Position numbers and translations under genes: made by a program
DNA from: Acidobacteriota bacterium
GTDB taxonomy: Bacteria > Acidobacteriota > UBA890 > WLXD01
Assembly: GCA_965205505.1 (NCBI GenBank)
Contig: CBDBHB010000009.1
Location: 448,001 to 512,000 of the forward strand
Length of the DNA stretch: 64,000 nucleotides
Direction: 5' to 3'
The notes under the pieces: generated by a model
What the model was told of the DNA's origin: nothing
What the model saw: only the letters and a program-made list of their open reading frames with translations
Database searches by the model: none
Part shown: positions 1 through 64,000 of the stretch, in pieces
How the letters are laid out: every line of letters starts with the position of its first letter
Numbering within the stretch: position 1 is the stretch's first letter

Positions 1-316
1 CAGGTCCGTTGTCCCGTGGGCGTTTCACGTCCGGCCAAGAGGCCTCAGCTCCCCATAATCGACTTAACTTGACTGTACCCCCGGCGGGACTCCCTCGTGG
101 ATGATCGGTATACGATGGGGCTATCCGCTGAGCGTAGCCGAAAGGTGTTCCCTATGCAGCGACGGCGGTACACGAAACCGGCCGCAAGAGTCATTGCTCT
201 GCTCTTGGCCGGGCATCTCCTCTTGTTCTACCCTCTGCCACTCGAAGTTCTCGGTATCGTCCTTCTGGTTTTCGGCGCTATCTGCGTGTTAGCGGATTGG
301 CGGAATGCTCTCTAAC

Positions 317-580
317 ACGCGCAACGTCCTGTTCTACGAGGGCCCGACGACGCAGAACTTCTCGCCGACGGTCTTCGTGGACATCGACGACGTCCTGGGC
401 CGAAAGGTCGACGCCGTGAATGCGCACGCCACTCAGGTGGACAAGACCAACATCCAGGACCTGACTATCATCGACCTAGCGCGCGCCGCATCCCACTTTC
501 GCGGCATCCAGGCGCGGGTCAAGAACGCCGAAGGCTTCATGCCTCTGCGGCTGTTCATCAACGTCGACCGGGAGCAATAG
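317..580 (+). pseudogene. C-terminal fragment of a PIG-L/LmbE-family deacetylase
   Basis: RNVLFYEGPT...PTVFVDI...KVDAVNAHATQ...AEGF matches the PIG-L C-terminal pattern. No N-terminal HPDD domain is encoded upstream. Confidence 0.65.
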
Positions 581-636
581 GGATGCTGGGTGCCGGGGAA
601 GGGGGATGGTCCTGAGCGCGACGGTGCAGGCCGGCA

Positions 637-1784
637 GTGGGTAGCTTCTGGTCTGGTATGAGGGTCGTCCGGTCCGCCGGGCTGATCGTCATGGTGACCG
701 GGCTGCTCCTGCCCGTTCTGCGGCGGCCGTTCTTTGCCACCGGCAACCGCTGGCTCTACGTGCTGTTTCTGAGCTTCTCCATCGCCGCGCTCTTGAGCCC
801 CGGGGTTCGCTGGCTGGCGCACAGGACGGGGGCGCTCGACCTGCCGGACGGCCGCAGGAAGATCCACGATACCCCCACCGCGTTGCTGGGGGGGATCGCC
901 GTCTACGCCGGGGTGATGGGGGCGATCGTCGCCAACGGCGTGTGGCCGCCGGGATTGGCGCCGATCCTGTCCATCGCCACGTTCCTGTTTCTCTTCAGCC
1001 TCGCCGACGACCTGCGCCCCCTCGGATCGTGGCTCAAGCTCACCGTCTTCATGCTCGCGGCCGGCGCCGCCGTCGCCTCCGGGGCGCAGGCGACTGTGTT
1101 TCCGCCAAACCAAGTCGGCATCGCCCTCAACCTGCTCGTCAGCTTCATCTGGATCCTCGGCATCTTCAACGCCCTCAACTTCCTCGACGGGATGGACGGC
1201 CTCGGCCCCGGTCTGGCGGCGATCATCGCCCTGTTCACGGGCATAGTCGCCTACGAGACCGGCCAGGAGGTGCTGGGGTGGGTATCGGCCGCCGTGGTCG
1301 GGAGCTGCGTCGGTTTCCTCCCCTTCAACTTCCGCCCGCGGGCGAGGGCGACGATCTTCCTGGGGGACGCCGGCAGCAACTTCCTGGGCTTCACGCTTGC
1401 CAGCATCGCCCTGCTGGGCTACTGGGCGGACGCCAGGCCGCTCGTGGCCATCAGCAGCCCGCTGCTCATCTTCGGGATCCTGATCTTCGACATGGTCCAC
1501 ATCACCGTGACGCGCATAGCGAGCGGCGAGGTCCGAACGTTCTACGAGTGGATCCGTTACACCCGGGGCGGGACCACTTCCACCATCGGCTGCAGGTGGT
1601 GCTGGGAAGCAGGGCCCTGACGGTCTCTTTCATCCTTTTGCTGAACGTATGTCTGGGGCTTTCGGCGCTGGCGCTACGGCGAACCGACGTGAACGGCGCG
1701 CTGGTGCTCCTGCTTCAGGCGCTGGTCGTCCTCGCCCTCGTCACCGTGCTGGAGCGCCGCGGGCGGCGCCTCGCCTCCGGCTGA
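637..1784 (+). CDS. MraY/WecA/TagO-like polyprenyl-phosphate sugar-1-phosphate transferase (frameshift near 1562-1570)
   Basis: Motifs DLPDGRRKIH, LADD, NALNFLDGMDGL and FLGDAGS. The GRDHFHHRL motif and last two TM helices continue in another frame (ORF ending at 1784). Confidence 0.85.
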
Positions 1785-1803
1785 GGGCACCGCCGCACTC
1801 CCT

Positions 1804-1893
1804 ATGATCGAGGCGCACGGCCTGTCCAAGCGGTTTCCCGGCACCGGCTGGCGTTGGCCGACCCGGCACCGCGGCGTCCGGGGAGTCGATCTT
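1804..1893 (+). pseudogene. N-terminal fragment of an ABC transporter ATP-binding protein
   Basis: Translates MIEAHGLSKRFPG...RGVRGVDL, then diverges before any Walker A motif. Confidence 0.5.
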
Positions 1894-2192
1894 AACAACG
1901 GCGGCGACGATCGCTAGCTCAGCTTGAGCAGCCGCCAAACGGGAACTGTCGCGCGTGCTGACACGTCAAGGACAAGAGCGTTGCACTGAGAAGAACAGAT
2001 TACAGCTTTAAAAGTCACTATTTTCTTTTAGCTCATATCTCTGCACTATGGTACCATCTAAACGTTACTGGAGATTGAGGTCAGACTCGCGAGCGTCGTC
2101 TACCTGCTTGGCTTGGCCGCCAGACCGGGGTGGCTGATCCGCTGAGGTAGGGCCTTCAATCGATCGAGTGAGATCAGCTGGAGAAGCTTAGG

Positions 2193-3140
2193 ATGCCCGC
2201 CTCGAACCTGCCTCGGCTCAAGCAAACCTTCACCGGAATGGACAAGATCGACCGCCTCGGGTGGGCGGAAGGGATGAGCTTCACGGTGTACGGCCTCCGG
2301 GTCGGGGTCCGGGCGAGCGCTCCGGGAACCATGGATCGGCTTCGCGCTCTGCTGCCGCCCGGCTGGAAGCCCGCTGGCTCGCCCGAGGTCGAGCGCCTCT
2401 ACTCCCTCATCGTCGGTGGCGAGGGGCCGCGCCCCAATGTCCGCCGCTTCAACTTGCTATACGTGGACGCAACGCGAATGGCTCGTTCGATGGATCTCGA
2501 TGCGGTGCTCTCCAACCTCGCATCCGACCTGCAGCTCTATATCGCGGAGCGGGCGCGCCGCAGGCTGTTCGTGCATGCGGGCGTAGTCGGCTGGCACGGC
2601 CAGGCGATCGTCATCCCGGGCCAGAGCATGAGTGGCAAGACATCCCTGGTGGCGGCGTTGGTCCGGGCCGGGGCGACCTACTACTCCGACGAGTATGCGG
2701 TCCTCGACGCGCGCGGTCGTGTGCATCCCTACCCGACGCCGCTGTCCATACGAGAACGGCCAGATGCACGGGCCAAGAAGTGCCCGCCCGAGGCGTTGGG
2801 CGGTCGCCCCGGAGTCGGACCGCTCCCGGTCGGCTCGGTGGCGGTCACGAAGTACAGGCAGGGGGCGCGTTGGCGACCCCGACAGCTCCCCCCGGGGCGG
2901 GCGCTGCTGGAGCTCCTGGCCCACACCGTGCCGGTTCGGCGGCGACCGAGGGCCGCGATCACCAGGCTGCGAAAAGCGGTATCCGACACGCTGGTTCTCA
3001 AGGGCGTGCGCGGCGAGGCCGAGGAGATGGCCGAGGCTTTGTTGAGCCGACTACAGGAGCGCGTGATCGCGGTGCCGGCGGAGGATCGCTGCCTGCGAGG
3101 TGTGGCTTCAACCGGCCAGCGCGAAGCTGCGAGGGCATGA
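2193..3140 (+). CDS. HPr kinase-like P-loop kinase (RiPP/lasso-cluster type)
   Basis: LFVHAGVVG...IPGQSMSGKTSLVAAL...YYSDEYAVLD, i.e. HprK-like Walker A plus SDE motif. Confidence 0.8.
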   Translation: MPASNLPRLKQTFTGMDKIDRLGWAEGMSFTVYGLRVGVRASAPGTMDRLRALLPPGWKPAGSPEVERLYSLIVGGEGPRPNVRRFNLLYVDATRMARSMDLDAVLSNLASDLQLYIAERARRRLFVHAGVVGWHGQAIVIPGQSMSGKTSLVAALVRAGATYYSDEYAVLDARGRVHPYPTPLSIRERPDARAKKCPPEALGGRPGVGPLPVGSVAVTKYRQGARWRPRQLPPGRALLELLAHTVPVRRRPRAAITRLRKAVSDTLVLKGVRGEAEEMAEALLSRLQERVIAVPAEDRCLRGVASTGQREAARA

Positions 3141-3150
3141 GGAGATCATC

Positions 3151-3688
3151 ATGAGCGACGCAGCAAACGGACCGACGCCGAGGGCGAGGCAGGAGCGGCT
3201 GGTCGTAGAAGAACTGCCGGACGAGACCTTGGTGTACGACCTGAGCCGTCATAAGACGCATTGTCTGAATCGGACCTCGGCCCTGGTCTGGCGGCACTGC
3301 GATGGGCACACGACCCTCGCCGAGATGGCTGCGCTGCTGGAGAAAGGAGGTTGGCATCCCGGCAGACGAGGCCGTCGTGTGGATGGCGCTGGACCGCCTG
3401 GGGCGGGCGCGCCTGTTGCAACAGCCGGTGAGCTTGCCGGCCGGCGTGGCACGGTACTCGCGGCGAGAGGCGATGCGGACGTTGGGGCTGGGTGCGGGGC
3501 TGTCGCTGCTCGTGCCGGTGGTGGAGACGATCGTCGCACCGCACGCCGCGGCGCAGGGATCGTGCATCGACGCGGAGGCGTGCAAAGCTCTCAGTCCTCC
3601 CTGCGGCGGAGCACCAGTCTGCTTCAATGCGGGGGACTGCTGCCTACAAAAGAATCCTGTGCAGTGTGACAAGGACACTTGTCCCTAG
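3151..3688 (+). CDS. PqqD-family RRE domain fused to a leader-like segment and an 8-Cys C-terminal peptide (1-nt frameshift near 3343-3345)
   Basis: DETLVYD...HCLNRTSALVWRHCDG is a PqqD/RRE pattern. Removing one A joins it to EVGIPADEAVVWMALDRL...SRREAMRTLG...APHAAAQGS-Cys-rich tail. Confidence 0.75.
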
Positions 3689-3697
3689 GTGTGACCG

Positions 3698-4834
3698 GTG
3701 TGGAATCCGAGAAGTGAGATCGCACCGGCGCCGTACCTGCACTCCGGCCACCGCGTGGGACCACACGGCAAGCTGGTAGCATCGATTCTTGCTGGCGCCT
3801 GGCGCCGGTCTCCGCCGCCGCTGTCCCTGTCGTCAGCCGACCTGGCCGAGATCACGCCGCTGCTGCTGAGGACCGGAGCAGCGAGCTTAGGCTGGTGGCG
3901 GGTGCGCGATTCCGATCTGCGGACCTGCTCCCCCGCCCTCGAGCTTCGCCAGGCGTACCGCCTCCATACGCTCCAGGCTGGGCTGCACGAGCGCCGCATC
4001 GTGCGCGCCATCGCGCTCCTGAGTTCGGCCGGCGTGGAGCCGCTGCTGGCCAAGGGCTGGGCGGCAGCGCGACTCTACCCGGAGCGTGGCCTGCGCCCGT
4101 ACGGCGACATCGACCTGTGGGTTCGAGCTCGGCAGCATGCGGCTGCCGTGGCCATCCTGAGCAGCCCGGCTGGCGAGCGCCTCCGGGTGGACTTGCACCG
4201 GGAAATCCGTCTTGTCGAGTGCCTGGACCGTAGCTGGGACGAGCTCTACGACCGCTCCCGGCTGCTGCCCCTCGGTGAGGCGCAGGTGCGCATACCGGGG
4301 CCCGAGGACCACCTCCGCCTCCTGTGCCTGCACATGTTCCGCCATGGCGCCTGGCGCCCTCTCTGGCTGTGCGACATTGGGGCGGCGCTGGAGGGCCTGC
4401 CAGCAGACTTCGACTGGGATCTTTGCCTCAGGGGGAATCCACGGCGCTCGGATTGGGTCGCCTGTGCCATCGGTCTGGCGCACCAGCTTCTCGACGCCCG
4501 TGTCGACGGCACCTCCGTGGCCGGGAGAACCCGACACCTGCCCCGATGGCTGCTTGCCGCCGTGCTGCGCCAATGGGGGGCAGCGGAACACTACATGAAC
4601 AGCCCGTCGATGGCCTTCTGTCTCGGGCATCCCGCCCGGGCACTCAAGGCGCTGCGCCTGCGTTGGCCGAATCCGATTCAGGCTACGGTCGCCCTGGGAG
4701 GGCCGTTCAATGACCTGCCCAGGTTCCCGTTTCAGCTTGCCGAATGTCTCTCCCGCCCCGCACAGTTCATGGCGCAACTGTCGAGGCCTCCGCAGCGAAA
4801 TGACACCGGGCCCATGGTCATGCGCAAGGCGTGA
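3698..4834 (+). CDS. Nucleotidyltransferase family protein (NTP_transf_5-like)
   Basis: PLLAKGWA...LYP...RPYGDIDLWV...VDLHRE...EDHLRLLCLH...LWLCDI. Confidence 0.8.
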   Translation: MWNPRSEIAPAPYLHSGHRVGPHGKLVASILAGAWRRSPPPLSLSSADLAEITPLLLRTGAASLGWWRVRDSDLRTCSPALELRQAYRLHTLQAGLHERRIVRAIALLSSAGVEPLLAKGWAAARLYPERGLRPYGDIDLWVRARQHAAAVAILSSPAGERLRVDLHREIRLVECLDRSWDELYDRSRLLPLGEAQVRIPGPEDHLRLLCLHMFRHGAWRPLWLCDIGAALEGLPADFDWDLCLRGNPRRSDWVACAIGLAHQLLDARVDGTSVAGRTRHLPRWLLAAVLRQWGAAEHYMNSPSMAFCLGHPARALKALRLRWPNPIQATVALGGPFNDLPRFPFQLAECLSRPAQFMAQLSRPPQRNDTGPMVMRKA

Positions 4835-5008
4835 TCCGGTGAGCTGTTAGCGCCGATGCAGAACTGATCCATTGGTGACGATCGAAAACTGACTGTGAGA
4901 CTCAGGCCTAGCCGCGAAGGGTCCGCCCCGGCTTGGGTCCGCCGTCTCCTGCGGCTCTCGTGGGAGGGAGCCCAGGGGGTCTGAGGCGTGGCGGCGCGGT
5001 GCTTTGCC

Positions 5009-5578
5009 TCAGAAAGCCCAGCGCACTCCGACGCCAGAGCGAAAGATCATGGCGCCACGGGGAACGTGGAGGCGGGTCTGAGCAACGAGCTGCAGTTGGC
5101 GACCGAGCGCGAACCGCCAGTCGAGACCGAGGGTCGGCGCCAACATGGTGGCGTCCAGGTCTCCGAAGTGCGAGTGCTTCTGCGAGTGCCATAGGGTCGC
5201 GCCGGCCAGCAGCGCCGGCCCGGTTCGCCCGCCCGACCGGAGCTGAAAACTGACCAGCCCGGTCAGGATGTAGTCCCGGTGGCCGACCTGCGCCGCCGAC
5301 AAGAAGCGTGCCCTCGCTGCCTCGATCTCCAGGCTGAGCCGCTCAGTCAAGAAGGTACCGAGGCTTCCGCTAACACCGAAGGTCTGGCCGCTCAGACCGT
5401 CCTCGGAGCGCTCGACGTACGCGAACAGGTCGGCGCCGAGGTAGTGGCGAGGCGACGACGCCTCGGGCTTGGGTTCCTGCGCGGTGGCCGCGCTCGGCAT
5501 GCCGAGGCTCAGGAACGACACAAACACCGCCGCTTTCAGCACGCGCCGAGGATCCGGCTGAGCCACCGGGATCTTCAT
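5009..5578 (-). CDS. Secreted protein, probable small outer-membrane beta-barrel
   Basis: Signal peptide ending ATAQ, alternating beta-strand pattern, C-terminal aromatic residue (GVRWAF). Confidence 0.5.
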   Translation of the reverse strand: MKIPVAQPDPRRVLKAAVFVSFLSLGMPSAATAQEPKPEASSPRHYLGADLFAYVERSEDGLSGQTFGVSGSLGTFLTERLSLEIEAARARFLSAAQVGHRDYILTGLVSFQLRSGGRTGPALLAGATLWHSQKHSHFGDLDATMLAPTLGLDWRFALGRQLQLVAQTRLHVPRGAMIFRSGVGVRWAF

Positions 5579-6005
5579 GCCACCCCTCGTTGACGGTCGA
5601 TCTCCGCGCTCGGCCAGAACCCTCGAGCAGCGAAGCCGGCTGGCGGATGATGCTCGTGGCGGGGCCGCCGGGTCCCGAACTCGCGAAGCACTTTTAGTTA
5701 GTATTACATATCATATAATAATGTTTCGTATTATATGTCTTATAAACACATCTCACAAAAAAATTACTGGTGGCCGTTACGACGCACGCCGTAGCCGCCG
5801 CAGAGGTGACCGCGATGATGGCGGCAGCACCAAGCCGCTCAGGGACGTTCTCGCTGGATTCAACTTGCTTGTGCGCTTCAGCTTGTCTATCGACTTCAAT
5901 GGGGACCTCCGTGTTCGATCGGAGCCGGTGCGGCCGAGTGTGCTGTACTCCATGAGCGTCCTGGGTTGCAGGGTGACCCAACAGTGTGTGGGCGGGCTCT
6001 ACCCG

Positions 6006-6764
6006 CTACTGCATGAACTGGCCGCCGTTGACGTGGAAGCTGGCGCCGGTGGTGAAGCGTGCGCCGAGAATCGCATCGATCATTGCCGTGATGTCATTCA
6101 TCGCGCCGAGCCGGCCCATGGGAATCCGCTGGAGCATGCGCTCGACTCCGGCGTCGGTCTCCAGGTCGTAGCGCGCCACGACGTCGGGTGTCGGGACCGA
6201 GCCGGGTTGCAGACAGTTCACCCGGATCCGCGGTGCCAGCTCGAGGGCCATACATTTGGTCAGTGCCAGAATGCCGCCCTTGGCACTGCAGAAGTTGGCG
6301 CCGTTCGGGCGGCCCTCGACACCGCACGGCGCGACGAAGTTGAGGATCACCCCGTCGCGGTCCGGATTGTGGAACACGAACTCCTGCGAGCAGATGAAGT
6401 GGCCTCGCAGGTGCACAGCGACGACGCTGTCGAACTGTTCGTCGGTGAGCTCCATGAAGGGCGCGTCGCGGTTGAATCCGGCACCGTTGATCAACACATC
6501 GACACGACCGAAGCGGTCGATCACCGCGTCGAACATGGACCGCACCTGATCACGTTGGGCGACATCGGCGCGGTACTTGAGCAGACGGGCCGGGCCGGCA
6601 GCCTCGATGTCGCGCTCGACGCGCAGCGCCTTGTCCTCGGTGAGGTAGTTCAGACAAACGCCGAATCCGCGGGCCGCCAGGTGCTTGACGATGCCGGCTC
6701 CGAGCCCACTGGCGCCTCCGGTCACCACCGCCACGCGTTCCTCAGCAGTCTCAGAAGTCGTCAT
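6006..6764 (-). CDS. SDR family oxidoreductase
   Basis: VTGGASGLG and NGAG motifs; catalytic YxxxK appears as FCSAK. Confidence 0.85.
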   Translation of the reverse strand: MTTSETAEERVAVVTGGASGLGAGIVKHLAARGFGVCLNYLTEDKALRVERDIEAAGPARLLKYRADVAQRDQVRSMFDAVIDRFGRVDVLINGAGFNRDAPFMELTDEQFDSVVAVHLRGHFICSQEFVFHNPDRDGVILNFVAPCGVEGRPNGANFCSAKGGILALTKCMALELAPRIRVNCLQPGSVPTPDVVARYDLETDAGVERMLQRIPMGRLGAMNDITAMIDAILGARFTTGASFHVNGGQFMQ

Positions 6765-7723
6765 GTCGCTCCGGCGCGCTGACGCTGACGGAACCACTCG
6801 ACGGTCGCTCGTATTGCCTGCCGTAGCGGCGTCGGGTGGGCGCCGAAGGCACGGTCGAACTTCGTGTGGTCGACGATGAAGGGCCGGTCCAACAAGTGTG
6901 CCTCGTAACCCCGACTACGCCGCAGACTGTCGTCGGCCACCCGGATAGCGGGGCCGTTGCCCGCCTCCTCGTAGACGATCTCGAAGAACCGCCGCGGCGT
7001 TACGGGTGCGTCGTTGGGCAAGTTCCAGACTTGTCCGAGTGCCTTGGGTTGGTTGCCGAGCGTTACCAGGCCCGCGGCGACATCGTCGATAAACGAGTAG
7101 CTGTGCAGAGCGTCCGCAGCACCGAGGATCTCTGCCTCCTCGCCGCGAAGCGCCGGCACGAACAAACGATCGCCGGTGGTGGAGTTGAGCACCTCGGGGC
7201 CAAAGAAGTCGGAGGCGCAGCCGATGGTCACCGCCACTTCGTTCGCCGCGTGGGCGTCGAGCAGGCGCCGCGCCACGCCGACGCGAGCCAACCCTTTCTC
7301 GTCGCTGGCGTTCCAGGGATGGTCCTCGGTCAACGGGCCGTCGACGGGACCGTATATATAGTGGTTGTCGCCGTAGACAATGCGCGCGCCGGCAGCGGCA
7401 GCGGCGGCGATCGTGCCCTCGGTGATCGCCGGCAGGTGCTCGGTCTCGTTGGTCCAGCGCAACGGTTGCGGGTTGTCTGGGTCGGACCAGTCCATGTATG
7501 GGGCGCTGGCGCACTGGAATATCACGCTTGCCCCGGCGCACGCCTCTCGCGCGGCGTCGACATCCTTGATATCGGCGGCGACCAGCTCGACGCTCTCTGG
7601 CACCTGGCCGCGACCACTACGGTTGATGCCGCGGACGAGGCGGCCAGCTTCGATGAGGCGCCGCGCAACCGCCGCCCCCATCGGTCCGGTGACCCCGATC
7701 ACGACGTACAGAGGTACGCTCAC
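6761..7723 (-). CDS. NAD-dependent epimerase/dehydratase family protein
   Basis: VIGVTGPMG Rossmann start; YGDNHYIYG and DFFGP motifs. Confidence 0.8.
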   Translation of the reverse strand: MSVPLYVVIGVTGPMGAAVARRLIEAGRLVRGINRSGRGQVPESVELVAADIKDVDAAREACAGASVIFQCASAPYMDWSDPDNPQPLRWTNETEHLPAITEGTIAAAAAAGARIVYGDNHYIYGPVDGPLTEDHPWNASDEKGLARVGVARRLLDAHAANEVAVTIGCASDFFGPEVLNSTTGDRLFVPALRGEEAEILGAADALHSYSFIDDVAAGLVTLGNQPKALGQVWNLPNDAPVTPRRFFEIVYEEAGNGPAIRVADDSLRRSRGYEAHLLDRPFIVDHTKFDRAFGAHPTPLRQAIRATVEWFRQRQRAGAT

Positions 7724-9351
7724 CAGAGCTTCTGGATCTCGTCGTCGAGCCCGGTCATTTCCCAGCGGATGAGCGAGAACGGGATGCCGCCGGCGGCGAG
7801 AAACTCGTCGACGAAGTCGCGCAGCACGAAGTCAGGCCCGAGCTGACGCACGCGGTCGCCGAACAGCTTGATGAACTGACTCTTGCCAATCACCATCCCC
7901 GAGTGCCAGCCCGGGAAGCGCAGGTTCGTCGCCATCTCGTACCAGACGTGGTAGCCGTCGGGTAGCAGCCAGCCGTTGGGTGCGCAGGCGTAGCAGTAGT
8001 CGATAGCCTCTTGGAGGGTGAAGTCGTTGGCGTGCATGTTCTGGTCGGCGATGGCGCGACAGGAGCGGAAAGCCGTCTGCATGTAGACGATCTCGCGTCC
8101 TCGGGGCGACCGCTCATCGAGGTATCCAGAATGCATCAGCAGCTCCTCGAGGCCGAAGGCCCAGCCTTCGAGGCGGATCATGTCCATGGCGAACAGCCGC
8201 TCGGCACCGCGGATAACGCGCTCGTCGCGCTGCTGTTGCTGGTTATCGAAGTAGTGGCCGATGAACTCGTGCACCTGCTCGGGCAGCGGCTCGCGGTCGC
8301 CCGTCTGATCGAAGAAGTCGGTCTCCGGTCGCGGCCAGATCGCCGCAGGCTGCAGCGGCCCTCGCGAGAGATAGCCGCTGGCGTCGAGGTAGTCGGGAAT
8401 GGTAGCGATCTCTGATTCGCTCAAGAACCGCATGGCGAACTCGAGCGCGGCTCGTTTTCGGCGAGCGTGCTCCTCGGCAGTCTGCACCGGCTCGAGCTCG
8501 GGCAGATGGCGATTACGATTGCGCTCCAGCTCGAGGTAGGTGAGCACACGCTCGTCCTCGCGAGTGACGATCTCGCGAAAGTCGTCCCAGGTGTACGGCA
8601 CGAGCTGGACGTTGCGCAGCCACCAGTCGTAGTTGTCCTTGCCGATGCCGGCCCGGCCGTTCATGCGTGCGCGGTTGTTCTCTAGCCACTCGCCGTAGGC
8701 GACCACAGCGCCGCGTGCTGCGTCGGCGGGCTCGACCAGCTCCGGGTGGTGACCGCCGGCGGTATCACGAATGCGCTCGAAGAACGCCACTTCTTCATGC
8801 AGGTAATGCAGCGCCAGCGTCACCAGGTCGGCCGGAACGTTGCGTAGGTTGTCGCGCGCCGCGGACAGGAGTGTCGGAACTGCTTCCAACGCCTGCAGCA
8901 CTGCCGGCAGCTCGGCTGGCGGCATCGGCAGATCGTTGATCCGCACGCCCCTCCGCGATGGTCCCGATCCGCCCATCGTCTGCAGATAGAACCCGGGGTC
9001 ACGAGACCATGGCCGCAGCACCCGGTGATAGAAGTCGAGGCCGTTCATCTCGCCGCGGACAAGCAGGTAGTCGACCTTCTGGTCGACCGGCCAGGCGTCG
9101 ACGGCCAGCGCGTCGAACGTGCGTCGGAGCCGGCCGAGCGCCTGATACTGCCGGCGCATGGTATCGCCGCCGAAATCAGGGACCCCGTTGGTGACCGGCG
9201 GACGCTCGAGGGCGCGGAAGTCGCCGAAGATCTCCAGCAGCTCGGAATAGTTCGACGCCTGAGTCTGTGCGGTGGCGCTTCGCGGGCCAGCGGCTCCCGC
9301 CGCGCTGCAGGCGATTATCAGGGTCGCGGCGAGGAGCTTGCTCGTTGTCAT
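7720..9351 (-). CDS. DUF885 family secreted protein
   Basis: Signal peptide; HEFIGH, EGWAFGLE and C-terminal F.LRDF.DEFL..G.IP motifs. Confidence 0.7.
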   Translation of the reverse strand: MTTSKLLAATLIIACSAAGAAGPRSATAQTQASNYSELLEIFGDFRALERPPVTNGVPDFGGDTMRRQYQALGRLRRTFDALAVDAWPVDQKVDYLLVRGEMNGLDFYHRVLRPWSRDPGFYLQTMGGSGPSRRGVRINDLPMPPAELPAVLQALEAVPTLLSAARDNLRNVPADLVTLALHYLHEEVAFFERIRDTAGGHHPELVEPADAARGAVVAYGEWLENNRARMNGRAGIGKDNYDWWLRNVQLVPYTWDDFREIVTREDERVLTYLELERNRNRHLPELEPVQTAEEHARRKRAALEFAMRFLSESEIATIPDYLDASGYLSRGPLQPAAIWPRPETDFFDQTGDREPLPEQVHEFIGHYFDNQQQQRDERVIRGAERLFAMDMIRLEGWAFGLEELLMHSGYLDERSPRGREIVYMQTAFRSCRAIADQNMHANDFTLQEAIDYCYACAPNGWLLPDGYHVWYEMATNLRFPGWHSGMVIGKSQFIKLFGDRVRQLGPDFVLRDFVDEFLAAGGIPFSLIRWEMTGLDDEIQKLW

Positions 9352-9528
9352 GACGCTCGCCTCAGCGGGTCTCGGATAGACCTGTTCAAGAGTTGCATAC
9401 AGTATACGATGATGCCGAAACGCCTCACCAAGGCGCGGAGGAGCTCATTCGTGGCAGGTATCCGGCGGCCTGATGTACTGCGGACGGCGGTCGGCCGTGG
9501 GCCTTATCGGTGGCGCCGGACTGTACCG

Positions 9529-11085
9529 ATGACGGTCGCTCTGTTAGCCGTTTCGTCGATCGTGCTCGCTGCTGTAGCCGCGACGAGCGCGGCGGCCGCG
9601 AGCCCGCAGGAGCAGCGTACACAGCTGGAGCTCCTGCAGCGGATCCAGACCGAATCGACGGGCAACTCGCGACTCATGGATACCGCGAGCTGGCTGGCGG
9701 ATGTGTTCGGGCCGCGGCTCGCCAACTCGCCTTCGTACGACGCCGCTACCGAATGGGCGCGTGATCGCCTCGTGGCCTTCGGGGTGGAGGCATCCGTTGA
9801 GCCCTACGGCGAATTCGGTGTGACCTGGCGCAACGAGTACACCTCGGTGCACATGCTGCAGCCGCGCTACATGTCGGTAATCGCTTACCCCAATACCTGG
9901 TCGTCGGGAATCGGGGGGCGCAGGCGTGCCCGTGCCGTCCACCTAGACTATGAGTCGCTGCGCTCGACTGCCGATCTCGAGCCCTACCGCGGCCGGCTCG
10001 ACGGCACCGTGGTGCTAGTGGCGCCGGTACAACCCATCGAGCTGCAGTTCGAGGCTCCTGCCGAGCGGCTCAGCACCGCGGCAGTCGCCGCCCTCGTTGC
10101 GCCGCGTCTGGAGGGTCCGGAACAGCAGGGAGAAGAGCGCGCCGAGCCGGTTTCCTGGGACTCCTTCGTCGAGTTCGCCTTCGATCAAGGTGCCGTGGCG
10201 CTGGCCGCCCCAGATGGGCGTGAGAGTTACGGCAACGTGCTGGTCAACGAGGTGCCTGGTCGCGCCTGGCTTTCCGAGGCCGAAATTCACCCGCCCTTCC
10301 TGATATTGGCAGCGGAGCACTACAACCGCATGGTGCGCATCCTCGACAAGGGCGTCGAGGTCGAGCTCGAGCTCGACGTGCGTATTGCCGTCGACGAGCT
10401 CTCGCGTCAGGACACCAATGTGATCGCCGAGATTCCGGGTAGCGATCTGGCCGACCAGGTGGTGATGCTCGGGGCGCACCTGGATGCGAACTCGGCCGGA
10501 CAAGGTGCGATCGACAACGCCGGCAGCGCCGCGACGGTCATGGAGGTCATGCGGGTGCTCCGTGCCATCGGGCTGCAGCCGCGACGGACCATTCGCATGG
10601 CTCTGTGGGGCGGCGAGGAGTATGGGCTCGTGGGCTCGCGGCGCTATGTCGAGCAGGCCTTCGGCGGCGTTGCAGGGCTACCAGCAACCGCGGCCCACGA
10701 GCGCTTCGCGATCTACTTCAACAAGGATGGTGGCTCAGGTCGCGTCCGTGGCGTATATCTACAGGAGAATGCCGCGCTGGCACCGCTGGCGGCCGCTTGG
10801 CTCGAGCCGCTGGCGTCGTTCGGGGTCGCCCACATAAGCAACCGCGCTAACTTCAACTCCGATCAGGCCTCATTCGATCGGGCTGGCCTGCCGTCGATAA
10901 TGTTCATCCAGGACCCTCTCGAGCGGCGCGGGTACCACACCAACATGGACACCTTCGATCATCTCCATGAGCCCGACCTGATCCAGTCGGCGATCGTCAT
11001 TGCCAGCCTGGTGGCACAGGCGGCGATGAGCGACAAGGCGGTGCCGCGATCGCTACCGATGACGGCCCGGGGACATCGAGAATGA
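9529..11085 (+). CDS. Secreted M28/M20-clan metallopeptidase
   Basis: GAHLD, GAIDNAGS, WGGEEYGLVGS, SDQASF and YHTNMDT motifs; signal peptide. Confidence 0.85.
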   Translation: MTVALLAVSSIVLAAVAATSAAAASPQEQRTQLELLQRIQTESTGNSRLMDTASWLADVFGPRLANSPSYDAATEWARDRLVAFGVEASVEPYGEFGVTWRNEYTSVHMLQPRYMSVIAYPNTWSSGIGGRRRARAVHLDYESLRSTADLEPYRGRLDGTVVLVAPVQPIELQFEAPAERLSTAAVAALVAPRLEGPEQQGEERAEPVSWDSFVEFAFDQGAVALAAPDGRESYGNVLVNEVPGRAWLSEAEIHPPFLILAAEHYNRMVRILDKGVEVELELDVRIAVDELSRQDTNVIAEIPGSDLADQVVMLGAHLDANSAGQGAIDNAGSAATVMEVMRVLRAIGLQPRRTIRMALWGGEEYGLVGSRRYVEQAFGGVAGLPATAAHERFAIYFNKDGGSGRVRGVYLQENAALAPLAAAWLEPLASFGVAHISNRANFNSDQASFDRAGLPSIMFIQDPLERRGYHTNMDTFDHLHEPDLIQSAIVIASLVAQAAMSDKAVPRSLPMTARGHRE

Positions 11086-12083
11086 GGGCGCGGCGCCGTT
11101 CGCGGGCTTTCGCCGCGCTGGCCGTCGTTGCGCTGACGGCCACAACGGCCGGCTGCGCCGACCGTGATGCCTCGCTGATTCTCAAGGTGGCGCACAACGG
11201 TAGCCCCGAGCACCCGTATCAGGCAGGTTTCGAGCACTTCAAGGAGATCGTCGAGCGTGACACCGACGGCGCCGTCCAGGTGCAGATCTTCGAGAATGGT
11301 CAGCTTGGCACCGAGGAGGAGGCCAGCCTCATGGTCAAGCTGGGGGCGCTGGCGTCGTCGGCTGCCAGCGCTGGCGCCGGGCTCGGTCCGTTCGTGTCGG
11401 AGGCCGAGGCGTTCAACTTGCCGTTCATTTTTCGTGACCTGGATCACTTCTACCGTGTGCTCGACGGCTCACCCGGCGAGCGTGTCGCCCGGGCCACGGA
11501 GGAAAAGCTCGATGCGATGGTGCTCGGCTGGTGGTTCTCGGGCGTGCGCAACATGTGGAACGCCACGCGTCCGGTGCTGACCCCGGAGGATCTGCGCGGC
11601 CTGAAGATCCGCGTCATGGGAACGCCGGTGCTGGTAGAGGCTTTTGACGCTCTCGGCGCCCAGGCGACGCCGATGTCCTTCGGCGAGCTCTATTCGGCGC
11701 TCGAGCAGGGTGTCGTGGATGGCGCTGAGACCGATCACGTAGACCTTCTGTACGAGCGCTTCTACGAGGTCACGCGCTATGTCTCCAATACGGCGCACAT
11801 GTATCTCGCCGCCGGCATGATCTTCAGTCGCAAGGTCTACGATCGCCTGCCCCCAGATGTACAACAGGTGGTGCTGCGCGCCGGCCGTGAAGCCTCTATC
11901 GCCCAACGCCGGGCCATGGAGACTGCTACCCGGGAGGCACTCGCCGACCTCGAGCGAACTGGAGACCTGGAGTTCTTCGAAGTTGATCGCAGCCTGTTTC
12001 AGGCTCGCGTGCGCGACGTCTATCGCAACGCCGCTGACAAGGTCGGCGGCACCGAGGTCATCGATGAGATCGTCGGCTACTGA
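11082..12083 (+). CDS. dctP: TRAP transporter solute-binding protein
   Basis: GQLG.EE, DLRGLKIRV and ELYSALEQGVVDG motifs; lipobox-like AGC. Confidence 0.9.
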   Translation: MRARRRSRAFAALAVVALTATTAGCADRDASLILKVAHNGSPEHPYQAGFEHFKEIVERDTDGAVQVQIFENGQLGTEEEASLMVKLGALASSAASAGAGLGPFVSEAEAFNLPFIFRDLDHFYRVLDGSPGERVARATEEKLDAMVLGWWFSGVRNMWNATRPVLTPEDLRGLKIRVMGTPVLVEAFDALGAQATPMSFGELYSALEQGVVDGAETDHVDLLYERFYEVTRYVSNTAHMYLAAGMIFSRKVYDRLPPDVQQVVLRAGREASIAQRRAMETATREALADLERTGDLEFFEVDRSLFQARVRDVYRNAADKVGGTEVIDEIVGY

Positions 12084-12561
12084 TCTTCGCGGCAAGCCGC
12101 TCGAGCTGGTGCTGTGCGTGCTGCTGATCGCCATGGTTGGCGTGACGTTCTCCCAGGTGCTCTTCCGCTATGTGTTTCAGCTGTCGCTGGCATGGTCCGA
12201 GGAGCTGGCGCGCTTCCTGCTCTTGTGGGTCGGCTCGCTCAGCGCTGCCTACGCCTTCAAGACACGCTCACACTTCGCGCTCACTTTCGCCGTTCAGCGC
12301 GTCCCCCCCGGCCCCCGGAAACAGCTGGCGCGGCTGGTCACCGCGCTGGTCGCGGTGCTGCTTGCCGTGTTCGCTTGGCAGGCGTTTTGGTTCACGCTCG
12401 AGGTGCGGACGATGGTTGCTCCAGCCACCGGAGTGTCGATGTCCATCCCCTATTCGTCGGCCTTCGTCGGCAGCCTGCTCATGCTCTACTACATCCTGCG
12501 ACAGGCCTGGCGCGGTGATGACGACGAGCCCGCCGAGCACACACTCACCACGGCGTCCTAG
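12064..12561 (+). CDS. dctQ: TRAP transporter small permease
   Basis: QVLFRYVF...WSEELARF, four TM helices, located between dctP and dctM. Confidence 0.9.
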   Translation: MRSSATDLRGKPLELVLCVLLIAMVGVTFSQVLFRYVFQLSLAWSEELARFLLLWVGSLSAAYAFKTRSHFALTFAVQRVPPGPRKQLARLVTALVAVLLAVFAWQAFWFTLEVRTMVAPATGVSMSIPYSSAFVGSLLMLYYILRQAWRGDDDEPAEHTLTTAS

Positions 12562-12564
12562 CAG

Positions 12565-13845
12565 ATGGGCCTGGTCGTCGCACTCGTCTTCGTGATCGCG
12601 CTCTTGGTGTCGGTGCCCGTCGGGCTGGCGCTGGCGATGGCCGGAATGGCCGGGCTGCTCTACAGCTCGCCAGAGTTCCTGATCGTCATGCCGCAGAAGT
12701 ATCTCGCCGGTCTGGACTCATTCCCGTTGCTGGCGATACCGCTTTTCGTGCTTGCCGGATCGTTGTTGTCGAAGGGTGGGATGGCACGGCGCATCGTCGA
12801 CATGGCGCTCGTATTCGTCGGCCGCATTCCCGGCGGGCTGGGGCTGGTGGTGATCCTCTCGGCGATGGTGTTCTCGGGGATCTCCGGATCGCCCAGCGCC
12901 AACACCGCCGCGGTCGGGTCGGTGGCGTTGCCGGCGATGAAGCGCAAGCGCTACCCGGTCGAGTTCGCCACCGCCATCTTCGCTGCGGCAGGGGGGGTCT
13001 CGACGCTGGTGCCGCCGGCGATCGATCTGATCATCATCGGTGTGGTCGCCGGGATCTCGATCGGTGCGCTGTTCGCCGCCGGGGTCCTACCGGCTGTGGT
13101 GCTGGGGATCGCCATCATGACGCTTACATATATCAATGCGCTTCGCCTCGAGCTGCCGATCGAGCCCAAGATGCCTTGGCGCGACAAGCTGAAGGTGATT
13201 GGCGACGGGCTGCTGCCGCTAATGATGATCGTCATCATTCTCGGCGGCATATACGGCGGCGTGTTCACGCCGACCGAGGCTTCGGCGGTGGCCGTGGTCT
13301 ACGGCTTCGTGGTGTCGTTCTTCGTGTACCGCGAGCTAAAGCTGGCCGACCTGCCGGACGTACTGTTGGGCACCGCATCCTTGACGGGCGTCGTAATGCT
13401 CGTGCTCGCTTCGGCCTCGGTCTTTTCGTTCGTGCTCACGTTCGAGCGCATTCCCCACCAGCTCGCAGAATGGATCACCAGCACGGCGCCGAACTGGCTG
13501 GTGTTCATGCTCTTCGTGCACGTCGTGTTCATCGTGCTCGGGATGGTGATGGATGCGCTGCCGCCGATCATCATTCTGATGCCGATCCTGGTACCCGTCG
13601 CCGTGTTGCTCGGGATGGACCCGATACACTTTTCGATCCTGGTGGCCGCCAACGTCGGCATCGGCATGGTTTCGCCCCCGGTCGGGATCTGCCTGTTTGT
13701 GGCCTGCGGCATTGCCGGCACGTCCATCGAGGCGGTGACGCCGCGGCTGGTGCCCTACTTGCTCGTGTTGCTGGCCGGCCTGCTGCTGTTGACGCTATTT
13801 CCCGCCATCACCTTGTTCGTCCCGCGGCTGCTGGGTTATGCGTAG
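12565..13845 (+). CDS. dctM: TRAP transporter large permease
   Basis: LLAIPLFVLAG, ISGS, GGVFTPTEA and SPPVG motifs. Confidence 0.9.
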   Translation: MGLVVALVFVIALLVSVPVGLALAMAGMAGLLYSSPEFLIVMPQKYLAGLDSFPLLAIPLFVLAGSLLSKGGMARRIVDMALVFVGRIPGGLGLVVILSAMVFSGISGSPSANTAAVGSVALPAMKRKRYPVEFATAIFAAAGGVSTLVPPAIDLIIIGVVAGISIGALFAAGVLPAVVLGIAIMTLTYINALRLELPIEPKMPWRDKLKVIGDGLLPLMMIVIILGGIYGGVFTPTEASAVAVVYGFVVSFFVYRELKLADLPDVLLGTASLTGVVMLVLASASVFSFVLTFERIPHQLAEWITSTAPNWLVFMLFVHVVFIVLGMVMDALPPIIILMPILVPVAVLLGMDPIHFSILVAANVGIGMVSPPVGICLFVACGIAGTSIEAVTPRLVPYLLVLLAGLLLLTLFPAITLFVPRLLGYA

Positions 13846-14743
13846 TCAGATGCGGCTCCTCGGCGTGCTCGCTGCTGTTGTCCTGGTTGGCTGCGGTAGT
13901 GCGGCGGACGAGGCGTCGAGTGGCGAAGTGCCGCCGCCGGCCGGCGTGTCCGGCGAGCCGTCCGGCCCGGACCTCTCATTGCACGAGGTGCGCGATGACG
14001 CGCTGCGCGCCTTCTTCGCCGAGCAGATCACTGTCTTTGGCGTGCCCATCGTGGGGACGGAAGACCTTGCGGACGACAAGATCCGGCACGCCGCGCACGT
14101 CATGGCGCAGTACCTCGACAACGACGAGGACGGTTCGGTCGATGACCCGGCGGTGCTCGATGCGATGCTGGAGCGCGACGCGCTGTTAGTGATGTTCGCC
14201 GACTTCGACGACCTCGAGGAGTCGGGTCTGTTCGAAGCCGATGGGATTCGTGATCGCTACGAGATGCAGGATCTCGAGGGCCACGAGACCATCACGCCGA
14301 CCGATCGTGCGGAAGGAGACGTCGGCGACCGCTTCGACGCCGCGATCGAGGAGGTCTGGCATCTGGTCAGCTTCGCTGGATACGCGGTCGCCTATCCCGA
14401 TGCCTTCGGCCCGGATCCCGGCTCTCGCCTGGCCAACGCCATGGACCTGGCGCGCGGCGGGCAGTTCATGGAGATTCAGGATCCGTATCCAAGCGGTGCC
14501 TGGTATACCTACGACGACGAGACCTGCGACTACGGTTGCATGGCGATCGAGTATGTCTATTGGGCGCTGTCGACGCAGCTGGGAGCGCAGGCGGATGCGG
14601 ACCGCTGCGCCCGGATCTCGCACGAGTGGCGCCCCTGCACCGCCGAGCAGCTCACCGAGATCGACCCGGCGGTAGCGGCTCTACTCACCGATCCGCAATA
14701 CTCCATTCCGACCCGCCTGCCCGACGGAAGCTACGGCGAATAG
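13838..14743 (+). CDS. Acidic lipoprotein, putative zinc metalloprotease-like
   Basis: Lipobox LVGC, EEVWHLV motif, downstream EYVYW; overlaps the dctM stop. Confidence 0.55.
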   Translation: MRSQMRLLGVLAAVVLVGCGSAADEASSGEVPPPAGVSGEPSGPDLSLHEVRDDALRAFFAEQITVFGVPIVGTEDLADDKIRHAAHVMAQYLDNDEDGSVDDPAVLDAMLERDALLVMFADFDDLEESGLFEADGIRDRYEMQDLEGHETITPTDRAEGDVGDRFDAAIEEVWHLVSFAGYAVAYPDAFGPDPGSRLANAMDLARGGQFMEIQDPYPSGAWYTYDDETCDYGCMAIEYVYWALSTQLGAQADADRCARISHEWRPCTAEQLTEIDPAVAALLTDPQYSIPTRLPDGSYGE

Positions 14744-14806
14744 TCGAGAATCTCGAAGATCAGTCGGGATCGGTCGGCGGAGACAGAAAGTCCGCTAGCA
14801 GGCCTC

Positions 14807-15156
14807 TATAAGCAGGCCGGTCAAGTGATACAGCACTCCCCTGAGTGCGTGAAGGTTCATTTGACCGGTGGCATCCGGTCCTCGCGGCACATCGGTGCGG
14901 ACAATCATCCGATCATCGCGCGGGCGCTGGAGCTGTGGCTGAACAGGTTCCCCGATCTGAGCGACTACCTCGGCGGAGACAGAAAAGCAGGCTATAAGCA
15001 GGCCGGTCAAGTGATACAGCACTCCCCTGAGTGCGTGAAGGTTCATTTGACCGGTGGCATCCGGTCCTCGCGGCACATCGGTGCGGACAATCATCCGATC
15101 ATCGCGCGGGCGCTGGAGCTGTGGCTGAACAGGTTCCCCGATCTGAGCGACTACCT
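14807..15156 (+). repeat. Tandem duplication with 186-bp period
   Basis: ctataagcaggccggtcaagtg...gcgactacct occurs twice (about 14807-14970 and 14993-15156), essentially identical. Confidence 0.9.
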
Positions 15157-15763
15157 GCTGACGCTGGAGATGGACCGCTGGAACCACGAAACGGTCAGTT
15201 GGTTCCAACCGGGCGTCTCGCCGCAGACCTACATCAGCCAGATGATCGGAGGCATGGCTGACTTGCACGTCCTACCGGCGATCGCCAGGGTGCAGGACGT
15301 ATTCGAGATCCTGACGAACGGCCCCGGGACGACGCACACGCGCGGTGAGGACGCGCTGGGCTTCGAGGTCCTGGCGCAGCTCCGGACGAACGGCCTAGCC
15401 GATATCCACACGCCGAGCGCCCACTTCTACGCCGACAAGGGCTGGAAGAAGCTCGACCGCCGGATGGCCGAAGTAGAGCGCCGCTTTCGCGAAATGGGAT
15501 GGGATCGCGCCTTCGCGTCCGAGACCGGCTGTCACGGGCACTACGTCCAGGGCCTCGATGGCTTCAGGTGGCCGTGGCAGTCGACGCCACCGCCGAGCGA
15601 TCAGGTGCAGGTCGATCGCACCGGTTATCTCAAAGCCCGGCTAGACCTGTCGACCTTCTGGACCGAGAGCTACTGGTTCCAGATCACCGAGGACACGCCG
15701 GCGTGGTTCGGCATCTTTGCTAGCGATTGGCGGCTCAAGCCAGTATCGGAGTTCTGGGCATGA
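14825..15763 (+). CDS. Glycoside-hydrolase-like (TIM barrel) C-terminal fragment with internal duplication
   Basis: HFY...FASETG...YWFQ..D...FGIF..D..LKP resembles a clan GH-A C-terminus. The N-terminus is missing. Confidence 0.4.
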   Translation: MIQHSPECVKVHLTGGIRSSRHIGADNHPIIARALELWLNRFPDLSDYLGGDRKAGYKQAGQVIQHSPECVKVHLTGGIRSSRHIGADNHPIIARALELWLNRFPDLSDYLLTLEMDRWNHETVSWFQPGVSPQTYISQMIGGMADLHVLPAIARVQDVFEILTNGPGTTHTRGEDALGFEVLAQLRTNGLADIHTPSAHFYADKGWKKLDRRMAEVERRFREMGWDRAFASETGCHGHYVQGLDGFRWPWQSTPPPSDQVQVDRTGYLKARLDLSTFWTESYWFQITEDTPAWFGIFASDWRLKPVSEFWA

Positions 15764-15834
15764 ACGACCGAATTGTCGTGCCATCAAACGCTGGTAGCAC
15801 AGATAGCGAAATCAACAAGGGGAGGGCAGTAGCA

Positions 15835-16096
15835 TGAGTTTCGACCGCGCAAGAAAGCTCAGCTCACACCGGATCAACTCGACGTCGGCGAGGCAATCGA
15901 CAGGATCTACGAGATCGGCAGGGAGAACCTTGCCGATGGCTTCCAGTTCGAGGACATCGCCAGGGTACCGGAGCTAGCCGGAGCGCTCACGGGCGTCATG
16001 GCGGCTATACGGCGCCAGGCCGGGGGTGTCGCCATCGGCAACCTGCTGGTCGGCGCCGGCGCCGGATTCTTCAACGACAACGTTGAGGAGCTCTGA
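15835..16096 (+). pseudogene. Small hypothetical protein with a frameshift near its 5' end
   Basis: RBS (gggagg) then ATG; shifted frame reads AQLTPDQLDVGEAIDRIYEIG...FFNDNVEEL-stop. Confidence 0.35.
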
Positions 16097-16175
16097 GATC
16101 GGCGAGCCTCATTATCCCGCCTTTCTCCGCTTTCCCGCGGGGACGCGCCGTAGCCGCCGAAGCCTCGCTGGCTAC

Positions 16176-16781
16176 CTAGTCCAGGATGTTATTCGTCGCC
16201 GTTCTAGGCCCGCTCGGTCGCTCGGCCCCATTGCCAGTTTCCGTGCCCTCGCCGTCCCTCGAGGCGGCCTCCTCCGGCGCTGCTTGATCTTCGTTCTCCA
16301 ACGGAATCGGACCCCCGCTATCCAGGGGCTCGAAGTCAGCGGAGTCAGAACTCCCATCGGCACGTTGTCCTGTGCCCATCCAGGCGTAGACAGCGCCCAG
16401 GATTGCGCCGTAGACCAGATGACCCATGAGGCTGGGCATCATGTTTCCGGCGGCCTCTAGGTTCCAGTTGACACCCATGCCCATTCCCATGAACAAGGGC
16501 ATGAGCGTGAGCGGGCCCAACAACCACCAGATCACGCCGTAGCCGAGTCCATACCCCAAGCCGTTTCCCATCCCGCTCACCATCGAGCCCAAGACGATGC
16601 CAAACGCGGCTCCGATGATGGCACTGTTGACCATGTGGAGGAGAAAGCCTGCGAAAGCCGATGGAGACCCCACCATGCTGCCGATCATCGGTAGCATCCC
16701 CATCATTCCCATCATGGCTCCGAACACCACGCCTCCGGCCAGGCCGCCGTAGATGCCCTTCTTGATGCTGTCTGCGTTCAT
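16176..16781 (-). CDS. Gly/Met-rich membrane protein (4-5 TM)
   Basis: Strong RBS gggagg; GGLAGGVVFG, LHM.NS.IIG and SLMGHLVYG motifs. The polar tail may be read-through after a frameshift. Confidence 0.7.
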   Translation of the reverse strand: MNADSIKKGIYGGLAGGVVFGAMMGMMGMLPMIGSMVGSPSAFAGFLLHMVNSAIIGAAFGIVLGSMVSGMGNGLGYGLGYGVIWWLLGPLTLMPLFMGMGMGVNWNLEAAGNMMPSLMGHLVYGAILGAVYAWMGTGQRADGSSDSADFEPLDSGGPIPLENEDQAAPEEAASRDGEGTETGNGAERPSGPRTATNNILD

Positions 16782-16871
16782 CCGAAGCACCTCCCTTGGA
16801 TGGTTGATTAACAGCCGGCGGATCCCGTCGCCCGTGAGAGTCGTCCAAAGACCCCACGAACAAGCGAAGCT

Positions 16872-16972
16872 CCCCAGCGCGGGACTCTCGCCGGTAGGGG
16901 CCTCCCTCTGACGGTCCCATTGCTGCCCGCTAGCGGCGGTTGGTACCGCTACGCTCGTCCCGCGCCGAGAGG
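16872..16972 (-). repeat. Repeat A copy 1: 100-nt rod-like hairpin element
   Basis: Homologous to 22113-22215. Outer 14-bp stem on the minus strand with G-U pairs. Confidence 0.75.
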
Positions 16973-16984
16973 CCACCAATAATT

Positions 16985-17869
16985 TTAGACCCCTAGCGCC
17001 CCGACCGGATAGTGCCTAGCGAACTTCGACGTCGTCGCGATGTTTCTGGGGCTGTGGCGGGTGACCCGATTGTCGTCTCCGGCAGGCGTTTGTTGGGGAG
17101 TTGCGTAGTGCCGCAATCGTGCGGCTGCGATGATCGGCAGGTAGGGCAAGACAGATTCGTCGAGTATTCCCTCGTATATAAACGGCAATACGCCCCAAGT
17201 CGACAGGAGATCGAGAGAGGACAGGACCACCCACAGACCCGACGCCACTGCCATTGTGGCGTAGATGTTTCTCCAACGAATGCTCCCGCAGTTTCTGCTG
17301 AGGTACGCGAAAGTTCCAGCGGCCACGCCATCGAGAGAGACGTACATGAGTAGATTCGGCACGTAGGATTCAGCACCGCGGACGACCGTTATCTGAATGA
17401 GAAAAACGTAGGCTACTGATCCCAGTACGAAGACAAGGCTTGCGGTGGACGTAGTCCAATACCGTGTGTTCCCGCGGCTCCATCCGGGCTTTAGGTAAGG
17501 GTTCGCTGAAACAGCCAAGAGAACCGCTACGTAATACAGCAAAGCCAGAAGTCCCTCGCGGATCTGGAGCTGGATTGCCTCAGCATCGGGCGCGGGGAGA
17601 TACAAGATCTCGATTACTAGGAAGGCCGCGACCCCACAGGCGATCAATAACCAAAACCTTCGTTCCTCTGGGTGCTTGATCTGTCTCACTCCGTACAGAA
17701 GTGCCCAGACTGCGAGGGCGGCAAAAATGAAATCGAGGTAGTCACCGAGGCTGGCCAGCTGCCAGCTCGACAGCAAGGAGATCCCGCACACCAGAACGAG
17801 GCCGGTGTAGAGCAGGCCCGTCGTTCTGATTATTGGGTCGGCCTTGAGAAAGGCCCACACGTCACGCAT
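16985..17869 (-). CDS. Multi-pass membrane protein, possibly a truncated sensor input domain
   Basis: About 8 hydrophobic segments, lower GC than the flanks; C-terminus runs into repeat B. Confidence 0.55.
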   Translation of the reverse strand: MRDVWAFLKADPIIRTTGLLYTGLVLVCGISLLSSWQLASLGDYLDFIFAALAVWALLYGVRQIKHPEERRFWLLIACGVAAFLVIEILYLPAPDAEAIQLQIREGLLALLYYVAVLLAVSANPYLKPGWSRGNTRYWTTSTASLVFVLGSVAYVFLIQITVVRGAESYVPNLLMYVSLDGVAAGTFAYLSRNCGSIRWRNIYATMAVASGLWVVLSSLDLLSTWGVLPFIYEGILDESVLPYLPIIAAARLRHYATPQQTPAGDDNRVTRHSPRNIATTSKFARHYPVGALGV

Positions 17870-18006
17870 TCGAGCTCTCGGTTCGAGGTGGCCGAGTAAT
17901 AGAAAGCACGATAGCCGACGACCGCGCAACGCCTCGGTAGAGCCTGGCGACCTTCGACTTTTCGCCGCGATGTTCCTGGGGCTGAGGCGCGCTGTTGGCG
18001 GTTCCT

Positions 18007-18375
18007 CTACCTCCGCCTCCGCGCCGCCGCTGTATCCTCAATCGCCCGCCGCCCCTCAGCCGGCGTCACATCAGCCCCGCGCAGATGCGCGTCCATCAGA
18101 TCAGCGATCCAGCGCCGCAGCAGTTCCCGCCGGATGGTCTTCGCCTTGGTCTTCGTCGGCGCCAGGATCTCTGCGATAGCACCTAGCGAAGCGCGATCTG
18201 GCGGGAGATACCGACCGCACCGGTAGCCGCTCATGGTGCCCTGCGTGATGCCGAGATCGGTGGCGATTGTGCGCATGGAGGAGGGGTGCTCATCAATGAG
18301 CTCGCCGAGGTAGGAGCCGAACTGCAGGAGGGGGTAGGCGAGGGGGCGGGCGAAGGTGCTGCTGCGGCCTCTCAC
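18007..18375 (-). CDS. XRE-like HTH transcriptional regulator
   Basis: FGSYLGELI...SMRTIATDLGITQGTMSGYRCGRYLP HTH signature. Confidence 0.7.
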   Translation of the reverse strand: MRGRSSTFARPLAYPLLQFGSYLGELIDEHPSSMRTIATDLGITQGTMSGYRCGRYLPPDRASLGAIAEILAPTKTKAKTIRRELLRRWIADLMDAHLRGADVTPAEGRRAIEDTAAARRRR

Positions 18376-18381
18376 TAGAGC

Positions 18382-18537
18382 CTACGGGCCGGCCTGTTCG
18401 CCGACGTTGTCAGCAATCCGTTCGACTGCCTTGACGAGGCGCGCGGCTAGCCCCATTAGGTAGATGAATAGGGCGATCCAGATCAGCCCGAACAGCAAAG
18501 GGAACAGTCCCATCGCAGCCATCGGCATGTCCATCAT
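18382..18537 (-). CDS. Small single-TM protein
   Basis: MMDMPMAAMG, a TM segment, then ARLVKAVERIAD. Confidence 0.55.
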   Translation of the reverse strand: MMDMPMAAMGLFPLLFGLIWIALFIYLMGLAARLVKAVERIADNVGEQAGP

Positions 18538-19086
18538 GTTGCTACCCCCGTCGGCGGTGCACCGCAAAGGCTGCTCAGCCTAGCGGAATAGATCGGCTCT
18601 CACCACGTGAGTGCGCGCTGTCGGGCGATTTGCGAGGGGAGGCCGCGACCGCTCTTCCGAAGGGTGTCGGAGCCGACTGGTAGAATCCGGTGAGGCGTTC
18701 CGAGCATGCAAGACGACGGGAGGCAAGTTGGCGAAGAACAATGAGAACATCGAGGAAGGTGGCGTCGAAAGCCGGCAGGAACTTGCGCGATCCGAAGAAC
18801 ACGAAGGCACAGCGGAGCGTCGACCGAAGAGTACAAAGGCACAGCGGAGGGTCGCGGCGTCAGCGCTGACACAGACGCACGACCGCAAGAAGAGTCGTTC
18901 GTGTTCGGGGGGCGCTCTTGCTTTTGGTCCGCTTCGTCGTCGGTCACGTAGCTATTCGTGCTCCCGGGCAGAGGACTCGGTAGGTGGTCGGGGTCATGGG
19001 CTTTTGCCGGCTTTGGGTCGCAGGCCGGCCAGGCGCTTAGCTGTCAGTTTCAAGTACTTGGACCCACTACTGCACTCCGGGAGAGA

Positions 19087-20221
19087 TCATTTCGCGGTAG
19101 CAGACACCGCGCTCGATGGGTTGGAAACGCCGGCGTTGCTCAGTGCGCGCACGCGAAAAGTATAGGTCTCGCCGGCCTCGAGGTCCTCGACCAGGTACTT
19201 CTTGACGTTCTTGCCAGTCTCCGTAACGGCCTCGAAGTCCCCGTCGCCGGCGGCCATCTCCACCCGATAGCCGGTCTCGCTCTTGGCGGTGTCCTTCCAG
19301 CGAAGCAGCACGCGTTGGTTCGAGCGCGTCTTGGCCCGCAGCTTGCTCGGCGGCGCCGCACCGGGATCCGCGCTGCCCGAGTAGCAACCGAGGATGTAGG
19401 GGAAGTCCTCGGTGGCGTGATAGTGGTAGTCGCTCTGGGGTCCCTCATGCCCGTTGCATTGATCGAGGTACTTGTCTTGCTTGCGCGCGACGTACTTGTG
19501 GTTGTCCCAGGCGAACGTCGATGGGTTGCCGGTCCGCTTCCAGGCGCTCTTATACTCGATGACCTTCGAGCAGTCCGCGTCGCTGCATCCGAACGGACCG
19601 TAGATCGGGAACCCGTCGTTCGCATAACCGATCACCGGGGAAGCATCAGTACGCCCGATAATACCCTCGGTCGGGCACGCGGCCAGCATGGCGTGGTAGT
19701 GATAGGCGCCGTCCTCTGCAGTGTGTCCCAGGCAATCGTCGAGAAGGTCGTTGAACACCGGATCGCCGAACGGATCAGGCTGAGGCCCCTCGTTGGGGCC
19801 AAAGATCGGGATGCCGTTGACCGCGAAGGCGACGGTGTCCAGCAGCGGAATCTCGGTCGTCTCGCCCGCCAGCGCCGGATACAGCGGCACTTTGAACGTG
19901 TGGTCCTGTGCCCGCAGGTCGTTGGGCGTAGTCTGCACGAACTCGTAGTTCGGGATGCCGTTGCTCCTCACGGTGAGGTACTTCGAGTTGCACGAGACCT
20001 GCACCGAGGGGTCCGGGTAAGCAGCGTTCGCGGGATCGGCGCTGACCTCCGGGAAGTTGCTGGTCGGGCAATCGCCAGCGGCTGGCGCGGCGGCGCCTCC
20101 CACAGCCGGCTTTGGCGGCGATGCCGGCGCAGAAACGGCCCCCGCGGGGCCCCGTCACCCATCCGTGGATCAAGATCCCGAGCGTGGCGGCGATCCCTGA
20201 AACGCTGCGAAGCGCGGTCAT
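19087..20221 (-). CDS. Secreted YHYH-domain protein with C-terminal fibronectin type III domain (frameshift near 20140-20155)
   Basis: SNGIP, AVNGIPIFGP, YHYH twice, DGFPIYG, LDQCNGH; FN3 W.D...ETGYRVE...YTFRVRA. The signal peptide is in another frame. Confidence 0.8.
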
Positions 20222-20569
20222 CCGGGCTGCTCCTTTGCGCGGAGATTCTAGTGCCTAATCCAACCGCTTGGATCGTTCGATTTCTCAAACCTGCCCACTA
20301 CCGGGCCATCGCCTACCTCGGTAGTTGGTCGGGGTCATGGTCGCTCAGTCTCGGCCATACAGATCGCCGGTCGCGGGTTCCGGAAGGGGCGGTGCTCCGC
20401 GCGGCTGCACAGCCTAGCGGAATAGATGGGCTCCCACCACGGGAGAGCAGCCGGGCGATTTGCGAGGGGGAACATGTCGATCCCGCCCGACGACCGAGCC
20501 AGACGACTTCGTGAGGAGCTAGGCTCACGCTAGGACCTTCGATCGTCGCTGGGGCCGTCCGCCGCGGGC

Positions 20570-20857
20570 CTATGTGTGGGCGCGCAGCCGCTGTGACAAG
20601 CGCGGGGAGCGCTTCTTCACCTGAGATACGAGGAAGACACCCTCAGAGCCATAAACTTTGAGCGCGGCAGCGTAGGCTTCCGCATGGGTCGGATAGAAGG
20701 CTACAGGCTGCTCGTCGTGGAAGACCACGAACTCGCCAGCGTGCTCGTCGAGCAGATCATCAATCTGCGAGTCAAAGGCTCGTTGCTCAGCACGAACGCG
20801 GTTCAAACGGGCGCGGGGCACTGGCACTCCGTCGGGCTGCTGGGGGGCTGACGACAT
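20570..20857 (-). CDS. DUF5678-like small protein
   Basis: LL.EHAGEFVVFHDEQPV....THAEAY......YG...FLVSQV pattern. Confidence 0.6.
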   Translation of the reverse strand: MSSAPQQPDGVPVPRARLNRVRAEQRAFDSQIDDLLDEHAGEFVVFHDEQPVAFYPTHAEAYAAALKVYGSEGVFLVSQVKKRSPRLSQRLRAHT

Positions 20858-20871
20858 CGTAGCAGTAAGGG

Positions 20872-20943
20872 CGCCGGTTCCACTCCTCGACCCCCTCGGG
20901 TCCGCCGCGCAACAGCTCTAACGCTTCGTCACGCGTCATCATG
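20872..20943 (-). pseudogene. N-terminal fragment of a pentapeptide-repeat protein
   Basis: MMTRDEALELLRGGPEGVEEWNRR resembles the conserved N-cap of pentapeptide-repeat proteins, but no repeats follow. Confidence 0.5.
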
Positions 20944-21066
20944 GCGTCAGTAGCTCCGCAGCTTCACGCGAGTCGTTCCTGCTCCAACGGAACAATTTCC
21001 TTCCCACCACTAGCAAAGCGCGCAGCCGGGCGATTTGCGAAGGGAGGGAGGTGTTGCGGCGGCCTC

Positions 21067-21393
21067 TCATTGGTCCGCCTTGCGTCGCAGGCCGGCCAGG
21101 CGCTTAGCCAGCCTGTCTGGAACCAGCCCAGGGGCCTTTGCTTGTCGTTCGTACCGCTCGAGGATCGCGAGCTCGTCGGCCGGCTGCTTCTTCTGCCGGT
21201 AGATAATCGCTAGCTGCTCGTAGTACCACGGATCAACCCCCCAGCCTCCGCCCTCGGCCTCGGCCTCGGAGGCGTCCACCAGGCGCAGGAGAAGCTCCTT
21301 CGTGCCATCGAGGTCGCCCACCCGCTTGAGGCGACGGACCTCCACCACGTAGGCCGAGTAGTGCCGTCCGTCGACGAAGCCCAGCTTGCTCAT
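21067..21393 (-). CDS. Helical (TPR-like) hypothetical protein
   Basis: GRHY..YV.EV..LKR...PWYYEQLAIIYR....DELAILERY; clean ORF between repeats. Confidence 0.65.
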   Translation of the reverse strand: MSKLGFVDGRHYSAYVVEVRRLKRVGDLDGTKELLLRLVDASEAEAEGGGWGVDPWYYEQLAIIYRQKKQPADELAILERYERQAKAPGLVPDRLAKRLAGLRRKADQ

Positions 21394-21491
21394 GCTCGGC
21401 GGCCTCTCACGGGACGACTCGGTAGGTGGTGGGGGTCATCGCCGGTTGCCGGACAGAAGGTGCATCGCTAGGGTGCTGCGCCGGGGGCTCA

Positions 21492-22013
21492 TTACGGTTC
21501 CGTTTCGTATGGAAGGCCGCCTGAGTTCACGATAACGATCATCGCCGTGGGGCATTCCAGTCGCACTCCAGGAGCGATCCCCATCTCGTCCTGGTCGCGC
21601 ACCATGGAGAACGGATCCCCCTCGAACGTGCGCGTGCAGGAGAGGAGGTCTCCTTCGACGCGGACGCTGAGCATCCCGTCGCCGGTTTCGCCACCTGCCT
21701 CGACCACGCGGAATACGGTCGTCTCGTTCGATTGGCTGCCTTCGTCGTCCGGCGGCTCGATGCTTACCACGTAGATGAATGTGCCAAGTATCACCAGAAC
21801 CAAGACAATCCACTTGAATGCCGGTTGCTGATGGATCGGTACTGACGCGGGACCTATGGCACGGAGCTCAGCTGGAGCAGCGTTTGCAGCTGGCTGCCTT
21901 GCGATAGGTTCTAGTGCCTTTCGGATTGAGTTGGCCTTCTTCTTGATTCTGCCCTTGGCTGCAGCAAGCTTAGCCTCTGCTGACGCGTCGACGTTCTTCC
22001 TCTTCTTGGCCAT
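21492..22013 (-). CDS. Single-TM hypothetical protein
   Basis: Basic N-terminus, TM segment WIVLVLVILGTFIYVV, small extracytoplasmic domain with two Cys. Confidence 0.55.
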   Translation of the reverse strand: MAKKRKNVDASAEAKLAAAKGRIKKKANSIRKALEPIARQPAANAAPAELRAIGPASVPIHQQPAFKWIVLVLVILGTFIYVVSIEPPDDEGSQSNETTVFRVVEAGGETGDGMLSVRVEGDLLSCTRTFEGDPFSMVRDQDEMGIAPGVRLECPTAMIVIVNSGGLPYETEP

Positions 22014-22112
22014 TCCACTCTCGGTGGTTCCGGTAGGTGGTCGGGTCATGGGACGGGACGCGCCGCAGCCGTGAAGGGGCACCGGATCAAGCGTGGCTAC
22101 ATGCGCGAGGCC

Positions 22113-22215
22113 CCCCAGCGCGGGACTCTCGCCGCTAGGGGTCTCCCTCTTGACAGGTTGTCCTAACGCTGCCCGCTAGCGGTGGTCGGGGTCGCTGCCA
22201 GGCCGCGCCGAGAGG
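22113..22215 (-). repeat. Repeat A copy 2: hairpin element
   Basis: ccccagcgcgggactctcgccg...gctgcccgctagcgg...cgcgccgagagg shared with 16872-16972. Confidence 0.75.
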
Positions 22216-22877
22216 TAAAACCATCGTAGTATCCACGCAACCCCCTCGGTAGTGCCTAGCGAACTTCGACTTCGTCGGCAGCTTGATTAGGGTTGCTCAA
22301 CAAGGCAGGCGTCCTTAACATCGCTTCCTGTCACGCGCCAATCTAGGAGTGAGTGACGATGAGCCACCAGAGTGACTTGAATTCCGAAGGGCGCCTTCGT
22401 GTTCTCTACGAGGTGCGGACCACGGAACTTACGGAGGTGCGCAAGCGTGAGCTTTTTGTACGCTTGCGGGCCCTTGGTCTTACGAAACAAGAGATCGAGG
22501 AGTTCACCCCCGAGTTGCTCCCCGGCCACGCCGCGCAATACGCATAAACTCGGCGTCAGTCATACCAAGTAGCGGCGCGCACCACGTCACTATCTTGAGC
22601 ATTTCGGTAAGCTGCCGGCCCACGTTCAGAAATCGCACAAGCTGCTTCGCGTCCTCTCCCTTAGCGAGCAACGCTCGAACGATATCCTCGCGGTCTGTCG
22701 AGTACACGAATGTGCTGCGAGGCGTGGAGCAGCTCTTGGTCATGACGTATCGAGATTAGGTCCGATCCTGTGCGGCGCCCTCTCGCGCCACCGAGCGATC
22801 GCTCCTTACAAACAGCGAAACAATTCTCTTCCCACCTAGCAAAGCGCGCTGCCGGGCGATTTGCGAGGGGGGGGCGC

Positions 22878-23714
22878 TCACTGGCCCTCGAACCCGAGCT
22901 CCCTGGCCCCCGCGATTGCCTGCTCAGCTCCCTCACGCCGGCCGAGCCTCTGCAGGACTGCGCCCAGGTTCCAATACGCGCGCCCGTAGTTGGGGTTCGA
23001 CCGGATTGCCTCGCGCATCGATCGCTCCGCCTCAACGAACCTCTCGGTATTCGCGTAAAGCACCCGTAGGTTGAGGTGTGCATCCGCATAATCTGGGTCC
23101 AGCTCGATGGACCGGTCGTAAGAGACCTCGGCACCGGCGTAGTCACCCTGTTGGTAAAGGACGCGCGCCCGGTTGTAGTGGGGTAGGGGCCGATCATCGT
23201 CGAGCCGGATGCCCTCGTCAAAGGCTGCTAGAGCATCGTCAAACCGATCCAGCCTACGCAGCACGAGTCCCAGGTTGTTGTGGGCTGCGGCCAGGCTAGG
23301 GTCGAGTCCTGTGGCTTCGCGTAGCTGTTCTTCAGCCTCGGCGTGCTCGCCCCGCTGCTCGAGTAGGTTCCCCAGGTTGTAACGTGGGATTGCGAGAGTG
23401 GGTGCCGTCAGGACCAAACCGCGATAAGTGGCTTCGGCTTCGTCGAGCCGCCCCTGGCTCAACAATACGTTCGCGAGTCCGTTCCGTGCGGCGTGGTCTT
23501 CTGCGTCTATTTGAATGGCGCGGCGATACGCGCTTGTAGCCTCCTCGTCTCGAGCCTGATCAGCCAGTACATCACCAAGGCCAACGAGAGCTCTGGCGTA
23601 GGTCGGATCAAGCCGGAGCGCCTCTCTCAGCGCGGTCTCCGCGTTCTCTAGCCGCGCTTGTTGGGCCAGTGCTACGCCCATGCCAGTATGTGCGATTGCG
23701 CTAGTCCCATCCAA
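22878..23714 (-). CDS. Tetratricopeptide repeat protein (possibly 5' truncated)
   Basis: About 7 canonical TPR units (AHNNLG.VL, A..LDP.YA.A). Confidence 0.85.
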   Translation of the reverse strand: MDGTSAIAHTGMGVALAQQARLENAETALREALRLDPTYARALVGLGDVLADQARDEEATSAYRRAIQIDAEDHAARNGLANVLLSQGRLDEAEATYRGLVLTAPTLAIPRYNLGNLLEQRGEHAEAEEQLREATGLDPSLAAAHNNLGLVLRRLDRFDDALAAFDEGIRLDDDRPLPHYNRARVLYQQGDYAGAEVSYDRSIELDPDYADAHLNLRVLYANTERFVEAERSMREAIRSNPNYGRAYWNLGAVLQRLGRREGAEQAIAGARELGFEGQ

Positions 23715-24037
23715 CTCGACCGCCCTATGAGGAAAGGCGGACGCTGTGGGTCCCGTCGTATGTTTGCAGCTCGAAATCCGGGGCCAGCTCGCCGACGACT
23801 GGGTGATTGTTTCGGCGTTCCTCCAGAAGCGCGTGGCCGTCGGCCTGGTCGGCTACCGTCTTGCCGGCGAATCGATCCATACTCTGAGCTCCTTCCGTTG
23901 ATTCATTTCGATTTCCCGATCAACCAGCGCGCTCGAGGATCGTCACCGTGCCGTCCTCCTCGACCCGGAGCTCGTCGCCAGGTGTGACGGCGACGAGAAA
24001 GTCGGGGCCGAGTCGATCCACGCAGACCACCCGGCGC

Positions 24038-24394
24038 TCAAGCCAGATGTCTGCCAGGATCGCGGACCTCGTCGGGATAGGCCTGCCGCAGCCGCTCGAG
24101 CTGGTCGTCGGTCAGGCCGACCAGGCTGTCGTTCAGCAGCGTTGCCGGATCGGCCGTGAAGGGCAGCTTCGTGCGGAGGCCGGCCGCCGCCAGCTCTTCG
24201 AGGAACGTCAGGCGAGCCCCGAGTCCGGGCGCTGACTCCGGAATGACGAGATGGCCCGGACCCTCGATCTCGACCAGCCGATCTGCTTCCATCGTCTCGC
24301 CGAAGCGCACAACGGTGAGTAGCAGCTTACGATGCAGCTCATCGTGCTCACCGCCCAGAGTGCGGCGCTCATCGTCGGTAAGACGAAGGCTCAT
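24038..24394 (-). pseudogene. Aconitase X catalytic subunit (DUF521-like) N-terminal fragment
   Basis: LRLTDDERRTLGGE.....K.L..VVRFGE...A.RLVEI; stops after 118 aa. Confidence 0.55.
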
Positions 24395-24479
24395 GAGGTC
24401 CCGCTATTTTGACATCTAGTCGACACTCCATTACACACGGAATCTGGCTCGATTCCCATGTGCCCCGGAGGACGATCTA

Positions 24480-25817
24480 ATGGTTGGTAGAAATCTGGCG
24501 GTGGCGGCCGCTGTCTCGTTGCTCGTCTTGATGGTTCCGACTCCCGTGCACGGCCAGGAAGAGGAGTCTGTCCAGGTCATACGCGTCGGATTGCTCGTGG
24601 ATCCCGAGGCCGGCACTGCGACGCCGAACCAGGTGATCCTTATCCAGGGCGATCGCATCGAGGCGGTGGTCTCTCCTGGCAGCGTCGACATACCGGCGGA
24701 CGCCGATGTCATCGACCTGTCAGAGCTGACCGTGCTCGGTGGGCTGGTCGACACCCACAACCACCTGGCGCTGACCTACAAGCAGGACCCCGAGAGCAAC
24801 TACTACTACCTGACCTATGTCATGGACTCGACGCCGCTGCGGGCCATTCAGGCGTTCTCCAACGGCATGCAGATGCTGTCGTCGGGTTTCACCGTCGTGC
24901 GCGATATGGGCAACAACGGCAACTACGCCGATACCGCGTTGCGCCAGGCGATCGAGCAAGGGTGGGTTCCCGGGCCGACGATCATCAACTCGGGCATCAT
25001 CATCGGCGGCATGGGCGGGCAGTTCTGGCCGACCCCGGAGATGGGGATCGAGCACAACATCGTTTACCCCGAGTACCTCGACGCCGACACCAACGACGAG
25101 ATCATCAAGGCAGTGCGCCAGAACGTGCTCTATGGCGCCACGGTCATCAAGATCTGCGTCGACTGTAAGCCGTATGGCTACACCGTCGGCGAGATGCAGC
25201 TGTTCATAAGCGAGGCGGCCAAGGCCGGGATGAAGGTCGAGGGCCACGTGCAGACGCGCGATGGCGCCCGGCGCGCCATCGAGGCGGGGCTATTCTCGCT
25301 CGCACACTCCGACGTTATCGACGACGAGCTTCACAAGGCGATGGCGGCGAAGGGCATCTTCCGCGCCGGCACCGAGACCCCGGCGATGCCCTACAACGGC
25401 ACCTCGGAAGAGGAGTACGAGCGCACCGCCGCCGGTCTACGCAACGCCTTCGATAACGGCGTGCCGGTGACCTTCTCCACCGACGCCGACTACTACATTC
25501 CCGGCATGACGCGCGGCGAGCTGGTTATCGACTTCATCGAAACCTGGAAGAAGGCGGGGATCCCGGCGCCCGACATCCTCAAGGCGATGACCACGGCCGG
25601 CTACCGCTGTGCCGAGGTGTACGACGAGCGAGGCCCGATCAAGCCAGGCAATTACGCCGACCTGATTGCCGTGGTCGGCAACCCGTTACGCAACATCGAC
25701 ACCCTGCGCGATGTGCGCTTCGTGATGCGCGACGGCAAGGTGTTCAAGCGCGATGGCGTGATGATGCCCGAGGAGTTCTTTCACGCCGGGCCGGTGAACG
25801 GCTGGCGGATTCGGTAG
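24480..25817 (+). CDS. Secreted amidohydrolase (prolidase-like subgroup)
   Basis: GLVDTHNH, GFTVVRDMG, VIKI, EGHV, AHS and STDA motifs. Confidence 0.85.
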   Translation: MVGRNLAVAAAVSLLVLMVPTPVHGQEEESVQVIRVGLLVDPEAGTATPNQVILIQGDRIEAVVSPGSVDIPADADVIDLSELTVLGGLVDTHNHLALTYKQDPESNYYYLTYVMDSTPLRAIQAFSNGMQMLSSGFTVVRDMGNNGNYADTALRQAIEQGWVPGPTIINSGIIIGGMGGQFWPTPEMGIEHNIVYPEYLDADTNDEIIKAVRQNVLYGATVIKICVDCKPYGYTVGEMQLFISEAAKAGMKVEGHVQTRDGARRAIEAGLFSLAHSDVIDDELHKAMAAKGIFRAGTETPAMPYNGTSEEEYERTAAGLRNAFDNGVPVTFSTDADYYIPGMTRGELVIDFIETWKKAGIPAPDILKAMTTAGYRCAEVYDERGPIKPGNYADLIAVVGNPLRNIDTLRDVRFVMRDGKVFKRDGVMMPEEFFHAGPVNGWRIR

Positions 25818-25821
25818 TTCG

Positions 25822-27360
25822 TTACCTGCTCTCTGGCACCGCCTCCATCAACAGCGCGAAGGCGTTCCTCAGCCCTTCGGCCCCCGGACGACCGCCCTTG
25901 TAGTGCCCCAGGCGAACCACTACCAGATGGTGTGACGGGATGATCGTCGTCGACTGCCCGCCGGCGCCCTGCATGGAGTAAGCCTCGGCCGGGATGCCGT
26001 TGTTGCCGCCCTCGCTCTCGATCCAGAAGAAGCCGCCATAGATAGGCCGTCCGTCTGCCACCCAACCTGGTGCGGGTGTGCTGACGAACTCAACGAACCC
26101 CTCCGGCAGGATGCGCTCACCGGTCCACATGCCGTCTTGAAGGTAGAGGTTGCCGAGCCGAGCCCAGTCGCGTCCGGTACCGAACTCGTATCCCTGCAGC
26201 AAGAAGTTCCCGTAGGGATCGGTCTCCATCACCATGTGGCGGATGCCGATCCTGTCGAATAGTTCGCGCTGCGGGAACGAGTGGTACTCGTCGCCACGCG
26301 CCTCGACGCCGAGCCGAATGAGGTAGTTGGTCAGCACCGGGTCGGAGTTGCGATAGCGCCCCACGGTGTTCGGCGCGTACTGCTGTGGTCGTGTGGCCGC
26401 GTACTCGAACGAGTTGACCGTACCGGTATAGACGTACAGGTGGTCGGGATAACCCAGCGACTCGTCGTAGCCGGGGTCGGACTCGTTGCGGAAGCGCAGC
26501 CCGCTCGACATGCGCATGATGTCGGATATGCGGATCTCGGCGCGCGGGTCGTCGTCGCCCTGCCACTCAGGAATTGGCGCCGGTTGGTGTAGCTCGTAGA
26601 CACCCTGCTTGATGAGAATACCCATCAGGGTCGCGGTGAGGCTCTTGCCCATCGACCAGCCCTCGAGCGGTGTGCTCATGGTGATGCCGTCACGATAGCG
26701 CTCACCGATGATGCGTCCCTTGTAGGTCACTACAAAGGCCGCCGTCATCCCTTCCGCCGGCTCGAACGCGGCGTTCACCGCCTGTTGCACCTTGTCGGCA
26801 TCGATCTCGGAGGGCAGCGGCTCATCCGACAGCACGTCTCCCATCGGCCACGGCTGCGTCGACGGATCGGGGAGCGTGCTCGGTATTTCGACGGGAGTGA
26901 AGTACACGTCGTCCGCGCCGATTGGTAGCGTCACGCAACCCTGATCGCCCAGGTACCTCGCCGTTCGCACGGTGCCGTCGGGCAGCGTCAGGTGGACTTC
27001 CTCGTTCTCCATGTCGACGACGCGTTCGGTTACTTCGGCGCGTTCCGCATAGTGGCTGCTGAAGTAGCCAATGTTCTCGGCTGCGAAGTCGGCGTCGAGC
27101 CCCGTGATGAAGACGGCGGAGCAGAGGATCTTGGCGAACCCCGCCGTGTGATGCGACAGCGCATCGCCTGGAGGCCCGATGTACTCGCCGTCTAGCTCGA
27201 GTGATGCGGCGCGTGCAATGCGCTCCTCGGTATTGGCTGGAGGGGCCGCGGGCATGTCCCCCGCGTCGTCAGCGATCGTGCCCTGACAGGCCGCAAGCGA
27301 CAGCAAAAGGAGAAGATATACAGGCCGGAGCGTCGTCGTCGGGGCTGTTCGGGAATTCAT
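25822..27360 (-). CDS. Serine hydrolase, beta-lactamase/AmpC fold, lipoprotein
   Basis: WSMGKS (SxxK), MSSGL and YRN motifs; lipobox LAAC. Confidence 0.85.
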   Translation of the reverse strand: MNSRTAPTTTLRPVYLLLLLSLAACQGTIADDAGDMPAAPPANTEERIARAASLELDGEYIGPPGDALSHHTAGFAKILCSAVFITGLDADFAAENIGYFSSHYAERAEVTERVVDMENEEVHLTLPDGTVRTARYLGDQGCVTLPIGADDVYFTPVEIPSTLPDPSTQPWPMGDVLSDEPLPSEIDADKVQQAVNAAFEPAEGMTAAFVVTYKGRIIGERYRDGITMSTPLEGWSMGKSLTATLMGILIKQGVYELHQPAPIPEWQGDDDPRAEIRISDIMRMSSGLRFRNESDPGYDESLGYPDHLYVYTGTVNSFEYAATRPQQYAPNTVGRYRNSDPVLTNYLIRLGVEARGDEYHSFPQRELFDRIGIRHMVMETDPYGNFLLQGYEFGTGRDWARLGNLYLQDGMWTGERILPEGFVEFVSTPAPGWVADGRPIYGGFFWIESEGGNNGIPAEAYSMQGAGGQSTTIIPSHHLVVVRLGHYKGGRPGAEGLRNAFALLMEAVPESR

Positions 27361-27409
27361 GCGGAAGCCTCCTCGGGGCAGGGCTGCGTGGCGAAGCGAG
27401 GATAGAACG

Positions 27410-28204
27410 TCAGATCGCGTCGCGGGGCCCCTTATACTCCTGAATCGTGTTTCCTCCGTCGACGACAATCGATTGACCGGTCACGTAGCTCGCCCCCTCG
27501 GAGGCGAGGAACGCCACCACCTCAGCCACTTCTTCAGGGCGCCCCGGTCGGCCTATCGCCGAGTAGTTGCCGGCTTCGAGCTCGGCCACCGATGACGACC
27601 CGGTCGCGATCCATCCCGGCGCCACGCCGTTGACGGTGAGTCCCCGTGTAGCGACCTCGAGCGCCAGGCTCCGCATCAGCCCATCCATCCCCGCTTTTGA
27701 GGCGCTGTAGGCAGGCGATCCGATAGCGCTCACGAGCGGGCCGGTGACCGACGAGATGTTGATCACCCGTCCGTACTCCTGCGACAGCATCACCGGGATG
27801 GCTGCCTTGGTGGCGTTGAAGGCGGTCTTCAGGTTGATGGCGATGGCGCGGTCCCAATCCGATTCGCTCAGATCGACGAATGGTCGGTCGGGGTAGGGTG
27901 CTCCGATGGAGTTGAGCCCCGCGTTGTTTACCAGGATATCGAGCCTGCCGAATCGGCAAACGACCTCGCCAACGAGTCGACCAGCCTGCTCAGAATCGGT
28001 GAGGTCCGCGACGAAGGCTCCGACTTCGGGCAGACTCTCGGCTTGCAGCTCAGCCGCTCGCGCGGCGATCCGATTCTCGGTCGTCGAGGTGATGGCAACC
28101 TGCGCTCCCTGTCGGCGGAGGATCCGAGCGCAGGCGAAGCCGATACCGAGCTCGCTCCCAGCGCCGGTGATCAGCGCAACGCGCTTGGATAACGGATTCC
28201 TCAC
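27410..28204 (-). CDS. SDR family oxidoreductase (FabG-like)
   Basis: [20 protein letters not shown] and DGG motifs. Start codon uncertain. Confidence 0.85.
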
Positions 28205-29892
28205 GATTCCCTCGATGCGGAATCTAGCCCGGGAAGGCGCGCCCATTCCATGTCACCGGAAAGCAGCTCGGCGATCTCTGCGTGTCCTGCCCGAAGTGCC
28301 CGTGCGAGCGGCTGCGCCCACGGCTGCTCGCTGGGCAGGGTCAGGTCGGCGCCATTTTCGAGTAGTAGCCTTGCCATATCTGTCTTGCCACAGCGCGCCG
28401 CGGTGCCCAGCGGCGTCCCGCTGTGCATGAGCTCGATCGCATCGATGGGTGCGCCTCGCTGCATCTCGGCGCGGGCAATCTCGGTGCTCCCGAATCGGGC
28501 GCAGTAGTGCAGTAGGTTGGCGCCACGCCAGTCGCCGCGAGCAATGTCGAATCCGTGCTCGATGAGTCGGTCGAGGGCCGGTTGCGTCGCCACCATCGCC
28601 GGTGCACCGGGCCTGAAGATCCAAGCGTCGAGCGACGCCGGCACGTCGGGCGAACGTTCGATCAGCAAGTCCAGGAGATGGAGGTCGTCCTTCTCGAGCA
28701 CGTCGGTCCACAGGGTCTCTTCATCGTCAAAGCGACGATTGCTCCGCACCGCCTCACGGAGCTCATCGGCAGACATCTGCCAGCTCGCCGGCTCCGCGCC
28801 ATGCTCGTGCAGCAGCGCCTGCATCTCCGCGCACTGTTCGGGATGTCTGCTGGCGACGATGTACAGACAGTTTCCCGATGAGTCGACCGCAGCATTCGGG
28901 TCGGCGCACGCATCGAGCAGCATGCGTGCCTGATCCAGGTTGTTCTGCGCCGCAGCCTCGTAGAGGGCACGACCGCGCGGAGCTTCGCTCTCCGGCTTGT
29001 TGGGATCGGCGTCAAACGCGAGCAGAAGCTCCGTCGTCTCCGGCTGCGCACCGAGCGATGCGTAGTACAGAGGGCTGTAGCGCGCGCTGTCGAGGGTGCG
29101 CGCCGCGTCCGGGTGCTCGGCCAAGGTGCGGCGTATCGCTTTGTCATCGCCGGCCTGGACCGCGAGTCCGAAGGGTCGCGCGGCGCCGGCATCGAACAGG
29201 GCGGTGATCATTTCCTGTGGCGTGCGGCGACGCTCCGCCGGCACATCTCGCCACCAGCGAAAATCGTAGTCACCGTGGAGCGCCAGCAGTACGGCCGATT
29301 TCCCGTCGGCGCGCTTCGCATCTAGATCGGCGCCTCGCGCCGCCAGCTCGCCGATCAGGCTCGGCTGGTGCGCCAGCGCCGCCCAGTGGACCGCGGTATT
29401 CCCTGATCCGTCGCTGGCGGCGAGCAGGTCGGGGTGGTCGGCGAGTATTTGCAAGACCCGATCCGCATCGTAAGCACGGATCGCCCCGGCGAGACTGGCG
29501 AACGCCGCCGAATACCCGAACCGATGCGACATCTCGGCGCGCAGTAGATCTGTTATCTCGGTCAGATCTCGGAGCTCGGCGATCGCCAGCAGCTCACCCC
29601 ATTCGCCGCCACCATAACAACTCGTGGTGGGGTTGCCCTGCTCCAGCAAGGCGCGAACGACCCCGATGTGTCCCTCGCGCACCGCGAAGTGCATCGGCAT
29701 CTGGTACCAGTACTGGACGTTCGCCAAGTTGGAGTCGTCGTCGAGCAGCGACCTGACCAGCGCATCGTCGCCATCGACGCAGGCGCAGATCAGCCGCCAG
29801 GCGGCATTGCCGTCGACGATGGCCAACCCCATGCCGATGTAGCGCTCGCTGCGCATCGCCAGCGGTTGCGACATCATTGCGGAGCGCTTCAT
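28201..29892 (-). CDS. Ankyrin repeat protein
   Basis: Multiple ankyrin repeats ([24 protein letters not shown]). Confidence 0.85.
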
Positions 29893-29989
29893 GCTTCCGA
29901 TTCAGTGCGCCGCACCGTCTCCCTCGACCTCTCGCCGTCCAGGGTGCACGAGGCGACAACGATGAGGGCGAGCGAACCCCATGTTCTTC

Positions 29990-30520
29990 TCATATCCCGA
30001 CAACCTCGCTGCGGCGCTCGAGCAGCACGACGTCGCGCCACTGTTGTCTCAGCTCTCCCAACCGATACCTCGTGCCTACCCGTCGAAATCCACACGCCTC
30101 GTGTAGGCGTAGGCTGGCGTCGTTCTCCGGAAAGACGCCGGCCTGCAATGTCCATACGCCGGCTCGCTCGGAGGCTTCGATGAGGGCATGAAGCAACCTC
30201 GATCCGATGCTGTGCCCCGGCGCCGCTGCGGACACATAGACGCTCACCTCAGCAACGCCGCGGTACACCGGCCGCTCGGACACACGGCTCAGCGCGGCCC
30301 AACCGATCACGCGATGGTCGGTGCGTGCCACCAGCCGGCAGGCTTGCAGATGAGCTCGGTCCCAGTCGGGCTCGGACGGAACATCCGTCTCGAACGTCGC
30401 GTCGCCCGTGGCGATGCCTTCGCCGTATATCTCGCGCACAGCCCCCCAATCAGCCGGCGACATCACCTCGATCGATAACGCCGCCGGCTCGCCCCGTGAG
30501 ACACGCGTCTCGCTCATCAC
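29990..30520 (-). CDS. GNAT N-acetyltransferase (phosphinothricin acetyltransferase-like)
   Basis: IY.EGI..GDATFE, EVSVYV, N.ASL.LH..CGFR.VG and WRDV motifs. Confidence 0.85.
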   Translation of the reverse strand: MMSETRVSRGEPAALSIEVMSPADWGAVREIYGEGIATGDATFETDVPSEPDWDRAHLQACRLVARTDHRVIGWAALSRVSERPVYRGVAEVSVYVSAAAPGHSIGSRLLHALIEASERAGVWTLQAGVFPENDASLRLHEACGFRRVGTRYRLGELRQQWRDVVLLERRSEVVGI

Positions 30521-30557
30521 CTGACCACCCCGACGGGCACCAACGCTCCCTCTGCTT

Positions 30558-30873
30558 TCACGCCGACCCGTTCTGACGCTCCCTCAGATACAGGTATCCG
30601 GGCAGCGCGCAGGAGAGGCCAATCAGCAGGTTTACGAGGATGTAGGGAATCGGATTCGGGCCTTTCCCTCGTTGCTGCTGCTTGAACATGAAAACCCAGA
30701 ACACCGCGGAAGTGATGAGCAGATCGGCGGAGAATCCACCGGCGGCGCCGTTCGCAAAAAGAGCGGCGATGAAGTTCGGAAGGGCGACACCCTGGGTCGA
30801 GAAAAACTGGAAGAAAGAAGTAAAAGGGGATCACCGCTCCGGCGATCGCGAAGGCCAGGTACAAGGTTCTCAC
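30558..30873 (-). pseudogene. DUF2834-like membrane protein, frameshift near 30815
   Basis: LYLAFAIAGAVIP..., then in a shifted frame FIAALFANGAAGGFSADLLI...IGLSCALPGYLYLRE. Confidence 0.65.
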
Positions 30874-30978
30874 TTCAAACTCCTTGGCGTTCTGTCGTCT
30901 GGTTGCTCATCGGCCGCGCACGCCACTCCGGCGATCAGCAGGGCGGGCGCCAGACCGACCCTGAGGCACCGCATGCGG

Positions 30979-31452
30979 TCAGAACGTCGCACAGACATGG
31001 GTCTCCTCCCACAAGACGGATCGGTGGTTGAAGCGCTGCTTGATCTCCGCGATGACTACATCCACCGCCTCGACGAACGAATCGCGCTCGGCTAATGGGT
31101 GCAGGATCACGATCATGCGGCCAGCGCTGGTGCCGCTGCCGCCGGCGCCCCGCTGCCACCAGCCCCGTGTTTCGAGCACCGTCGCGCCGCCGGGGAAGCG
31201 GCGGGTGAGTACCTCGTTCACAAGCTGGTCCCAGCGCGCATCTGCGGCTACGTCGGTGTTGCGGCCACTCATGTACAGCGCCGCCCGGAGGTAGGGCTCG
31301 AGCGGTGCGGGGCATGTGAAGGGTGGTGTGTCGGCCGGTAGGCTTCGCGGTGGTGTGCTGGCGCAGGCGGCGAGTAGGGGGGCGATCGTCATGAGCGCCG
31401 CCAGGCGCATTCGTCTGGACGCCGTCGCTCGACGCTCGCAGCCGCGCATCAT
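30979..31452 (-). CDS. DUF3574-like lipoprotein
   Basis: Lipobox LAAC; W..LV.EVLT.RFP.GATV....G.W; F..RSVL motif. Confidence 0.65.
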   Translation of the reverse strand: MMRGCERRATASRRMRLAALMTIAPLLAACASTPPRSLPADTPPFTCPAPLEPYLRAALYMSGRNTDVAADARWDQLVNEVLTRRFPGGATVLETRGWWQRGAGGSGTSAGRMIVILHPLAERDSFVEAVDVVIAEIKQRFNHRSVLWEETHVCATF

Positions 31453-31486
31453 TGTGGTGCTTCGTGGCGTCGGCGCTGTCGGGGGC

Positions 31487-33226
31487 TCAGGCGCGCCATC
31501 GAGTCTCGCCTCCCACCACGGTCCGCACCACGGCGATCTCCTTAATGCCGTCCGGGTCGACGTCGTGCGGGTCGGCGCCGAGCACTACGAAATCGGCCAG
31601 CTTGCCGGTGCTGATCGAACCCTTGAGGCTCTCCTCGAACGAGGCGTAAGCACCGTGCATTGTGCAGATCTTCAGCGCCTGGTCGACGCTGATGCGCTGA
31701 CTCGGTCCCCAGACACGGCCGTCGTAGTCCTTGCGCGTCACCATGCTCTGGATCGCCATGAGCGGCTCGAACGGGCCGGGGGTCCAGTCGGACGCCGGCG
31801 CCACCGGAATGTCGTACTCCAGGAACGAGCGGTGGGCGAACATCCACTCCATCTTCTCTTGCCCATACTCGACCCACTTGTGGCCGTGGAAGTGGGCGTA
31901 GGTGTAGAAGGGGGCGGGGATGACGCCGCCGTCCTTGATGCGCTGCAGTAGATCGGGGTTCACCAGCGAGCAGTGCTCGATGCGATGCCGTGTATCGTCA
32001 CGCGGCCATAGCTCCTGCACGCGCTCGTACGCTTGAAGGACCATGTCGATGGTCACATCGCCGTTGGCGTGAATGGCCAGCTGCCAGCCGGCGCGGTGGG
32101 CGTCCTCCACGGCCTCGTGGATCTCCTCCTGCGACATGTACAGGATGCCGTAGTCGTCGGCCCGTCCCATGTACGGCGTGCTCATGCGCATGGTGCGCTC
32201 CGACGCTGAGCCGTCGGCGACGTACTTCACCGGTCCGAGGCGTAGCCACTCGTCGCCCAGGCCGCTGCGAATGCCTGATGCTCGGAAGCTCGGGTAGGCG
32301 TTGGCGTTGGCAAACAGGTTGGCGCGGAAACCGAGCTCTCCGGCCGCTCGGGCGTCCTGGAAAGCAATGAATGCGGCCGACCCGACGCCGGCGGCGTGCA
32401 CCGACGTCAACCCGGTGGCGTTCATCAGCTCGGAGATGAGCCTCACCGCCGCCTGCCGCTGCTCGCGGCTCGACGGATCGGGAAGCAAAGCCTGGAATGG
32501 GTCGAGGGCGGGCCCGGCAAGCCTGCCGGTGAGCTCACCATTGTCCCGATAGATCGTGCCGCCGCGCGGATCCGGCGTGTCGCCGGTTATCCCGGCGGCG
32601 TCGAACGCAGCGCTGTTGACCACCGCGGTGTGGCCGCCTCGGTGGCCGACGAACACCGGATGGTCAGGCACCTTCTCGTCGAGGTCACGGCGATCCAGCG
32701 GGCGCCCTTCGCTGAGCTTGGTGTCGTCGTACATGAAGCCGACGACCCACTCGCCCGGCTCGGTCTCTCGGGCTCGTGCTGAGAGCGCATCCTGAATGCG
32801 CTGAATGCTCCCGAGGTTGGTATCGACGCTGATCAGTGCCGCCAGACCACCCCAGAGCGGGTGTGAGTGGGCGTCGATGAAACCCGGCGTGACGCACATG
32901 CCAGAGGCGTCGATCACTTCGGTGCGCGGCCCGATCAGGTTGGAGACCTCGTCGGTGCTGCCGACCGCGACAAACCTGTCCCGGTGAACAGCGAACGCCT
33001 CGGCGAGCGGCTGCCGCGTATCGCCGGTGAGCACGCGACCGTTTGTGACCACGAGATCCGGCCTCATGCGCGACCCCGTGCCCGGTGCCGCGCCCTGACC
33101 TGTACTTGTGCCGCTCGCTCCGCTGGTACGGGCGCTGGCGCCGCGGCCCGTTCCGATTGTGGCCGCGGCCGCTGCTGCGGCGGCAGCACCGAGGCCGAGG
33201 AACGCACCGCGAGTCATATCCGTCAT
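31487..33226 (-). CDS. Amidohydrolase_3 (YtcJ-like) with Tat-like signal
   Basis: PGFIDAHSH, K...DGS, IHANGD, RIEH and SDW motifs; N-terminal TRGAFL. Confidence 0.85.
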   Translation of the reverse strand: MTDMTRGAFLGLGAAAAAAAAATIGTGRGASARTSGASGTSTGQGAAPGTGSRMRPDLVVTNGRVLTGDTRQPLAEAFAVHRDRFVAVGSTDEVSNLIGPRTEVIDASGMCVTPGFIDAHSHPLWGGLAALISVDTNLGSIQRIQDALSARARETEPGEWVVGFMYDDTKLSEGRPLDRRDLDEKVPDHPVFVGHRGGHTAVVNSAAFDAAGITGDTPDPRGGTIYRDNGELTGRLAGPALDPFQALLPDPSSREQRQAAVRLISELMNATGLTSVHAAGVGSAAFIAFQDARAAGELGFRANLFANANAYPSFRASGIRSGLGDEWLRLGPVKYVADGSASERTMRMSTPYMGRADDYGILYMSQEEIHEAVEDAHRAGWQLAIHANGDVTIDMVLQAYERVQELWPRDDTRHRIEHCSLVNPDLLQRIKDGGVIPAPFYTYAHFHGHKWVEYGQEKMEWMFAHRSFLEYDIPVAPASDWTPGPFEPLMAIQSMVTRKDYDGRVWGPSQRISVDQALKICTMHGAYASFEESLKGSISTGKLADFVVLGADPHDVDPDGIKEIAVVRTVVGGETRWRA

Positions 33227-33364
33227 TGAAGCTCCTCACTCGGATTGGGCAAATAACGTATCGGCACCCTGCTAGGCTTGCACAGCTGGGCTGCCCCAGC
33301 CTCTCCGCTACCAGGAGGGCGCGTCAACCGAGGCGCGGCAGCGGATTCCTGACTCAGGACACTA

Positions 33365-35044
<1,680 letters not shown>

Positions 35045-35102
35045 GCGGACTCAAAATCCGGTGGGCTTACGCTCGTGAGGGTTCGAGTCCCTCCCTCGGT
35101 AC
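35045..35102 (+). tRNA. tRNA-Leu(CAA) 3' fragment (att-site-like; 5' acceptor and D-arm absent)
   Basis: Anticodon arm cgga-ctCAAaa-tccg, long variable arm, T-arm gagggttcgagtccctc, acceptor 3' strand cctcggt-a. Confidence 0.8.
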
Positions 35103-35114
35103 TTCTATGTTGTT

Positions 35115-35352
35115 TTATTTATTGAGGTTACGGGTCGCCTCCATACCCGTCTCCACAATGTCTCCAAAACGAGGGCCACTTTCGGGCCCTTCGAGCAGCC
35201 GTATTGTCGCCTCGACCGCTGCCGGAGACAGGTGCATGTAGCGCTGTGTTGTGCCCAGGTGGGCATGCCCGGCGAGCTCCTGGATGGCATGCACAGGCCC
35301 ACCCCTCATCGACAGATGCGAGCAGAACGTGTGCCTGAGGATATGCACCCCC
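35115..35352 (-). pseudogene. Tyrosine recombinase/integrase C-terminal fragment
   Basis: HILRHTFCSHL...IQELAGH..LGTTQRYMH (HxxR...H...Y). Confidence 0.85.
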
Positions 35353-35633
35353 TCGTGCTCGAGGTTGGCGCGAGGATTTTCGCGACGGTCGAGGCTGAGG
35401 CTGGTCGGCTTCGGACCTTCCACTGCGCGAAGTGCGGCTCACTCGGCTTCCGGCTTGGGGGGTACGGGCGCGGCACCCGAAACTACTGCTCAAAGCCCTG
35501 CAACCGTTCGCACATCCCCGCGATCGATGCCGAGGCGAGCCCCGAGCGCTTCGCAGATACTGCGCTGACCCGAGATTGCCAACGAGCATCGAACCGGCTG
35601 CGCACCGCTATCGAGTCATTGGCGGCGATATAG
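35353..35633 (+). pseudogene. Zinc-finger (CxxC...YCSxxC) protein fragment
   Basis: FHCAKCG...RNYCSKPCNR; no independent start visible. Confidence 0.4.
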
Positions 35634-36151
35634 GGCGACCGGATTCGTAACTCGACCGCCCGATCGCAAGCGGCTAGTAACAATCTCGAACGCGGGACTC
35701 CGACACCCCCCGGTACCCCTGCCCTCGGACGCCCGGCCATCCGTTGCGGGCTCTCGGCGCCGACGGCTCCGATCCGCTGGATGGGGCGAGAGCGGGTGCT
35801 ATCGTGCTACCGAGCCGACCAGGCGCGTGGGTCACCAGGGAGCTTTCGTCGCTTCCCAGCAGTCAGCAGGTGCGCCGCCCCACAACCAATCCTGCAGGTC
35901 CGTGACGTGGGGCCGACAGCGAAAACAGGGCCGTTTCAGGGGCGCAAACGGTCTGAGACGCTCTCCATAATCGTCGGCCCGTAGACGAACCCTTTAGTCA
36001 TGGGTACTTACGTCGCGATCTCTAGTTTCCACATCGGTAGTTATCATTAGAACCCCAGATCCGCACGGGCCCGGCGATCGTACCTGGTCAGCCCTACTGC
36101 GACCGAGCTTGCGATTGCTACGTGACCTCCGTGGACGCACGCGGTTGCCGA

Positions 36152-36457
36152 TTATCGCTCGACCTCCGCATGGCCATCCGGCCGCGAGCGGGCCTCGTCG
36201 GGTTCGATCACTAGGCGAGCACCGATCGCATCCATCAGCTTCAGCAGCGTTTCGATGGTCGTTACGCAGCGCCCGGTTACATATCCGTGGATCGAGCCCA
36301 TCGACCGGGTGAAGTTCCAGGCGTCGAGAAGGTCTGAGTATGAACGGCGGCCCTTTGCATCTAAAAAGACGCGGGACAGATCGACCGGCTGTCGGATCTC
36401 GTAACGGAGCCCTATCTGAGGTTTCTCCTGGGGCAGATTCGCAGGATCGCGCAGCAT
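36152..36457 (-). CDS. Small putative HTH regulator
   Basis: C-terminal TIETLLKLMDAIGARLVIEP resembles XRE/antitoxin tails. Start uncertain. Confidence 0.4.
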   Translation of the reverse strand: MLRDPANLPQEKPQIGLRYEIRQPVDLSRVFLDAKGRRSYSDLLDAWNFTRSMGSIHGYVTGRCVTTIETLLKLMDAIGARLVIEPDEARSRPDGHAEVER

Positions 36458-36791
36458 CTTGATACTCCTCGCGTCCCTGCGGGGCTTGGGATTTCTGGCA
36501 ATGCGGCCGCCAGATGAACGGGCCAAGTATCTCGCGGCGGCGAGGCGGAATGAAGCGGCGGAGGTCGGCCGCCTACCTGCGTGGATGCAAGGCGAACGGC
36601 CGAATCCGGGGTTTGGCCGAATCCGAAGACTCTGCGGCGTTGGAATGCCCAGGGTTGCTTCGCGGGTCTGCTCCTCGACCTGTGCAGCCCGTCGTGGGCA
36701 ATATCCTTCCACTATTGACCTGACCCCACGGTTAGTACCACGTCTTATCTCAGTAACTCGGTGCTTGACCCCACCCCGAAATCAGTACCAG

Positions 36792-37646
36792 TCAGAGGTT
36801 TAGGATTCGGTGTTCCGAAGCCTCCGGTTGCCAGCCCCTGGCGAACTCCGTAGGAGTTCGATCGTTCAGTGAGCTGTGTGGTCTGTGGGTATTGTAATCA
36901 AGCCTCCAAGCCTCCAGTTTTCGGCGCGCGTCATCGATCGAGAAGAACAGGTTGGCGTTGAGGCATTCGTCGCGAAGCCGTCCGTTGAAACTCTCGATGA
37001 ACGCATTCTCCACGGGCTTTCCCGGCCGAATGAACTCCAACTGCACGCCTCTTCGGTACGCCCAGGAGTCCATCGCCTGGGAGTAGAATTCTGAGCCATT
37101 ATCGACGGTGATGACCCGTGGCAACGGCCCGGCAAACGACAGCCGCTCGAGTGCTCCAGCCACCGCCTTGCCGGTCATCGACACGCCCGGCTCAAGTAAC
37201 GGACATTCACGGCTAAACTGATCGACCACCGTCAGCACCCGAAACGGCCGGCCACTCTCGAGCCGATCGGTCACGAAGTCCATGCTCCAGCGCTCGTTGG
37301 GCCGCTCTGCGGGCGGCAGCACAAGCCGTATGTGACTCGCCCGCTTGCGCCGTCGCTTTTTGGTCCGTACCTCCAGCCCCTCCTCTCGATAGATCCGATA
37401 CACGCGCTTCTGGTTCACTACCCATCCCTCGCGGCGTAGCAACACGCACAACCTCCGATACCCGAACCGCGGACGCGCCGCGGCGAGCTCGCCAAGACGA
37501 CGCCGCAGCACGGGGTCGTCCGTCCTTGTGCTCTGATACCGATGGCTGGTGCGCGACAACTCGATCAGCCGACACGCTCGACGCTCACTGACACGGAACC
37601 CGTCCTGCAGGTACCGCACCACCTCGCGCTTGCGCGCCGGCTTCAC
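36792..37646 (-). CDS. IS3 OrfB DDE transposase
   Basis: WSMDF, VDNGSEF and [17 protein letters not shown] motifs. Confidence 0.95.
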
Positions 37647-37909
37647 ACCTTTTTTGACAGCACCTCCTGGAGCATGTGCTTGTCCAAGCTCAGATCTGCC
37701 ACCAGCTGCTTCAACTTCCGGTTCTCATGGCGGAGTTGTCGTAGCTCCCGAAGTTCGGCCACGCCCATCCCGGCGAACTTGCGGCGCCACGTGTAGAACG
37801 TCTGCTCGCTGACGCCCAGCTTGCGACACACCTCCTTGATCGGCGTGCCCGCCTCAGCCTGCCGCAGCGCGTAGGCGATCTGCTCGTCCGTGTACCTCTT
37901 CCGCTTCAT
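37643..37909 (-). CDS. IS3 OrfA (HTH + leucine zipper)
   Basis: KRYTDEQI...[18 protein letters not shown]...[12 protein letters not shown]. Confidence 0.95.
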
Positions 37910-37986
37910 CTGTCCTCCTGCTTGGAGGACGACGGTACACCGATTTCCTAAACATCAACCTGGCACCGTTTTCGGGGTTTGGGTCA

Positions 37987-39188
37987 CTGGTCCGCCCTTC
38001 TCAAGAGCCGAGTACGCGGAACGATTGCGTCGCGTTCGAGAACGCATGGCGCACGACAACATCGACATGCTGTTGGTCACCATGCCCGAGGGCATGTGCT
38101 ACCTGCACGGTCTGCAGGTGAACTGGTATCAGCAGAACGATGGCAGGTCGAGGATGCTGAACGTGACCGCCGTGCATGTCGATCACGACAAGCTGATCCT
38201 CTTCGACAGCCATGCCGAGATCATGGCAACGACGTCCGTCGCCGAGGACATCCGCCCACCAGGCGGCGGCGCCCAGCGCTACGAATCTGTGGCCAAGGAG
38301 CTGAAGGCGGAAGGCTGGCTCGAGGGCACCGTCGGGCTCGAGTACTGGAGCTATCGTCCCAACCCGGGAAACTGCAAGCGCCTGGAGGCGGTGTACGAGG
38401 CCCACGGTTGCACCCTGGTCGACGGCTCCGACGTCTTGTCCGATGTGCGGGTGCAGAAATCGCCGGCGGAGATCGCCGTAATGGAGGAGGCCGGACGTAT
38501 CTGTGACCTCGGACTGCAAGCAATCACCGACAACCTGCGCCCCGGGGTCACCGAATTGCAGCTCTACGGGGCGATGATGCAGGCGATGGCAGATGCCGGT
38601 GGCGAGACCGCCGGCCTGTTGCAGGGGGTGAAGGCAGGCGGTTGCAAGTTTCTCCACGGCATCTCATCGACACGAGTGATCAAGCAGGGCGATCACGTCG
38701 TCGCCGATATCTGCGGGGTCAAACACCGATACCACACCAACACCTGCCGTGGCTGGTATGTCGGGGATCCGCCGGCAGCGCTGGTGGACATCTACAAGAA
38801 GAACGGCCACGCGTCGCAGGTGCTCCTGGATACCGCCAAGGCGGGCACTCCGGTCGCAGAGCTCACCAGGGCTCTACGTCGTTACTACAAGGAAGTCGGG
38901 GTGTGGGAGATGAAACAGAAGGGCGTGTTGCCCGGTTGGACCGGCGGCTACGAGCTCGGCCTCAGCTTTCCACCCAGTTGGGTCGGTTGGCATGGCTTCG
39001 CGGTCACCGACACGGACGTTCAGTCCACGTCTAGCCGCAGGCCCTACACCGCGTTCCAGGAGCGCCAGATCAGCAACTACGAGAGCTTTGCGACCGGCAG
39101 CACGGCGCTAATCGACACCTTTGTCTTCGAGGCCGACAGTGCGCGAGCGCTGACGGACGTTCCGGCGGAGTTGATCGTCGTCGGCTGA
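37987..39188 (+). CDS. M24 family hydrolase (ectoine hydrolase/creatinase-like), native start removed by IS3
   Basis: PFSRAEYAERL..VR..M, KSPAEI and GYELGLSFPP.W motifs. The ORF's first 32 codons lie inside the IS. Confidence 0.75.
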
Positions 39189-39368
39189 TCCATTACCCGC
39201 CGGGATGTGTATCATCGGGTCAGTGCGTCAGAGGGCGAGCCGCGGAGCTGGCCTCACCCTTGCCAGACGCCCGTTCGCGCGTACAATCTGCGCGCGAGCC
39301 GCTGTCGCGACCGACGCCAGCCGGTATCGCTACCAACGCGACTCATTGCGAACGATCGGAGGTGGATC

Positions 39369-40502
39369 ATGTGGGTTCCCGAAGCGCTCCGTTCTTTGCC
39401 CATCGTCCTGACGGCCCTGGCCGTGGGGGCATGCGGGGGCGACGCCCAGCCGGAAGCTGGCACCGACTCGACTCCCTCTGTCGATCCTGCCGAGGTCACC
39501 GACCCAGTGCTGGGCGGCAACCTACCGAACCCAACTTCGGAGGTGATCAAGGGCTGGGGACCCCTGCCCGATGGGCGGTCGTGGGGGTCTACCGCGGGGG
39601 TGGATATCGATCCTATCGACGGGCACGTCTGGGCCTACGATCGGTGCGGCGCGTACGCCCTGGCCGGAGGCTGCGACGTCTCCGACGTCGACCCCATCCT
39701 CAAGTTCGATCGCCATACGGGTGAGGTCCTGGCCAGCTTCGGTGCGGGACTGTTCGTGCTGCCTCACGGGATTCACGTGGATCGGGAGGGCAACGTCTGG
39801 GTTACGGATTCGATGGGGAACGAGGCCGGGACCAAGGGACATCAGGTGATCAAGTTCAGCCCCGAGGGCGAGGTCCTCCTGACCCTGGGTCGGCCGGGCG
39901 TGAAGGGCAGCGAGCCCGACCTGCTGAGCGAGCCATGCGACGTGATCACCGCCCCGAACGGAGACATTTTCGTTTCGGATGGGCACAGCGGCCAGAACGC
40001 CAACCCTCCCGAGGGGACGACGGGCCGCATCATCAAGTTCAACGAGGACGGCGAGTACATCACCGAGTGGGGACGCATGGGCTCGGGTGCGGGTGAGTTC
40101 CGTACCCCGCACGCGCTTGCCTTCGATTCGCAAGGCCGGCTCTTCGTCGCGGACCGCGGCAACCACCGCATCCAGATCTACGATCAGGACGGCAACTACA
40201 TCGATTCGTACGATCAGTTCGGTCGCGTCAGCGGCCTGTTCATCGACGACGACGACACTCTGTACGCCATCGACTCCGAGTCCAGCCCGAACAGCCACGC
40301 CGACTGGTCCACCGGTATCCGGATCGGGCACGCCTCTCGTGACGAGGTGACGGCGTTCGTGCCTCCCCACGAGTCCGAGGACCCACAGGGCGAGGCTGGC
40401 GAGGGCGTGGCCCTGGACGCGGACGGCAACATCTACGCAGCCGAAGGGCCCAATTCGCGTGATGCGGCCGAGGGGGGCCTGACGAAGTACATCCGGCGCT
40501 AA
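39369..40502 (+). CDS. NHL-repeat beta-propeller lipoprotein (PAL-like)
   Basis: PHGIHVD.EGNVWVTD, FVSDGH and PHALAFDSQGRLFVADRGNHRIQ motifs; lipobox. Confidence 0.85.
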   Translation: MWVPEALRSLPIVLTALAVGACGGDAQPEAGTDSTPSVDPAEVTDPVLGGNLPNPTSEVIKGWGPLPDGRSWGSTAGVDIDPIDGHVWAYDRCGAYALAGGCDVSDVDPILKFDRHTGEVLASFGAGLFVLPHGIHVDREGNVWVTDSMGNEAGTKGHQVIKFSPEGEVLLTLGRPGVKGSEPDLLSEPCDVITAPNGDIFVSDGHSGQNANPPEGTTGRIIKFNEDGEYITEWGRMGSGAGEFRTPHALAFDSQGRLFVADRGNHRIQIYDQDGNYIDSYDQFGRVSGLFIDDDDTLYAIDSESSPNSHADWSTGIRIGHASRDEVTAFVPPHESEDPQGEAGEGVALDADGNIYAAEGPNSRDAAEGGLTKYIRR

Positions 40503-40620
40503 CGGCCACGGGCCGACCTGTAGTTACAGAGATCCGATCGCGCCTCGTTGGGCCGCAAGGGGGCGATAGCCCCTCCCGTGGATACCGGCGTGCCCCGCAT
40601 GCCACCCCGGATCATGTTCG

Positions 40621-42036
40621 TCACGATCGATGCACGATGACCATCTTGAGCTCGGTCATCTCCTGCACCGCGTAGCGGGGCCCCTCCTTGCCCAACCCGC
40701 TGTCCTTGAGTCCGCCGTATGGCATGTGGTCGGCGCGGAACTGGGTGCCGCCGTTGATGTTGAGGTTCCCCGAGTCGACCTCGAGCGCGAATCGAAGGGC
40801 GTTGTCGAGGTTCTCGGTGAAGATCGCTGCCGACAAGCCGAAGCGGGTGTCGTTGGCGAGCGTGATCGCCTCGTCGATATCGGCGGCGGGAGTGACGCCC
40901 ACCGCGGGGCCGAACAGCTCCTCTCGCGAGAAGCGCATGTCCGGCGTGATGTCGGCCAGGATCGCCGGCTGAACGACGCCGCCATCTCTGCCGCCGCCGG
41001 TGACGATGCGGGCTCCCGCGCCGACCGCCTCGCCGATCCAGCTTTCGACCCGCACCGCATCGCCCTCGCGCACCATCGGTCCGACGTTGACGGTGTCGTG
41101 CATCGGGTCGCCGGTGGCCAGCGCCTCCACTTTCGGCGTCAAGGCGTCGAGATAGTCGCCATAGACCGACTGGTCGACGATGACGCGCTGGGTCGAGATG
41201 CACACCTGGCCGGCGTTGGAAAACCCGCTCATCACCGTGGCGGCAGCCACTTTGTCGAGGTCAGCGTCGGGCAGCACGATGAGCGGCGAGTTGGAGCCCA
41301 GCTCCATCGTCACTTTCTTCAGTCCAGCCGTGCACATGATGTGCTCGCCTACCTCCTGGCTACCGGTGAAGGTCACCTTGCGCACGGCCGGGTGCGACAC
41401 TAGCGCGTCGCCGATAGTGCCGCCGGAGCCGGTGAGGCACTGGATCGCCTCGGGCGGCAGACCGGCCTCGAGCAGTACCTCGGTCAGCTTCAGGGCCGAC
41501 AGCGGCGTGTCGCTGGCCGGCTTGATCACTACGGCGTTGCCGGCCGCCAGCGCCGGGCCGACCTTGTGGGCCACCAGGTTGAGCGGGAAGTTGAACGGTG
41601 AGATCGCCACCACCACGCCCACCGGTACCCGGATCGTGAAGCCGAACTTCATCTCGTTGCCGGGGGCCGCGTCGAGCGGAATGGTCTCGCCGCCGAGGCG
41701 TTTGGCCTCCTCGGCAGACAATGTCAGGGTCTGGACGCAGCGATCGGTTTCGAGCAGTCCCTCAGGGAGGATCTTGCCCTCCTCGCGCGTGATCGTCTCG
41801 CCGAAGTCCTGGCGGCGTGCTCGCACCAGCTCCGCAGCCCGCATCAGAATCTCGTAGCGCGCGTAGGCGCTCAGCTGGCGCATGGCGCGCGCGCCGCGCT
41901 CGGCGCTTTCCATCGCCTTGTGGACGTCGCCGAGCGTGGCCGCGGGAACCGTGTCGAACGCCTCGCCGCTGTACGGGTTGACGACATCCATCGAGGCGTC
42001 GCCGCTGATCCATTCGCCGCTGACGTGCATCTTCAT
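40621..42036 (-). CDS. Aldehyde dehydrogenase
   Basis: PFNFP, FTGS, MELG, NAGQVC and EELFGP motifs. Confidence 0.92.
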   Translation of the reverse strand: MKMHVSGEWISGDASMDVVNPYSGEAFDTVPAATLGDVHKAMESAERGARAMRQLSAYARYEILMRAAELVRARRQDFGETITREEGKILPEGLLETDRCVQTLTLSAEEAKRLGGETIPLDAAPGNEMKFGFTIRVPVGVVVAISPFNFPLNLVAHKVGPALAAGNAVVIKPASDTPLSALKLTEVLLEAGLPPEAIQCLTGSGGTIGDALVSHPAVRKVTFTGSQEVGEHIMCTAGLKKVTMELGSNSPLIVLPDADLDKVAAATVMSGFSNAGQVCISTQRVIVDQSVYGDYLDALTPKVEALATGDPMHDTVNVGPMVREGDAVRVESWIGEAVGAGARIVTGGGRDGGVVQPAILADITPDMRFSREELFGPAVGVTPAADIDEAITLANDTRFGLSAAIFTENLDNALRFALEVDSGNLNINGGTQFRADHMPYGGLKDSGLGKEGPRYAVQEMTELKMVIVHRS

Positions 42037-42079
42037 GGTCGGTCCTCTCGCTCGCTCGGTTTTAGTCGCAGATCGCGGC

Positions 42080-43501
42080 TCAGTGCCGTCTGACCGCGCG
42101 CCCCGGGCGCGCGTCGGGAACCAGCTCCCCGCCGTCGACAACGAGCGTCCCGTTCACCATGACGTAGGCGACACCATTGGATGGGATGGTGGGGTCGGTG
42201 TAGGTCGCACGATCGATCACCGTGGCGGCATCGAAGACGGTGATGTCGGCATCGGCGCCGGCCCGCAGGCGTCCCTTGTCGGCCATCGTCGGCACGTAGC
42301 TCTCAAGCCTCTGGGCGGGCTCGATGGTCATCTTGCGCAGCGCCTCCATCAACGTAAGCACCTCCTCCTCGCGAACGTACTTGCCGAGAACCCGGGAATA
42401 GGTTCCGGAGGTACGAGGGTGCCCTATTCCGGCGACGATGTAGCCGTCGCTGGCGATCATGGTGAGAGGGTTTCCGATGGCGATACGGGTCATCTCCGGA
42501 GTGCGACTGTGGATGATGACCTCGCCGCCCTCTTGTCTGAAGCGCTCGAAGCTGTCACGCGCCAGACGCTCACCGGTCCGCACCCACTGATAGGTCGCGA
42601 ACTCGTCGTCATCCCACGATTCCCAGTCGTCGAAGAGGGCAGACTCGATCTCGGTCATGCCCGCCTCGTAGGGGTACATCTCGGTGGTGACGTCCTGTCC
42701 GGTGGCGCGGGCCTCCTCGATCATGGCGAGGAACTCGGCGATGGAGGCGCCACCAATGGAGTTCGCATGCACCACGTGGAGCGCGGCTCCGGTTCGAGAA
42801 GCGCCCTCGATCGCCGCTCGCAGACCGTCGAGTCCGGCACCGACATGGATATGTGAGGAGGCACCGGGCGCGGCGGCGACCCGGAGCATGGCTTCGAACT
42901 CGGCCACGCTGGCTGCTGGCGTATACGCCATACCGAAGCCGACCGCGGCCGCTCCCTCCAGCAAGCCCTGCTCGATGCGGCTTGCCATCTCGGCGATCTG
43001 CTCGTCGGTGGCTCGCTCCTGGCCTCCCGGTCCGCTGGGCAGGAAATTCCCTTGGTCGCCCATCACCGCCATGCGCACCCGTATGTGCCCAATGCTCACG
43101 CCGTAGTTGACGATCTGACCTCCCTCACGCTCGGCGTACCAGCCGGGAACGTCCTCGGTGCCCACCTCGAGCTCCAGCGCGGTGGTCACACCGTCGCGCA
43201 CCATTAGACTAAAGGCTTCTTCGGACTGCCCGTGGACCTGCAGGTCGATGAATCCGGGGGCAACAACGAGCCCAGAGACATTGATGAGCCGCTCTGCGTC
43301 GAGGTCGCGTTCGCTGATCGTCTCGATACGGCCGCCCCGAATGCCGACGTTCCGTACCGCGTCCAGACCCGACTCCGGGTCCATTACTCGACCACCCAGC
43401 AACACAAGGTCGTAGCGTTCGGCGGGGGCGTCGGAGGGGGCGCAGCCGAACGCAGCGAGCACCAGCAGCCCCGCCACGCAACCGGCAGCCGACCGAGTCA
43501 T
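42080..43501 (-). CDS. N-acyl-D-amino-acid/D-glutamate deacylase-like amidohydrolase
   Basis: APGFIDLQVH, IASDG, HPRTSGTY and ADADITVFD motifs; lipobox. Confidence 0.8.
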   Translation of the reverse strand: MTRSAAGCVAGLLVLAAFGCAPSDAPAERYDLVLLGGRVMDPESGLDAVRNVGIRGGRIETISERDLDAERLINVSGLVVAPGFIDLQVHGQSEEAFSLMVRDGVTTALELEVGTEDVPGWYAEREGGQIVNYGVSIGHIRVRMAVMGDQGNFLPSGPGGQERATDEQIAEMASRIEQGLLEGAAAVGFGMAYTPAASVAEFEAMLRVAAAPGASSHIHVGAGLDGLRAAIEGASRTGAALHVVHANSIGGASIAEFLAMIEEARATGQDVTTEMYPYEAGMTEIESALFDDWESWDDDEFATYQWVRTGERLARDSFERFRQEGGEVIIHSRTPEMTRIAIGNPLTMIASDGYIVAGIGHPRTSGTYSRVLGKYVREEEVLTLMEALRKMTIEPAQRLESYVPTMADKGRLRAGADADITVFDAATVIDRATYTDPTIPSNGVAYVMVNGTLVVDGGELVPDARPGRAVRRH

Positions 43502-43512
43502 CGTCGTCCTCC

Positions 43513-43908
43513 TCAGCCGCCGATCGGCGTGCAGAGCTCGAGAAGAATCCCCGACGGGGAGCGAACGTACGAGACCACCTGACCCCAGGGCTTTGTTTCG
43601 GGTGCCTTGAGCTCGGTGGCGCCGTTGTCCAGAGCTGCCCGGTGCGCCGCGTCGACGTCGTCGGTGACCAGCGCGATCTCGAGGCCCAGCGGCTTGTCGG
43701 AATCGGAGGCGCTGACGTACCCGTCCGGCAGGTTGGCTTGCCCCATCCCGTGCGAGGCAAAGGCCAACACGGTAGAGCCGGTGTCCATTTCGCCATAATC
43801 ACCGGACTCATGGAGAAAACGGCGAGTCAGGCCGAAGGCGCCCTCGTAGAACCGCAGGGCCGCTTCCACGTTGTCAACGTAGGCGATGGCGTATCCGAAC
43901 TTGATCAT
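43513..43908 (-). CDS. VOC/glyoxalase family protein
   Basis: YVDNV..AL.FY..AFG and KPWGQ..SYVR motifs. Confidence 0.9.
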   Translation of the reverse strand: MIKFGYAIAYVDNVEAALRFYEGAFGLTRRFLHESGDYGEMDTGSTVLAFASHGMGQANLPDGYVSASDSDKPLGLEIALVTDDVDAAHRAALDNGATELKAPETKPWGQVVSYVRSPSGILLELCTPIGG

Positions 43909-43910
43909 GT

Positions 43911-45905
43911 TTAGTCATTTAGGTCGAACGCCAGCAACACGTTGCCTGGCGCGCCGCCGAGAATCGCGTACCCGGAGCCCACGTACAGCATTCCATCGAC
44001 GATCGACGGGCCGGCGCCGCCAAAGCCACCCCCGAAGCCCTCGATCCCGTTGATGGTCTCGTAGTCATGCAGCGTCTTGAACTCCCAGAGGATGCTGCCG
44101 TCTTCGGACGAGAACGAGCGCATGATGCCGTCGCGCGAGCCCGTGAAGACGGCGCCCTCGATAGCGCTCGCCGCGGCCCAGTTACCCGAGTGGCACGTTT
44201 CGGTCGACTCCGGATCCTCACAGTCGGTGCGCTGAGGAATCGGCGTGTGCCAGACGCGGGAGCCGTCTTCGACGCGGAGCGCGGCGATGCTGCCGCTGCC
44301 GTCCGCGAAGGGCAACGGCTTGAAGTAGTACTTGCCGTTGAAGGCTCCGCCGAACCCGGCGTTCGAGGCGGCCATCGTGTCGCCCGCCTGTGCAACCCAC
44401 AAGATGGCACCGTCGTTGTCGGGATCGAGTGCGGTGACCCGACCGCTCTCCTGCCCCTGGATCAGGATCCGTCGGCCGTCGGCGAGCGTGTGCAGCACGG
44501 GTGACCCTGACGGATCGTCGTCGGGACCGTTGACGAAGCCAGGGCAATTGACGCGTATCTCTTCTGCCGTCATCCCGCAGCCACCACCGTGCCGGTCGTA
44601 GACGACCCGCAGCAGCTGTGTCCACCAAAGCCGCTCGCCGGTGTCCATATCGAAAGCGAAGACGGCGTTGCAGGCGCCGTCGTCGTAACGGTTCTCGTCC
44701 TCGAAGAACTCGGTGATGTAACAGTTGCCCGCGGTCGCATAGAGCTTGCGGTTTTCGAGGTCGAGGGTCGGGGCGTTCCACACCGCCGCTCCGGCCGGCC
44801 CCCAGAGCTGCGTGCCGGCGGCGTTCGTGCCAAGCGGCTTCGCAGGTTCGGGGAACGTGTAGGTCGCCCAGATTTTCTCGCCCGTGTTTACGTCAACGGC
44901 GACGACGCTGCCCTGGAACTTGCAGCATCCGTACTCGAGCGCCATGCCGGGCATCTCCTCCCAGGAGGCCACTCCGACATACAGATGGCCGCCAGGCGAC
45001 GGATCGAGTGTCGGCGGACCGGTCATCTTCGAGGCGGGATGGTCGTCGGGCCGCATCGTCCACAGCTTCTCGCCGGTCTCGGCGTCGACCGCGCTGACGT
45101 AGCCCATGTAATCGCCGAACATTGCCGCGTAGCGCACGCCCGGCACCTCGGTCACCTCGCCGATGCTGATCGCGGTGCGCACCTGACCCGGTGCCTCGAA
45201 CGACCAGTGCACACAGCCCGTCTTGGCATCGAGCGCATAGACGAAATTGTTGTCGCTACCGATGAACAGTGCTCCGTCAACGACGGTCGGCTGCGCCCAT
45301 GCAGCCGACGCGGCGCCAGGGAACGCGAATGCCCATTTGAGCTTCAAGTTCGAGGCCTGGGCGCCGGTGAAGCCGGCGGCGGCCTGCGGCTGGAACCGGT
45401 ACGACCGCGTCGGGTCCGGAGCCCAACCGTTCCACGCTGGCTTCGAAAAGGGATCGTCCAGACGCAGCGGGCTGGCGCACGGGTTGCTCATGGCGTCGGC
45501 CGTCCGATCGGCGATGCCGCCTAACGGCTTGCCGCTCGCCAGCTCTGCCATCGCGCGTAGCTGCTCCTCGTTGAATTCCGGCACGAACTCTGCCATCGGC
45601 CCGGTGGTGAGCGCCTGCAGGATGCGCTCTGGATCCATGCGTCGCAGCGCCTCGCGGCTCGGGGCGCGCATTTCGGGGTCGTTGCTTTCGTGACAGTTGA
45701 TACAAAACCACTCGAAATACGGGACCATGCCGGCCATGGATGCGTCGCCTGGCCGTCGGAATTCCTCCTGCGGCTGCAGTGTGACGGTCGAACGGACCGT
45801 TGGCAGCGCGTCAGCGGCTGAAGGGACCGTGTACAGCGCCAGTGCGGTGAAAAAGATGAACGCAACGACGGCGCTCAATGACATCAAGGTGCGACTGAAC
45901 ATCAC
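43911..45905 (-). CDS. Quinohemoprotein PQQ-dependent dehydrogenase (polyvinyl-alcohol dehydrogenase-like), paralog 2
   Basis: N-terminal CINCH heme motif, LKLKWAF, GCCKFQGSV, GAAVWNAPT, C-terminal GNVLLAF. Confidence 0.85.
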   Translation of the reverse strand: MMFSRTLMSLSAVVAFIFFTALALYTVPSAADALPTVRSTVTLQPQEEFRRPGDASMAGMVPYFEWFCINCHESNDPEMRAPSREALRRMDPERILQALTTGPMAEFVPEFNEEQLRAMAELASGKPLGGIADRTADAMSNPCASPLRLDDPFSKPAWNGWAPDPTRSYRFQPQAAAGFTGAQASNLKLKWAFAFPGAASAAWAQPTVVDGALFIGSDNNFVYALDAKTGCVHWSFEAPGQVRTAISIGEVTEVPGVRYAAMFGDYMGYVSAVDAETGEKLWTMRPDDHPASKMTGPPTLDPSPGGHLYVGVASWEEMPGMALEYGCCKFQGSVVAVDVNTGEKIWATYTFPEPAKPLGTNAAGTQLWGPAGAAVWNAPTLDLENRKLYATAGNCYITEFFEDENRYDDGACNAVFAFDMDTGERLWWTQLLRVVYDRHGGGCGMTAEEIRVNCPGFVNGPDDDPSGSPVLHTLADGRRILIQGQESGRVTALDPDNDGAILWVAQAGDTMAASNAGFGGAFNGKYYFKPLPFADGSGSIAALRVEDGSRVWHTPIPQRTDCEDPESTETCHSGNWAAASAIEGAVFTGSRDGIMRSFSSEDGSILWEFKTLHDYETINGIEGFGGGFGGAGPSIVDGMLYVGSGYAILGGAPGNVLLAFDLND

Positions 45906-46039
45906 TGTTCCTCCGTCGGACAGCTCCAGGTACCGTCGGGGCGGATCTTAGGGATGGTTCCGCAGTGAGACAAGAGGGGCGACAAGTTTGCGGCTGGGCG
46001 GTCAGGCGAGCCTGCTCAGAACGTTTTCCTGCCTCCTAC

Positions 46040-47983
46040 TCACTCCAAGCCGAACGCCAACAGGACGTTTCCCGGCGCGCCGCCGAGGATCGCGTAGCCG
46101 GAGCCCACATACAGCATGCCGTCGACGATCGACGGGGCGGCACCGCCGAAGCCGCCGCCGAAGCCCGCGACGCCGTTGATGGTGTCGAAGTCGCGCCTGC
46201 TGTTGAACTCCCACTGAACGCTGCCGTCCTCGGTCGAGAAGGAGCGCAGCACCCCGTCGCGTGAGCCGGTGAAGACGGCGCCAGGGATGGCGCTCGCCGC
46301 CGCCCAGTTGCCGGAGTGACACGTCTTGGTCGAGTCCGGATCCTCACAGTCGGTACGCTGCGGGACCGGCGTGTGCCAGACACGAGATCCGTCAGCTGCC
46401 CGGAGCGCCGCGATGCTGCCGCTGCCGTCCTCGAAGGGAAGCGGCTTGAAGTAGTACTCGCCGTCGAACGCGCCGCCGAAGCCGCCGTTCGCTGCCCCCA
46501 GTTCATCGCCGGCTTGCGCTACCCAGAGGATGGCGCCGTCGTTGTCGGGATCGAGGGCGGTGACCCGCCCGCTCTCCTGACCCTGGATCAGGATGCGGCG
46601 GCCATCCGCGAGCGTGTGCAGTATGGGCGATCCCGAGGGGTCATCGTCGCGACCGTCGACATAGCCGGGGCAGTTGATGCGCTGCTGCTCGGGAGTCATT
46701 CCACAGCCGCCCCCATGCGGATCATGGGCTAGGAGCTGTGTCCACCAGAGGCGCTCACCGCTGTCCATATCGAACGCGAAGACGGCGTCGCAGGCACCAT
46801 CGTCGAAGCCGAAGCGCTCCTCGAAAAACTCGGTGATGTAGCAGTTTCCGGCGGTCGCATAGAGCTTGCGGTTGTCGAGATCGAGCGTCGGCGCGTTCCA
46901 CACCGCCGCCCCTGCGGGCCCCCAGAGTTGTGTGCCGGCGGCGTTCTTGCGAAGCGGTTTCGGACGCTCGTGGAACGTGTAGGTCGCCCACACTTTCTCG
47001 CCCGTATTAACGTCGACCGCGACGACGCTGCCCTGGAACTTGCAGCACCCGTATTCGATCGCCATCCCGGGAATCTCCTCCCAGGACGCTACACCGACAT
47101 ACAGATGACCGCCCGGCGACGGGTCGAGCGTCGGCGGCCCGGTCATCTTGGCGGCCGGATGGTCGTCCGGACGCATCGTCCACAGCTTCTCGCCGGTCTC
47201 AGCGTTGACCGCCGTGACGTAGCCCATGTAGTCGCCGAACATCGCCGCGTAACGCACACCCGGCACCTCGGTCACCTCGCCGATGCTCACCGCGGTACGC
47301 ACCTGCCCGGGTGCCTCGAACGACCAGTGCACGCATCCGGTCTTTGCATCGAGCGCGTAGACGAAGTTGTTGTCGCTGCCGAGAAACAGCGCGCCGCCGA
47401 CGACGGTGGGTTGCGCCCAGGCAGCCGAAGCGGCACCGGGGATGGCGAACGCCCACTTGAGCTTCAGGTCGGAGACCTCGGCGCCGGTGAGGCCGGCGGC
47501 CTCCTGTGGCTGGAAGCGGTAGGACCTCGTCGGGTCAGGTGTCCAGCCGTTCCACCCTGGCTGGGCAAAGGGGTCGTCGAACCGCAACGGACTGGCGCAA
47601 GGGTTGCTCATTGCGGCGGCGGTGCGCTCGGCGACGCCGCCGAATGGCTTACCGCTCACCAGCTCCGCCATCGCCCGTAGCCTCTCGTCGTCGAAGTTCG
47701 GCACAAATTCGGCCATCGGCCCGGCGGTGAGCGCTTGAAGAACGCGCTCCGGGTCCATCAACCTGAGCGTCTCGCGGCTCGGTGCGCGATTGTCCGGATC
47801 CGTGCTCTCGTGGCAGGTGGCGCAGGCAAGCTCGAAGAACACCACCATGCCAGCCGTGGAGGCGTCGGGCAGTGGCCGTTGCCGCTGCGCCGATGCGATC
47901 GAAGGCGAGGCGTACAGCTCCAGCGCCAAGACAGCGCCAGGCATCATCACGGCACTTGTCGACAGCAGAACTCGTCTGAACAT
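46040..47983 (-). CDS. Quinohemoprotein PQQ-dependent dehydrogenase (PVA-dehydrogenase-like), paralog 1
   Basis: CATCH heme motif and the same propeller motifs as the adjacent paralog. Confidence 0.85.
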   Translation of the reverse strand: MFRRVLLSTSAVMMPGAVLALELYASPSIASAQRQRPLPDASTAGMVVFFELACATCHESTDPDNRAPSRETLRLMDPERVLQALTAGPMAEFVPNFDDERLRAMAELVSGKPFGGVAERTAAAMSNPCASPLRFDDPFAQPGWNGWTPDPTRSYRFQPQEAAGLTGAEVSDLKLKWAFAIPGAASAAWAQPTVVGGALFLGSDNNFVYALDAKTGCVHWSFEAPGQVRTAVSIGEVTEVPGVRYAAMFGDYMGYVTAVNAETGEKLWTMRPDDHPAAKMTGPPTLDPSPGGHLYVGVASWEEIPGMAIEYGCCKFQGSVVAVDVNTGEKVWATYTFHERPKPLRKNAAGTQLWGPAGAAVWNAPTLDLDNRKLYATAGNCYITEFFEERFGFDDGACDAVFAFDMDSGERLWWTQLLAHDPHGGGCGMTPEQQRINCPGYVDGRDDDPSGSPILHTLADGRRILIQGQESGRVTALDPDNDGAILWVAQAGDELGAANGGFGGAFDGEYYFKPLPFEDGSGSIAALRAADGSRVWHTPVPQRTDCEDPDSTKTCHSGNWAAASAIPGAVFTGSRDGVLRSFSTEDGSVQWEFNSRRDFDTINGVAGFGGGFGGAAPSIVDGMLYVGSGYAILGGAPGNVLLAFGLE

Positions 47984-48027
47984 TGCTGAATCTCCCTTTG
48001 AACGGCCTGGCCCCAAAACTGGCCTGT

Positions 48028-48051
48028 TAGTGGCCTGTTACAGGCCACTAG
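48028..48051. repeat. Palindrome formed by two fused MITE ends
   Basis: tagtggcctgt-t-acaggccacta(g); the arms match the MITE TIR tip at 50710. Confidence 0.7.
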
Positions 48052-49262
48052 ACTAGCCTGGCCAGAACGCCTAGCAGCCTCGCCACGTCGGCCCGATTGT
48101 TGAACAGCGCCACCGCTGCGCGTAGTAGCCGGCCGTCTTCCTGGAACGTGACCGGGACGTGGTCCGCCCTGAGTGCTTTGAGCAATTTCTCAGGATCCAG
48201 CCCGTGGTAGAAGCTGACGATCGGCGAGGTATTGTCCGGCGGCGTAAATAGATCGAGGCCGAGCTCGGCGACTCCCGCGCGCAGCTCGCCAGCTAGCGCA
48301 ACGGTGTGTCGTTCGATGCGATCGAGCCCCACGTCCTCGAGCACGGTCAGCGCTGCGTCCATGGCGGCCATGGCGCCATACGACACGTTGGCGTATTCGA
48401 ACTTCTCGGCTGTCGTCTTGAGAAGAAAGTGATGATCCAGAAGGTTCTCGGCGACCTGACCGTGGCCGTAGCGGTCGGGTGTCATCCATTCGAGATGCTC
48501 CCGGCGAACGTACAGGGGCGCACAGCCGAAATCGGCGAACAGCCACTTGTAACCGTTGCCACAGGCGAAATCGGCGCCCTCGTCATGGAGATTGGTCGTG
48601 AAGGTACCGAAGGCGTGAATCGCGTCGGCGTAGAGGTAGGCGCCATTGGCGTGGGCAAGCTCACCGAGCGACGGCAGGTGGTGGCGAAATCCGTTGCGGT
48701 TCGAGACCCAGGCGACGCTGATCAATCGCGTGCGGCCGTCGACACGGGCCTCGAAGTCCTCGATGCGCGCCCGTCCGCCATGCGAAGGCACGATGCGCAA
48801 CTCGACTCCGGAGCGCTTCTGGAGCTCGCGATAGAGGACGAAGCTGGTGGTGAAATGAAGCTCATCGAGCACGACGTTGTCGCCCGCTTTCCAGTCAATG
48901 GCGCCGACCACGATGTTTTCGCCGTCGCTAGTGGCGTAGAGAAACGCGATCTCGTCCTCGTCGGCGCCGAAGAGCGCGGCGAACTTGGCACGGGCGCGCT
49001 CTTTTGCCGCGCGGCGGCTCGCCGGGTTCCGGTAGAGCATCTTCTCGTCCGCGTATGCCACCAGCGTGTTGCGAACGGTTCGCGACAGCGGGCCGAGCGA
49101 CGCGGTATTGAGATAGGCCAGCTCGTCGGTGACCGGGAACTCGGAACGCACCCCGAGCGGATCGTCCTCGGACGGCGACGCGAGCCCGCGTGTCGTCGGC
49201 AGCGCCGCGAGCCCGGTGATCGCGGTCGTTCTCAGGAAGTTGCGACGGCTCAGAGCATTCAC
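48048..49262 (-). CDS. Class V PLP-dependent aminotransferase/desulfurase-like, Tat signal
   Basis: SRRNFL, YLNTAS, DAIH and GYKWL motifs. Confidence 0.85.
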   Translation of the reverse strand: MNALSRRNFLRTTAITGLAALPTTRGLASPSEDDPLGVRSEFPVTDELAYLNTASLGPLSRTVRNTLVAYADEKMLYRNPASRRAAKERARAKFAALFGADEDEIAFLYATSDGENIVVGAIDWKAGDNVVLDELHFTTSFVLYRELQKRSGVELRIVPSHGGRARIEDFEARVDGRTRLISVAWVSNRNGFRHHLPSLGELAHANGAYLYADAIHAFGTFTTNLHDEGADFACGNGYKWLFADFGCAPLYVRREHLEWMTPDRYGHGQVAENLLDHHFLLKTTAEKFEYANVSYGAMAAMDAALTVLEDVGLDRIERHTVALAGELRAGVAELGLDLFTPPDNTSPIVSFYHGLDPEKLLKALRADHVPVTFQEDGRLLRAAVALFNNRADVARLLGVLARLV

Positions 49263-49406
49263 GAGGATCTCTCCCGACTGGGTACCTGGCTCGAGTTTCT
49301 ATCTACTAGATGAGATGAGAAGGCCAACCTCCTGAACGCAGTAGCCTGACGGCTCTGCAAACGTTTCTTCAAACGTAACGGGCTCGAAGCCCAAGGAGGT
49401 TGGCCG

Positions 49407-50449
49407 ATGAGGAGTGTAACGATTGGACTGGACGTAAGCGACCGGTACAGCCGTATGTGCGTGCTCGACAGTAAGGGCAGGGTGATGGAGGAAGGGCGGG
49501 TGAGGACGAGCCCGGAGGGGCTGGCGAGGCGGTTCGGGTGCGAGGAGCCCGCTCGAGTAGTGCTGGAGGTTGGAACGCACTCGCCGTGGATGAGTGAGCA
49601 GTTGAAGCAACTGGGTCATGAGGTGCTGGTGGCTAACCCGAGGCGGCTGAAGCTGATCTATGGCGAGCACGGACCGACCGGTTGGATGCCGAGCACCTGG
49701 CACGAGTGGGCAGAATGGACCCAAAGCTGCTTAAGACGGTGCAGCATCGAGGCAGACAAGCGCGAGCGGATCTAGCCGTGATTCGGAGCCGAGATGCTCT
49801 GGTAAAGAGCCGCACGCAGTTGGTGAGCCATGTGCGTGGTGCGGTCAAGTCGGCCGGTTGTCGTATTCCCAGGTGCTCGACGCCGGCGTTCGCGCGCACC
49901 GCGCCAGAGCACATACCGGAGCGGCTCAAGGGAGCGCTCGAGCCGGTGCTTGAAACGATCGCCATGCTGACGGGCAACATCCAGCAATACGAGCGTCAGA
50001 TCGTGCAGCTGTGCCAGGGGCGATACCCGGAGACACAGCAGCTCCAGCAAGTGGCCGGGGTCGGAGCTCTGACCGCACTGGCGTATGTGCTGACGCTCGA
50101 GGAGCCGGAACGGTTCAATACCTCCAGAGCCGTGGGCCCGTACCTGGGACTGAGACCGAAGAAACGGCAGTCGGGGGACAAGGACCCTGCGCTACGAATA
50201 ACCAAGGCGGGCGACAAAATGCTCCGACGCCTGTTGGTGGGCTCGGCGCATTACATCCTGGGCCCCTTCGGGCCCGATACTGAGCTCAGACGCTGGGGGC
50301 TCAAGCTGGCCGGACGCGGTGGTCCTCATGGCAACAAAAAGGCAGCAGTTGCTGTCGCCCGTAAGCTCGCCGTTGTGCTGCACCGACTGTGGCTGAGTGG
50401 AGACGAGTACGAACCGTTGCGCGCACCTGTAGAGGTTTCAGCAGCATGA
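49407..50449 (+). CDS. IS110 DEDD recombinase (frameshift near 49670)
   Basis: IGLDVS, VLEVG, (K)TDRLDA, GVG, YLGL.P..RQSG and VAVARKL motifs. Confidence 0.9.
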
Positions 50450-50695
50450 ACTAACCCGCAACCAGGAGGTCGGTAGGGCGACGCGACCCAACGGTTATCG
50501 ATCTGACCGCCCGGTCCGGGCGACTGCGAAGGTCACTACGAGCTTCGAGCTCGGCAGCTAGATTGCAGCGCCTCGAATCGGGACGGACCCCAGAATGCAC
50601 CGGACGACCTGAATCCTCGTCCACCAGAGTGCGAATAGGAGCATGGCGTGCAGATCGATTCTTCGCTGGGCACCACATTGCCCTTGACCGAACTA
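50450..50695 (+). ncRNA. Putative bridge/seekRNA of the IS1111-type element
   Basis: Stem-flanked internal loops carrying segments that match the insertion target and the circle junction. Boundaries approximate. Confidence 0.7.
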
Positions 50696-50709
50696 GGCCT
50701 TCTCATAGA

Positions 50710-50986
50710 AGTGGCCTGTAACAGAGGTTCGTTGCATATTGCTGGGACGAGATGGGGGCAAGCTCAAGGCGCGATGAGGATGGCGATGCGGTGCCCATCG
50801 TCGACGAATCGCAACGCTGAGATTGCCCCCATCTCGTCCCAGCCCTCCGGGTGGCCGCGGGACTGGCCACCTCCGGCGTCGGCTCTCCTCTGCGATACGC
50901 TCAGCATCGCCGTCGTCGGGCCTCCTTGGATTCGACTCAGTCGCGCGCGCCACAATATGCAACGAACCTCTGTTACAGGACACTAG
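50710..50986. mobile_element. MITE with about 32-bp TIRs, CTAG-bounded; left tip interrupted by the IS1111
   Basis: agtggcctgtaacagaggttcgttgcatattg (50710-50741) versus caatatgcaacgaacctctgttacaggacact (50953-50984), one mismatch; no transposase. Confidence 0.85.
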
Positions 50987-51020
50987 CGGCCGAGTCGATC
51001 AGGGGTAACGGTCGCGCGCT

Positions 51021-52760
51021 CTAACGAGCCGGCTGCTGTTTGATGATCCACTCGACCAGTTTCGCCACGGCCTTCGAAGTTGCGGCGTCCAGAGCATCGA
51101 GGTCGTTCATGTCGTCGACACGGATGCGCTCGTCCGTGTCGGCGTCGCGCTGCGTGCTCCGTACCCTGAGGCGGAGATCCATTTCTCGGCGGGGCTCGTC
51201 CGCGAGCTCACGCAGCTCGATCCAGGCGGTGAAGTCGACCAAGGCCGGGTACCGCGCCAGCGCGATCGTGGGTTGTCGCTCCAGGTGGCGCGCTATGCGA
51301 CGGTGCACACTTCGCAGCGCCAGCTGCGCCGCGAGGTCGGGGACCATCGGCTTGAGAAACTCGATCACCGGCCCCTCATTCAGGGTAACGAGTCCCGCGG
51401 GTGGGTCCGACACGCGGCGTAGCCGGTCGATGATCTCCTCGGCGGGCACCCCTGCGCGCCGCGCCCGGATGGCGTGATTCTAGGCGGCCGGGTAGTCCAA
51501 CAGCCGGTACGCGACTTGGGCGATGCGCGCGTGCAGCTCACCGGAGCCTGGGGTCAGATCAAGCGCCTGCTCGTAGGCCTGGCGGGCCCCTGGCCACACG
51601 CCGGCGTCCTCGAGCACCCGGCCGCGACCCAGGTGCGCGGAGCTCAGCTGCGGATCGATGGCGGCGGCCGCCCGGAACATCGACAGGGCGGCCGTGGGGT
51701 CATCCGCGAGCAGGCGCGACGCCTGCCGTAACGCAGACCGCGCGCCAGCATAATCCACCGAGGTGCGGAAGACGCCAGGCTGCACCAACGGATCGGCATC
51801 GGCAACCTTGACCACTACGCTATGCCCACCTTGCTGTACCGGCGTGGGACCGCGGTAGGCGAGCACGTAGTAGCCGCGCACCAGCGCCAGCACTTTGTCG
51901 TAGCCGTCGCGTATGTCACGTTGCATGATCAACTGCCCGCCGGAGACGCGCGCCAGCTCTCCGAGCTGTTGCTGTAGCTGCTCGATGTAGGAGCGCTCAC
52001 GCTGGTAGCTGGCGAAATCCCATGAAAAGCTGGGCGCCAAGCGGCGGCCGGCCGCCAAGCCGACGGCGACCGCGAAGATCGGTGTCTCGGCCTGATGTGT
52101 CGCCAGCAGAACGTCGGCGTATTGTGCGTTGCCGCCGGTGTCTTCGCCGTCGGAGAGCAGCACCATCGCGGCACGTCGGCCAAGGGCCTCGGTCGCCGAC
52201 AGGGGCTCGGTGCAGCTGGCGTGGCCGGCGGCCCCATCGAGGCGCTCTTCATCTTCGGGCCGCCGCCTCCGCAGACCGCGGTAGGCGGCCTGAATGGCAT
52301 CGTAGAGGCGTGTCTCCGAGCCGTAGGGAATGGCGTCGACGATACGTCTCAGCAATGCATCCCGAGGCGATCCCCATCGGCCGGGCCCTACCGCCGAATG
52401 GAACGGCATGAGCAGGACACAGTCGTCGGGCGCCAGCGCGTCGAGAAGCGAGTGAATCGCCTCACGAGGTCTCGGGTCCGGCCACTCCTGTTCGATGCTC
52501 GCGCTGAAGTCCAGTACCAGCGCCAGGTCCAAGGGTGCGTTACTGGGTGCGAGCACCAACTGAATTTCCTGTTCGATCCCTTCTTCGAAAAGCCTGAAGT
52601 CGTCGACCCCGAGACCAGTGACGGGCTCGCCGTCGTCATCGAGTACTGCCACCTTGATGCGCGTCAGGTAGACAGCGGTGCGGTAGCTGTGCTGGTCCTG
52701 CGCGTCGAGCCGACCGCAGACCATCGCCACCAATGCCAGCAGGGCGAGCGTACGAACCAT
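51021..52760 (-). pseudogene. VWA-domain (VWFA-related Acidobacterial type) + TPR protein with an in-frame TAG at 51480-51482
   Basis: VLDDDGEPVTGL...F.LFEEG, LDFSAS, T.LYDAI and LSDGED motifs. The downstream ORF is in the same frame. Confidence 0.75.
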
Positions 52761-53007
52761 CGAACCTAGCAGGCCGTCCTACTCCTGTTTCCCCTGTACC
52801 CCAGGCGGCAAGGGGAGTCGCCGGCAAGTTGCCGAGCATAGTAGCGAGCTGCGCAAAGGTACCGTCGAACCTGCTTGTCTTCCACAGGCGGCCGTTGGTT
52901 TCCCGACCCGGAAGGTGCCCGATCGCGGCGCACGATCAGGACGTCTGTCGCCCTGTGTTCGCCAAACGCTGACTTCGACTCCGGTTTCCGGCGTAGCGAT
53001 ATCAATC

Positions 53008-53046
53008 TTAAATGTAGTTTAAATGTCTTTTAATGTGTTTTAAGGA
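53008..53046. promoter_or_regulatory. AT-rich direct repeats with 10-11 bp period
   Basis: ttaaatgt at 53008 and 53019, ttaatgt at 53030, ttaagga at 53040. Confidence 0.45.
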
Positions 53047-53279
53047 GTTATAACAGGTAGATGAAGGTGGCCGATGATCGGCAAGCGGCCTGGAGGAGCG
53101 TGTTTCGCGTGCGGCACACGGTCGAGCACCGCGCCCTCGGGCGGGGCTGTGCCTGCTCGGCCATCCCTGTCCGACAACTGCGGACGACGCTGGTGTTGGT
53201 CGTTGCGGCTGTGGCGTGGTCTTGGCTACTTTCTTGAAAGGCACCAGGAGCCAGTAGTGCGTGACCGGCAACGGCGCCG

Positions 53280-53597
53280 TTGGCCGGCTTCTCGAAACGA
53301 AACGTGCCCACGCTGCACGCCAACCGCCGAGACTACGGCGAGTTCTTGCAGGAAATGCTGGCGTTCCACACCACGGAGTACATGGCACTTGCCTTCGGCG
53401 GAGGCGGGCTGACCCGGGTGCCGGTGGTCAGCGTTGGCTCGTGGAATGAGGAATGGGAAGGGCATGCAGTGATGCCGTCCCGCTTCAATTTCACACTTTC
53501 GCCGCGCACGCAGCAGGGATTCGACTACGTGCTGGCGATCAAGCAGGCCTTCGGCTGGAACCACTACGCCGAGAAGAGCGTGCAACTGTCGTACTAG
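53280..53597 (+). pseudogene. C-terminal fragment of a GH99/GH71-like glycoside hydrolase
   Basis: VSVGSWNEEWEGHAVMP resembles the SWNEW.EG motif. The upstream part is missing. Confidence 0.45.
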
Positions 53598-53759
53598 CAG
53601 GTTGGCGCTCGGCCAACCTCGCGCTTCGATCCTGTGCCGCATCTCGCTTGCGTATCCTTACGGCGCGACGAAGCGGCAGAGTAGGCTTGGCGCGGCTGGG
53701 GCTATCTGACGGCCATGTGACCGGCACAGCGTCGGCCGCCGATCCGCTCCGAGGAGACA

Positions 53760-55199
53760 GTGGTGAGTGTGCAACTGGGCCTGTTGATCGGCTACTCGGC
53801 GGCGTTGATCGTCATCGGCGCATGGGTTGGCCGGCGCGTCGGCAGCGCCCGACAGTTCTTCGTTGCCGGACGGCAGCTCGGGCCATTTCTGCTGTTCGCG
53901 ACCATCCTGGCGGCCAACATCGGCGCCGGTACCACAATGGGTGCTGCCAGCCTCGGATACCGTGACGGCGTCAGCGCCTGGTGGTGGGTCGGCTCGGCCG
54001 GCCTGGGCACGCTGCTGATGGCCTACTCGATCGGCCCCATAATTTGGCGACATGCGCGCAAGCACGACCTGCGGACCGTGGGTGACTATCTGGAGTGGCG
54101 ATACGGATCCGATGTGCGCGGTGTCACAGCGGTCCTTCTTTGGGTCGCCAGCCTGACGGCGTTGTCGGCTCAGTTGGTGGCGGTGGCGTTCGTGCTCAAC
54201 GTCGTCGCCGGCGTTCCAACCGCCGTTGGCTGTGTGCTCGGTGGCGTGGTGGTGACGACGTACTTTACCGCCGGCGGCCTGTTGACCTCGGCGTGGGTAA
54301 ACATGGTGCAGCTCGTAGTCTTGCTGACCGGCTTTGCGCTAGCGCTGCCGATTGCGATGACCGCGGCCGGTGGGTGGCAGTCGATCGTCGCGGCTGCACC
54401 GGTCGGCAACACGGACTTCTTCAGCTGGTCGCAGGGGGGAGCATCCGGCTGGCACTACATGACGTTGTTGATACCGCCATTCATGGTCTCGCCGGGGCTG
54501 TTGCAGAAGGTCTACGGAGCGCGCAGCGAGCGAACCGTTCGAATCGGCGTAGGAGCGAGCGCCTTGGGATTGCTGCTGTTCGCAGCTGTTCCGCCGCTGT
54601 TCGGGATGCTGGCGCGCGTTTACGACCCGGCGCTGACCGGCAATGCGATCAACATGGCTCTGCCCGTGGTGTTGACGGTGGGGCTGCCGCTGGCGATCGG
54701 CACCGTAGGGTTGGCGGCCGTCTTTTCCGCCGAGGTGAGCTCGGCGGACGCCGTGCTCTTCATGCTGTCCACCTCGTTGTCCGAGGATCTCTATCACAGG
54801 TTCCTGGCGCCGGATGCTGGGGAGCACCAGGTGTTGAAGATGGCGCGTCTCGGCGCCATCGCAGGCGGAGTGCTCGCCACGATGTTGGCCATCGCGCTGG
54901 GTTCGGTGATCGAATCCATCACCATTTTCTACTCGCTGTTGTCCATGAGCCTATTTGTTCCGATCGTTGGCGGGGTGTATTGGGCGCGGGCGGGCAGCCG
55001 TGATGCGATTGCGGCCATCGTCGTGGGAGTGGGAGTCTTCGTCGTTGCCCGATACGTCGCTGACATTCCCACCACCGGTTTGTGGAATCCTAACTTCGTC
55101 GGGCTGCTAGCATCCGCCGTGGCGTTCGCGGCCTCGGTATGGCTAACCACCGACCGCCGGTCGGGGGCACCACCTGAGGAGAGGAAACTAGATGTTTGA
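53760..55199 (+). CDS. Sodium:solute symporter family protein
   Basis: FFVAGR.LG, YFTAGGL and A.VSSAD motifs; about 13 TM helices. Confidence 0.9.
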   Translation: MVSVQLGLLIGYSAALIVIGAWVGRRVGSARQFFVAGRQLGPFLLFATILAANIGAGTTMGAASLGYRDGVSAWWWVGSAGLGTLLMAYSIGPIIWRHARKHDLRTVGDYLEWRYGSDVRGVTAVLLWVASLTALSAQLVAVAFVLNVVAGVPTAVGCVLGGVVVTTYFTAGGLLTSAWVNMVQLVVLLTGFALALPIAMTAAGGWQSIVAAAPVGNTDFFSWSQGGASGWHYMTLLIPPFMVSPGLLQKVYGARSERTVRIGVGASALGLLLFAAVPPLFGMLARVYDPALTGNAINMALPVVLTVGLPLAIGTVGLAAVFSAEVSSADAVLFMLSTSLSEDLYHRFLAPDAGEHQVLKMARLGAIAGGVLATMLAIALGSVIESITIFYSLLSMSLFVPIVGGVYWARAGSRDAIAAIVVGVGVFVVARYVADIPTTGLWNPNFVGLLASAVAFAASVWLTTDRRSGAPPEERKLDV

Positions 55200-56934
55200 T
55201 CGGAGGCACTTCGTGGGCTTGTTCGCGGGCACGGCTTTCGCCAGCACTCGGTTGCCCGGAGCGCTCTGGGAGGCGGTGCAAGACGAGCCGGAATCGCCGA
55301 TCACCGTCGGCATGATCGAGGGCGCGGAGCAGATCGCGGGTCTGGAGATGACGCCGGACGAGCGCGAGATGATGCGTTCAGGTCTGGGTCGCTATCTCGA
55401 GTCGTACCGCGCCCTGCGTAGCATCGAGATTCCCAATGCGGTGCCGCCGGCCCTCGGCTTCGAGCCCGACATGCCTGGTGTGGGTGCAACACTGCCCGAG
55501 GGGCCGGATCGCGTGCGTCCGACACGCTGGCAGAGGGTAGGGCGGCCTGCCGATAGCGACGAGCTGGCGTTCATGCCGGTCACCCGGCTGGCCCGCTTGC
55601 TGCGCAGCCGAAAGGTCAGCTCAACCGAGCTGACGGACATCTATCTGCAGCGTTTGCAGCGCTACGACCCGGCGCTGCTCTTCACAGTCAGCCTCACCGC
55701 CGAGCGCGCCCAGCGCCAGGCCCGAGTCGCCGATCGTGAGATCGCAGCGGGCAACTACCGCGGGCCGCTACACGGTATTCCCTGGGGCGCCAAGGATCTG
55801 TTGGCGGTGAAGGGGTATCCGACCACCTGGGGAGCGGCTCCGTACCGCGAGCAGGTGATCTCCGAGGACGCCACCGTCGTGCGCCGCCTCGACGAGGCCG
55901 GTGCCGTGCTGGTTGCCAAGCTGACCTTGGGGGCGCTGGCGATGGGTGACTACTGGTTCGGCGGCCGCACCCGCAACCCATGGAATTCAGAGGAGGGGTC
56001 CAGCGGGTCGTCGGCCGGCCCCGGTTCAGCTACGGCCGCCGGCTGTGTGGGGTTCGGAATCGGTACCGAGACGCGCGGCAGCATCGTATCGCCAAGCACG
56101 CGCAATGGCGTGTCGGGCTTCCGACCCACGTTCGGTCGCGTCAGCCGCGCCGGCGCCATGGCGCTGTCGTGGAGCATGGACAAGATCGGCCCGATGTGCC
56201 GTAGCGTCGAGGACTGTGCCCTGGTCTTCGCAGCGATCCACGGGGCGGATGGTATTGACCCGAGCGCCCGCGACGTGCCGTTCTCGTGGGACGCGTACCG
56301 TGACGTGCAAGGCCTTCGGATCGGGTATCTGGAGGCGGCCTTCGAGGAGGACGACGACTACGCGAATCGCGCCTTCGATCTGGAGACGTTGCGGGTTCTT
56401 CGAGAGGATCTCGGAGTGTACATGGAGCCGGTGCAGATGCCCGACTTGCCGGTCGAGGCGATCGGCTTCGTGCTCATGGCCGAGGCTGCCGCGGCGTTCG
56501 ATGACCTCACACGCAGCGGTCGGGACGACGAGCTTACGCGGCAAACGCGCGGCTCGTGGCCGAACTCGTTTCGCACCGCCCGGCTGATTCCGGCCGTTGA
56601 GTACATTCAGGCGAACCGCGCCCGGACGCTATACATGCGGCAGTTCGCCGAGGCGCTCCGGGGCTTCGATGTCGTGGTCGCTCCGTCGTTCCGCAACGGT
56701 GTGGTCGGAGCCACGAACCTGACCGGGCATCCGTGCGTAGTGGTGCCGAACGGCTTCGAGGACGACGGCACGCCGGTCAGTATCTCGTTCATCGGCAATC
56801 TGTACCGCGATTCCGAAGCGCTGACGGTGGCGCACGCTTACCAGCAGGCGACCGATTTCCACCGGCGGCATCCGATTCTCGAAAGCTTGCCGGTCATCCT
56901 CACCACCCCGCCGACGTCCCGCAAGAGTTCATGA
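55192..56934 (+). CDS. Amidase-signature family enzyme with Tat-like signal and GatC-like N-terminal segment
   Basis: GPLHGIPWGAKDL, GSSGSSAG, GTETRGSI and NLTGHP motifs; N-terminal DRRHF. Confidence 0.9.
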   Translation: MFDRRHFVGLFAGTAFASTRLPGALWEAVQDEPESPITVGMIEGAEQIAGLEMTPDEREMMRSGLGRYLESYRALRSIEIPNAVPPALGFEPDMPGVGATLPEGPDRVRPTRWQRVGRPADSDELAFMPVTRLARLLRSRKVSSTELTDIYLQRLQRYDPALLFTVSLTAERAQRQARVADREIAAGNYRGPLHGIPWGAKDLLAVKGYPTTWGAAPYREQVISEDATVVRRLDEAGAVLVAKLTLGALAMGDYWFGGRTRNPWNSEEGSSGSSAGPGSATAAGCVGFGIGTETRGSIVSPSTRNGVSGFRPTFGRVSRAGAMALSWSMDKIGPMCRSVEDCALVFAAIHGADGIDPSARDVPFSWDAYRDVQGLRIGYLEAAFEEDDDYANRAFDLETLRVLREDLGVYMEPVQMPDLPVEAIGFVLMAEAAAAFDDLTRSGRDDELTRQTRGSWPNSFRTARLIPAVEYIQANRARTLYMRQFAEALRGFDVVVAPSFRNGVVGATNLTGHPCVVVPNGFEDDGTPVSISFIGNLYRDSEALTVAHAYQQATDFHRRHPILESLPVILTTPPTSRKSS

Positions 56935-57959
56935 GTCCACAGGATCGAGAGAGTCAGATCCGCACGATCTGTCTGATCATCCTGACGGCGTTTGCCATCG
57001 GGGTAGTGCTCTATTGGTTGCGCCCGGTACTCGTGCCGGTCGTTCTAGCGGTGTTCGTGACCGTCGCGATGATGCCGTTGATCGACGTGCAAACGAGATC
57101 ATTGCGGGTGCCGTTGCCGCTGGCGGTGGCCAGCTCGGTAGTGTTTACCGTGCTGCTGCTCATGCTGGTGGGAATCATCGTGTCGGTGTCCGTAACGCGG
57201 CTCGTCGGCAACGTCGGCCTCTACCAGCAACAGATCGGACTACTGATCTCCAGCGCCCTGGATCGAATGCCGCTCGAGCAACTCGGGATCGATGAGTCGT
57301 ACCTGCTCAGACAGATGCCCAGCCAGGTAGGCGCGGCGCTGCTCGGCACCGGCAACGCCTTGATCGACATTCTCTCCAATGGGTTCCTGGTCGTCGTCTT
57401 CGTGATCTTTCTGTTGATCGGGCGCAGCGGCCAGGCGCCCACGAGCGCGGTGTTGGCGGAGGTCGAAGAGCGCGTCAAACTCTACGTCGGCGTCAAGTTC
57501 TTGATCTCGCTGGCGACGGCGTTCTCGGTCGGCACGGTGCTGCAGTTGCTCGGCATCCCGTTCGCCCTGATGTTTGGGCTGCTGGTCTTCTTATTGAATT
57601 TTATTCCCAGCGTCGGCTCGGTGATCGCGACGTTGCTGCCTCTGCCGGTCGTCCTGGTGCAGCCGGAGATCTCGAGCACGGCGGCGGTGCTCGCGATCGC
57701 TCTTCCCGCGGCCATCCAGATCATCATGGGCAACTTCATCGAGCCCAGGATTTACGGCGAATCACTGGACCTTCACCCCGTCGTAACGCTGATGTCGTTG
57801 GTCCTTTGGGGAACGCTCTGGGGGATCGTCGGAATGTTCCTCGCCGCGCCGATGGCGGCAGTGATCAAGATCTTCCTGGCACGTCTCGAGCACACGGCGC
57901 CGATCGCCGAGGCGATGGGCGGGCGGCTCGGCGCTCTCTTCGGTGACGAAACGACATAG
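56931..57959 (+). CDS. AI-2E family transporter
   Basis: LNFIPSVG, GNFIEPRIYG.SLDLHP and WG.LWG.VGMFLA.P motifs. Confidence 0.9.
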   Translation: MSPQDRESQIRTICLIILTAFAIGVVLYWLRPVLVPVVLAVFVTVAMMPLIDVQTRSLRVPLPLAVASSVVFTVLLLMLVGIIVSVSVTRLVGNVGLYQQQIGLLISSALDRMPLEQLGIDESYLLRQMPSQVGAALLGTGNALIDILSNGFLVVVFVIFLLIGRSGQAPTSAVLAEVEERVKLYVGVKFLISLATAFSVGTVLQLLGIPFALMFGLLVFLLNFIPSVGSVIATLLPLPVVLVQPEISSTAAVLAIALPAAIQIIMGNFIEPRIYGESLDLHPVVTLMSLVLWGTLWGIVGMFLAAPMAAVIKIFLARLEHTAPIAEAMGGRLGALFGDETT

Positions 57960-58007
57960 CGGTTTCGGGCATTGCTGCAGCTGCCGAGCCCAACAGGAGA
58001 GGTGTGA

Positions 58008-58610
58008 ATGCTTCAGCTGTATGACAACGCGGTCTCTGGCAACGCCTACAAGGTACGCCTGATGCTCGCCCATCTCGAACTGCCGTACGAGCGCATTCCG
58101 ATCAGCGTTACGGATCGCAGCAATCGCGAGGAGCTCTTCGCCGGCAAGAATCCTGCGCTACGTATTCCCGTCCTGCGGCTCGAAGACGGCCGCTTCCTGG
58201 GCGAGTCCAACGCCATCATCTGGTATCTCGCCGAACGCACCCCCTACTTGCCTGATGGTCGCTACGAGCGCGCGCAGGTCCTGCAATGGATGTTCTACGA
58301 GCAGTATGACCACGAGCCCGCTGTCGCAGTAGCGCGTTTCCTCTTGCACTATGGCGACGACCCGGAGCGCCACGCCGACCTCATAGCCCAGAAGCAAGAG
58401 CTCGGACGAAAGGCGCTACGCACAATGGATCGCCGCCTGGCCGAGTCCGAGTTCGTCGCTGGCGCTACCTACTCCATTGCCGACGTCGCCCTTTACGCCT
58501 ACACGCACGTCGCCGATGAGGCGGGCATCGACCTGCACGAGCACCCCAACGTCGAGTCGTGGATTGCTCGGGTCGCCGCGCAGCCAGGACATGTGACGAT
58601 CGACGCCTGA
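58008..58610 (+). CDS. Glutathione S-transferase family protein
   Basis: SGNAYKVRL, NP..RIPVL, ESNAI and SIADVALY motifs. Confidence 0.92.
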   Translation: MLQLYDNAVSGNAYKVRLMLAHLELPYERIPISVTDRSNREELFAGKNPALRIPVLRLEDGRFLGESNAIIWYLAERTPYLPDGRYERAQVLQWMFYEQYDHEPAVAVARFLLHYGDDPERHADLIAQKQELGRKALRTMDRRLAESEFVAGATYSIADVALYAYTHVADEAGIDLHEHPNVESWIARVAAQPGHVTIDA

Positions 58611-58638
58611 CGGCGGGGACGTCCGGTCGGCTATGGCC

Positions 58639-61332
58639 TCAGCTCTTCAATGCGTCGACCGAATCGACTCGGGTAGCGCGTAGCGCCGGAGAAAGGCAAG
58701 CTGCGGTCGCCACGGCGAGCAGCGTGAGTGCTACGGATAGAACCGTCACCGGATCGCCCGGAGCAACGCCGTAGAGCAAGCCGGCGAGCAGCCTCGACAC
58801 GGCGAGACTGGCCGCGGTACCAAAAACGACGCCGAGTACCGTCATCCGGAGGCCGCCGCCGATTACCAGCGTCAGCACGTCTTGGCGATCGGCACCGAGG
58901 GCCATGCGCACGCCCATCTCCTGGGTGCGCCGCGATACCGTGTACGTCAACACGGCGTAGATTCCGGCGGTCCCGAGAATCAGCGCCAGGCCAGCGAAGA
59001 TCGCCAACAGTTGCATGGCGAAGCGCGATTGCCACATCAAGTTGCCGAGTCGCTGCTGCAGCGTTTCCACGCTATAGACGTTCATGCGCGTGCCGAGCGA
59101 CCAGATTGCCTGCTCTGCTGGCCGCAACATGCTCTCTGGAGCTTCGCGAGTGCGCGCCACCAGGTTCATGATCGGTAGCGGTAAATGCGCCGCGGACACG
59201 TACACCATGGGGAACGGTGCGGGGTCGGTGCCGGCACCTCGGACGTTGGCCACCAGACCGACGATCTCCCATTCCATGTCAGGAAAGCGTCGCAGCGTCG
59301 CGGCGGTTCCGGTCAACTCGGGGACGATGCGTTGTCCAATTGGGTCACGGTCGCCGAAATAGCGCCGCGCGAACTCCGCGTTGACCACCAGTACCGGTGC
59401 CGCCTCGACGGTGTCATATTGGTCGATCGTGCGGCCGCTCAGCAGCGCGATCCCCATGGTCTCGAAGTAGCCGCGCATCACGATACGCGCCACGACGTTG
59501 GGGTTGCGCGCCGCGTCGGGCGCATCGCCGGGCCCATGGAACCGGATCGGGGCATTGGCGAACTCGGGCGGCACGAAGCTCACAGCGCTGGCAGACTCGA
59601 TGCCCGGTAACTCCTCCAAGGCCGCTGCAGCCTGCTCGAAATGCGATGTCCAGGCTTCCGGATCGGGTCCGATGCGCAGCGAGTTGCGAAGCGTGATGAG
59701 CCGGTTGGCGTCGTAACCGAGCTCCACATTCTGCAGGTTGCGGAAGCTCTGAAGAAGCAAGCTCGCTCCCACCAGAAGCACCACCGAGACCGCTGTTTCG
59801 GTGATCACCAAGAGACCGCGCAGTCGTCCTGCGCGCCCGCCGGTGGTGCTGCCCCGACTCCCATCTTGGAGTGCCGAGGACAAAGTTTGGCGCCCGGCGA
59901 CGCGCGCCGGGGCCAGCGCCGCGACGATTCCTGTCAGAACGCACAGCACGGCAGCGAACCCGAGCACGGTGCTGTTGACTCCTACGTGCTCGAGGAACGG
60001 CACGGCGGCGAGCCCGCCGATGGTCGTCGACCCGCCCGCGCCGGTGCCGGGAATTAGCCGCAGGAGGACTGGCAGCGCCGCGAACGCGACGAGCACGCCC
60101 ACGCCACCGCCCAACGTGGCGAGCACCAACCCCTCGCTGACCATCTGTCGCAGCAGCCGTCCGCGGCCGGCTCCCAGGGCGCTTCGCAGCGCCACCTCGC
60201 GTGATCGCTCGATTGCGTGCGCCAGGCCGAGGTTGGCGACATTGGCGCATGCGATGAGCAGAACCAGCCCAACAGCCAGCAGCAAGAATCCGAAGGTCTG
60301 CCGGTAGGCGCCGACCGTATTGTCTCGAACCGGCGTGACCTTGACGCTCCAGCCGCTGTTGGACTCCGGCAATTCGGCCTCGGCGTCGGCAGCGATCGCC
60401 GACATCTCTTGCTGCGCCTGAGCTACCGTCACGCCGGGCTTGAGGCGCGCAAAGACTGCATTGTTGCGGGTCGCGCGGTCCTGCTCGCGGCCGGCGAAAA
60501 CGGTAGGCATCCACAGATCTGGTTGAACCGGTAGCTGATGCGTCGAGTAGAAGTCGGGGCGCAGGATACCGATCACGACGAAGGGCTCGTCATCGAGCAC
60601 AACCGTCTTGCCGATGAGGGCCGGGTCGCCGCCCAGGGACCGTTGCCAGATCCGGTGGCTGACGACGACAACCCCTGTACCGGTCGCGTCGCCCGCCTCG
60701 AACGTGCGCCCGAGGTACGGCTCGACCCCCAGCACGTCGAAGTAGTTTTCCGTAACCACGTGCGTCAACGGCACGAGCGGCTCGTCGAATTGCGTGAATG
60801 CCACGCTGTTGTTCGACAGGGCGGCCATGCCGGTGAACGACGAGGCGCGCGCCGTCCATGCCAAGAACTCGGCCGGGGGTGCTCCGGCAAAGGTCGTCAG
60901 TCCACGCCGGCTGCCGTCGCCCCACAGCAGCATGAGGCGGTCGGGCTCCGCGTACGGTAGGGGATGGAACAGCACCCCGTGGACGATGCTGAAGATGGCG
61001 GTGTTGGCACCGATACCAAGCGCCAGGGCGAAGACTGCTCCAGCGACGTATGCGGGCCGACGCACCAGGGCCCGCACCGCGTAGCGCAGATCCTGGGCAC
61101 TCCCCTCCACGAAGCTCGCCAAGGGTCGGCGGATGCCGCGGCGCAGTCCCAGGCGGATGGCGTCCTCGGCGGCGTTGAGCAGGCGTCGGGCGCGGAACAC
61201 GCGGCCATGGCCCTCGGCGCGGGCCTGCGCCAGCTCCCCCTCCCACTCTGCATACCAATCCTGACGACGCGCAGCTGGCACGACTCGGCGGAGGATTTGC
61301 AGCGAGTACAATCCGGCGATCCGCCTAGACAT
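58639..61332 (-). CDS. ADOP-type duplicated ABC (MacB/FtsX) permease
   Basis: DLRYAVR.L, ALGIGANTAIFS, LLIACANVANL and RRTQEMGVRMALGA motifs. Confidence 0.92.
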   Translation of the reverse strand: MSRRIAGLYSLQILRRVVPAARRQDWYAEWEGELAQARAEGHGRVFRARRLLNAAEDAIRLGLRRGIRRPLASFVEGSAQDLRYAVRALVRRPAYVAGAVFALALGIGANTAIFSIVHGVLFHPLPYAEPDRLMLLWGDGSRRGLTTFAGAPPAEFLAWTARASSFTGMAALSNNSVAFTQFDEPLVPLTHVVTENYFDVLGVEPYLGRTFEAGDATGTGVVVVSHRIWQRSLGGDPALIGKTVVLDDEPFVVIGILRPDFYSTHQLPVQPDLWMPTVFAGREQDRATRNNAVFARLKPGVTVAQAQQEMSAIAADAEAELPESNSGWSVKVTPVRDNTVGAYRQTFGFLLLAVGLVLLIACANVANLGLAHAIERSREVALRSALGAGRGRLLRQMVSEGLVLATLGGGVGVLVAFAALPVLLRLIPGTGAGGSTTIGGLAAVPFLEHVGVNSTVLGFAAVLCVLTGIVAALAPARVAGRQTLSSALQDGSRGSTTGGRAGRLRGLLVITETAVSVVLLVGASLLLQSFRNLQNVELGYDANRLITLRNSLRIGPDPEAWTSHFEQAAAALEELPGIESASAVSFVPPEFANAPIRFHGPGDAPDAARNPNVVARIVMRGYFETMGIALLSGRTIDQYDTVEAAPVLVVNAEFARRYFGDRDPIGQRIVPELTGTAATLRRFPDMEWEIVGLVANVRGAGTDPAPFPMVYVSAAHLPLPIMNLVARTREAPESMLRPAEQAIWSLGTRMNVYSVETLQQRLGNLMWQSRFAMQLLAIFAGLALILGTAGIYAVLTYTVSRRTQEMGVRMALGADRQDVLTLVIGGGLRMTVLGVVFGTAASLAVSRLLAGLLYGVAPGDPVTVLSVALTLLAVATAACLSPALRATRVDSVDALKS

Positions 61333-61660
61333 GCTGTCGCTCGCCCGCCGAGGCGAGATGCTGGGCTGGGAAACGGTCCCGAGCCTGGGCGATAAGCGGC
61401 GTGGCGCGCCTCGTGAGCTCGTAGTACTTGCGAGCCGGTCGGTTGCTCGAGCGTGTTACGCGCACCGGTTCCCAGCGCGATCGAAGCATACCGGCCTCCT
61501 CGAGTCGTCGCAGCAGCGGATAAACGGTCCCGCTGCGTACGCCCACCACCTCGATGATCTCGAAACCGTATCGATAGCCGGCGTCGAGCGCTTGCAACAC
61601 CATGGCGGTGGCGTATGTCATACGCATCGCCTGCTCTCCGGTGAGTGCTTCGGCTGTCAT
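61325..61660 (-). CDS. PadR-family regulator (ADOP-associated)
   Basis: YGFEI...SGTVYPLLRRLE..G...RKYYELT. Confidence 0.9.
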   Translation of the reverse strand: MTAEALTGEQAMRMTYATAMVLQALDAGYRYGFEIIEVVGVRSGTVYPLLRRLEEAGMLRSRWEPVRVTRSSNRPARKYYELTRRATPLIAQARDRFPAQHLASAGERQHV

Positions 61661-62844
61661 CGTTCGGTGTCTGGCGTCGCCTCGGCGTCGGGCAGCCGCG
61701 CGACAAACCCCCATCCGAAGCGTAGGTCGTCGCTTACTGCCAGCACGAGCTCATTGGTGCCAACGCGCAGTGGTAGGAAGACGGTATCGTTGCCCAGGGC
61801 CACATGTCCAAGATAACCAGGATAGCGGCTTTGCCAGCTGTTAATGCCGGAGTACAGCGGCCTGCCGTTGAGAAACACCGTGACCTCGTCGCTATAGCCA
61901 ATGTCCATCCGCGCCAGGTACTCGCGCTCGGCCTCAATCGAGGTGCGAGCGAGGGCGGTCCATCGCCCGCGGCCCGGGCGTCCAAGCAGTCGGTTGAGGT
62001 TTACCAGGCCCGACTCCTCGGTCTCTGCTGATTGCCAGCCGGTGCCCGGCGGTATCGTCGCGACCGTCCCGTCGGCCGTCTGGAACGTGTCTGAGACCTG
62101 CCACTGCCTAATCAGGCCGGTGGACTCGACCGGTTCCTCAGCGGCTGGCGTGTCGAGAGCCGGGGCAGGAGTAACACGGATACGCGATAGCACCGCCGCC
62201 CAGGTATCGGGCTCGTTGTTCACCCGTGCCCAGAAACCGACCGCCCCTTGCGGTGACAAGCCACGCAAGCGCGATACCTGCAGCGCAGGCTCGACGCCGT
62301 CGTTGACGAACAGCTCCATGCGCATGCCGTTAACCTCAATGCGGATGTGTGTCCATTCCTTGCGTGGCAGCTCGGCGCCGGTCTGAAACTCCGGGCACAG
62401 CTGCCATGTCGACCCGTTGATTCGCGGAGCGTACTGGACAGCATCGAACTCGCCACTCTTGAAGGGTCGCAGGTAGACGTTCTCTTGGTTCTGAAAGGCC
62501 GTGCGACGAAACATCACGGCGGCGAAATGGCCGGCATCGGTGGGCGCTACGTCGAACTCGATGGTGCCAGAGGTGAAATCGGTGTCAGCAAGGACAACAT
62601 GGGTGTTGTTGCGCAACCACAACCCCTCCCTGCCGAGAAACGGTGCAACCCGCGCGTCCTGTGGCCGGTCGAATCGGGGGTTGTTGATGATCAGCTTCCA
62701 GCGGCCGTCTGATCCCTCTACGTCGAGGGTCTCGACAGCAGGCTGGGCTTGGCCAAGGGGCGGCGGCGCACTGTTCAGGCCAGCGAGGAGACACCCGACC
62801 GCGGCGAGTCTCGTCACCGACCGTCGGCCGGATGTGTTTCGCAT
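61657..62844 (-). CDS. Secreted beta-sandwich protein (DUF1080/LamG-like)
   Basis: Signal peptide; F..GTIEFDV, ENVYLRP, WTHIRIEV.G and GWGF motifs. Confidence 0.6.
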   Translation of the reverse strand: MRNTSGRRSVTRLAAVGCLLAGLNSAPPPLGQAQPAVETLDVEGSDGRWKLIINNPRFDRPQDARVAPFLGREGLWLRNNTHVVLADTDFTSGTIEFDVAPTDAGHFAAVMFRRTAFQNQENVYLRPFKSGEFDAVQYAPRINGSTWQLCPEFQTGAELPRKEWTHIRIEVNGMRMELFVNDGVEPALQVSRLRGLSPQGAVGFWARVNNEPDTWAAVLSRIRVTPAPALDTPAAEEPVESTGLIRQWQVSDTFQTADGTVATIPPGTGWQSAETEESGLVNLNRLLGRPGRGRWTALARTSIEAEREYLARMDIGYSDEVTVFLNGRPLYSGINSWQSRYPGYLGHVALGNDTVFLPLRVGTNELVLAVSDDLRFGWGFVARLPDAEATPDTER

Positions 62845-62914
62845 TGTCGTCGATCCTCGGGGAGCGAGGATGTGTCGGCTGCCGCGGCCCCCGAACTCGC
62901 CAGGTGCGCAGCTT

Positions 62915-62946
62915 ATCTATCTAAGTCTAAATCGACATAGATAGAT
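62915..62946. promoter_or_regulatory. AT-rich inverted repeat, candidate PadR operator
   Basis: atctatctaagtc-taaatc-gacatagatagat, about 70 bp upstream of the operon containing padR. Confidence 0.55.
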
Positions 62947-63528
62947 TTGCATGTCACCCGTCGCGTGAGATTCTGACTACTCGGGGGTGCGGCTTTCGGC
63001 GAGGAGCGCGTCGACCTTGTATGAACAGGTCGTCGCCGCGGACATCCAACGCCCGCCCGCGACCGTGTCGGTCGAGCAGCAGATTGGTCGGCAACCGGTC
63101 GATGCCGAACTCCAGCGCGATGGTGCCGTCCAAGGCGTGCGCGTCGAGGTTGATCAGAGCCCGCACGAGTTGGGCCCGATTAACGCTCCGTTGAGCAGCG
63201 CTGGTCGCTGCCGCGACCGTCAAACCAACCATGGCGATAACCAGACCGGTGACCAGACGGGCGCTGTCGGGGCGGGCGTTGCGCATTAGCAGTCGATCCG
63301 CGCTTCGAGACGGATGATAGGAGGGAAACGTGGCCCGCATACGTAGCTCGCATCACGAAGGGGCCGCGATCCAGGTCACCCTGGCATTGATCGGTGATGT
63401 TCCGACTCGAAGGCTGCAACACCAACAGTCGGCCGTTCGAGAGCAGTGGCCTGGAAGCCGAGACATCCGCGGTCAGGAACGGCCGTGAGGCCTCGATGTC
63501 GGGAGGCCTGCCGCGGACGCAGTCTACG

Positions 63529-63768
63529 TCAGGTGACGTCCTTCAACGTGAGGCCGTTCTTCTTCAGGTAGCGCAGCAAGCCGTCGCGGTCGATGCTCTT
63601 GAGCGCCGTGGTCGACAGCTTGAGGCGTACCGACCTTCCGAGCTCGGGTATCCACACTTTCTTGCGCGCCAGGTTCGGGCGGAACCACCGCTTGGTGCGG
63701 TTGTTCGCATGCGAGACATTGTTGCCCGAGCGGGGCCCCTTACCAGTTATCGCACACCTTCTGGCCAT
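63529..63768 (-). CDS. rpmB: 50S ribosomal protein L28
   Basis: [33 protein letters not shown]. Confidence 0.97.
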
Positions 63769-64000
63769 GATTTTGATCTCTGAAATCATTCGGATGTTGC
63801 CGTGATCATCCGGGCGCTCACAGACAAGGAGCGTCACCGGAACGGCGAGAAACGCAAGGATAGCACAGCGACCCGCGTTCAGTGCGGGCCGTTGCGTGCC
63901 ACACTTCCACCACGGCCTGCTAGGTAACCCCGTCCCCTGGCTGCTCAAGGATGGACCCGATGCTCCGTCTTGGAACCCGCATGCTGCTGCCCCTCCCGTT

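Follow-up and report, generated by a model that had tools for sequence, protein, structure and literature searches.

An IS1111-family element, very probably RNA-guided, inserted at the edges of IS630-derived MITEs in an Acidobacteriota genome

We analysed a 64,000-nucleotide stretch of an Acidobacteriota contig (hereafter, the window) that contains an insertion sequence (IS) at the outer edge of a MITE. The IS is very probably an RNA-guided IS1111 element that inserts in a site- and orientation-specific manner at CT^AGTGGCCT, on the edges of MITEs derived from an IS630-type element. We observed directly the IS boundaries, an empty allele, the census of copies, the target logo and pairing rule, and guides that covary with their targets in relatives. 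Homing of IS1111 elements on the ends of other elements is already known, and this element adds a fresh example that leaves the known workings of IS1111-type elements unchanged. It is a well-populated natural case of RNA-guided IS1111 targeting: copies number about 30 and free sites 109, and there are also near-cognate sites with a single base changed.

The IS in the window is 1402 bp long and has no target duplication (49308..50709; positions refer to the window and, unless stated otherwise, to its plus strand). Its junctions read ...tatctaCT|AGATGAGATGAGAAGGCC...GGCCTTCTCATAGA|AGTGGCCTGTAACAGAGG..., at 49307/49308 and 50709/50710. Both the IS and its right flank start with AG, so that the window sequence confirms the AG reported at both junctions in a first-pass annotation of this DNA. 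The same annotation had predicted that removal of 49308-50709 would restore a CTAG-tipped repeat. An empty-site allele of exactly this form was found at the window locus: in a contig of the public run X15 (record 18), position 49307 is joined straight to 50710, and the MITE is present. The joint omits exactly 1402 bases with a 2-base (AG) ambiguity, its MITE side is only 26 letters long, and the depth of the joint contig (3.9) is similar to that of the flanks. The X15 joint therefore fixes the IS boundaries to within these two bases. Because IS630 elements duplicate TA within CTAG, and following the convention for IS1111 ends, we placed the insertion within the flanking TA duplication, between its two bases. 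CT (49306..49307), the left half of the target, is then the C of the CTAG targeted by the MITE plus the T of the TA duplication, and the right half, AGTGGCCT (50710..50717), is the A of the split duplication plus bases 1-7 of the MITE repeat. The insertion had originally been described as lying inside the MITE terminal repeat. This has to be corrected, as the point of insertion is the outer edge and the GTGGCC... repeat is uncut. Since the repeat stays whole, the proposed disabling of MITE ends is not implied by the anatomy.

The ends of the element are those of an IS1111 member. A left terminal extension of 7 bases, AGATGAG (49308..49314), is followed by the left sub-terminal inverted repeat ATGAGAAGGCC (11 bp, 49315..49325), and the right sub-terminal repeat GGCCTTCTCAT (50696..50706) is followed by an extension of 3 bases, AGA (50707..50709). 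The two repeats match at 11/11 positions; sub-terminal repeats of IS1111 elements are usually 11-13 bp long and perfect or near-perfect. The family is described as having asymmetric extensions, the left one of 7 (or 6) bp and the right one of 3 bp (PMC11187229), and the 7/3 layout of the window copy recurs in six relatives. Also as in IS1111 elements, more non-coding DNA lies downstream of the transposase gene (260 nt) than upstream (99 nt), and a single target is used in a single orientation without target duplication.

The transposase gene (49407..50449) is broken in the window copy, with 49407-49775 (DEDD domain) and 49682-50449 (PF02371) in different frames owing to a 4-base deletion (ACAA missing behind 49671), a break that the first-pass annotation had overlooked. 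This copy can thus be mobile only with protein supplied by an intact copy; the transposase is intact in 10 of the 27 full copies in the genome. Both domain halves are still detectable in the broken gene. The intact protein has 348 aa and matches PF01548 (64.6 bits), PF02371 (62.3 bits) and the NCBIfam model NF033542, 'IS110 family RNA-guided transposase' (205.5 bits, cut-off 140). Its motif GLRPKKRQSG, located within ...YLGLRPKKRQSGDKD..., and its length agree with the GL-P----S(T)G motif and the 330-350 aa given for IS1111-family transposases (PMC11187229). The element is an unnamed member of the IS1111 family (IS110 superfamily, DEDD recombinase), and the IS1111-type identity assigned in the first pass holds, as the DEDD and PF02371 domains, the ends and the downstream non-coding region all fit. 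When plasmids were searched with tblastn, all matches were below 60% identity, those to IS110-family transposases reaching at most 36% among the 25 matches listed of 4051, and they gave no help in placing the element. No match was obtained at E <= 1e-30 in the four same-genus genomes searched, and a contig search with the transposase protein alone returned only one relative, L002.

The MITE adjoining the IS has a body of 273 bp (50711..50983, no strand assigned) with 31-bp terminal inverted repeats at 50711-50741 and 50953-50983. It is short, has no coding capacity and occurs in many copies, as befits a MITE; full-length copies elsewhere in the genome are 92-97% identical. Its repeats agree at 30/31 positions and differ at the fourth base (G vs T). 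The right end reads ...CCTCTGTTACAGGACACTAG, the TA duplication and the G of the CTAG target occupying 50984..50986. On the minus strand the right tip is CTAGTGTCCT and is thus a non-target. IS630 elements insert with a TA duplication at CTAG/TA. In a search for free tips with a loose pattern (n=241), TA precedes 163 and CTA precedes 142. A looser search for elements bounded by MITE tips yielded an IS630-family IS of 1183 bp (L024, G000:C9:2198454-2199636), which encodes a 381-aa protein (NF033545, 272.9 bits; PF13358, 80.9 bits). The left tip of L024, TAGTGTCCTGAGTCAG, has the same sequence as the most frequent GAGTCAG tip of the MITEs, and the tip of the window MITE matches it at the first 10 bases and at 19 of the first 24. 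The shared tip and the TA duplication at CTAG indicate that the MITEs derive from an IS630-family element.

Other searches around the MITE gave less. When long elements delimited by MITE tips were sought under strict settings, only nested or chance pairs were obtained, and a quick scan of four more distant relatives of the IS630 element (66% identity) gave no exact 13-mer inverted repeat. A parent of the IS5/IS1182 type was rejected, as PF13751 has no match in the genome and the sole PF01609 locus (L023) carries unrelated repeats. In the same-genus genome G004, the left flank (94% identity) ends in a bare CTAG. We discarded this locus as an empty site of the MITE because the downstream part is non-syntenic and aligns with the end of contig C3; it is consistent with an empty site and no proof of one.

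The genome contains 27 full copies of the IS, at 98.6-100% identity, and about 6 partial ones. As the first-pass annotation had anticipated, the copies lie at the same position and in one orientation. The right flank begins with AGTGGCCT in 30 of 31 junctions and with AGTGACCT in the remaining one; flank positions +1 to +8 are invariant in 27/27 full copies, apart from one A at +5. The left flank ends in CT in 27/29 junctions, and among the full copies the C is found in 25/27 and the T in 26/27. MITE terminal-repeat tips account for 24/31 right flanks. The other seven lack the tip pattern, although one of them is a MITE tip lengthened by a 1-base insertion. Uninterrupted ctagtggcc MITE tips, on which the idea of homing on MITE ends depended, are abundant in the genome. 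The idea survives in part: the site of about 10 bases is used in one orientation and is supplied mainly by the multicopy tips of CTAG-inserting MITEs, but it is the short motif and not the MITE as such that is recognised, as seen from the seven right flanks without the tip pattern.

Occupancy of the potential sites reveals the target rule. The sequence CTAGTGGCCT is present in the genome at 109 free and 30 occupied sites, compared to about 13 expected from base composition. In the window, CTAGTGKCCTG is seen twice against 0.04 expected; a free perfect target, CTAGTGGCCTG (48041..48051, minus strand), lies 1.3 kb from the IS, in two repeat tips arranged back to back over 22 bp. Sorted by the base at +5, occupied sites amount to 30/139 for G, 1/3 for A, 0/87 for T and 0/6 for C, and the difference between G and T is significant (Fisher test, p = 2e-7). 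The sites with T at +5 are CTAGTGTCCT, none of which is occupied, as opposed to the 30/139 of CTAGTGGCCT. The bases on the left count as well. When preceded by CT, AGTGGCCT is occupied in 27 cases and free in 109; without CT, it is occupied in 2 and free in 138 (p = 2e-7).

The non-coding region downstream of the transposase gene (260 nt, 50450..50709) includes a predicted seekRNA or bridge-RNA target module of about 80 nt (50507..50586), which the first-pass annotation had missed and which would account for the programming of the element. It is predicted to fold into a long stem with a 9x9 internal loop and a hairpin cap (MFE -42.2 kcal/mol, z -2.6). The 5' side of the loop, AGGTCACTA (50530..50538), is a putative guide that complements target positions -1 to +8, TAGTGGCCT on the top strand. 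As RNA, AGGUCACUA is a 9-nt complement of TAGTGGCCT with one G.U pair included, and it is identical in 27/27 copies. Of the targets, only the rare TAGTGACCT pairs with the guide entirely by Watson-Crick pairs, and the common one needs the one G.U pair. Next comes the cap hairpin CGAGCT-TCG-AGCTCG (50539..50553), with compensatory changes in the G011 relative. The 3' side of the loop, GCAGCTAGA (50554..50562), is a second putative guide, with the same sense as the left flank and core (..CT AG) plus A. It contains CUAG, and its upstream GCAG is weakly mirrored in the left-flank logo. As occupancy depends on CT before AGTGGCCT, this 3' loop side also matters. Pairing of at least 9 nt (Watson-Crick and G.U) between the 260-nt region and the 10-nt target arose in 223 of 5000 dinucleotide shuffles. 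Since chance pairing is this frequent, the match within a single element is weak, and the case rests on the position of the loop and on covariation.

Further toward the right end, 20 nt from it, lies a -35-like hexamer, TTGACC (50684..50689); TTGAC is kept in 7/7 related elements, 20-21 nt from their right ends. On sequence grounds it is a candidate promoter half that would be completed at the circle junction, and junction promoters are described for these families (PMC11187229). A circle-junction joint was not present among the contig joints examined, and contigs cannot show its absence. A scan of 48500-51500 with Rfam 15 gave no relevant family; a microRNA match inside the MITE was dismissed as chance (29.5 bits vs a gathering score of 84). 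We also looked by eye for a donor-binding loop in 50590-50680, where no structure was definable. The segment 50635-50641, AUAGGAG, matches the right end followed by AG; its counterpart in the G011 relative is AUAGAAG.

To evaluate covariation, we compared seven elements with seven different targets (G000, G011, L025, L027, L028, L029 and L002). L026 was counted as the same IS as L025, whereas L030, whose left end is missing from the contig, and L031, which is only 27% identical, were left out. For every 5' loop, pairing with the right flank of the same element extends over 7-10 nt, and pairing with the flanks of the remaining six over 2-6 nt (42 off-diagonal cells). Between a 3' loop and the left flank plus AG of the same element, the match is 5-8 nt long, compared to 2-5 nt off the diagonal with a single exception of 8. 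In the six relatives with other targets, both loops are altered to fit their own flanks, while the stems are conserved across the seven elements, with compensatory changes at 7/16 pairs of the consensus structure. The right flanks of L027 and L028 do not begin with AG, which means that the core or the boundaries of these two relatives are not settled. The covariation of both loop sides with their own targets supports RNA guidance over recognition by protein alone. For this IS1111 subgroup, the six relatives amount to a small set of covarying target modules.

We propose the following sequence of events. An IS630-derived MITE would land in CTAG and duplicate TA, thereby creating the motif, which consists of C, TA and repeat bases 1-7. 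An RNA of about 80 nt from the 3' non-coding region would recognise this target, with the loop side AGGUCACUA pairing with the top strand TAGTGGCCT and the other loop side (..CUAGA) pairing with the bottom strand of the left flank and the AG core. Recombination would take place at the AG common to the IS start and the target, without target duplication. Presumably the RNA is expressed and associates with the transposase, a circular intermediate is formed, and a promoter is completed at the junction. Under this pairing rule CTAGTGGCCT and CTAGTGACCT should be accepted, and CTAGTGTCCT and GTAGTGGCCT poorly or never.

Three other readings were considered. The transposase protein alone could read the MITE repeat, in which case the complementarity of the non-coding region would be a coincidence; for the single element the shuffles give this coincidence p ~0.045. 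We nevertheless consider this reading highly improbable, because both loops shift with the seven targets while stems and IS ends are conserved, and because the rule of G or A versus T or C at +5 fits pairing with U. Moreover, seven of 31 right flanks (six without the tip carrying a 1-base insertion) offer the short motif alone, and the RNA was essential in experiments described for family members (PMC11187229). It is also conceivable that the order was reversed, and that the MITE inserted beside a pre-existing IS whose end is a preferred MITE site. IS630-type elements do favour CTAG/TA, and many MITE tips in the genome adjoin other tips at a shared CTAG. Yet the left TA of the MITE is interrupted by the IS and re-forms only upon removal of the IS, and the X15 locus has the MITE and no IS. 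Occupied sites show the A from ..AGA|A before the repeat instead of TA, and 109 tips have no IS, so that we regard the reversed order as next to impossible.

The copies might also reflect co-amplification, in which IS+MITE units or larger segments were copied together after few independent insertions. In two pairs of copies the right flanks are the same over 700 nt or more; these are duplications and not independent events. Two pairs have exactly the IS and the 277-bp MITE in common, and the SNPs among copies are mosaic, indicating recombination or gene conversion. In addition, occupied TGGCC tips are unevenly distributed over the subfamilies (GAGTCAG 6/7 vs GTAACAG 13/82). Against this, the 29 left junctions have 28 distinct 30-nt flanks and the 31 right junctions have 23 distinct 60-nt flanks, the insertions are found in several MITE subfamilies and in some right flanks without the tip pattern, and the empty allele is polymorphic with exact boundaries. 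Co-amplification is thus a very unlikely explanation of the pattern as a whole, and RNA-guided insertion at MITE edges is the reading we prefer.

A close parallel to this insertion pattern is found in Coxiella burnetii, where 20 of the 21 IS1111 copies of strain RSA 493 are located in the MITE QMITE2, and where insertion polymorphisms between strains date the events (PMC5896051). In both cases most copies of an IS1111-family element use MITE landing pads. The Coxiella target, however, is described as a GTAG palindrome (REP) inside QMITE2, 10-20 bp from its 5' end (PMC5896051), whereas here it is the outermost tip of an IS630-type MITE plus the flanking TA/C; the host belongs to another phylum and the transposases are only distantly related. 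IS4321 and IS5075 are likewise IS1111-family elements with sub-terminal repeats that insert in one orientation into the terminal repeats of other transposons, but their target is reported to lie in the 38-bp repeats of the Tn21 family on enterobacterial plasmids (Partridge and Hall 2003, as cited in PMC11187229 and PMC11208160). Here, the hosts are short non-coding chromosomal MITEs, and the cut lies in the TA duplication. Like the seekRNAs described for ISEc11, ISXne4 and other IS1111 elements, the predicted RNA would come from the downstream non-coding region (70-100 nt in those elements), and the match to the top strand lies 5' of the match to the bottom strand, the two overlapping in the target (PMC11187229). 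Natural re-direction with the stem kept and the matching bases changed, as reported for ISEc11/ISXne4 (PMC11187229), is paralleled by G000 and G011. The RNAs of ISEc11/ISXne4 were demonstrated by co-purification and reprogramming (PMC11187229), while ours is computed only. ISPa11, ISPpu9/ISPpu10 and IS621, which insert in REPs, similarly use an abundant intergenic repeat as a safe site (PMC11187229, PMC12288879, PMC11208160). Unlike those elements, whose REPs are not transposon ends, the element studied here has a site that exists only where a MITE lies in CTAG.

The genome amounts to a natural specificity experiment, in which G or A at +5 is accepted and T or C is not. As IS copies flag MITE tips, polymorphic insertions of the kind seen in X15 could serve as strain markers and as a clock of MITE and IS activity. 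Tips with TGTCC are never occupied, and both ends of the autonomous L024 copy examined are TGTCC; TGGCC tips, in contrast, are colonised, up to 6/7 in the oldest-looking subfamily. One could speculate, though we think it doubtful, that the G/T difference seen at base 4 of the MITE repeat records an arms race fought over one base by two selfish elements. If so, the RNA-guided IS would act as a hyperparasite under which escape variants of its host transposon are favoured. The TGTCC tips would be such variants, unable to pair with the guide, and the guide U, which pairs with G or A, would represent the current state of counter-adaptation by the IS.

The insertion described in the first-pass annotation was confirmed. 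The left junction of the insertion sequence (IS) reads tatctaCT / AGATGAG-ATGAGAAGGCC, with the break at 49307/49308, and the right junction reads GGCCTTCTCAT-AGA / AGTGGCCTGTAACAGAGG..., with the break at 50709/50710; AG is present at both, as had been stated. Two overlapping reading frames between the breaks bear both Pfam domains of the IS110-superfamily transposases, with PF01548 spanning 49407-49772 and PF02371 spanning 49682-50446. At the ends of the IS, extensions of 7 bases on the left (AGATGAG) and 3 bases on the right (AGA) flank a sub-terminal inverted repeat with an 11/11 match (ATGAGAAGGCC / GGCCTTCTCAT).

The annotation had called for a search for an allele lacking the IS, and we found one when public contigs of four sequencing runs were aligned to window 48300-51900. 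A contig of run X15 (record 18, 641 nt, with a flank-like depth of 3.9) matches 48693-49307 and then 50710 onward. The joint leaves out exactly 1402 bases, and two bases (AG) fit either side; since the contig stops in the repeated MITE (the small element adjoining the IS on the right), only 26 letters lie beyond the joint. The empty allele shows that the IS arrived after the MITE, is 1402 bp long at this locus and makes no target duplication. Contigs of runs X12 and X1 read from the flank into the IS. The read depth of the IS was approximately 12-32x that of the flank in the four runs, consistent with its copy number in the assembly.

Members of the IS1111 family are described as having sub-terminal repeats of 11-13 bp with terminal extensions of 7 and 3 bases, a 330-350-aa transposase bearing the motif GL-P----S(T)G, and a long non-coding region downstream; they insert into one target, in one orientation and without target duplication (PMC11187229). 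We checked the structural traits singly and found all of them in the IS. An intact copy (L001) encodes a 348-aa transposase with both Pfam domains, which scored 205.5 bits against the NCBIfam 'IS110 family RNA-guided transposase' and contains GLRPKKRQSG, fitting the motif. The non-coding region measures 260 nt downstream of the transposase gene versus 99 nt upstream, and a single target, a single orientation and the lack of target duplication are all true of the IS. A further family trait is a circular intermediate whose joined ends form a promoter; TTGAC, located 20-21 nt from the right end, is conserved in 7/7 related elements (the IS and six relatives) and is a candidate half of such a promoter.

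A BLAST census of the element's own genome (G000; 5.98 Mb, 64.3% G+C, 9 contigs) yielded 27 full-length copies with 98.6-100% identity, plus partial copies. Homing on MITE ends, as proposed in the first-pass annotation, predicts related insertion sites and the existence of uninterrupted ctagtggcc tips, and both were observed. The IS is followed by AGTGGCCT at 30 of 31 right junctions and by AGTGACCT at one, and the left flank ends in CT at 27 of 29 junctions (TT and TG once each), with 28 distinct 30-nt flanks. Free CTAGTGGCCT occurs 109 times versus ~13 expected from composition, and most occurrences are MITE tips. The tip pattern AGTG.CCTG...CAG continues 24/31 right junctions; among the seven flanks without it, one is a MITE tip carrying a single inserted base and the rest share the short motif only. 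An interior present at least three times in the genome follows 16/31 right junctions. Two pairs of copies, each with 700 nt or more of right flank in common, are duplications. Homing of the IS on MITE tips is a real and very clean case. A tandem duplication CTAGTGGCCT-CTAGTGGCCT, the same sequence in both places (G000:C8:5179-5198 and C9:2703763-2703782), sits at the far tip of MITEs bearing the IS at the near tip. An element of ~1272 bp with a 339-aa frame, found in 12 places in G000 (e.g., C9:41798-43069), happens to contain AGTGGCCT in its right end; we take it to be an IS3-type element with an rve-like core, unrelated to the homing.

The inverted repeats of the window MITE are 31 bp long (50711-50741 and 50953-50983) and match at 30/31 positions, the sole mismatch being the fourth base (G on the left versus T on the right); its right end reads ...CCTCTGTTACAGGACACTAG, with 50986 as the last base. 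When long elements with the tip motif at both ends were sought under looser criteria, a 1183-bp IS of the IS630 family (L024) emerged, with two copies (G000:C9:2198454-2199636 and C9:263590-264779). Its 381-aa protein scored 272.9 bits against NCBIfam IS630 and 80.9 bits against PF13358. The tips of L024 equal MITE tips: the left one, TAGTGTCCTGAGTCAG, is identical to the commonest tip of the GAGTCAG MITEs, and both ends carry the TGTCC variant, which is never occupied by the IS. A loose pattern yielded 241 free tips; TA precedes 163 of them and CTA 142. Together with the tips of L024, this shows that the MITEs are IS630-type elements that duplicate TA within CTAG. An IS5/IS1182-like origin was also considered and rejected, as G000 has no PF13751 match and its sole PF01609 locus has unrelated ends.

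Given TA duplication within CTAG, the target of the IS consists of C + TA + GTGGCCT, and the end convention used for IS1111 elements puts the insertion point between the duplicated T and A. The annotation had placed the IS inside the terminal inverted repeat; the site is indeed at the MITE tip, but the cut falls within the TA duplication and the repeat stays whole. The insertion might conceivably disable the MITE, an idea carried over from that annotation. In a same-genus genome (G004), a bare CTAG is found at the point where the left flank of the window ends; because the downstream DNA is not syntenic, this site agrees with a sequence of events from CTAG to MITE to IS but does not prove it.

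At 48029-48051, 1.3 kb from the IS and between two convergent genes, a 22-bp pair of back-to-back MITE repeat tips (..TAGTGGCCTGTTACAGGCCACTAG..) contains a perfect but unoccupied IS target. A class-V aminotransferase gene (PF00266; 48048-49262, minus strand) encodes a protein with a twin-arginine-like N-terminus. Its start codon is 46 bp from the left end of the IS, so the MITE and IS (1.68 kb) displaced whatever was upstream of this gene.

The 3' non-coding region of the IS folds into a long stem (50507-50586; -42.2 kcal/mol, z -2.6), and the same module recurs in the fold of the whole non-coding region. Within the stem lies an internal loop with the hairpin CGAGCU-UCG-AGCUCG as its cap. On its 5' side, the loop reads AGGUCACUA (50530-50538), the exact complement of TAGTGGCCT, target positions -1 to +8, with one G.U pair at +5. 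The 3' side (GCAGCUAGA, 50554-50562) has the same sense as ..CT/AG followed by the initial A of the IS. Both sides are identical in 27/27 full copies. By itself, the loop/target match of a single element is weak, because 9 nt of pairing were attained in 223/5000 dinucleotide shuffles of the non-coding region. The case for a guide rests on two independent tests, a pairing rule within the genome and covariation in relatives.

Within G000, sites with G at +5 (CTAGTGGCCT, G.U pair) are occupied in 30/139 cases and those with A (CTAGTGACCT, A-U pair) in 1/3, versus 0/87 with T (CTAGTGTCCT) and 0/6 with C (CTAGTGCCCT); the difference between G and T is significant (Fisher's test, p = 2e-7). The CT ahead of the motif matters as well: of the AGTGGCCT sites preceded by CT, 27 are occupied and 109 free, versus 2 and 138 of those without CT (p = 2e-7).

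For covariation, loops and flanks of the IS and six relatives were compared in a 7 x 7 scheme. One relative, from the same-order genome G011, has ~69% DNA identity to the IS and the same ends, but a different target; the other five (43-61% protein identity) come from metagenome contigs and a MAG. All relatives share the 7/3 end layout and keep the frame GACUGCG(A) - loop - hairpin - loop ending AGA - U(U/G/A)GCAG. With the cognate right flank, the 5' loops of the seven elements form pairs over 9, 10, 9, 10, 10, 7 and 9 nt, versus 2-6 nt with the other six flanks. The 3' loops agree with the cognate left flank plus AG over 5-8 nt, versus 2-5 nt elsewhere, save for one value of 8. The stems are kept in the consensus fold, with compensatory changes at 7/16 pairs. 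The right flanks of two relatives (L027 and L028) start with bases other than AG, and the core in these two is tentative. Computation gives a well-supported prediction of an RNA-guided mechanism for the IS. The closest relative (63-68% protein identity), at G011:C1:3908161-3911885 (L010, L004), has its transposase gene split by a ~2.7 kb insertion. Two metagenome contigs (L025 and L026) carry the same related IS; the left flanks are identical over at least 16 nt, but beyond 9 nt the right flanks differ, so its target is probably the end of a repeat too.

The non-pairing T is found at both ends of L024, the autonomous IS630-type copy examined, and at 87 tips, and the G/T difference at the fourth repeat base might, on the boldest reading, represent an escape from the guide. 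Occupancy of TGGCC tips in G000 differs between MITE subfamilies (GAGTCAG 6/7, GTAGCAG 5/10, GTAACAG 13/82; p = 3e-4 for GAGTCAG versus the homogeneous GTAACAG). The age of the sites would account for this subfamily difference equally well.

Similar preferences have been described: in Coxiella burnetii RSA 493, 20/21 copies of the founding member IS1111 lie in the MITE QMITE2 (PMC5896051), IS4321 and IS5075 are specific for the terminal repeats of Tn21-family transposons (PMC11187229, PMC11208160), and further members use REP or attC sites (PMC11187229). RNA guidance in the family was demonstrated experimentally in 2024 (PMC11187229; PMC11208160). The order and target overlap of the two loop matches are those described for ISEc11, ISPa11 and ISKpn4, and the pair from G000 and G011 represents a natural re-direction like ISEc11/ISXne4 (PMC11187229). 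None of the limited literature searched describes an IS1111-type element at the tips of IS630-type MITEs. The IS is a new, unnamed element of an already known kind.

The 348-aa frame is intact in 10/27 full copies. ACAA is missing behind 49671 in 12/27, including the window copy, and one of these 12 also bears a single-base frameshift; the other 5/27 have a different single-base frameshift. SNPs are mosaic across the copies, which suggests gene conversion among them. ACAA is present in the collapsed IS contig of all four runs.

Follow-up and report, generated by a model that had tools for sequence, protein, structure and literature searches.

The noncoding region downstream of a broken transposase gene in the window (the whole 64,000-nucleotide stretch of Acidobacteriota DNA analyzed here) carries, at positions 50508 to 50648, what is very probably (roughly 85%) the seekRNA, or bridge RNA, of a multicopy IS1111-group insertion sequence whose insertion this RNA guides to the ends of a small repeat element. 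Below, we document the anatomy of the element, the conservation of the RNA structure, the covariation of its guides with flanking DNA and with the element's own ends, and the usage of target sites across the genome.

The element, a member of the IS1111 group of the IS110 family, occupies 1,400 bp of the plus strand (49310 to 50709). A search of the genome identified 33 matches to it, 28 of which are full length and 98.6 to 100% identical, and the element is probably active in this genome. We placed it at 49310 to 50709, with AG as a shared core, because the flanks of the copies stop being alike at these points; the same layout is seen in 43 relatives. The left end consists of a 5-nt extension, ATGAG (49310 to 49314), and an 11-bp subterminal inverted repeat, ATGAGAAGGCC (49315 to 49325, plus strand), which is the reverse complement of the right subterminal repeat GGCCTTCTCAT (50696 to 50706, plus strand). 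The right extension, AGA, is 3 nt long (50707 to 50709). On the same strand, the left half of the target, CTAG, lies at 49306 to 49309 with the core AG at 49308 to 49309, and the right half (50710 to 50718) consists of a core copy (50710 to 50711) followed by TGGCCTG.

The flanks of the other copies repeat this arrangement. Among the 28 distinct left flanks of the genomic copies, 27 end in CTAG and all 28 in TAG, with no conservation further left than CTAG. The right ends are followed by AGTGGCCT in 27 of 28 copies and by AGTGACCT in 1, and 20 of the right flanks are distinct. When every relative is given ends with a left extension of 5 nt and a right extension of 3 nt, AG appears on both sides in 31 of the 40 relatives having both flanks. 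This fixed rule fails for some relatives: the left AG lies one base further out in 5 more of the 40, and the two dinucleotides are AA in L111 and differ from each other in L064, L073, and L090. The AG core proposed in an earlier first-pass annotation of this DNA, together with the end coordinates, agrees with the 28 copies and with these 31 relatives. In a family-level DNA search of 11 genomes, the element appeared in that of the window alone; three short fragments of it, including a decayed piece of the RNA, occur in one congener. A small hairpin near the right end (GGGCA-CCACAT-TGCCC, 50668 to 50683, plus strand) was seen by eye in several relatives; 18 copies have G at position 50670, and the other 10 have C.

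The transposase gene (49407 to 50449, plus strand) is broken in the window copy into two overlapping open reading frames, 49407 to 49775 and 49682 to 50449. This copy is without 4 bases after position 49671 that are present in 16 of the 28 genomic copies, and the frame is uninterrupted in 10 of the 28, where it comprises 348 amino acids counted from the ATG. Since intact copies occur naturally, no repair of the frameshift is needed, contrary to what had been proposed at first pass. An intact genomic copy scores 202.8 bits against the NCBIfam model NF033542, "IS110 family RNA-guided transposase" (cut-off, 140). On the open reading frames of the window, Pfam gives 63 bits for PF02371 and 26.6 bits for PF01548, the latter under the 29-bit gathering score on the truncated N-terminal frame; both PF01548 and PF02371 are precomputed on P0001 of the protein search. 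These matches bear out the first-pass reading of an RNA-guided recombinase and assign it to the IS110 family; its RNA lies in the 3' noncoding region, where the first pass had also placed it. In an alignment of 30 relatives, D9, E54, D92, and D95 are invariant, and S257 and G258 are conserved at 90% or more. We take these columns to be the DEDD catalytic residues and the serine of the C-terminal SG.

Several features place the element within the IS1111 group of the IS110 family. [quoted passage not shown] Here, the noncoding region measures 260 nt downstream of the gene (50450 to 50709) and 97 nt upstream of it (49310 to 49406). Subterminal inverted repeats of 7 to 17 bp with short terminal extensions are likewise described for IS1111 elements in the accessible text of Durrant et al. 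(PMC11208160). The repeat, the long downstream noncoding region, and the protein length therefore fit the IS1111 group, and judged by its sequence, the system is an IS110-family RNA-guided transposase of the IS1111 type.

To follow the noncoding region across the family, we relied on several samples of relatives. The protein search returned thousands of relatives, the best 120 of which were listed, at 59 to 100% identity. The alignment of 30 relatives was used to fetch 80 loci from public genomes at 49 to 60% identity, from a family of at least 550 matches; relatives at 77 to 92% identity are among the best 120 listed and lie outside this sample of loci. A metagenome scan with a single protein yielded 7 loci, the closest at 60% identity. 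The names of the relatives point to Gemmatimonadota, Acidobacteriota, and Actinomycetota. An exact search for the inverted repeat found ATGAGAAGG in 43 of the 80 homologous loci, and only these 43 entered the guide tests described below; of 44 elements, 4 without anchors and 4 with short flanks were dropped, leaving 36, of which 32 are distinct.

Comparison of these relatives revealed a conserved guide RNA core of about 140 nt (50508 to 50648, plus strand), to which the covariance model assigns 113.8 bits in the window. It is closed by helix P0, which pairs 50508 to 50511 with 50645 to 50648 (84.7% paired in 36 relatives; each of its 4 pairs changes on both sides), followed by P2, which pairs 50514 to 50517 with 50585 to 50588 (79.2% paired in 36 relatives, with both-side changes in 3 of 4 pairs). 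Next comes the target-binding arm (50518 to 50573, plus strand), in which helix P1 encloses both target guides and hairpin H1. P1 has 9 bp, formed by 50518 to 50522 and 50524 to 50527 with 50565 to 50568 and 50569 to 50573, A50523 being bulged; it is 97.8% paired, with compensatory changes in 4 of 9 pairs, and H1 (50539 to 50543 with 50549 to 50553) is 75% paired. The remaining hairpin region (50596 to 50633, plus strand) consists of P3 (TGCAC/GTGCG, 50596 to 50600 with 50629 to 50633), which is 97.2% paired, and H3 (50602 to 50607 with 50617 to 50622), in which all 6 pairs show compensatory changes. H3 is the weakest helix, at 52.9% paired in the plain alignment, because its arms are poorly aligned; the model-fitted alignment gives 64.5%.

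Taken as a whole, the structure is paired well beyond chance. In a plain alignment made with MAFFT from 36 distinct sequences, paired cells make up 82.4%, compared with 74.8% after shuffling, and 0 of 500 shuffles reach the observed value; changes on both sides occur in 22 of 33 pairs, and slid-partner controls pair at 32 to 49%. A model-fitted alignment of 79 distinct rows is 86.5% paired, a figure that leans to structure by construction. The covariance model finds the RNA at 83 of 87 homologous loci and gives no match in L047, L081, L106 (cut by a contig end), or L119 (27% protein identity); of the 52 loci that played no part in building the model, 48 are among its matches. Folding and covariance modelling across homologs, which had been suggested as a check at first pass, thus recovered a conserved structure. 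Folding of the single sequence gives a different picture: the z-score for the whole noncoding region is only -1.99, and the minimum-energy fold of 50504 to 50653 (-59.4 kcal/mol) keeps P1, H1, P3, and H3 and is without P0 and P2. Over the same segment, the comparative structure scores -39.6 kcal/mol, or -45.0 kcal/mol when refined with the guides held open, so that the minimum-energy fold is 14 to 20 kcal/mol more stable.

All of the letters quoted in the first-pass annotation are present at the positions given for them: ctgcga (50524 to 50529), ttgcag (50563 to 50568), ggtcacta (50531 to 50538), cgagc and gctcg (50539 to 50543 and 50549 to 50553), gcagctag (50554 to 50561), tgcac (50596 to 50600), gtgca (50648 to 50652), ctcgtcc (50616 to 50622), and ataggag (50635 to 50641). 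The stem drawn there from ctgcga and ttgcag survives in its outer part, in that CUGC (50524 to 50527) and GCAG (50565 to 50568) lie inside the 9-bp P1. Its inner pairs (50528 to 50529 with 50563 to 50564) do not hold up, being 50.7% paired, the same as in shuffled alignments; the helix runs outward instead. An outer stem of GAATCG (50574 to 50579) and CGATTC (50655 to 50660), which would form a pseudoknot with P0, was considered and dropped in favor of P0 on the strength of the compensatory support for the latter. A scan of 49200 to 51100 against Rfam, with E values up to 10, placed no family on 50450 to 50709. The only matches in that scan were microRNA-like chance matches on the palindromic repeat element, at 50741 to 50843.

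The P1 arm holds two segments that read the target. The top-strand (right-target) guide, AGGTCACTA (50530 to 50538, plus strand), directly follows the 5' strand of P1 and pairs with the target top strand, T (49307), AG, and TGGCCT (50712 to 50717), through 8 Watson-Crick pairs and 1 G:U pair. The match of ggtcacta together with A50530 to TAGTGGCCT, with its one G:U pair, was equalled in 32 of 5,000 mononucleotide shuffles of the noncoding region. The bottom-strand (left-target) guide, GCAGCTAG (50554 to 50561, plus strand), directly precedes the 3' strand of P1 and repeats the left side of the target; at the 28 used sites, it matches only at CTAG. These are the segments that the first-pass annotation had read as target guides, ggtcacta with one G-U pair and gcagctag with only ctag at the used site, and each sits at the position of the homologous guide in relatives. 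The two guides overlap at TAG and keep the same order in relatives, and according to the available part of Siddiquee et al. (PMC11187229), the seekRNAs of IS1111-type elements are arranged in the same way, the match to the top strand lying 5' of that to the bottom strand and the two matches sharing part of the target.

If these segments are guides, they should change with the DNA that flanks each element, and they do. Across 32 distinct elements, the longest exact run between the top-strand guide and the element's own right flank averages 7.1, compared with 3.4 for the flanks of others, and runs of at least 7 occur in 20 of 32 own pairs compared with 11 of 992 cross pairs. For the bottom-strand guide in the same number of distinct elements, the mean run is 5.9 with the own left flank and 3.3 with those of others. 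None of 10,000 permutations reached the observed sum for either guide, in a test that ignores shared ancestry. The guide-target covariation among homologs that had been named as a check on the first reading is thus found for both guides.

The window's own genome offers a second view of target choice. The target here is the end of a MITE-like, non-autonomous repeat element of about 280 bp (50710 to 50987) with 84 matches in the genome, whose ends read TGGCCTGTAACAG... and ...CTGTTACAGGACA, with CTAG flanking each. Free sites number 109 for CTAGTGGCCT (TGGCCT), 2 for CTAGTGACCT (TGACCT), 87 for CTAGTGTCCT (TGTCCT), and 6 for CTAGTGCCCT (TGCCCT), and the occupied sites comprise 27 with TGGCCT and 1 with TGACCT. 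Occupancy is therefore 28 of 139 at CTAGTG[G/A]CCT sites compared with 0 of 87 at CTAGTGTCCT (Fisher P = 4e-7). The variable base of the target faces U50533 of the guide, which pairs with A, wobbles with G, and does not pair with T, so the pattern of usage, with no TGTCCT site occupied, is consistent with the pairing range of this base. An unused end of the repeat element in the window itself (minus strand, 50983 to 50991) illustrates the point: its ggccgctag matches the left guide at 8 of 9 positions, but it carries TGTCCT.

On the left side, the demands appear to be few. Beyond CTAG, the match to the left guide averages 1.88 of 5 at occupied sites and 1.57 of 5 at free sites (P = 0.35; 24 distinct occupied flanks and 109 free). 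Since the left flanks of occupied sites are no better than those of free sites, the short target requirement suggested at first pass holds on this side, where CTAG alone is conserved in 28 distinct flanks. The constancy of CTAG alone on the left implies that the top-strand guide carries most of the specificity.

Two further segments, both in the junction between helices, relate to the ends of the element itself. The left-donor guide ATAGGAG (50635 to 50641, plus strand) lies between P3 and P0 and repeats the right end plus the core, differing from ATAGA plus AG (50705 to 50711) by one G opposite T. Almost all relatives have ATGGAAG at this position, with an end that reads ATGGA, and the variants follow the ends: ATAGAAG goes with ATAGA (L104 and L105), and ATGATAG goes with ATGAT (L073). 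Guide and own right end are identical in 178 of 180 cells, compared with 170.4 when permuted, and 2 of 20,000 permutations reach the observed value. The earlier suggestion that ataggag approximates the circle junction is thereby upheld, since this is the homologous left-donor position and tracks the right-end variant. A candidate for the right-donor guide, CCCAGAA (50589 to 50595, plus strand), is single stranded between P2 and P3. In 36 relatives, pairing between the first four positions of this candidate and the left extension of the same element holds in 129 of 144 cells, compared with 112.9 when permuted (0 of 20,000 permutations), and variants again track the ends, CTCAAC occurring with TTGAG and CCTAA with TTAGG. 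Like the permutations for the target guides, those for both donor segments take no account of common descent. In the window, CCCAGAA pairs at 3 of its first 4 positions and at 0 of positions 5 to 7. Donor-binding bases in a multi-loop are described for many IS1111 members in the accessible part of Durrant et al. (PMC11208160), which fits the junction layout seen here.

One possibility is that the RNA serves in target seeking only, with the transposase reading the ends through the subterminal repeats and the so-called donor guides kept for structure or protein contact. The right-donor candidate here pairs at just 3 of 7 positions with its own left end, and yet there are 28 near-identical copies; in most relatives, no pair forms opposite the first base of the left extension; and a short seekRNA with target matches was sufficient for movement of ISEc11, as reported in the available text of Siddiquee et al. 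(PMC11187229). Against this stands the tracking of end variants by both donor segments across relatives (ATAGAAG, ATGATAG, CTCAAC with TTGAG, and CCTAA with TTAGG), and we regard a purely target-seeking RNA as unlikely. An intermediate arrangement is somewhat easier to entertain, and we offer it tentatively: a half-guided, relaxed bridge system in which the top strand is read over 9 nt with tolerance of G:U and the bottom strand only at CTAG, and in which mismatched donor guides are tolerated while the subterminal repeats read the ends in this clade. Mismatched donor guides may be tolerated in such a system because the subterminal repeats carry end recognition. If this is true, the rules of specificity would be unlike those of IS621, and the 139 usable and 87 unusable sites of this genome would amount to a built-in specificity experiment.

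A different question is whether the region acts as RNA in trans at all, or instead as DNA or a cis-regulatory transcript (a transposase-binding site, a terminator, or an element of translational control), with the matches to flanks arising as by-products of insertion. Contigs from two metatranscriptome runs of one study cover the element, including 50504 to 50704, in the variant that carries the 4 bases; DNA may be present in these libraries, and neither the strand nor the ends of an RNA can be read from contigs, so this coverage speaks neither for transcription nor against it. Across 49250 to 50760, the contigs of four public runs (the two RNA runs and two others) revealed no joint or circle junction, a result that does not count against a circle, and a promoter scan found no sigma-70-type promoter within the integrated element. 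The negative results on RNA ends and on a promoter, together with a left-guide match of only 4 bases in this element, leave some room for the DNA or cis-regulatory reading. However, six helices show compensatory changes, as expected of a folded single strand, the guide segments differ among relatives exactly as the flanks do, and the RNA of related IS1111-type elements copurifies with the transposase, is essential, and is reprogrammable, as described in the available part of PMC11187229. We therefore consider a DNA or cis-regulatory role highly improbable.

A promoter may form when the ends of the element are joined. A -35-like hexamer, TTGACC (50684 to 50689, plus strand), is found at a distance of 20 nt from the right end, and most of the 44 elements have a TTGACA-like hexamer (5 or 6 of 6 positions) at the same place. 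A weak predicted -10 (4 of 6 positions) would span the joint and would arise only when the ends are joined. This layout, predicted here from sequence, resembles the junction promoters described for the IS110 family in the sources available.

Also highly improbable is the geometry first drawn for the donor side, a second internal loop closed by tgcac and gtgca (50648 to 50652) in which ctcgtcc and ataggag read the two sides of the junction: the letters are all present, ctcgtcc can pair with AGATGAG through 5 Watson-Crick pairs and 1 G:U pair of 7, and ataggag does match the right end plus core, but the proposed stem is 44.4% paired compared with 44.5% when shuffled (287 of 500 shuffles reach it), TGCAC pairs instead with GTGCG at 50629 to 50633 (97.2%), G50648 is needed for P0, and ctcgtcc, whose score of 5.5 of 7 is reached in 2,314 of 5,000 shuffles, consists of the letters of the 3' arm of H3, with its compensatory changes in 6 of 6 pairs.

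Returning to the guide RNA reading, we propose the following course of events. By analogy with related elements, we infer that the RNA is produced and bound by the transposase and that it steers recombination by way of a circle. The 3' noncoding region would be transcribed to give a guide RNA of about 140 nt, with a junction closed by P0. In the P1 arm, the two target guides would flank a small hairpin, with the 5' guide AGGUCACUA pairing with the target top strand (T-AG-TGGCCU) and the 3' guide GCAGCUAG with the bottom strand of the left side (...CTAG); the guides would overlap at the AG core, the presumptive site of strand exchange. Once the element is excised as a circle, its joined ends would be bound at two single-stranded joints of the junction, with AUAGGAG (50635 to 50641) repeating the right end plus core and CCCAGAA (50589 to 50595) pairing with the core plus left extension. 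The target itself is the point at which the CTAG duplication meets the terminal repeat of the repeat element. Although the window copy has a broken transposase, it retains an intact RNA and intact ends and could therefore be moved in trans by the 10 intact copies.

Among known systems, the closest in described features are ISEc11, ISKpn4, ISPa11, and ISPst6, which, in the available text of PMC11187229, share with this element a DEDD transposase of about 340 amino acids, the GL-P----SG motif, subterminal inverted repeats, a long downstream noncoding region, two short overlapping target matches in the same order, and natural retargeting. Compared with these elements on such features, the one described here differs in its host lineage, in having the end of a small repeat element as its target, and in a left-side match that is unusually short, at 4 bases. 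A known IS1111-type element likewise enters the terminal repeat of another mobile element, always at one position and in one orientation; here, in contrast, the host is a non-autonomous repeat of about 280 bp, and insertion occurs exactly at the boundary between the CTAG flank and the terminal repeat. ISPpu9 and ISPpu10 of Pseudomonas putida resemble it in their many insertions into a genomic repeat family and in an invariant AG at both ends, but the available part of PMC12288879 describes them as IS110-group elements without subterminal repeats and with the RNA upstream of the gene.

The likeness to IS621 (Durrant et al. 2024, PMC11208160; PDB 8wt6), as far as the accessible text describes it, lies in an RNA-guided DEDD/serine recombinase, a 2-nt core, guides for both strands of target and donor, and a route via a circular intermediate, which by analogy may apply here as well. 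The IS621 protein is distant (phmmer E = 9.6e-8, over the C-terminal half only), as is the solved ISCro4 transposase (E = 7.6e-9, over the C-terminal half). IS621 also has its RNA on the 5' side of the gene, the opposite guide order, and a pair of simple internal loops; in the present element, the donor guides would instead sit in a multi-helix junction. The core here is AG.

IS1111-type elements with a guide RNA were described in 2024 (PMC11187229 and PMC11208160, in the parts available), and the NCBI annotation model NF033542 now names the family RNA-guided. Members of this clade may already be among the bridge RNAs predicted by Durrant et al. or the target logos of Siddiquee et al. Because RNA-guided recombinases of this kind were recognized in 2024 and are under development for genome writing, another IS110/IS1111 member is unsurprising in itself, and its potential for programmable recombination, raised at first pass, is generic to the known family. 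To these systems, our analysis adds a comparatively supported secondary structure for a large IS1111-type clade of soil bacteria, with six helices, two target guides in one arm, and two putative donor guides in the joints. It also adds a natural specificity experiment within one genome, in which the guide U accepts G or A and not T (28 of 139 sites compared with 0 of 87), a left match of four bases appears to suffice, and an element with imperfect donor guides has evidently succeeded. The structure, the specificity, and the tolerance of mismatches all bear on off-target rules for such systems.

At window positions 50710-50987 lies a palindromic, non-autonomous, MITE-like repeat element roughly 280 bp long. 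Its terminal repeats begin TGGCCTGTAACAG, and it has CTAG flanks. Matches to this repeat number 84 across the genome, and the repeat-element end is common to several sub-families (GTAACAG, GAGTCAG). MicroRNA-like Rfam matches at 50741-50843 are chance hits that stem from the long hairpin of the repeat.

Copies of the 1400-bp IS1111-type insertion sequence within the same genome vary in sequence and in their surroundings. Two pairs of copies (C6:512421 with C6:423084, and C6:11743 with C6:189952) have identical flanks on one side only, a pattern which suggests that the element, or the repeat, has recombined with other copies of itself and so given rise to rearrangements. The copy at C9:2702236 carries one extra ATGAG unit at its left end, between CTAG and the usual element start. 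In the copy at C9:685105, whose reading frame is intact, G is replaced by C at the equivalents of 50638, within the left-donor guide, and 50646, within the 3' strand of the closing helix P0 of the guide RNA. Six copies have T in place of A at the equivalent of 50705, in the right subterminal repeat. Just 5' of the -35-like hexamer, a small putative hairpin with the loop CCACAT occupies 50668-50683; 10 of the 28 genomic copies have C at 50670, which would disrupt one of its pairs. Several relatives have GGCCG-CCACGT-CGGCC at the equivalent place.

Among related genomes, one of the same genus contains a decayed fragment (L121:1500-1625, minus strand) that is 88% identical to window positions 50550-50673. 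This fragment spans the left guide through the donor part and has no adjoining transposase gene. An intact element was not found in the other 10 genomes searched within the family.

Multiple matches to the covariance model of the guide RNA were seen at two loci from other genomes. L063:1234-2069 is a tandem array in which a 286-bp unit occurs 2.9 times at 100% identity; the unit carries the right end of a related element together with the guide RNA. The model gives three matches and one partial match across the array, which could be a modular amplification or an assembly artefact. Besides the expected match downstream of the transposase gene, a second match at the other locus (L060:418-574) lies about 900 nt upstream of that gene; it may be part of a neighboring copy or a solo RNA.

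Finally, the junction dinucleotides of four relatives (L111, L090, L073, and L064) differ from the AG/AG of the element. L111 has AA at both junctions and AA also in its guides. In the case of L090, L073, and L064, the guides for the top and the bottom strand predict a dinucleotide on one side that differs from that on the other.
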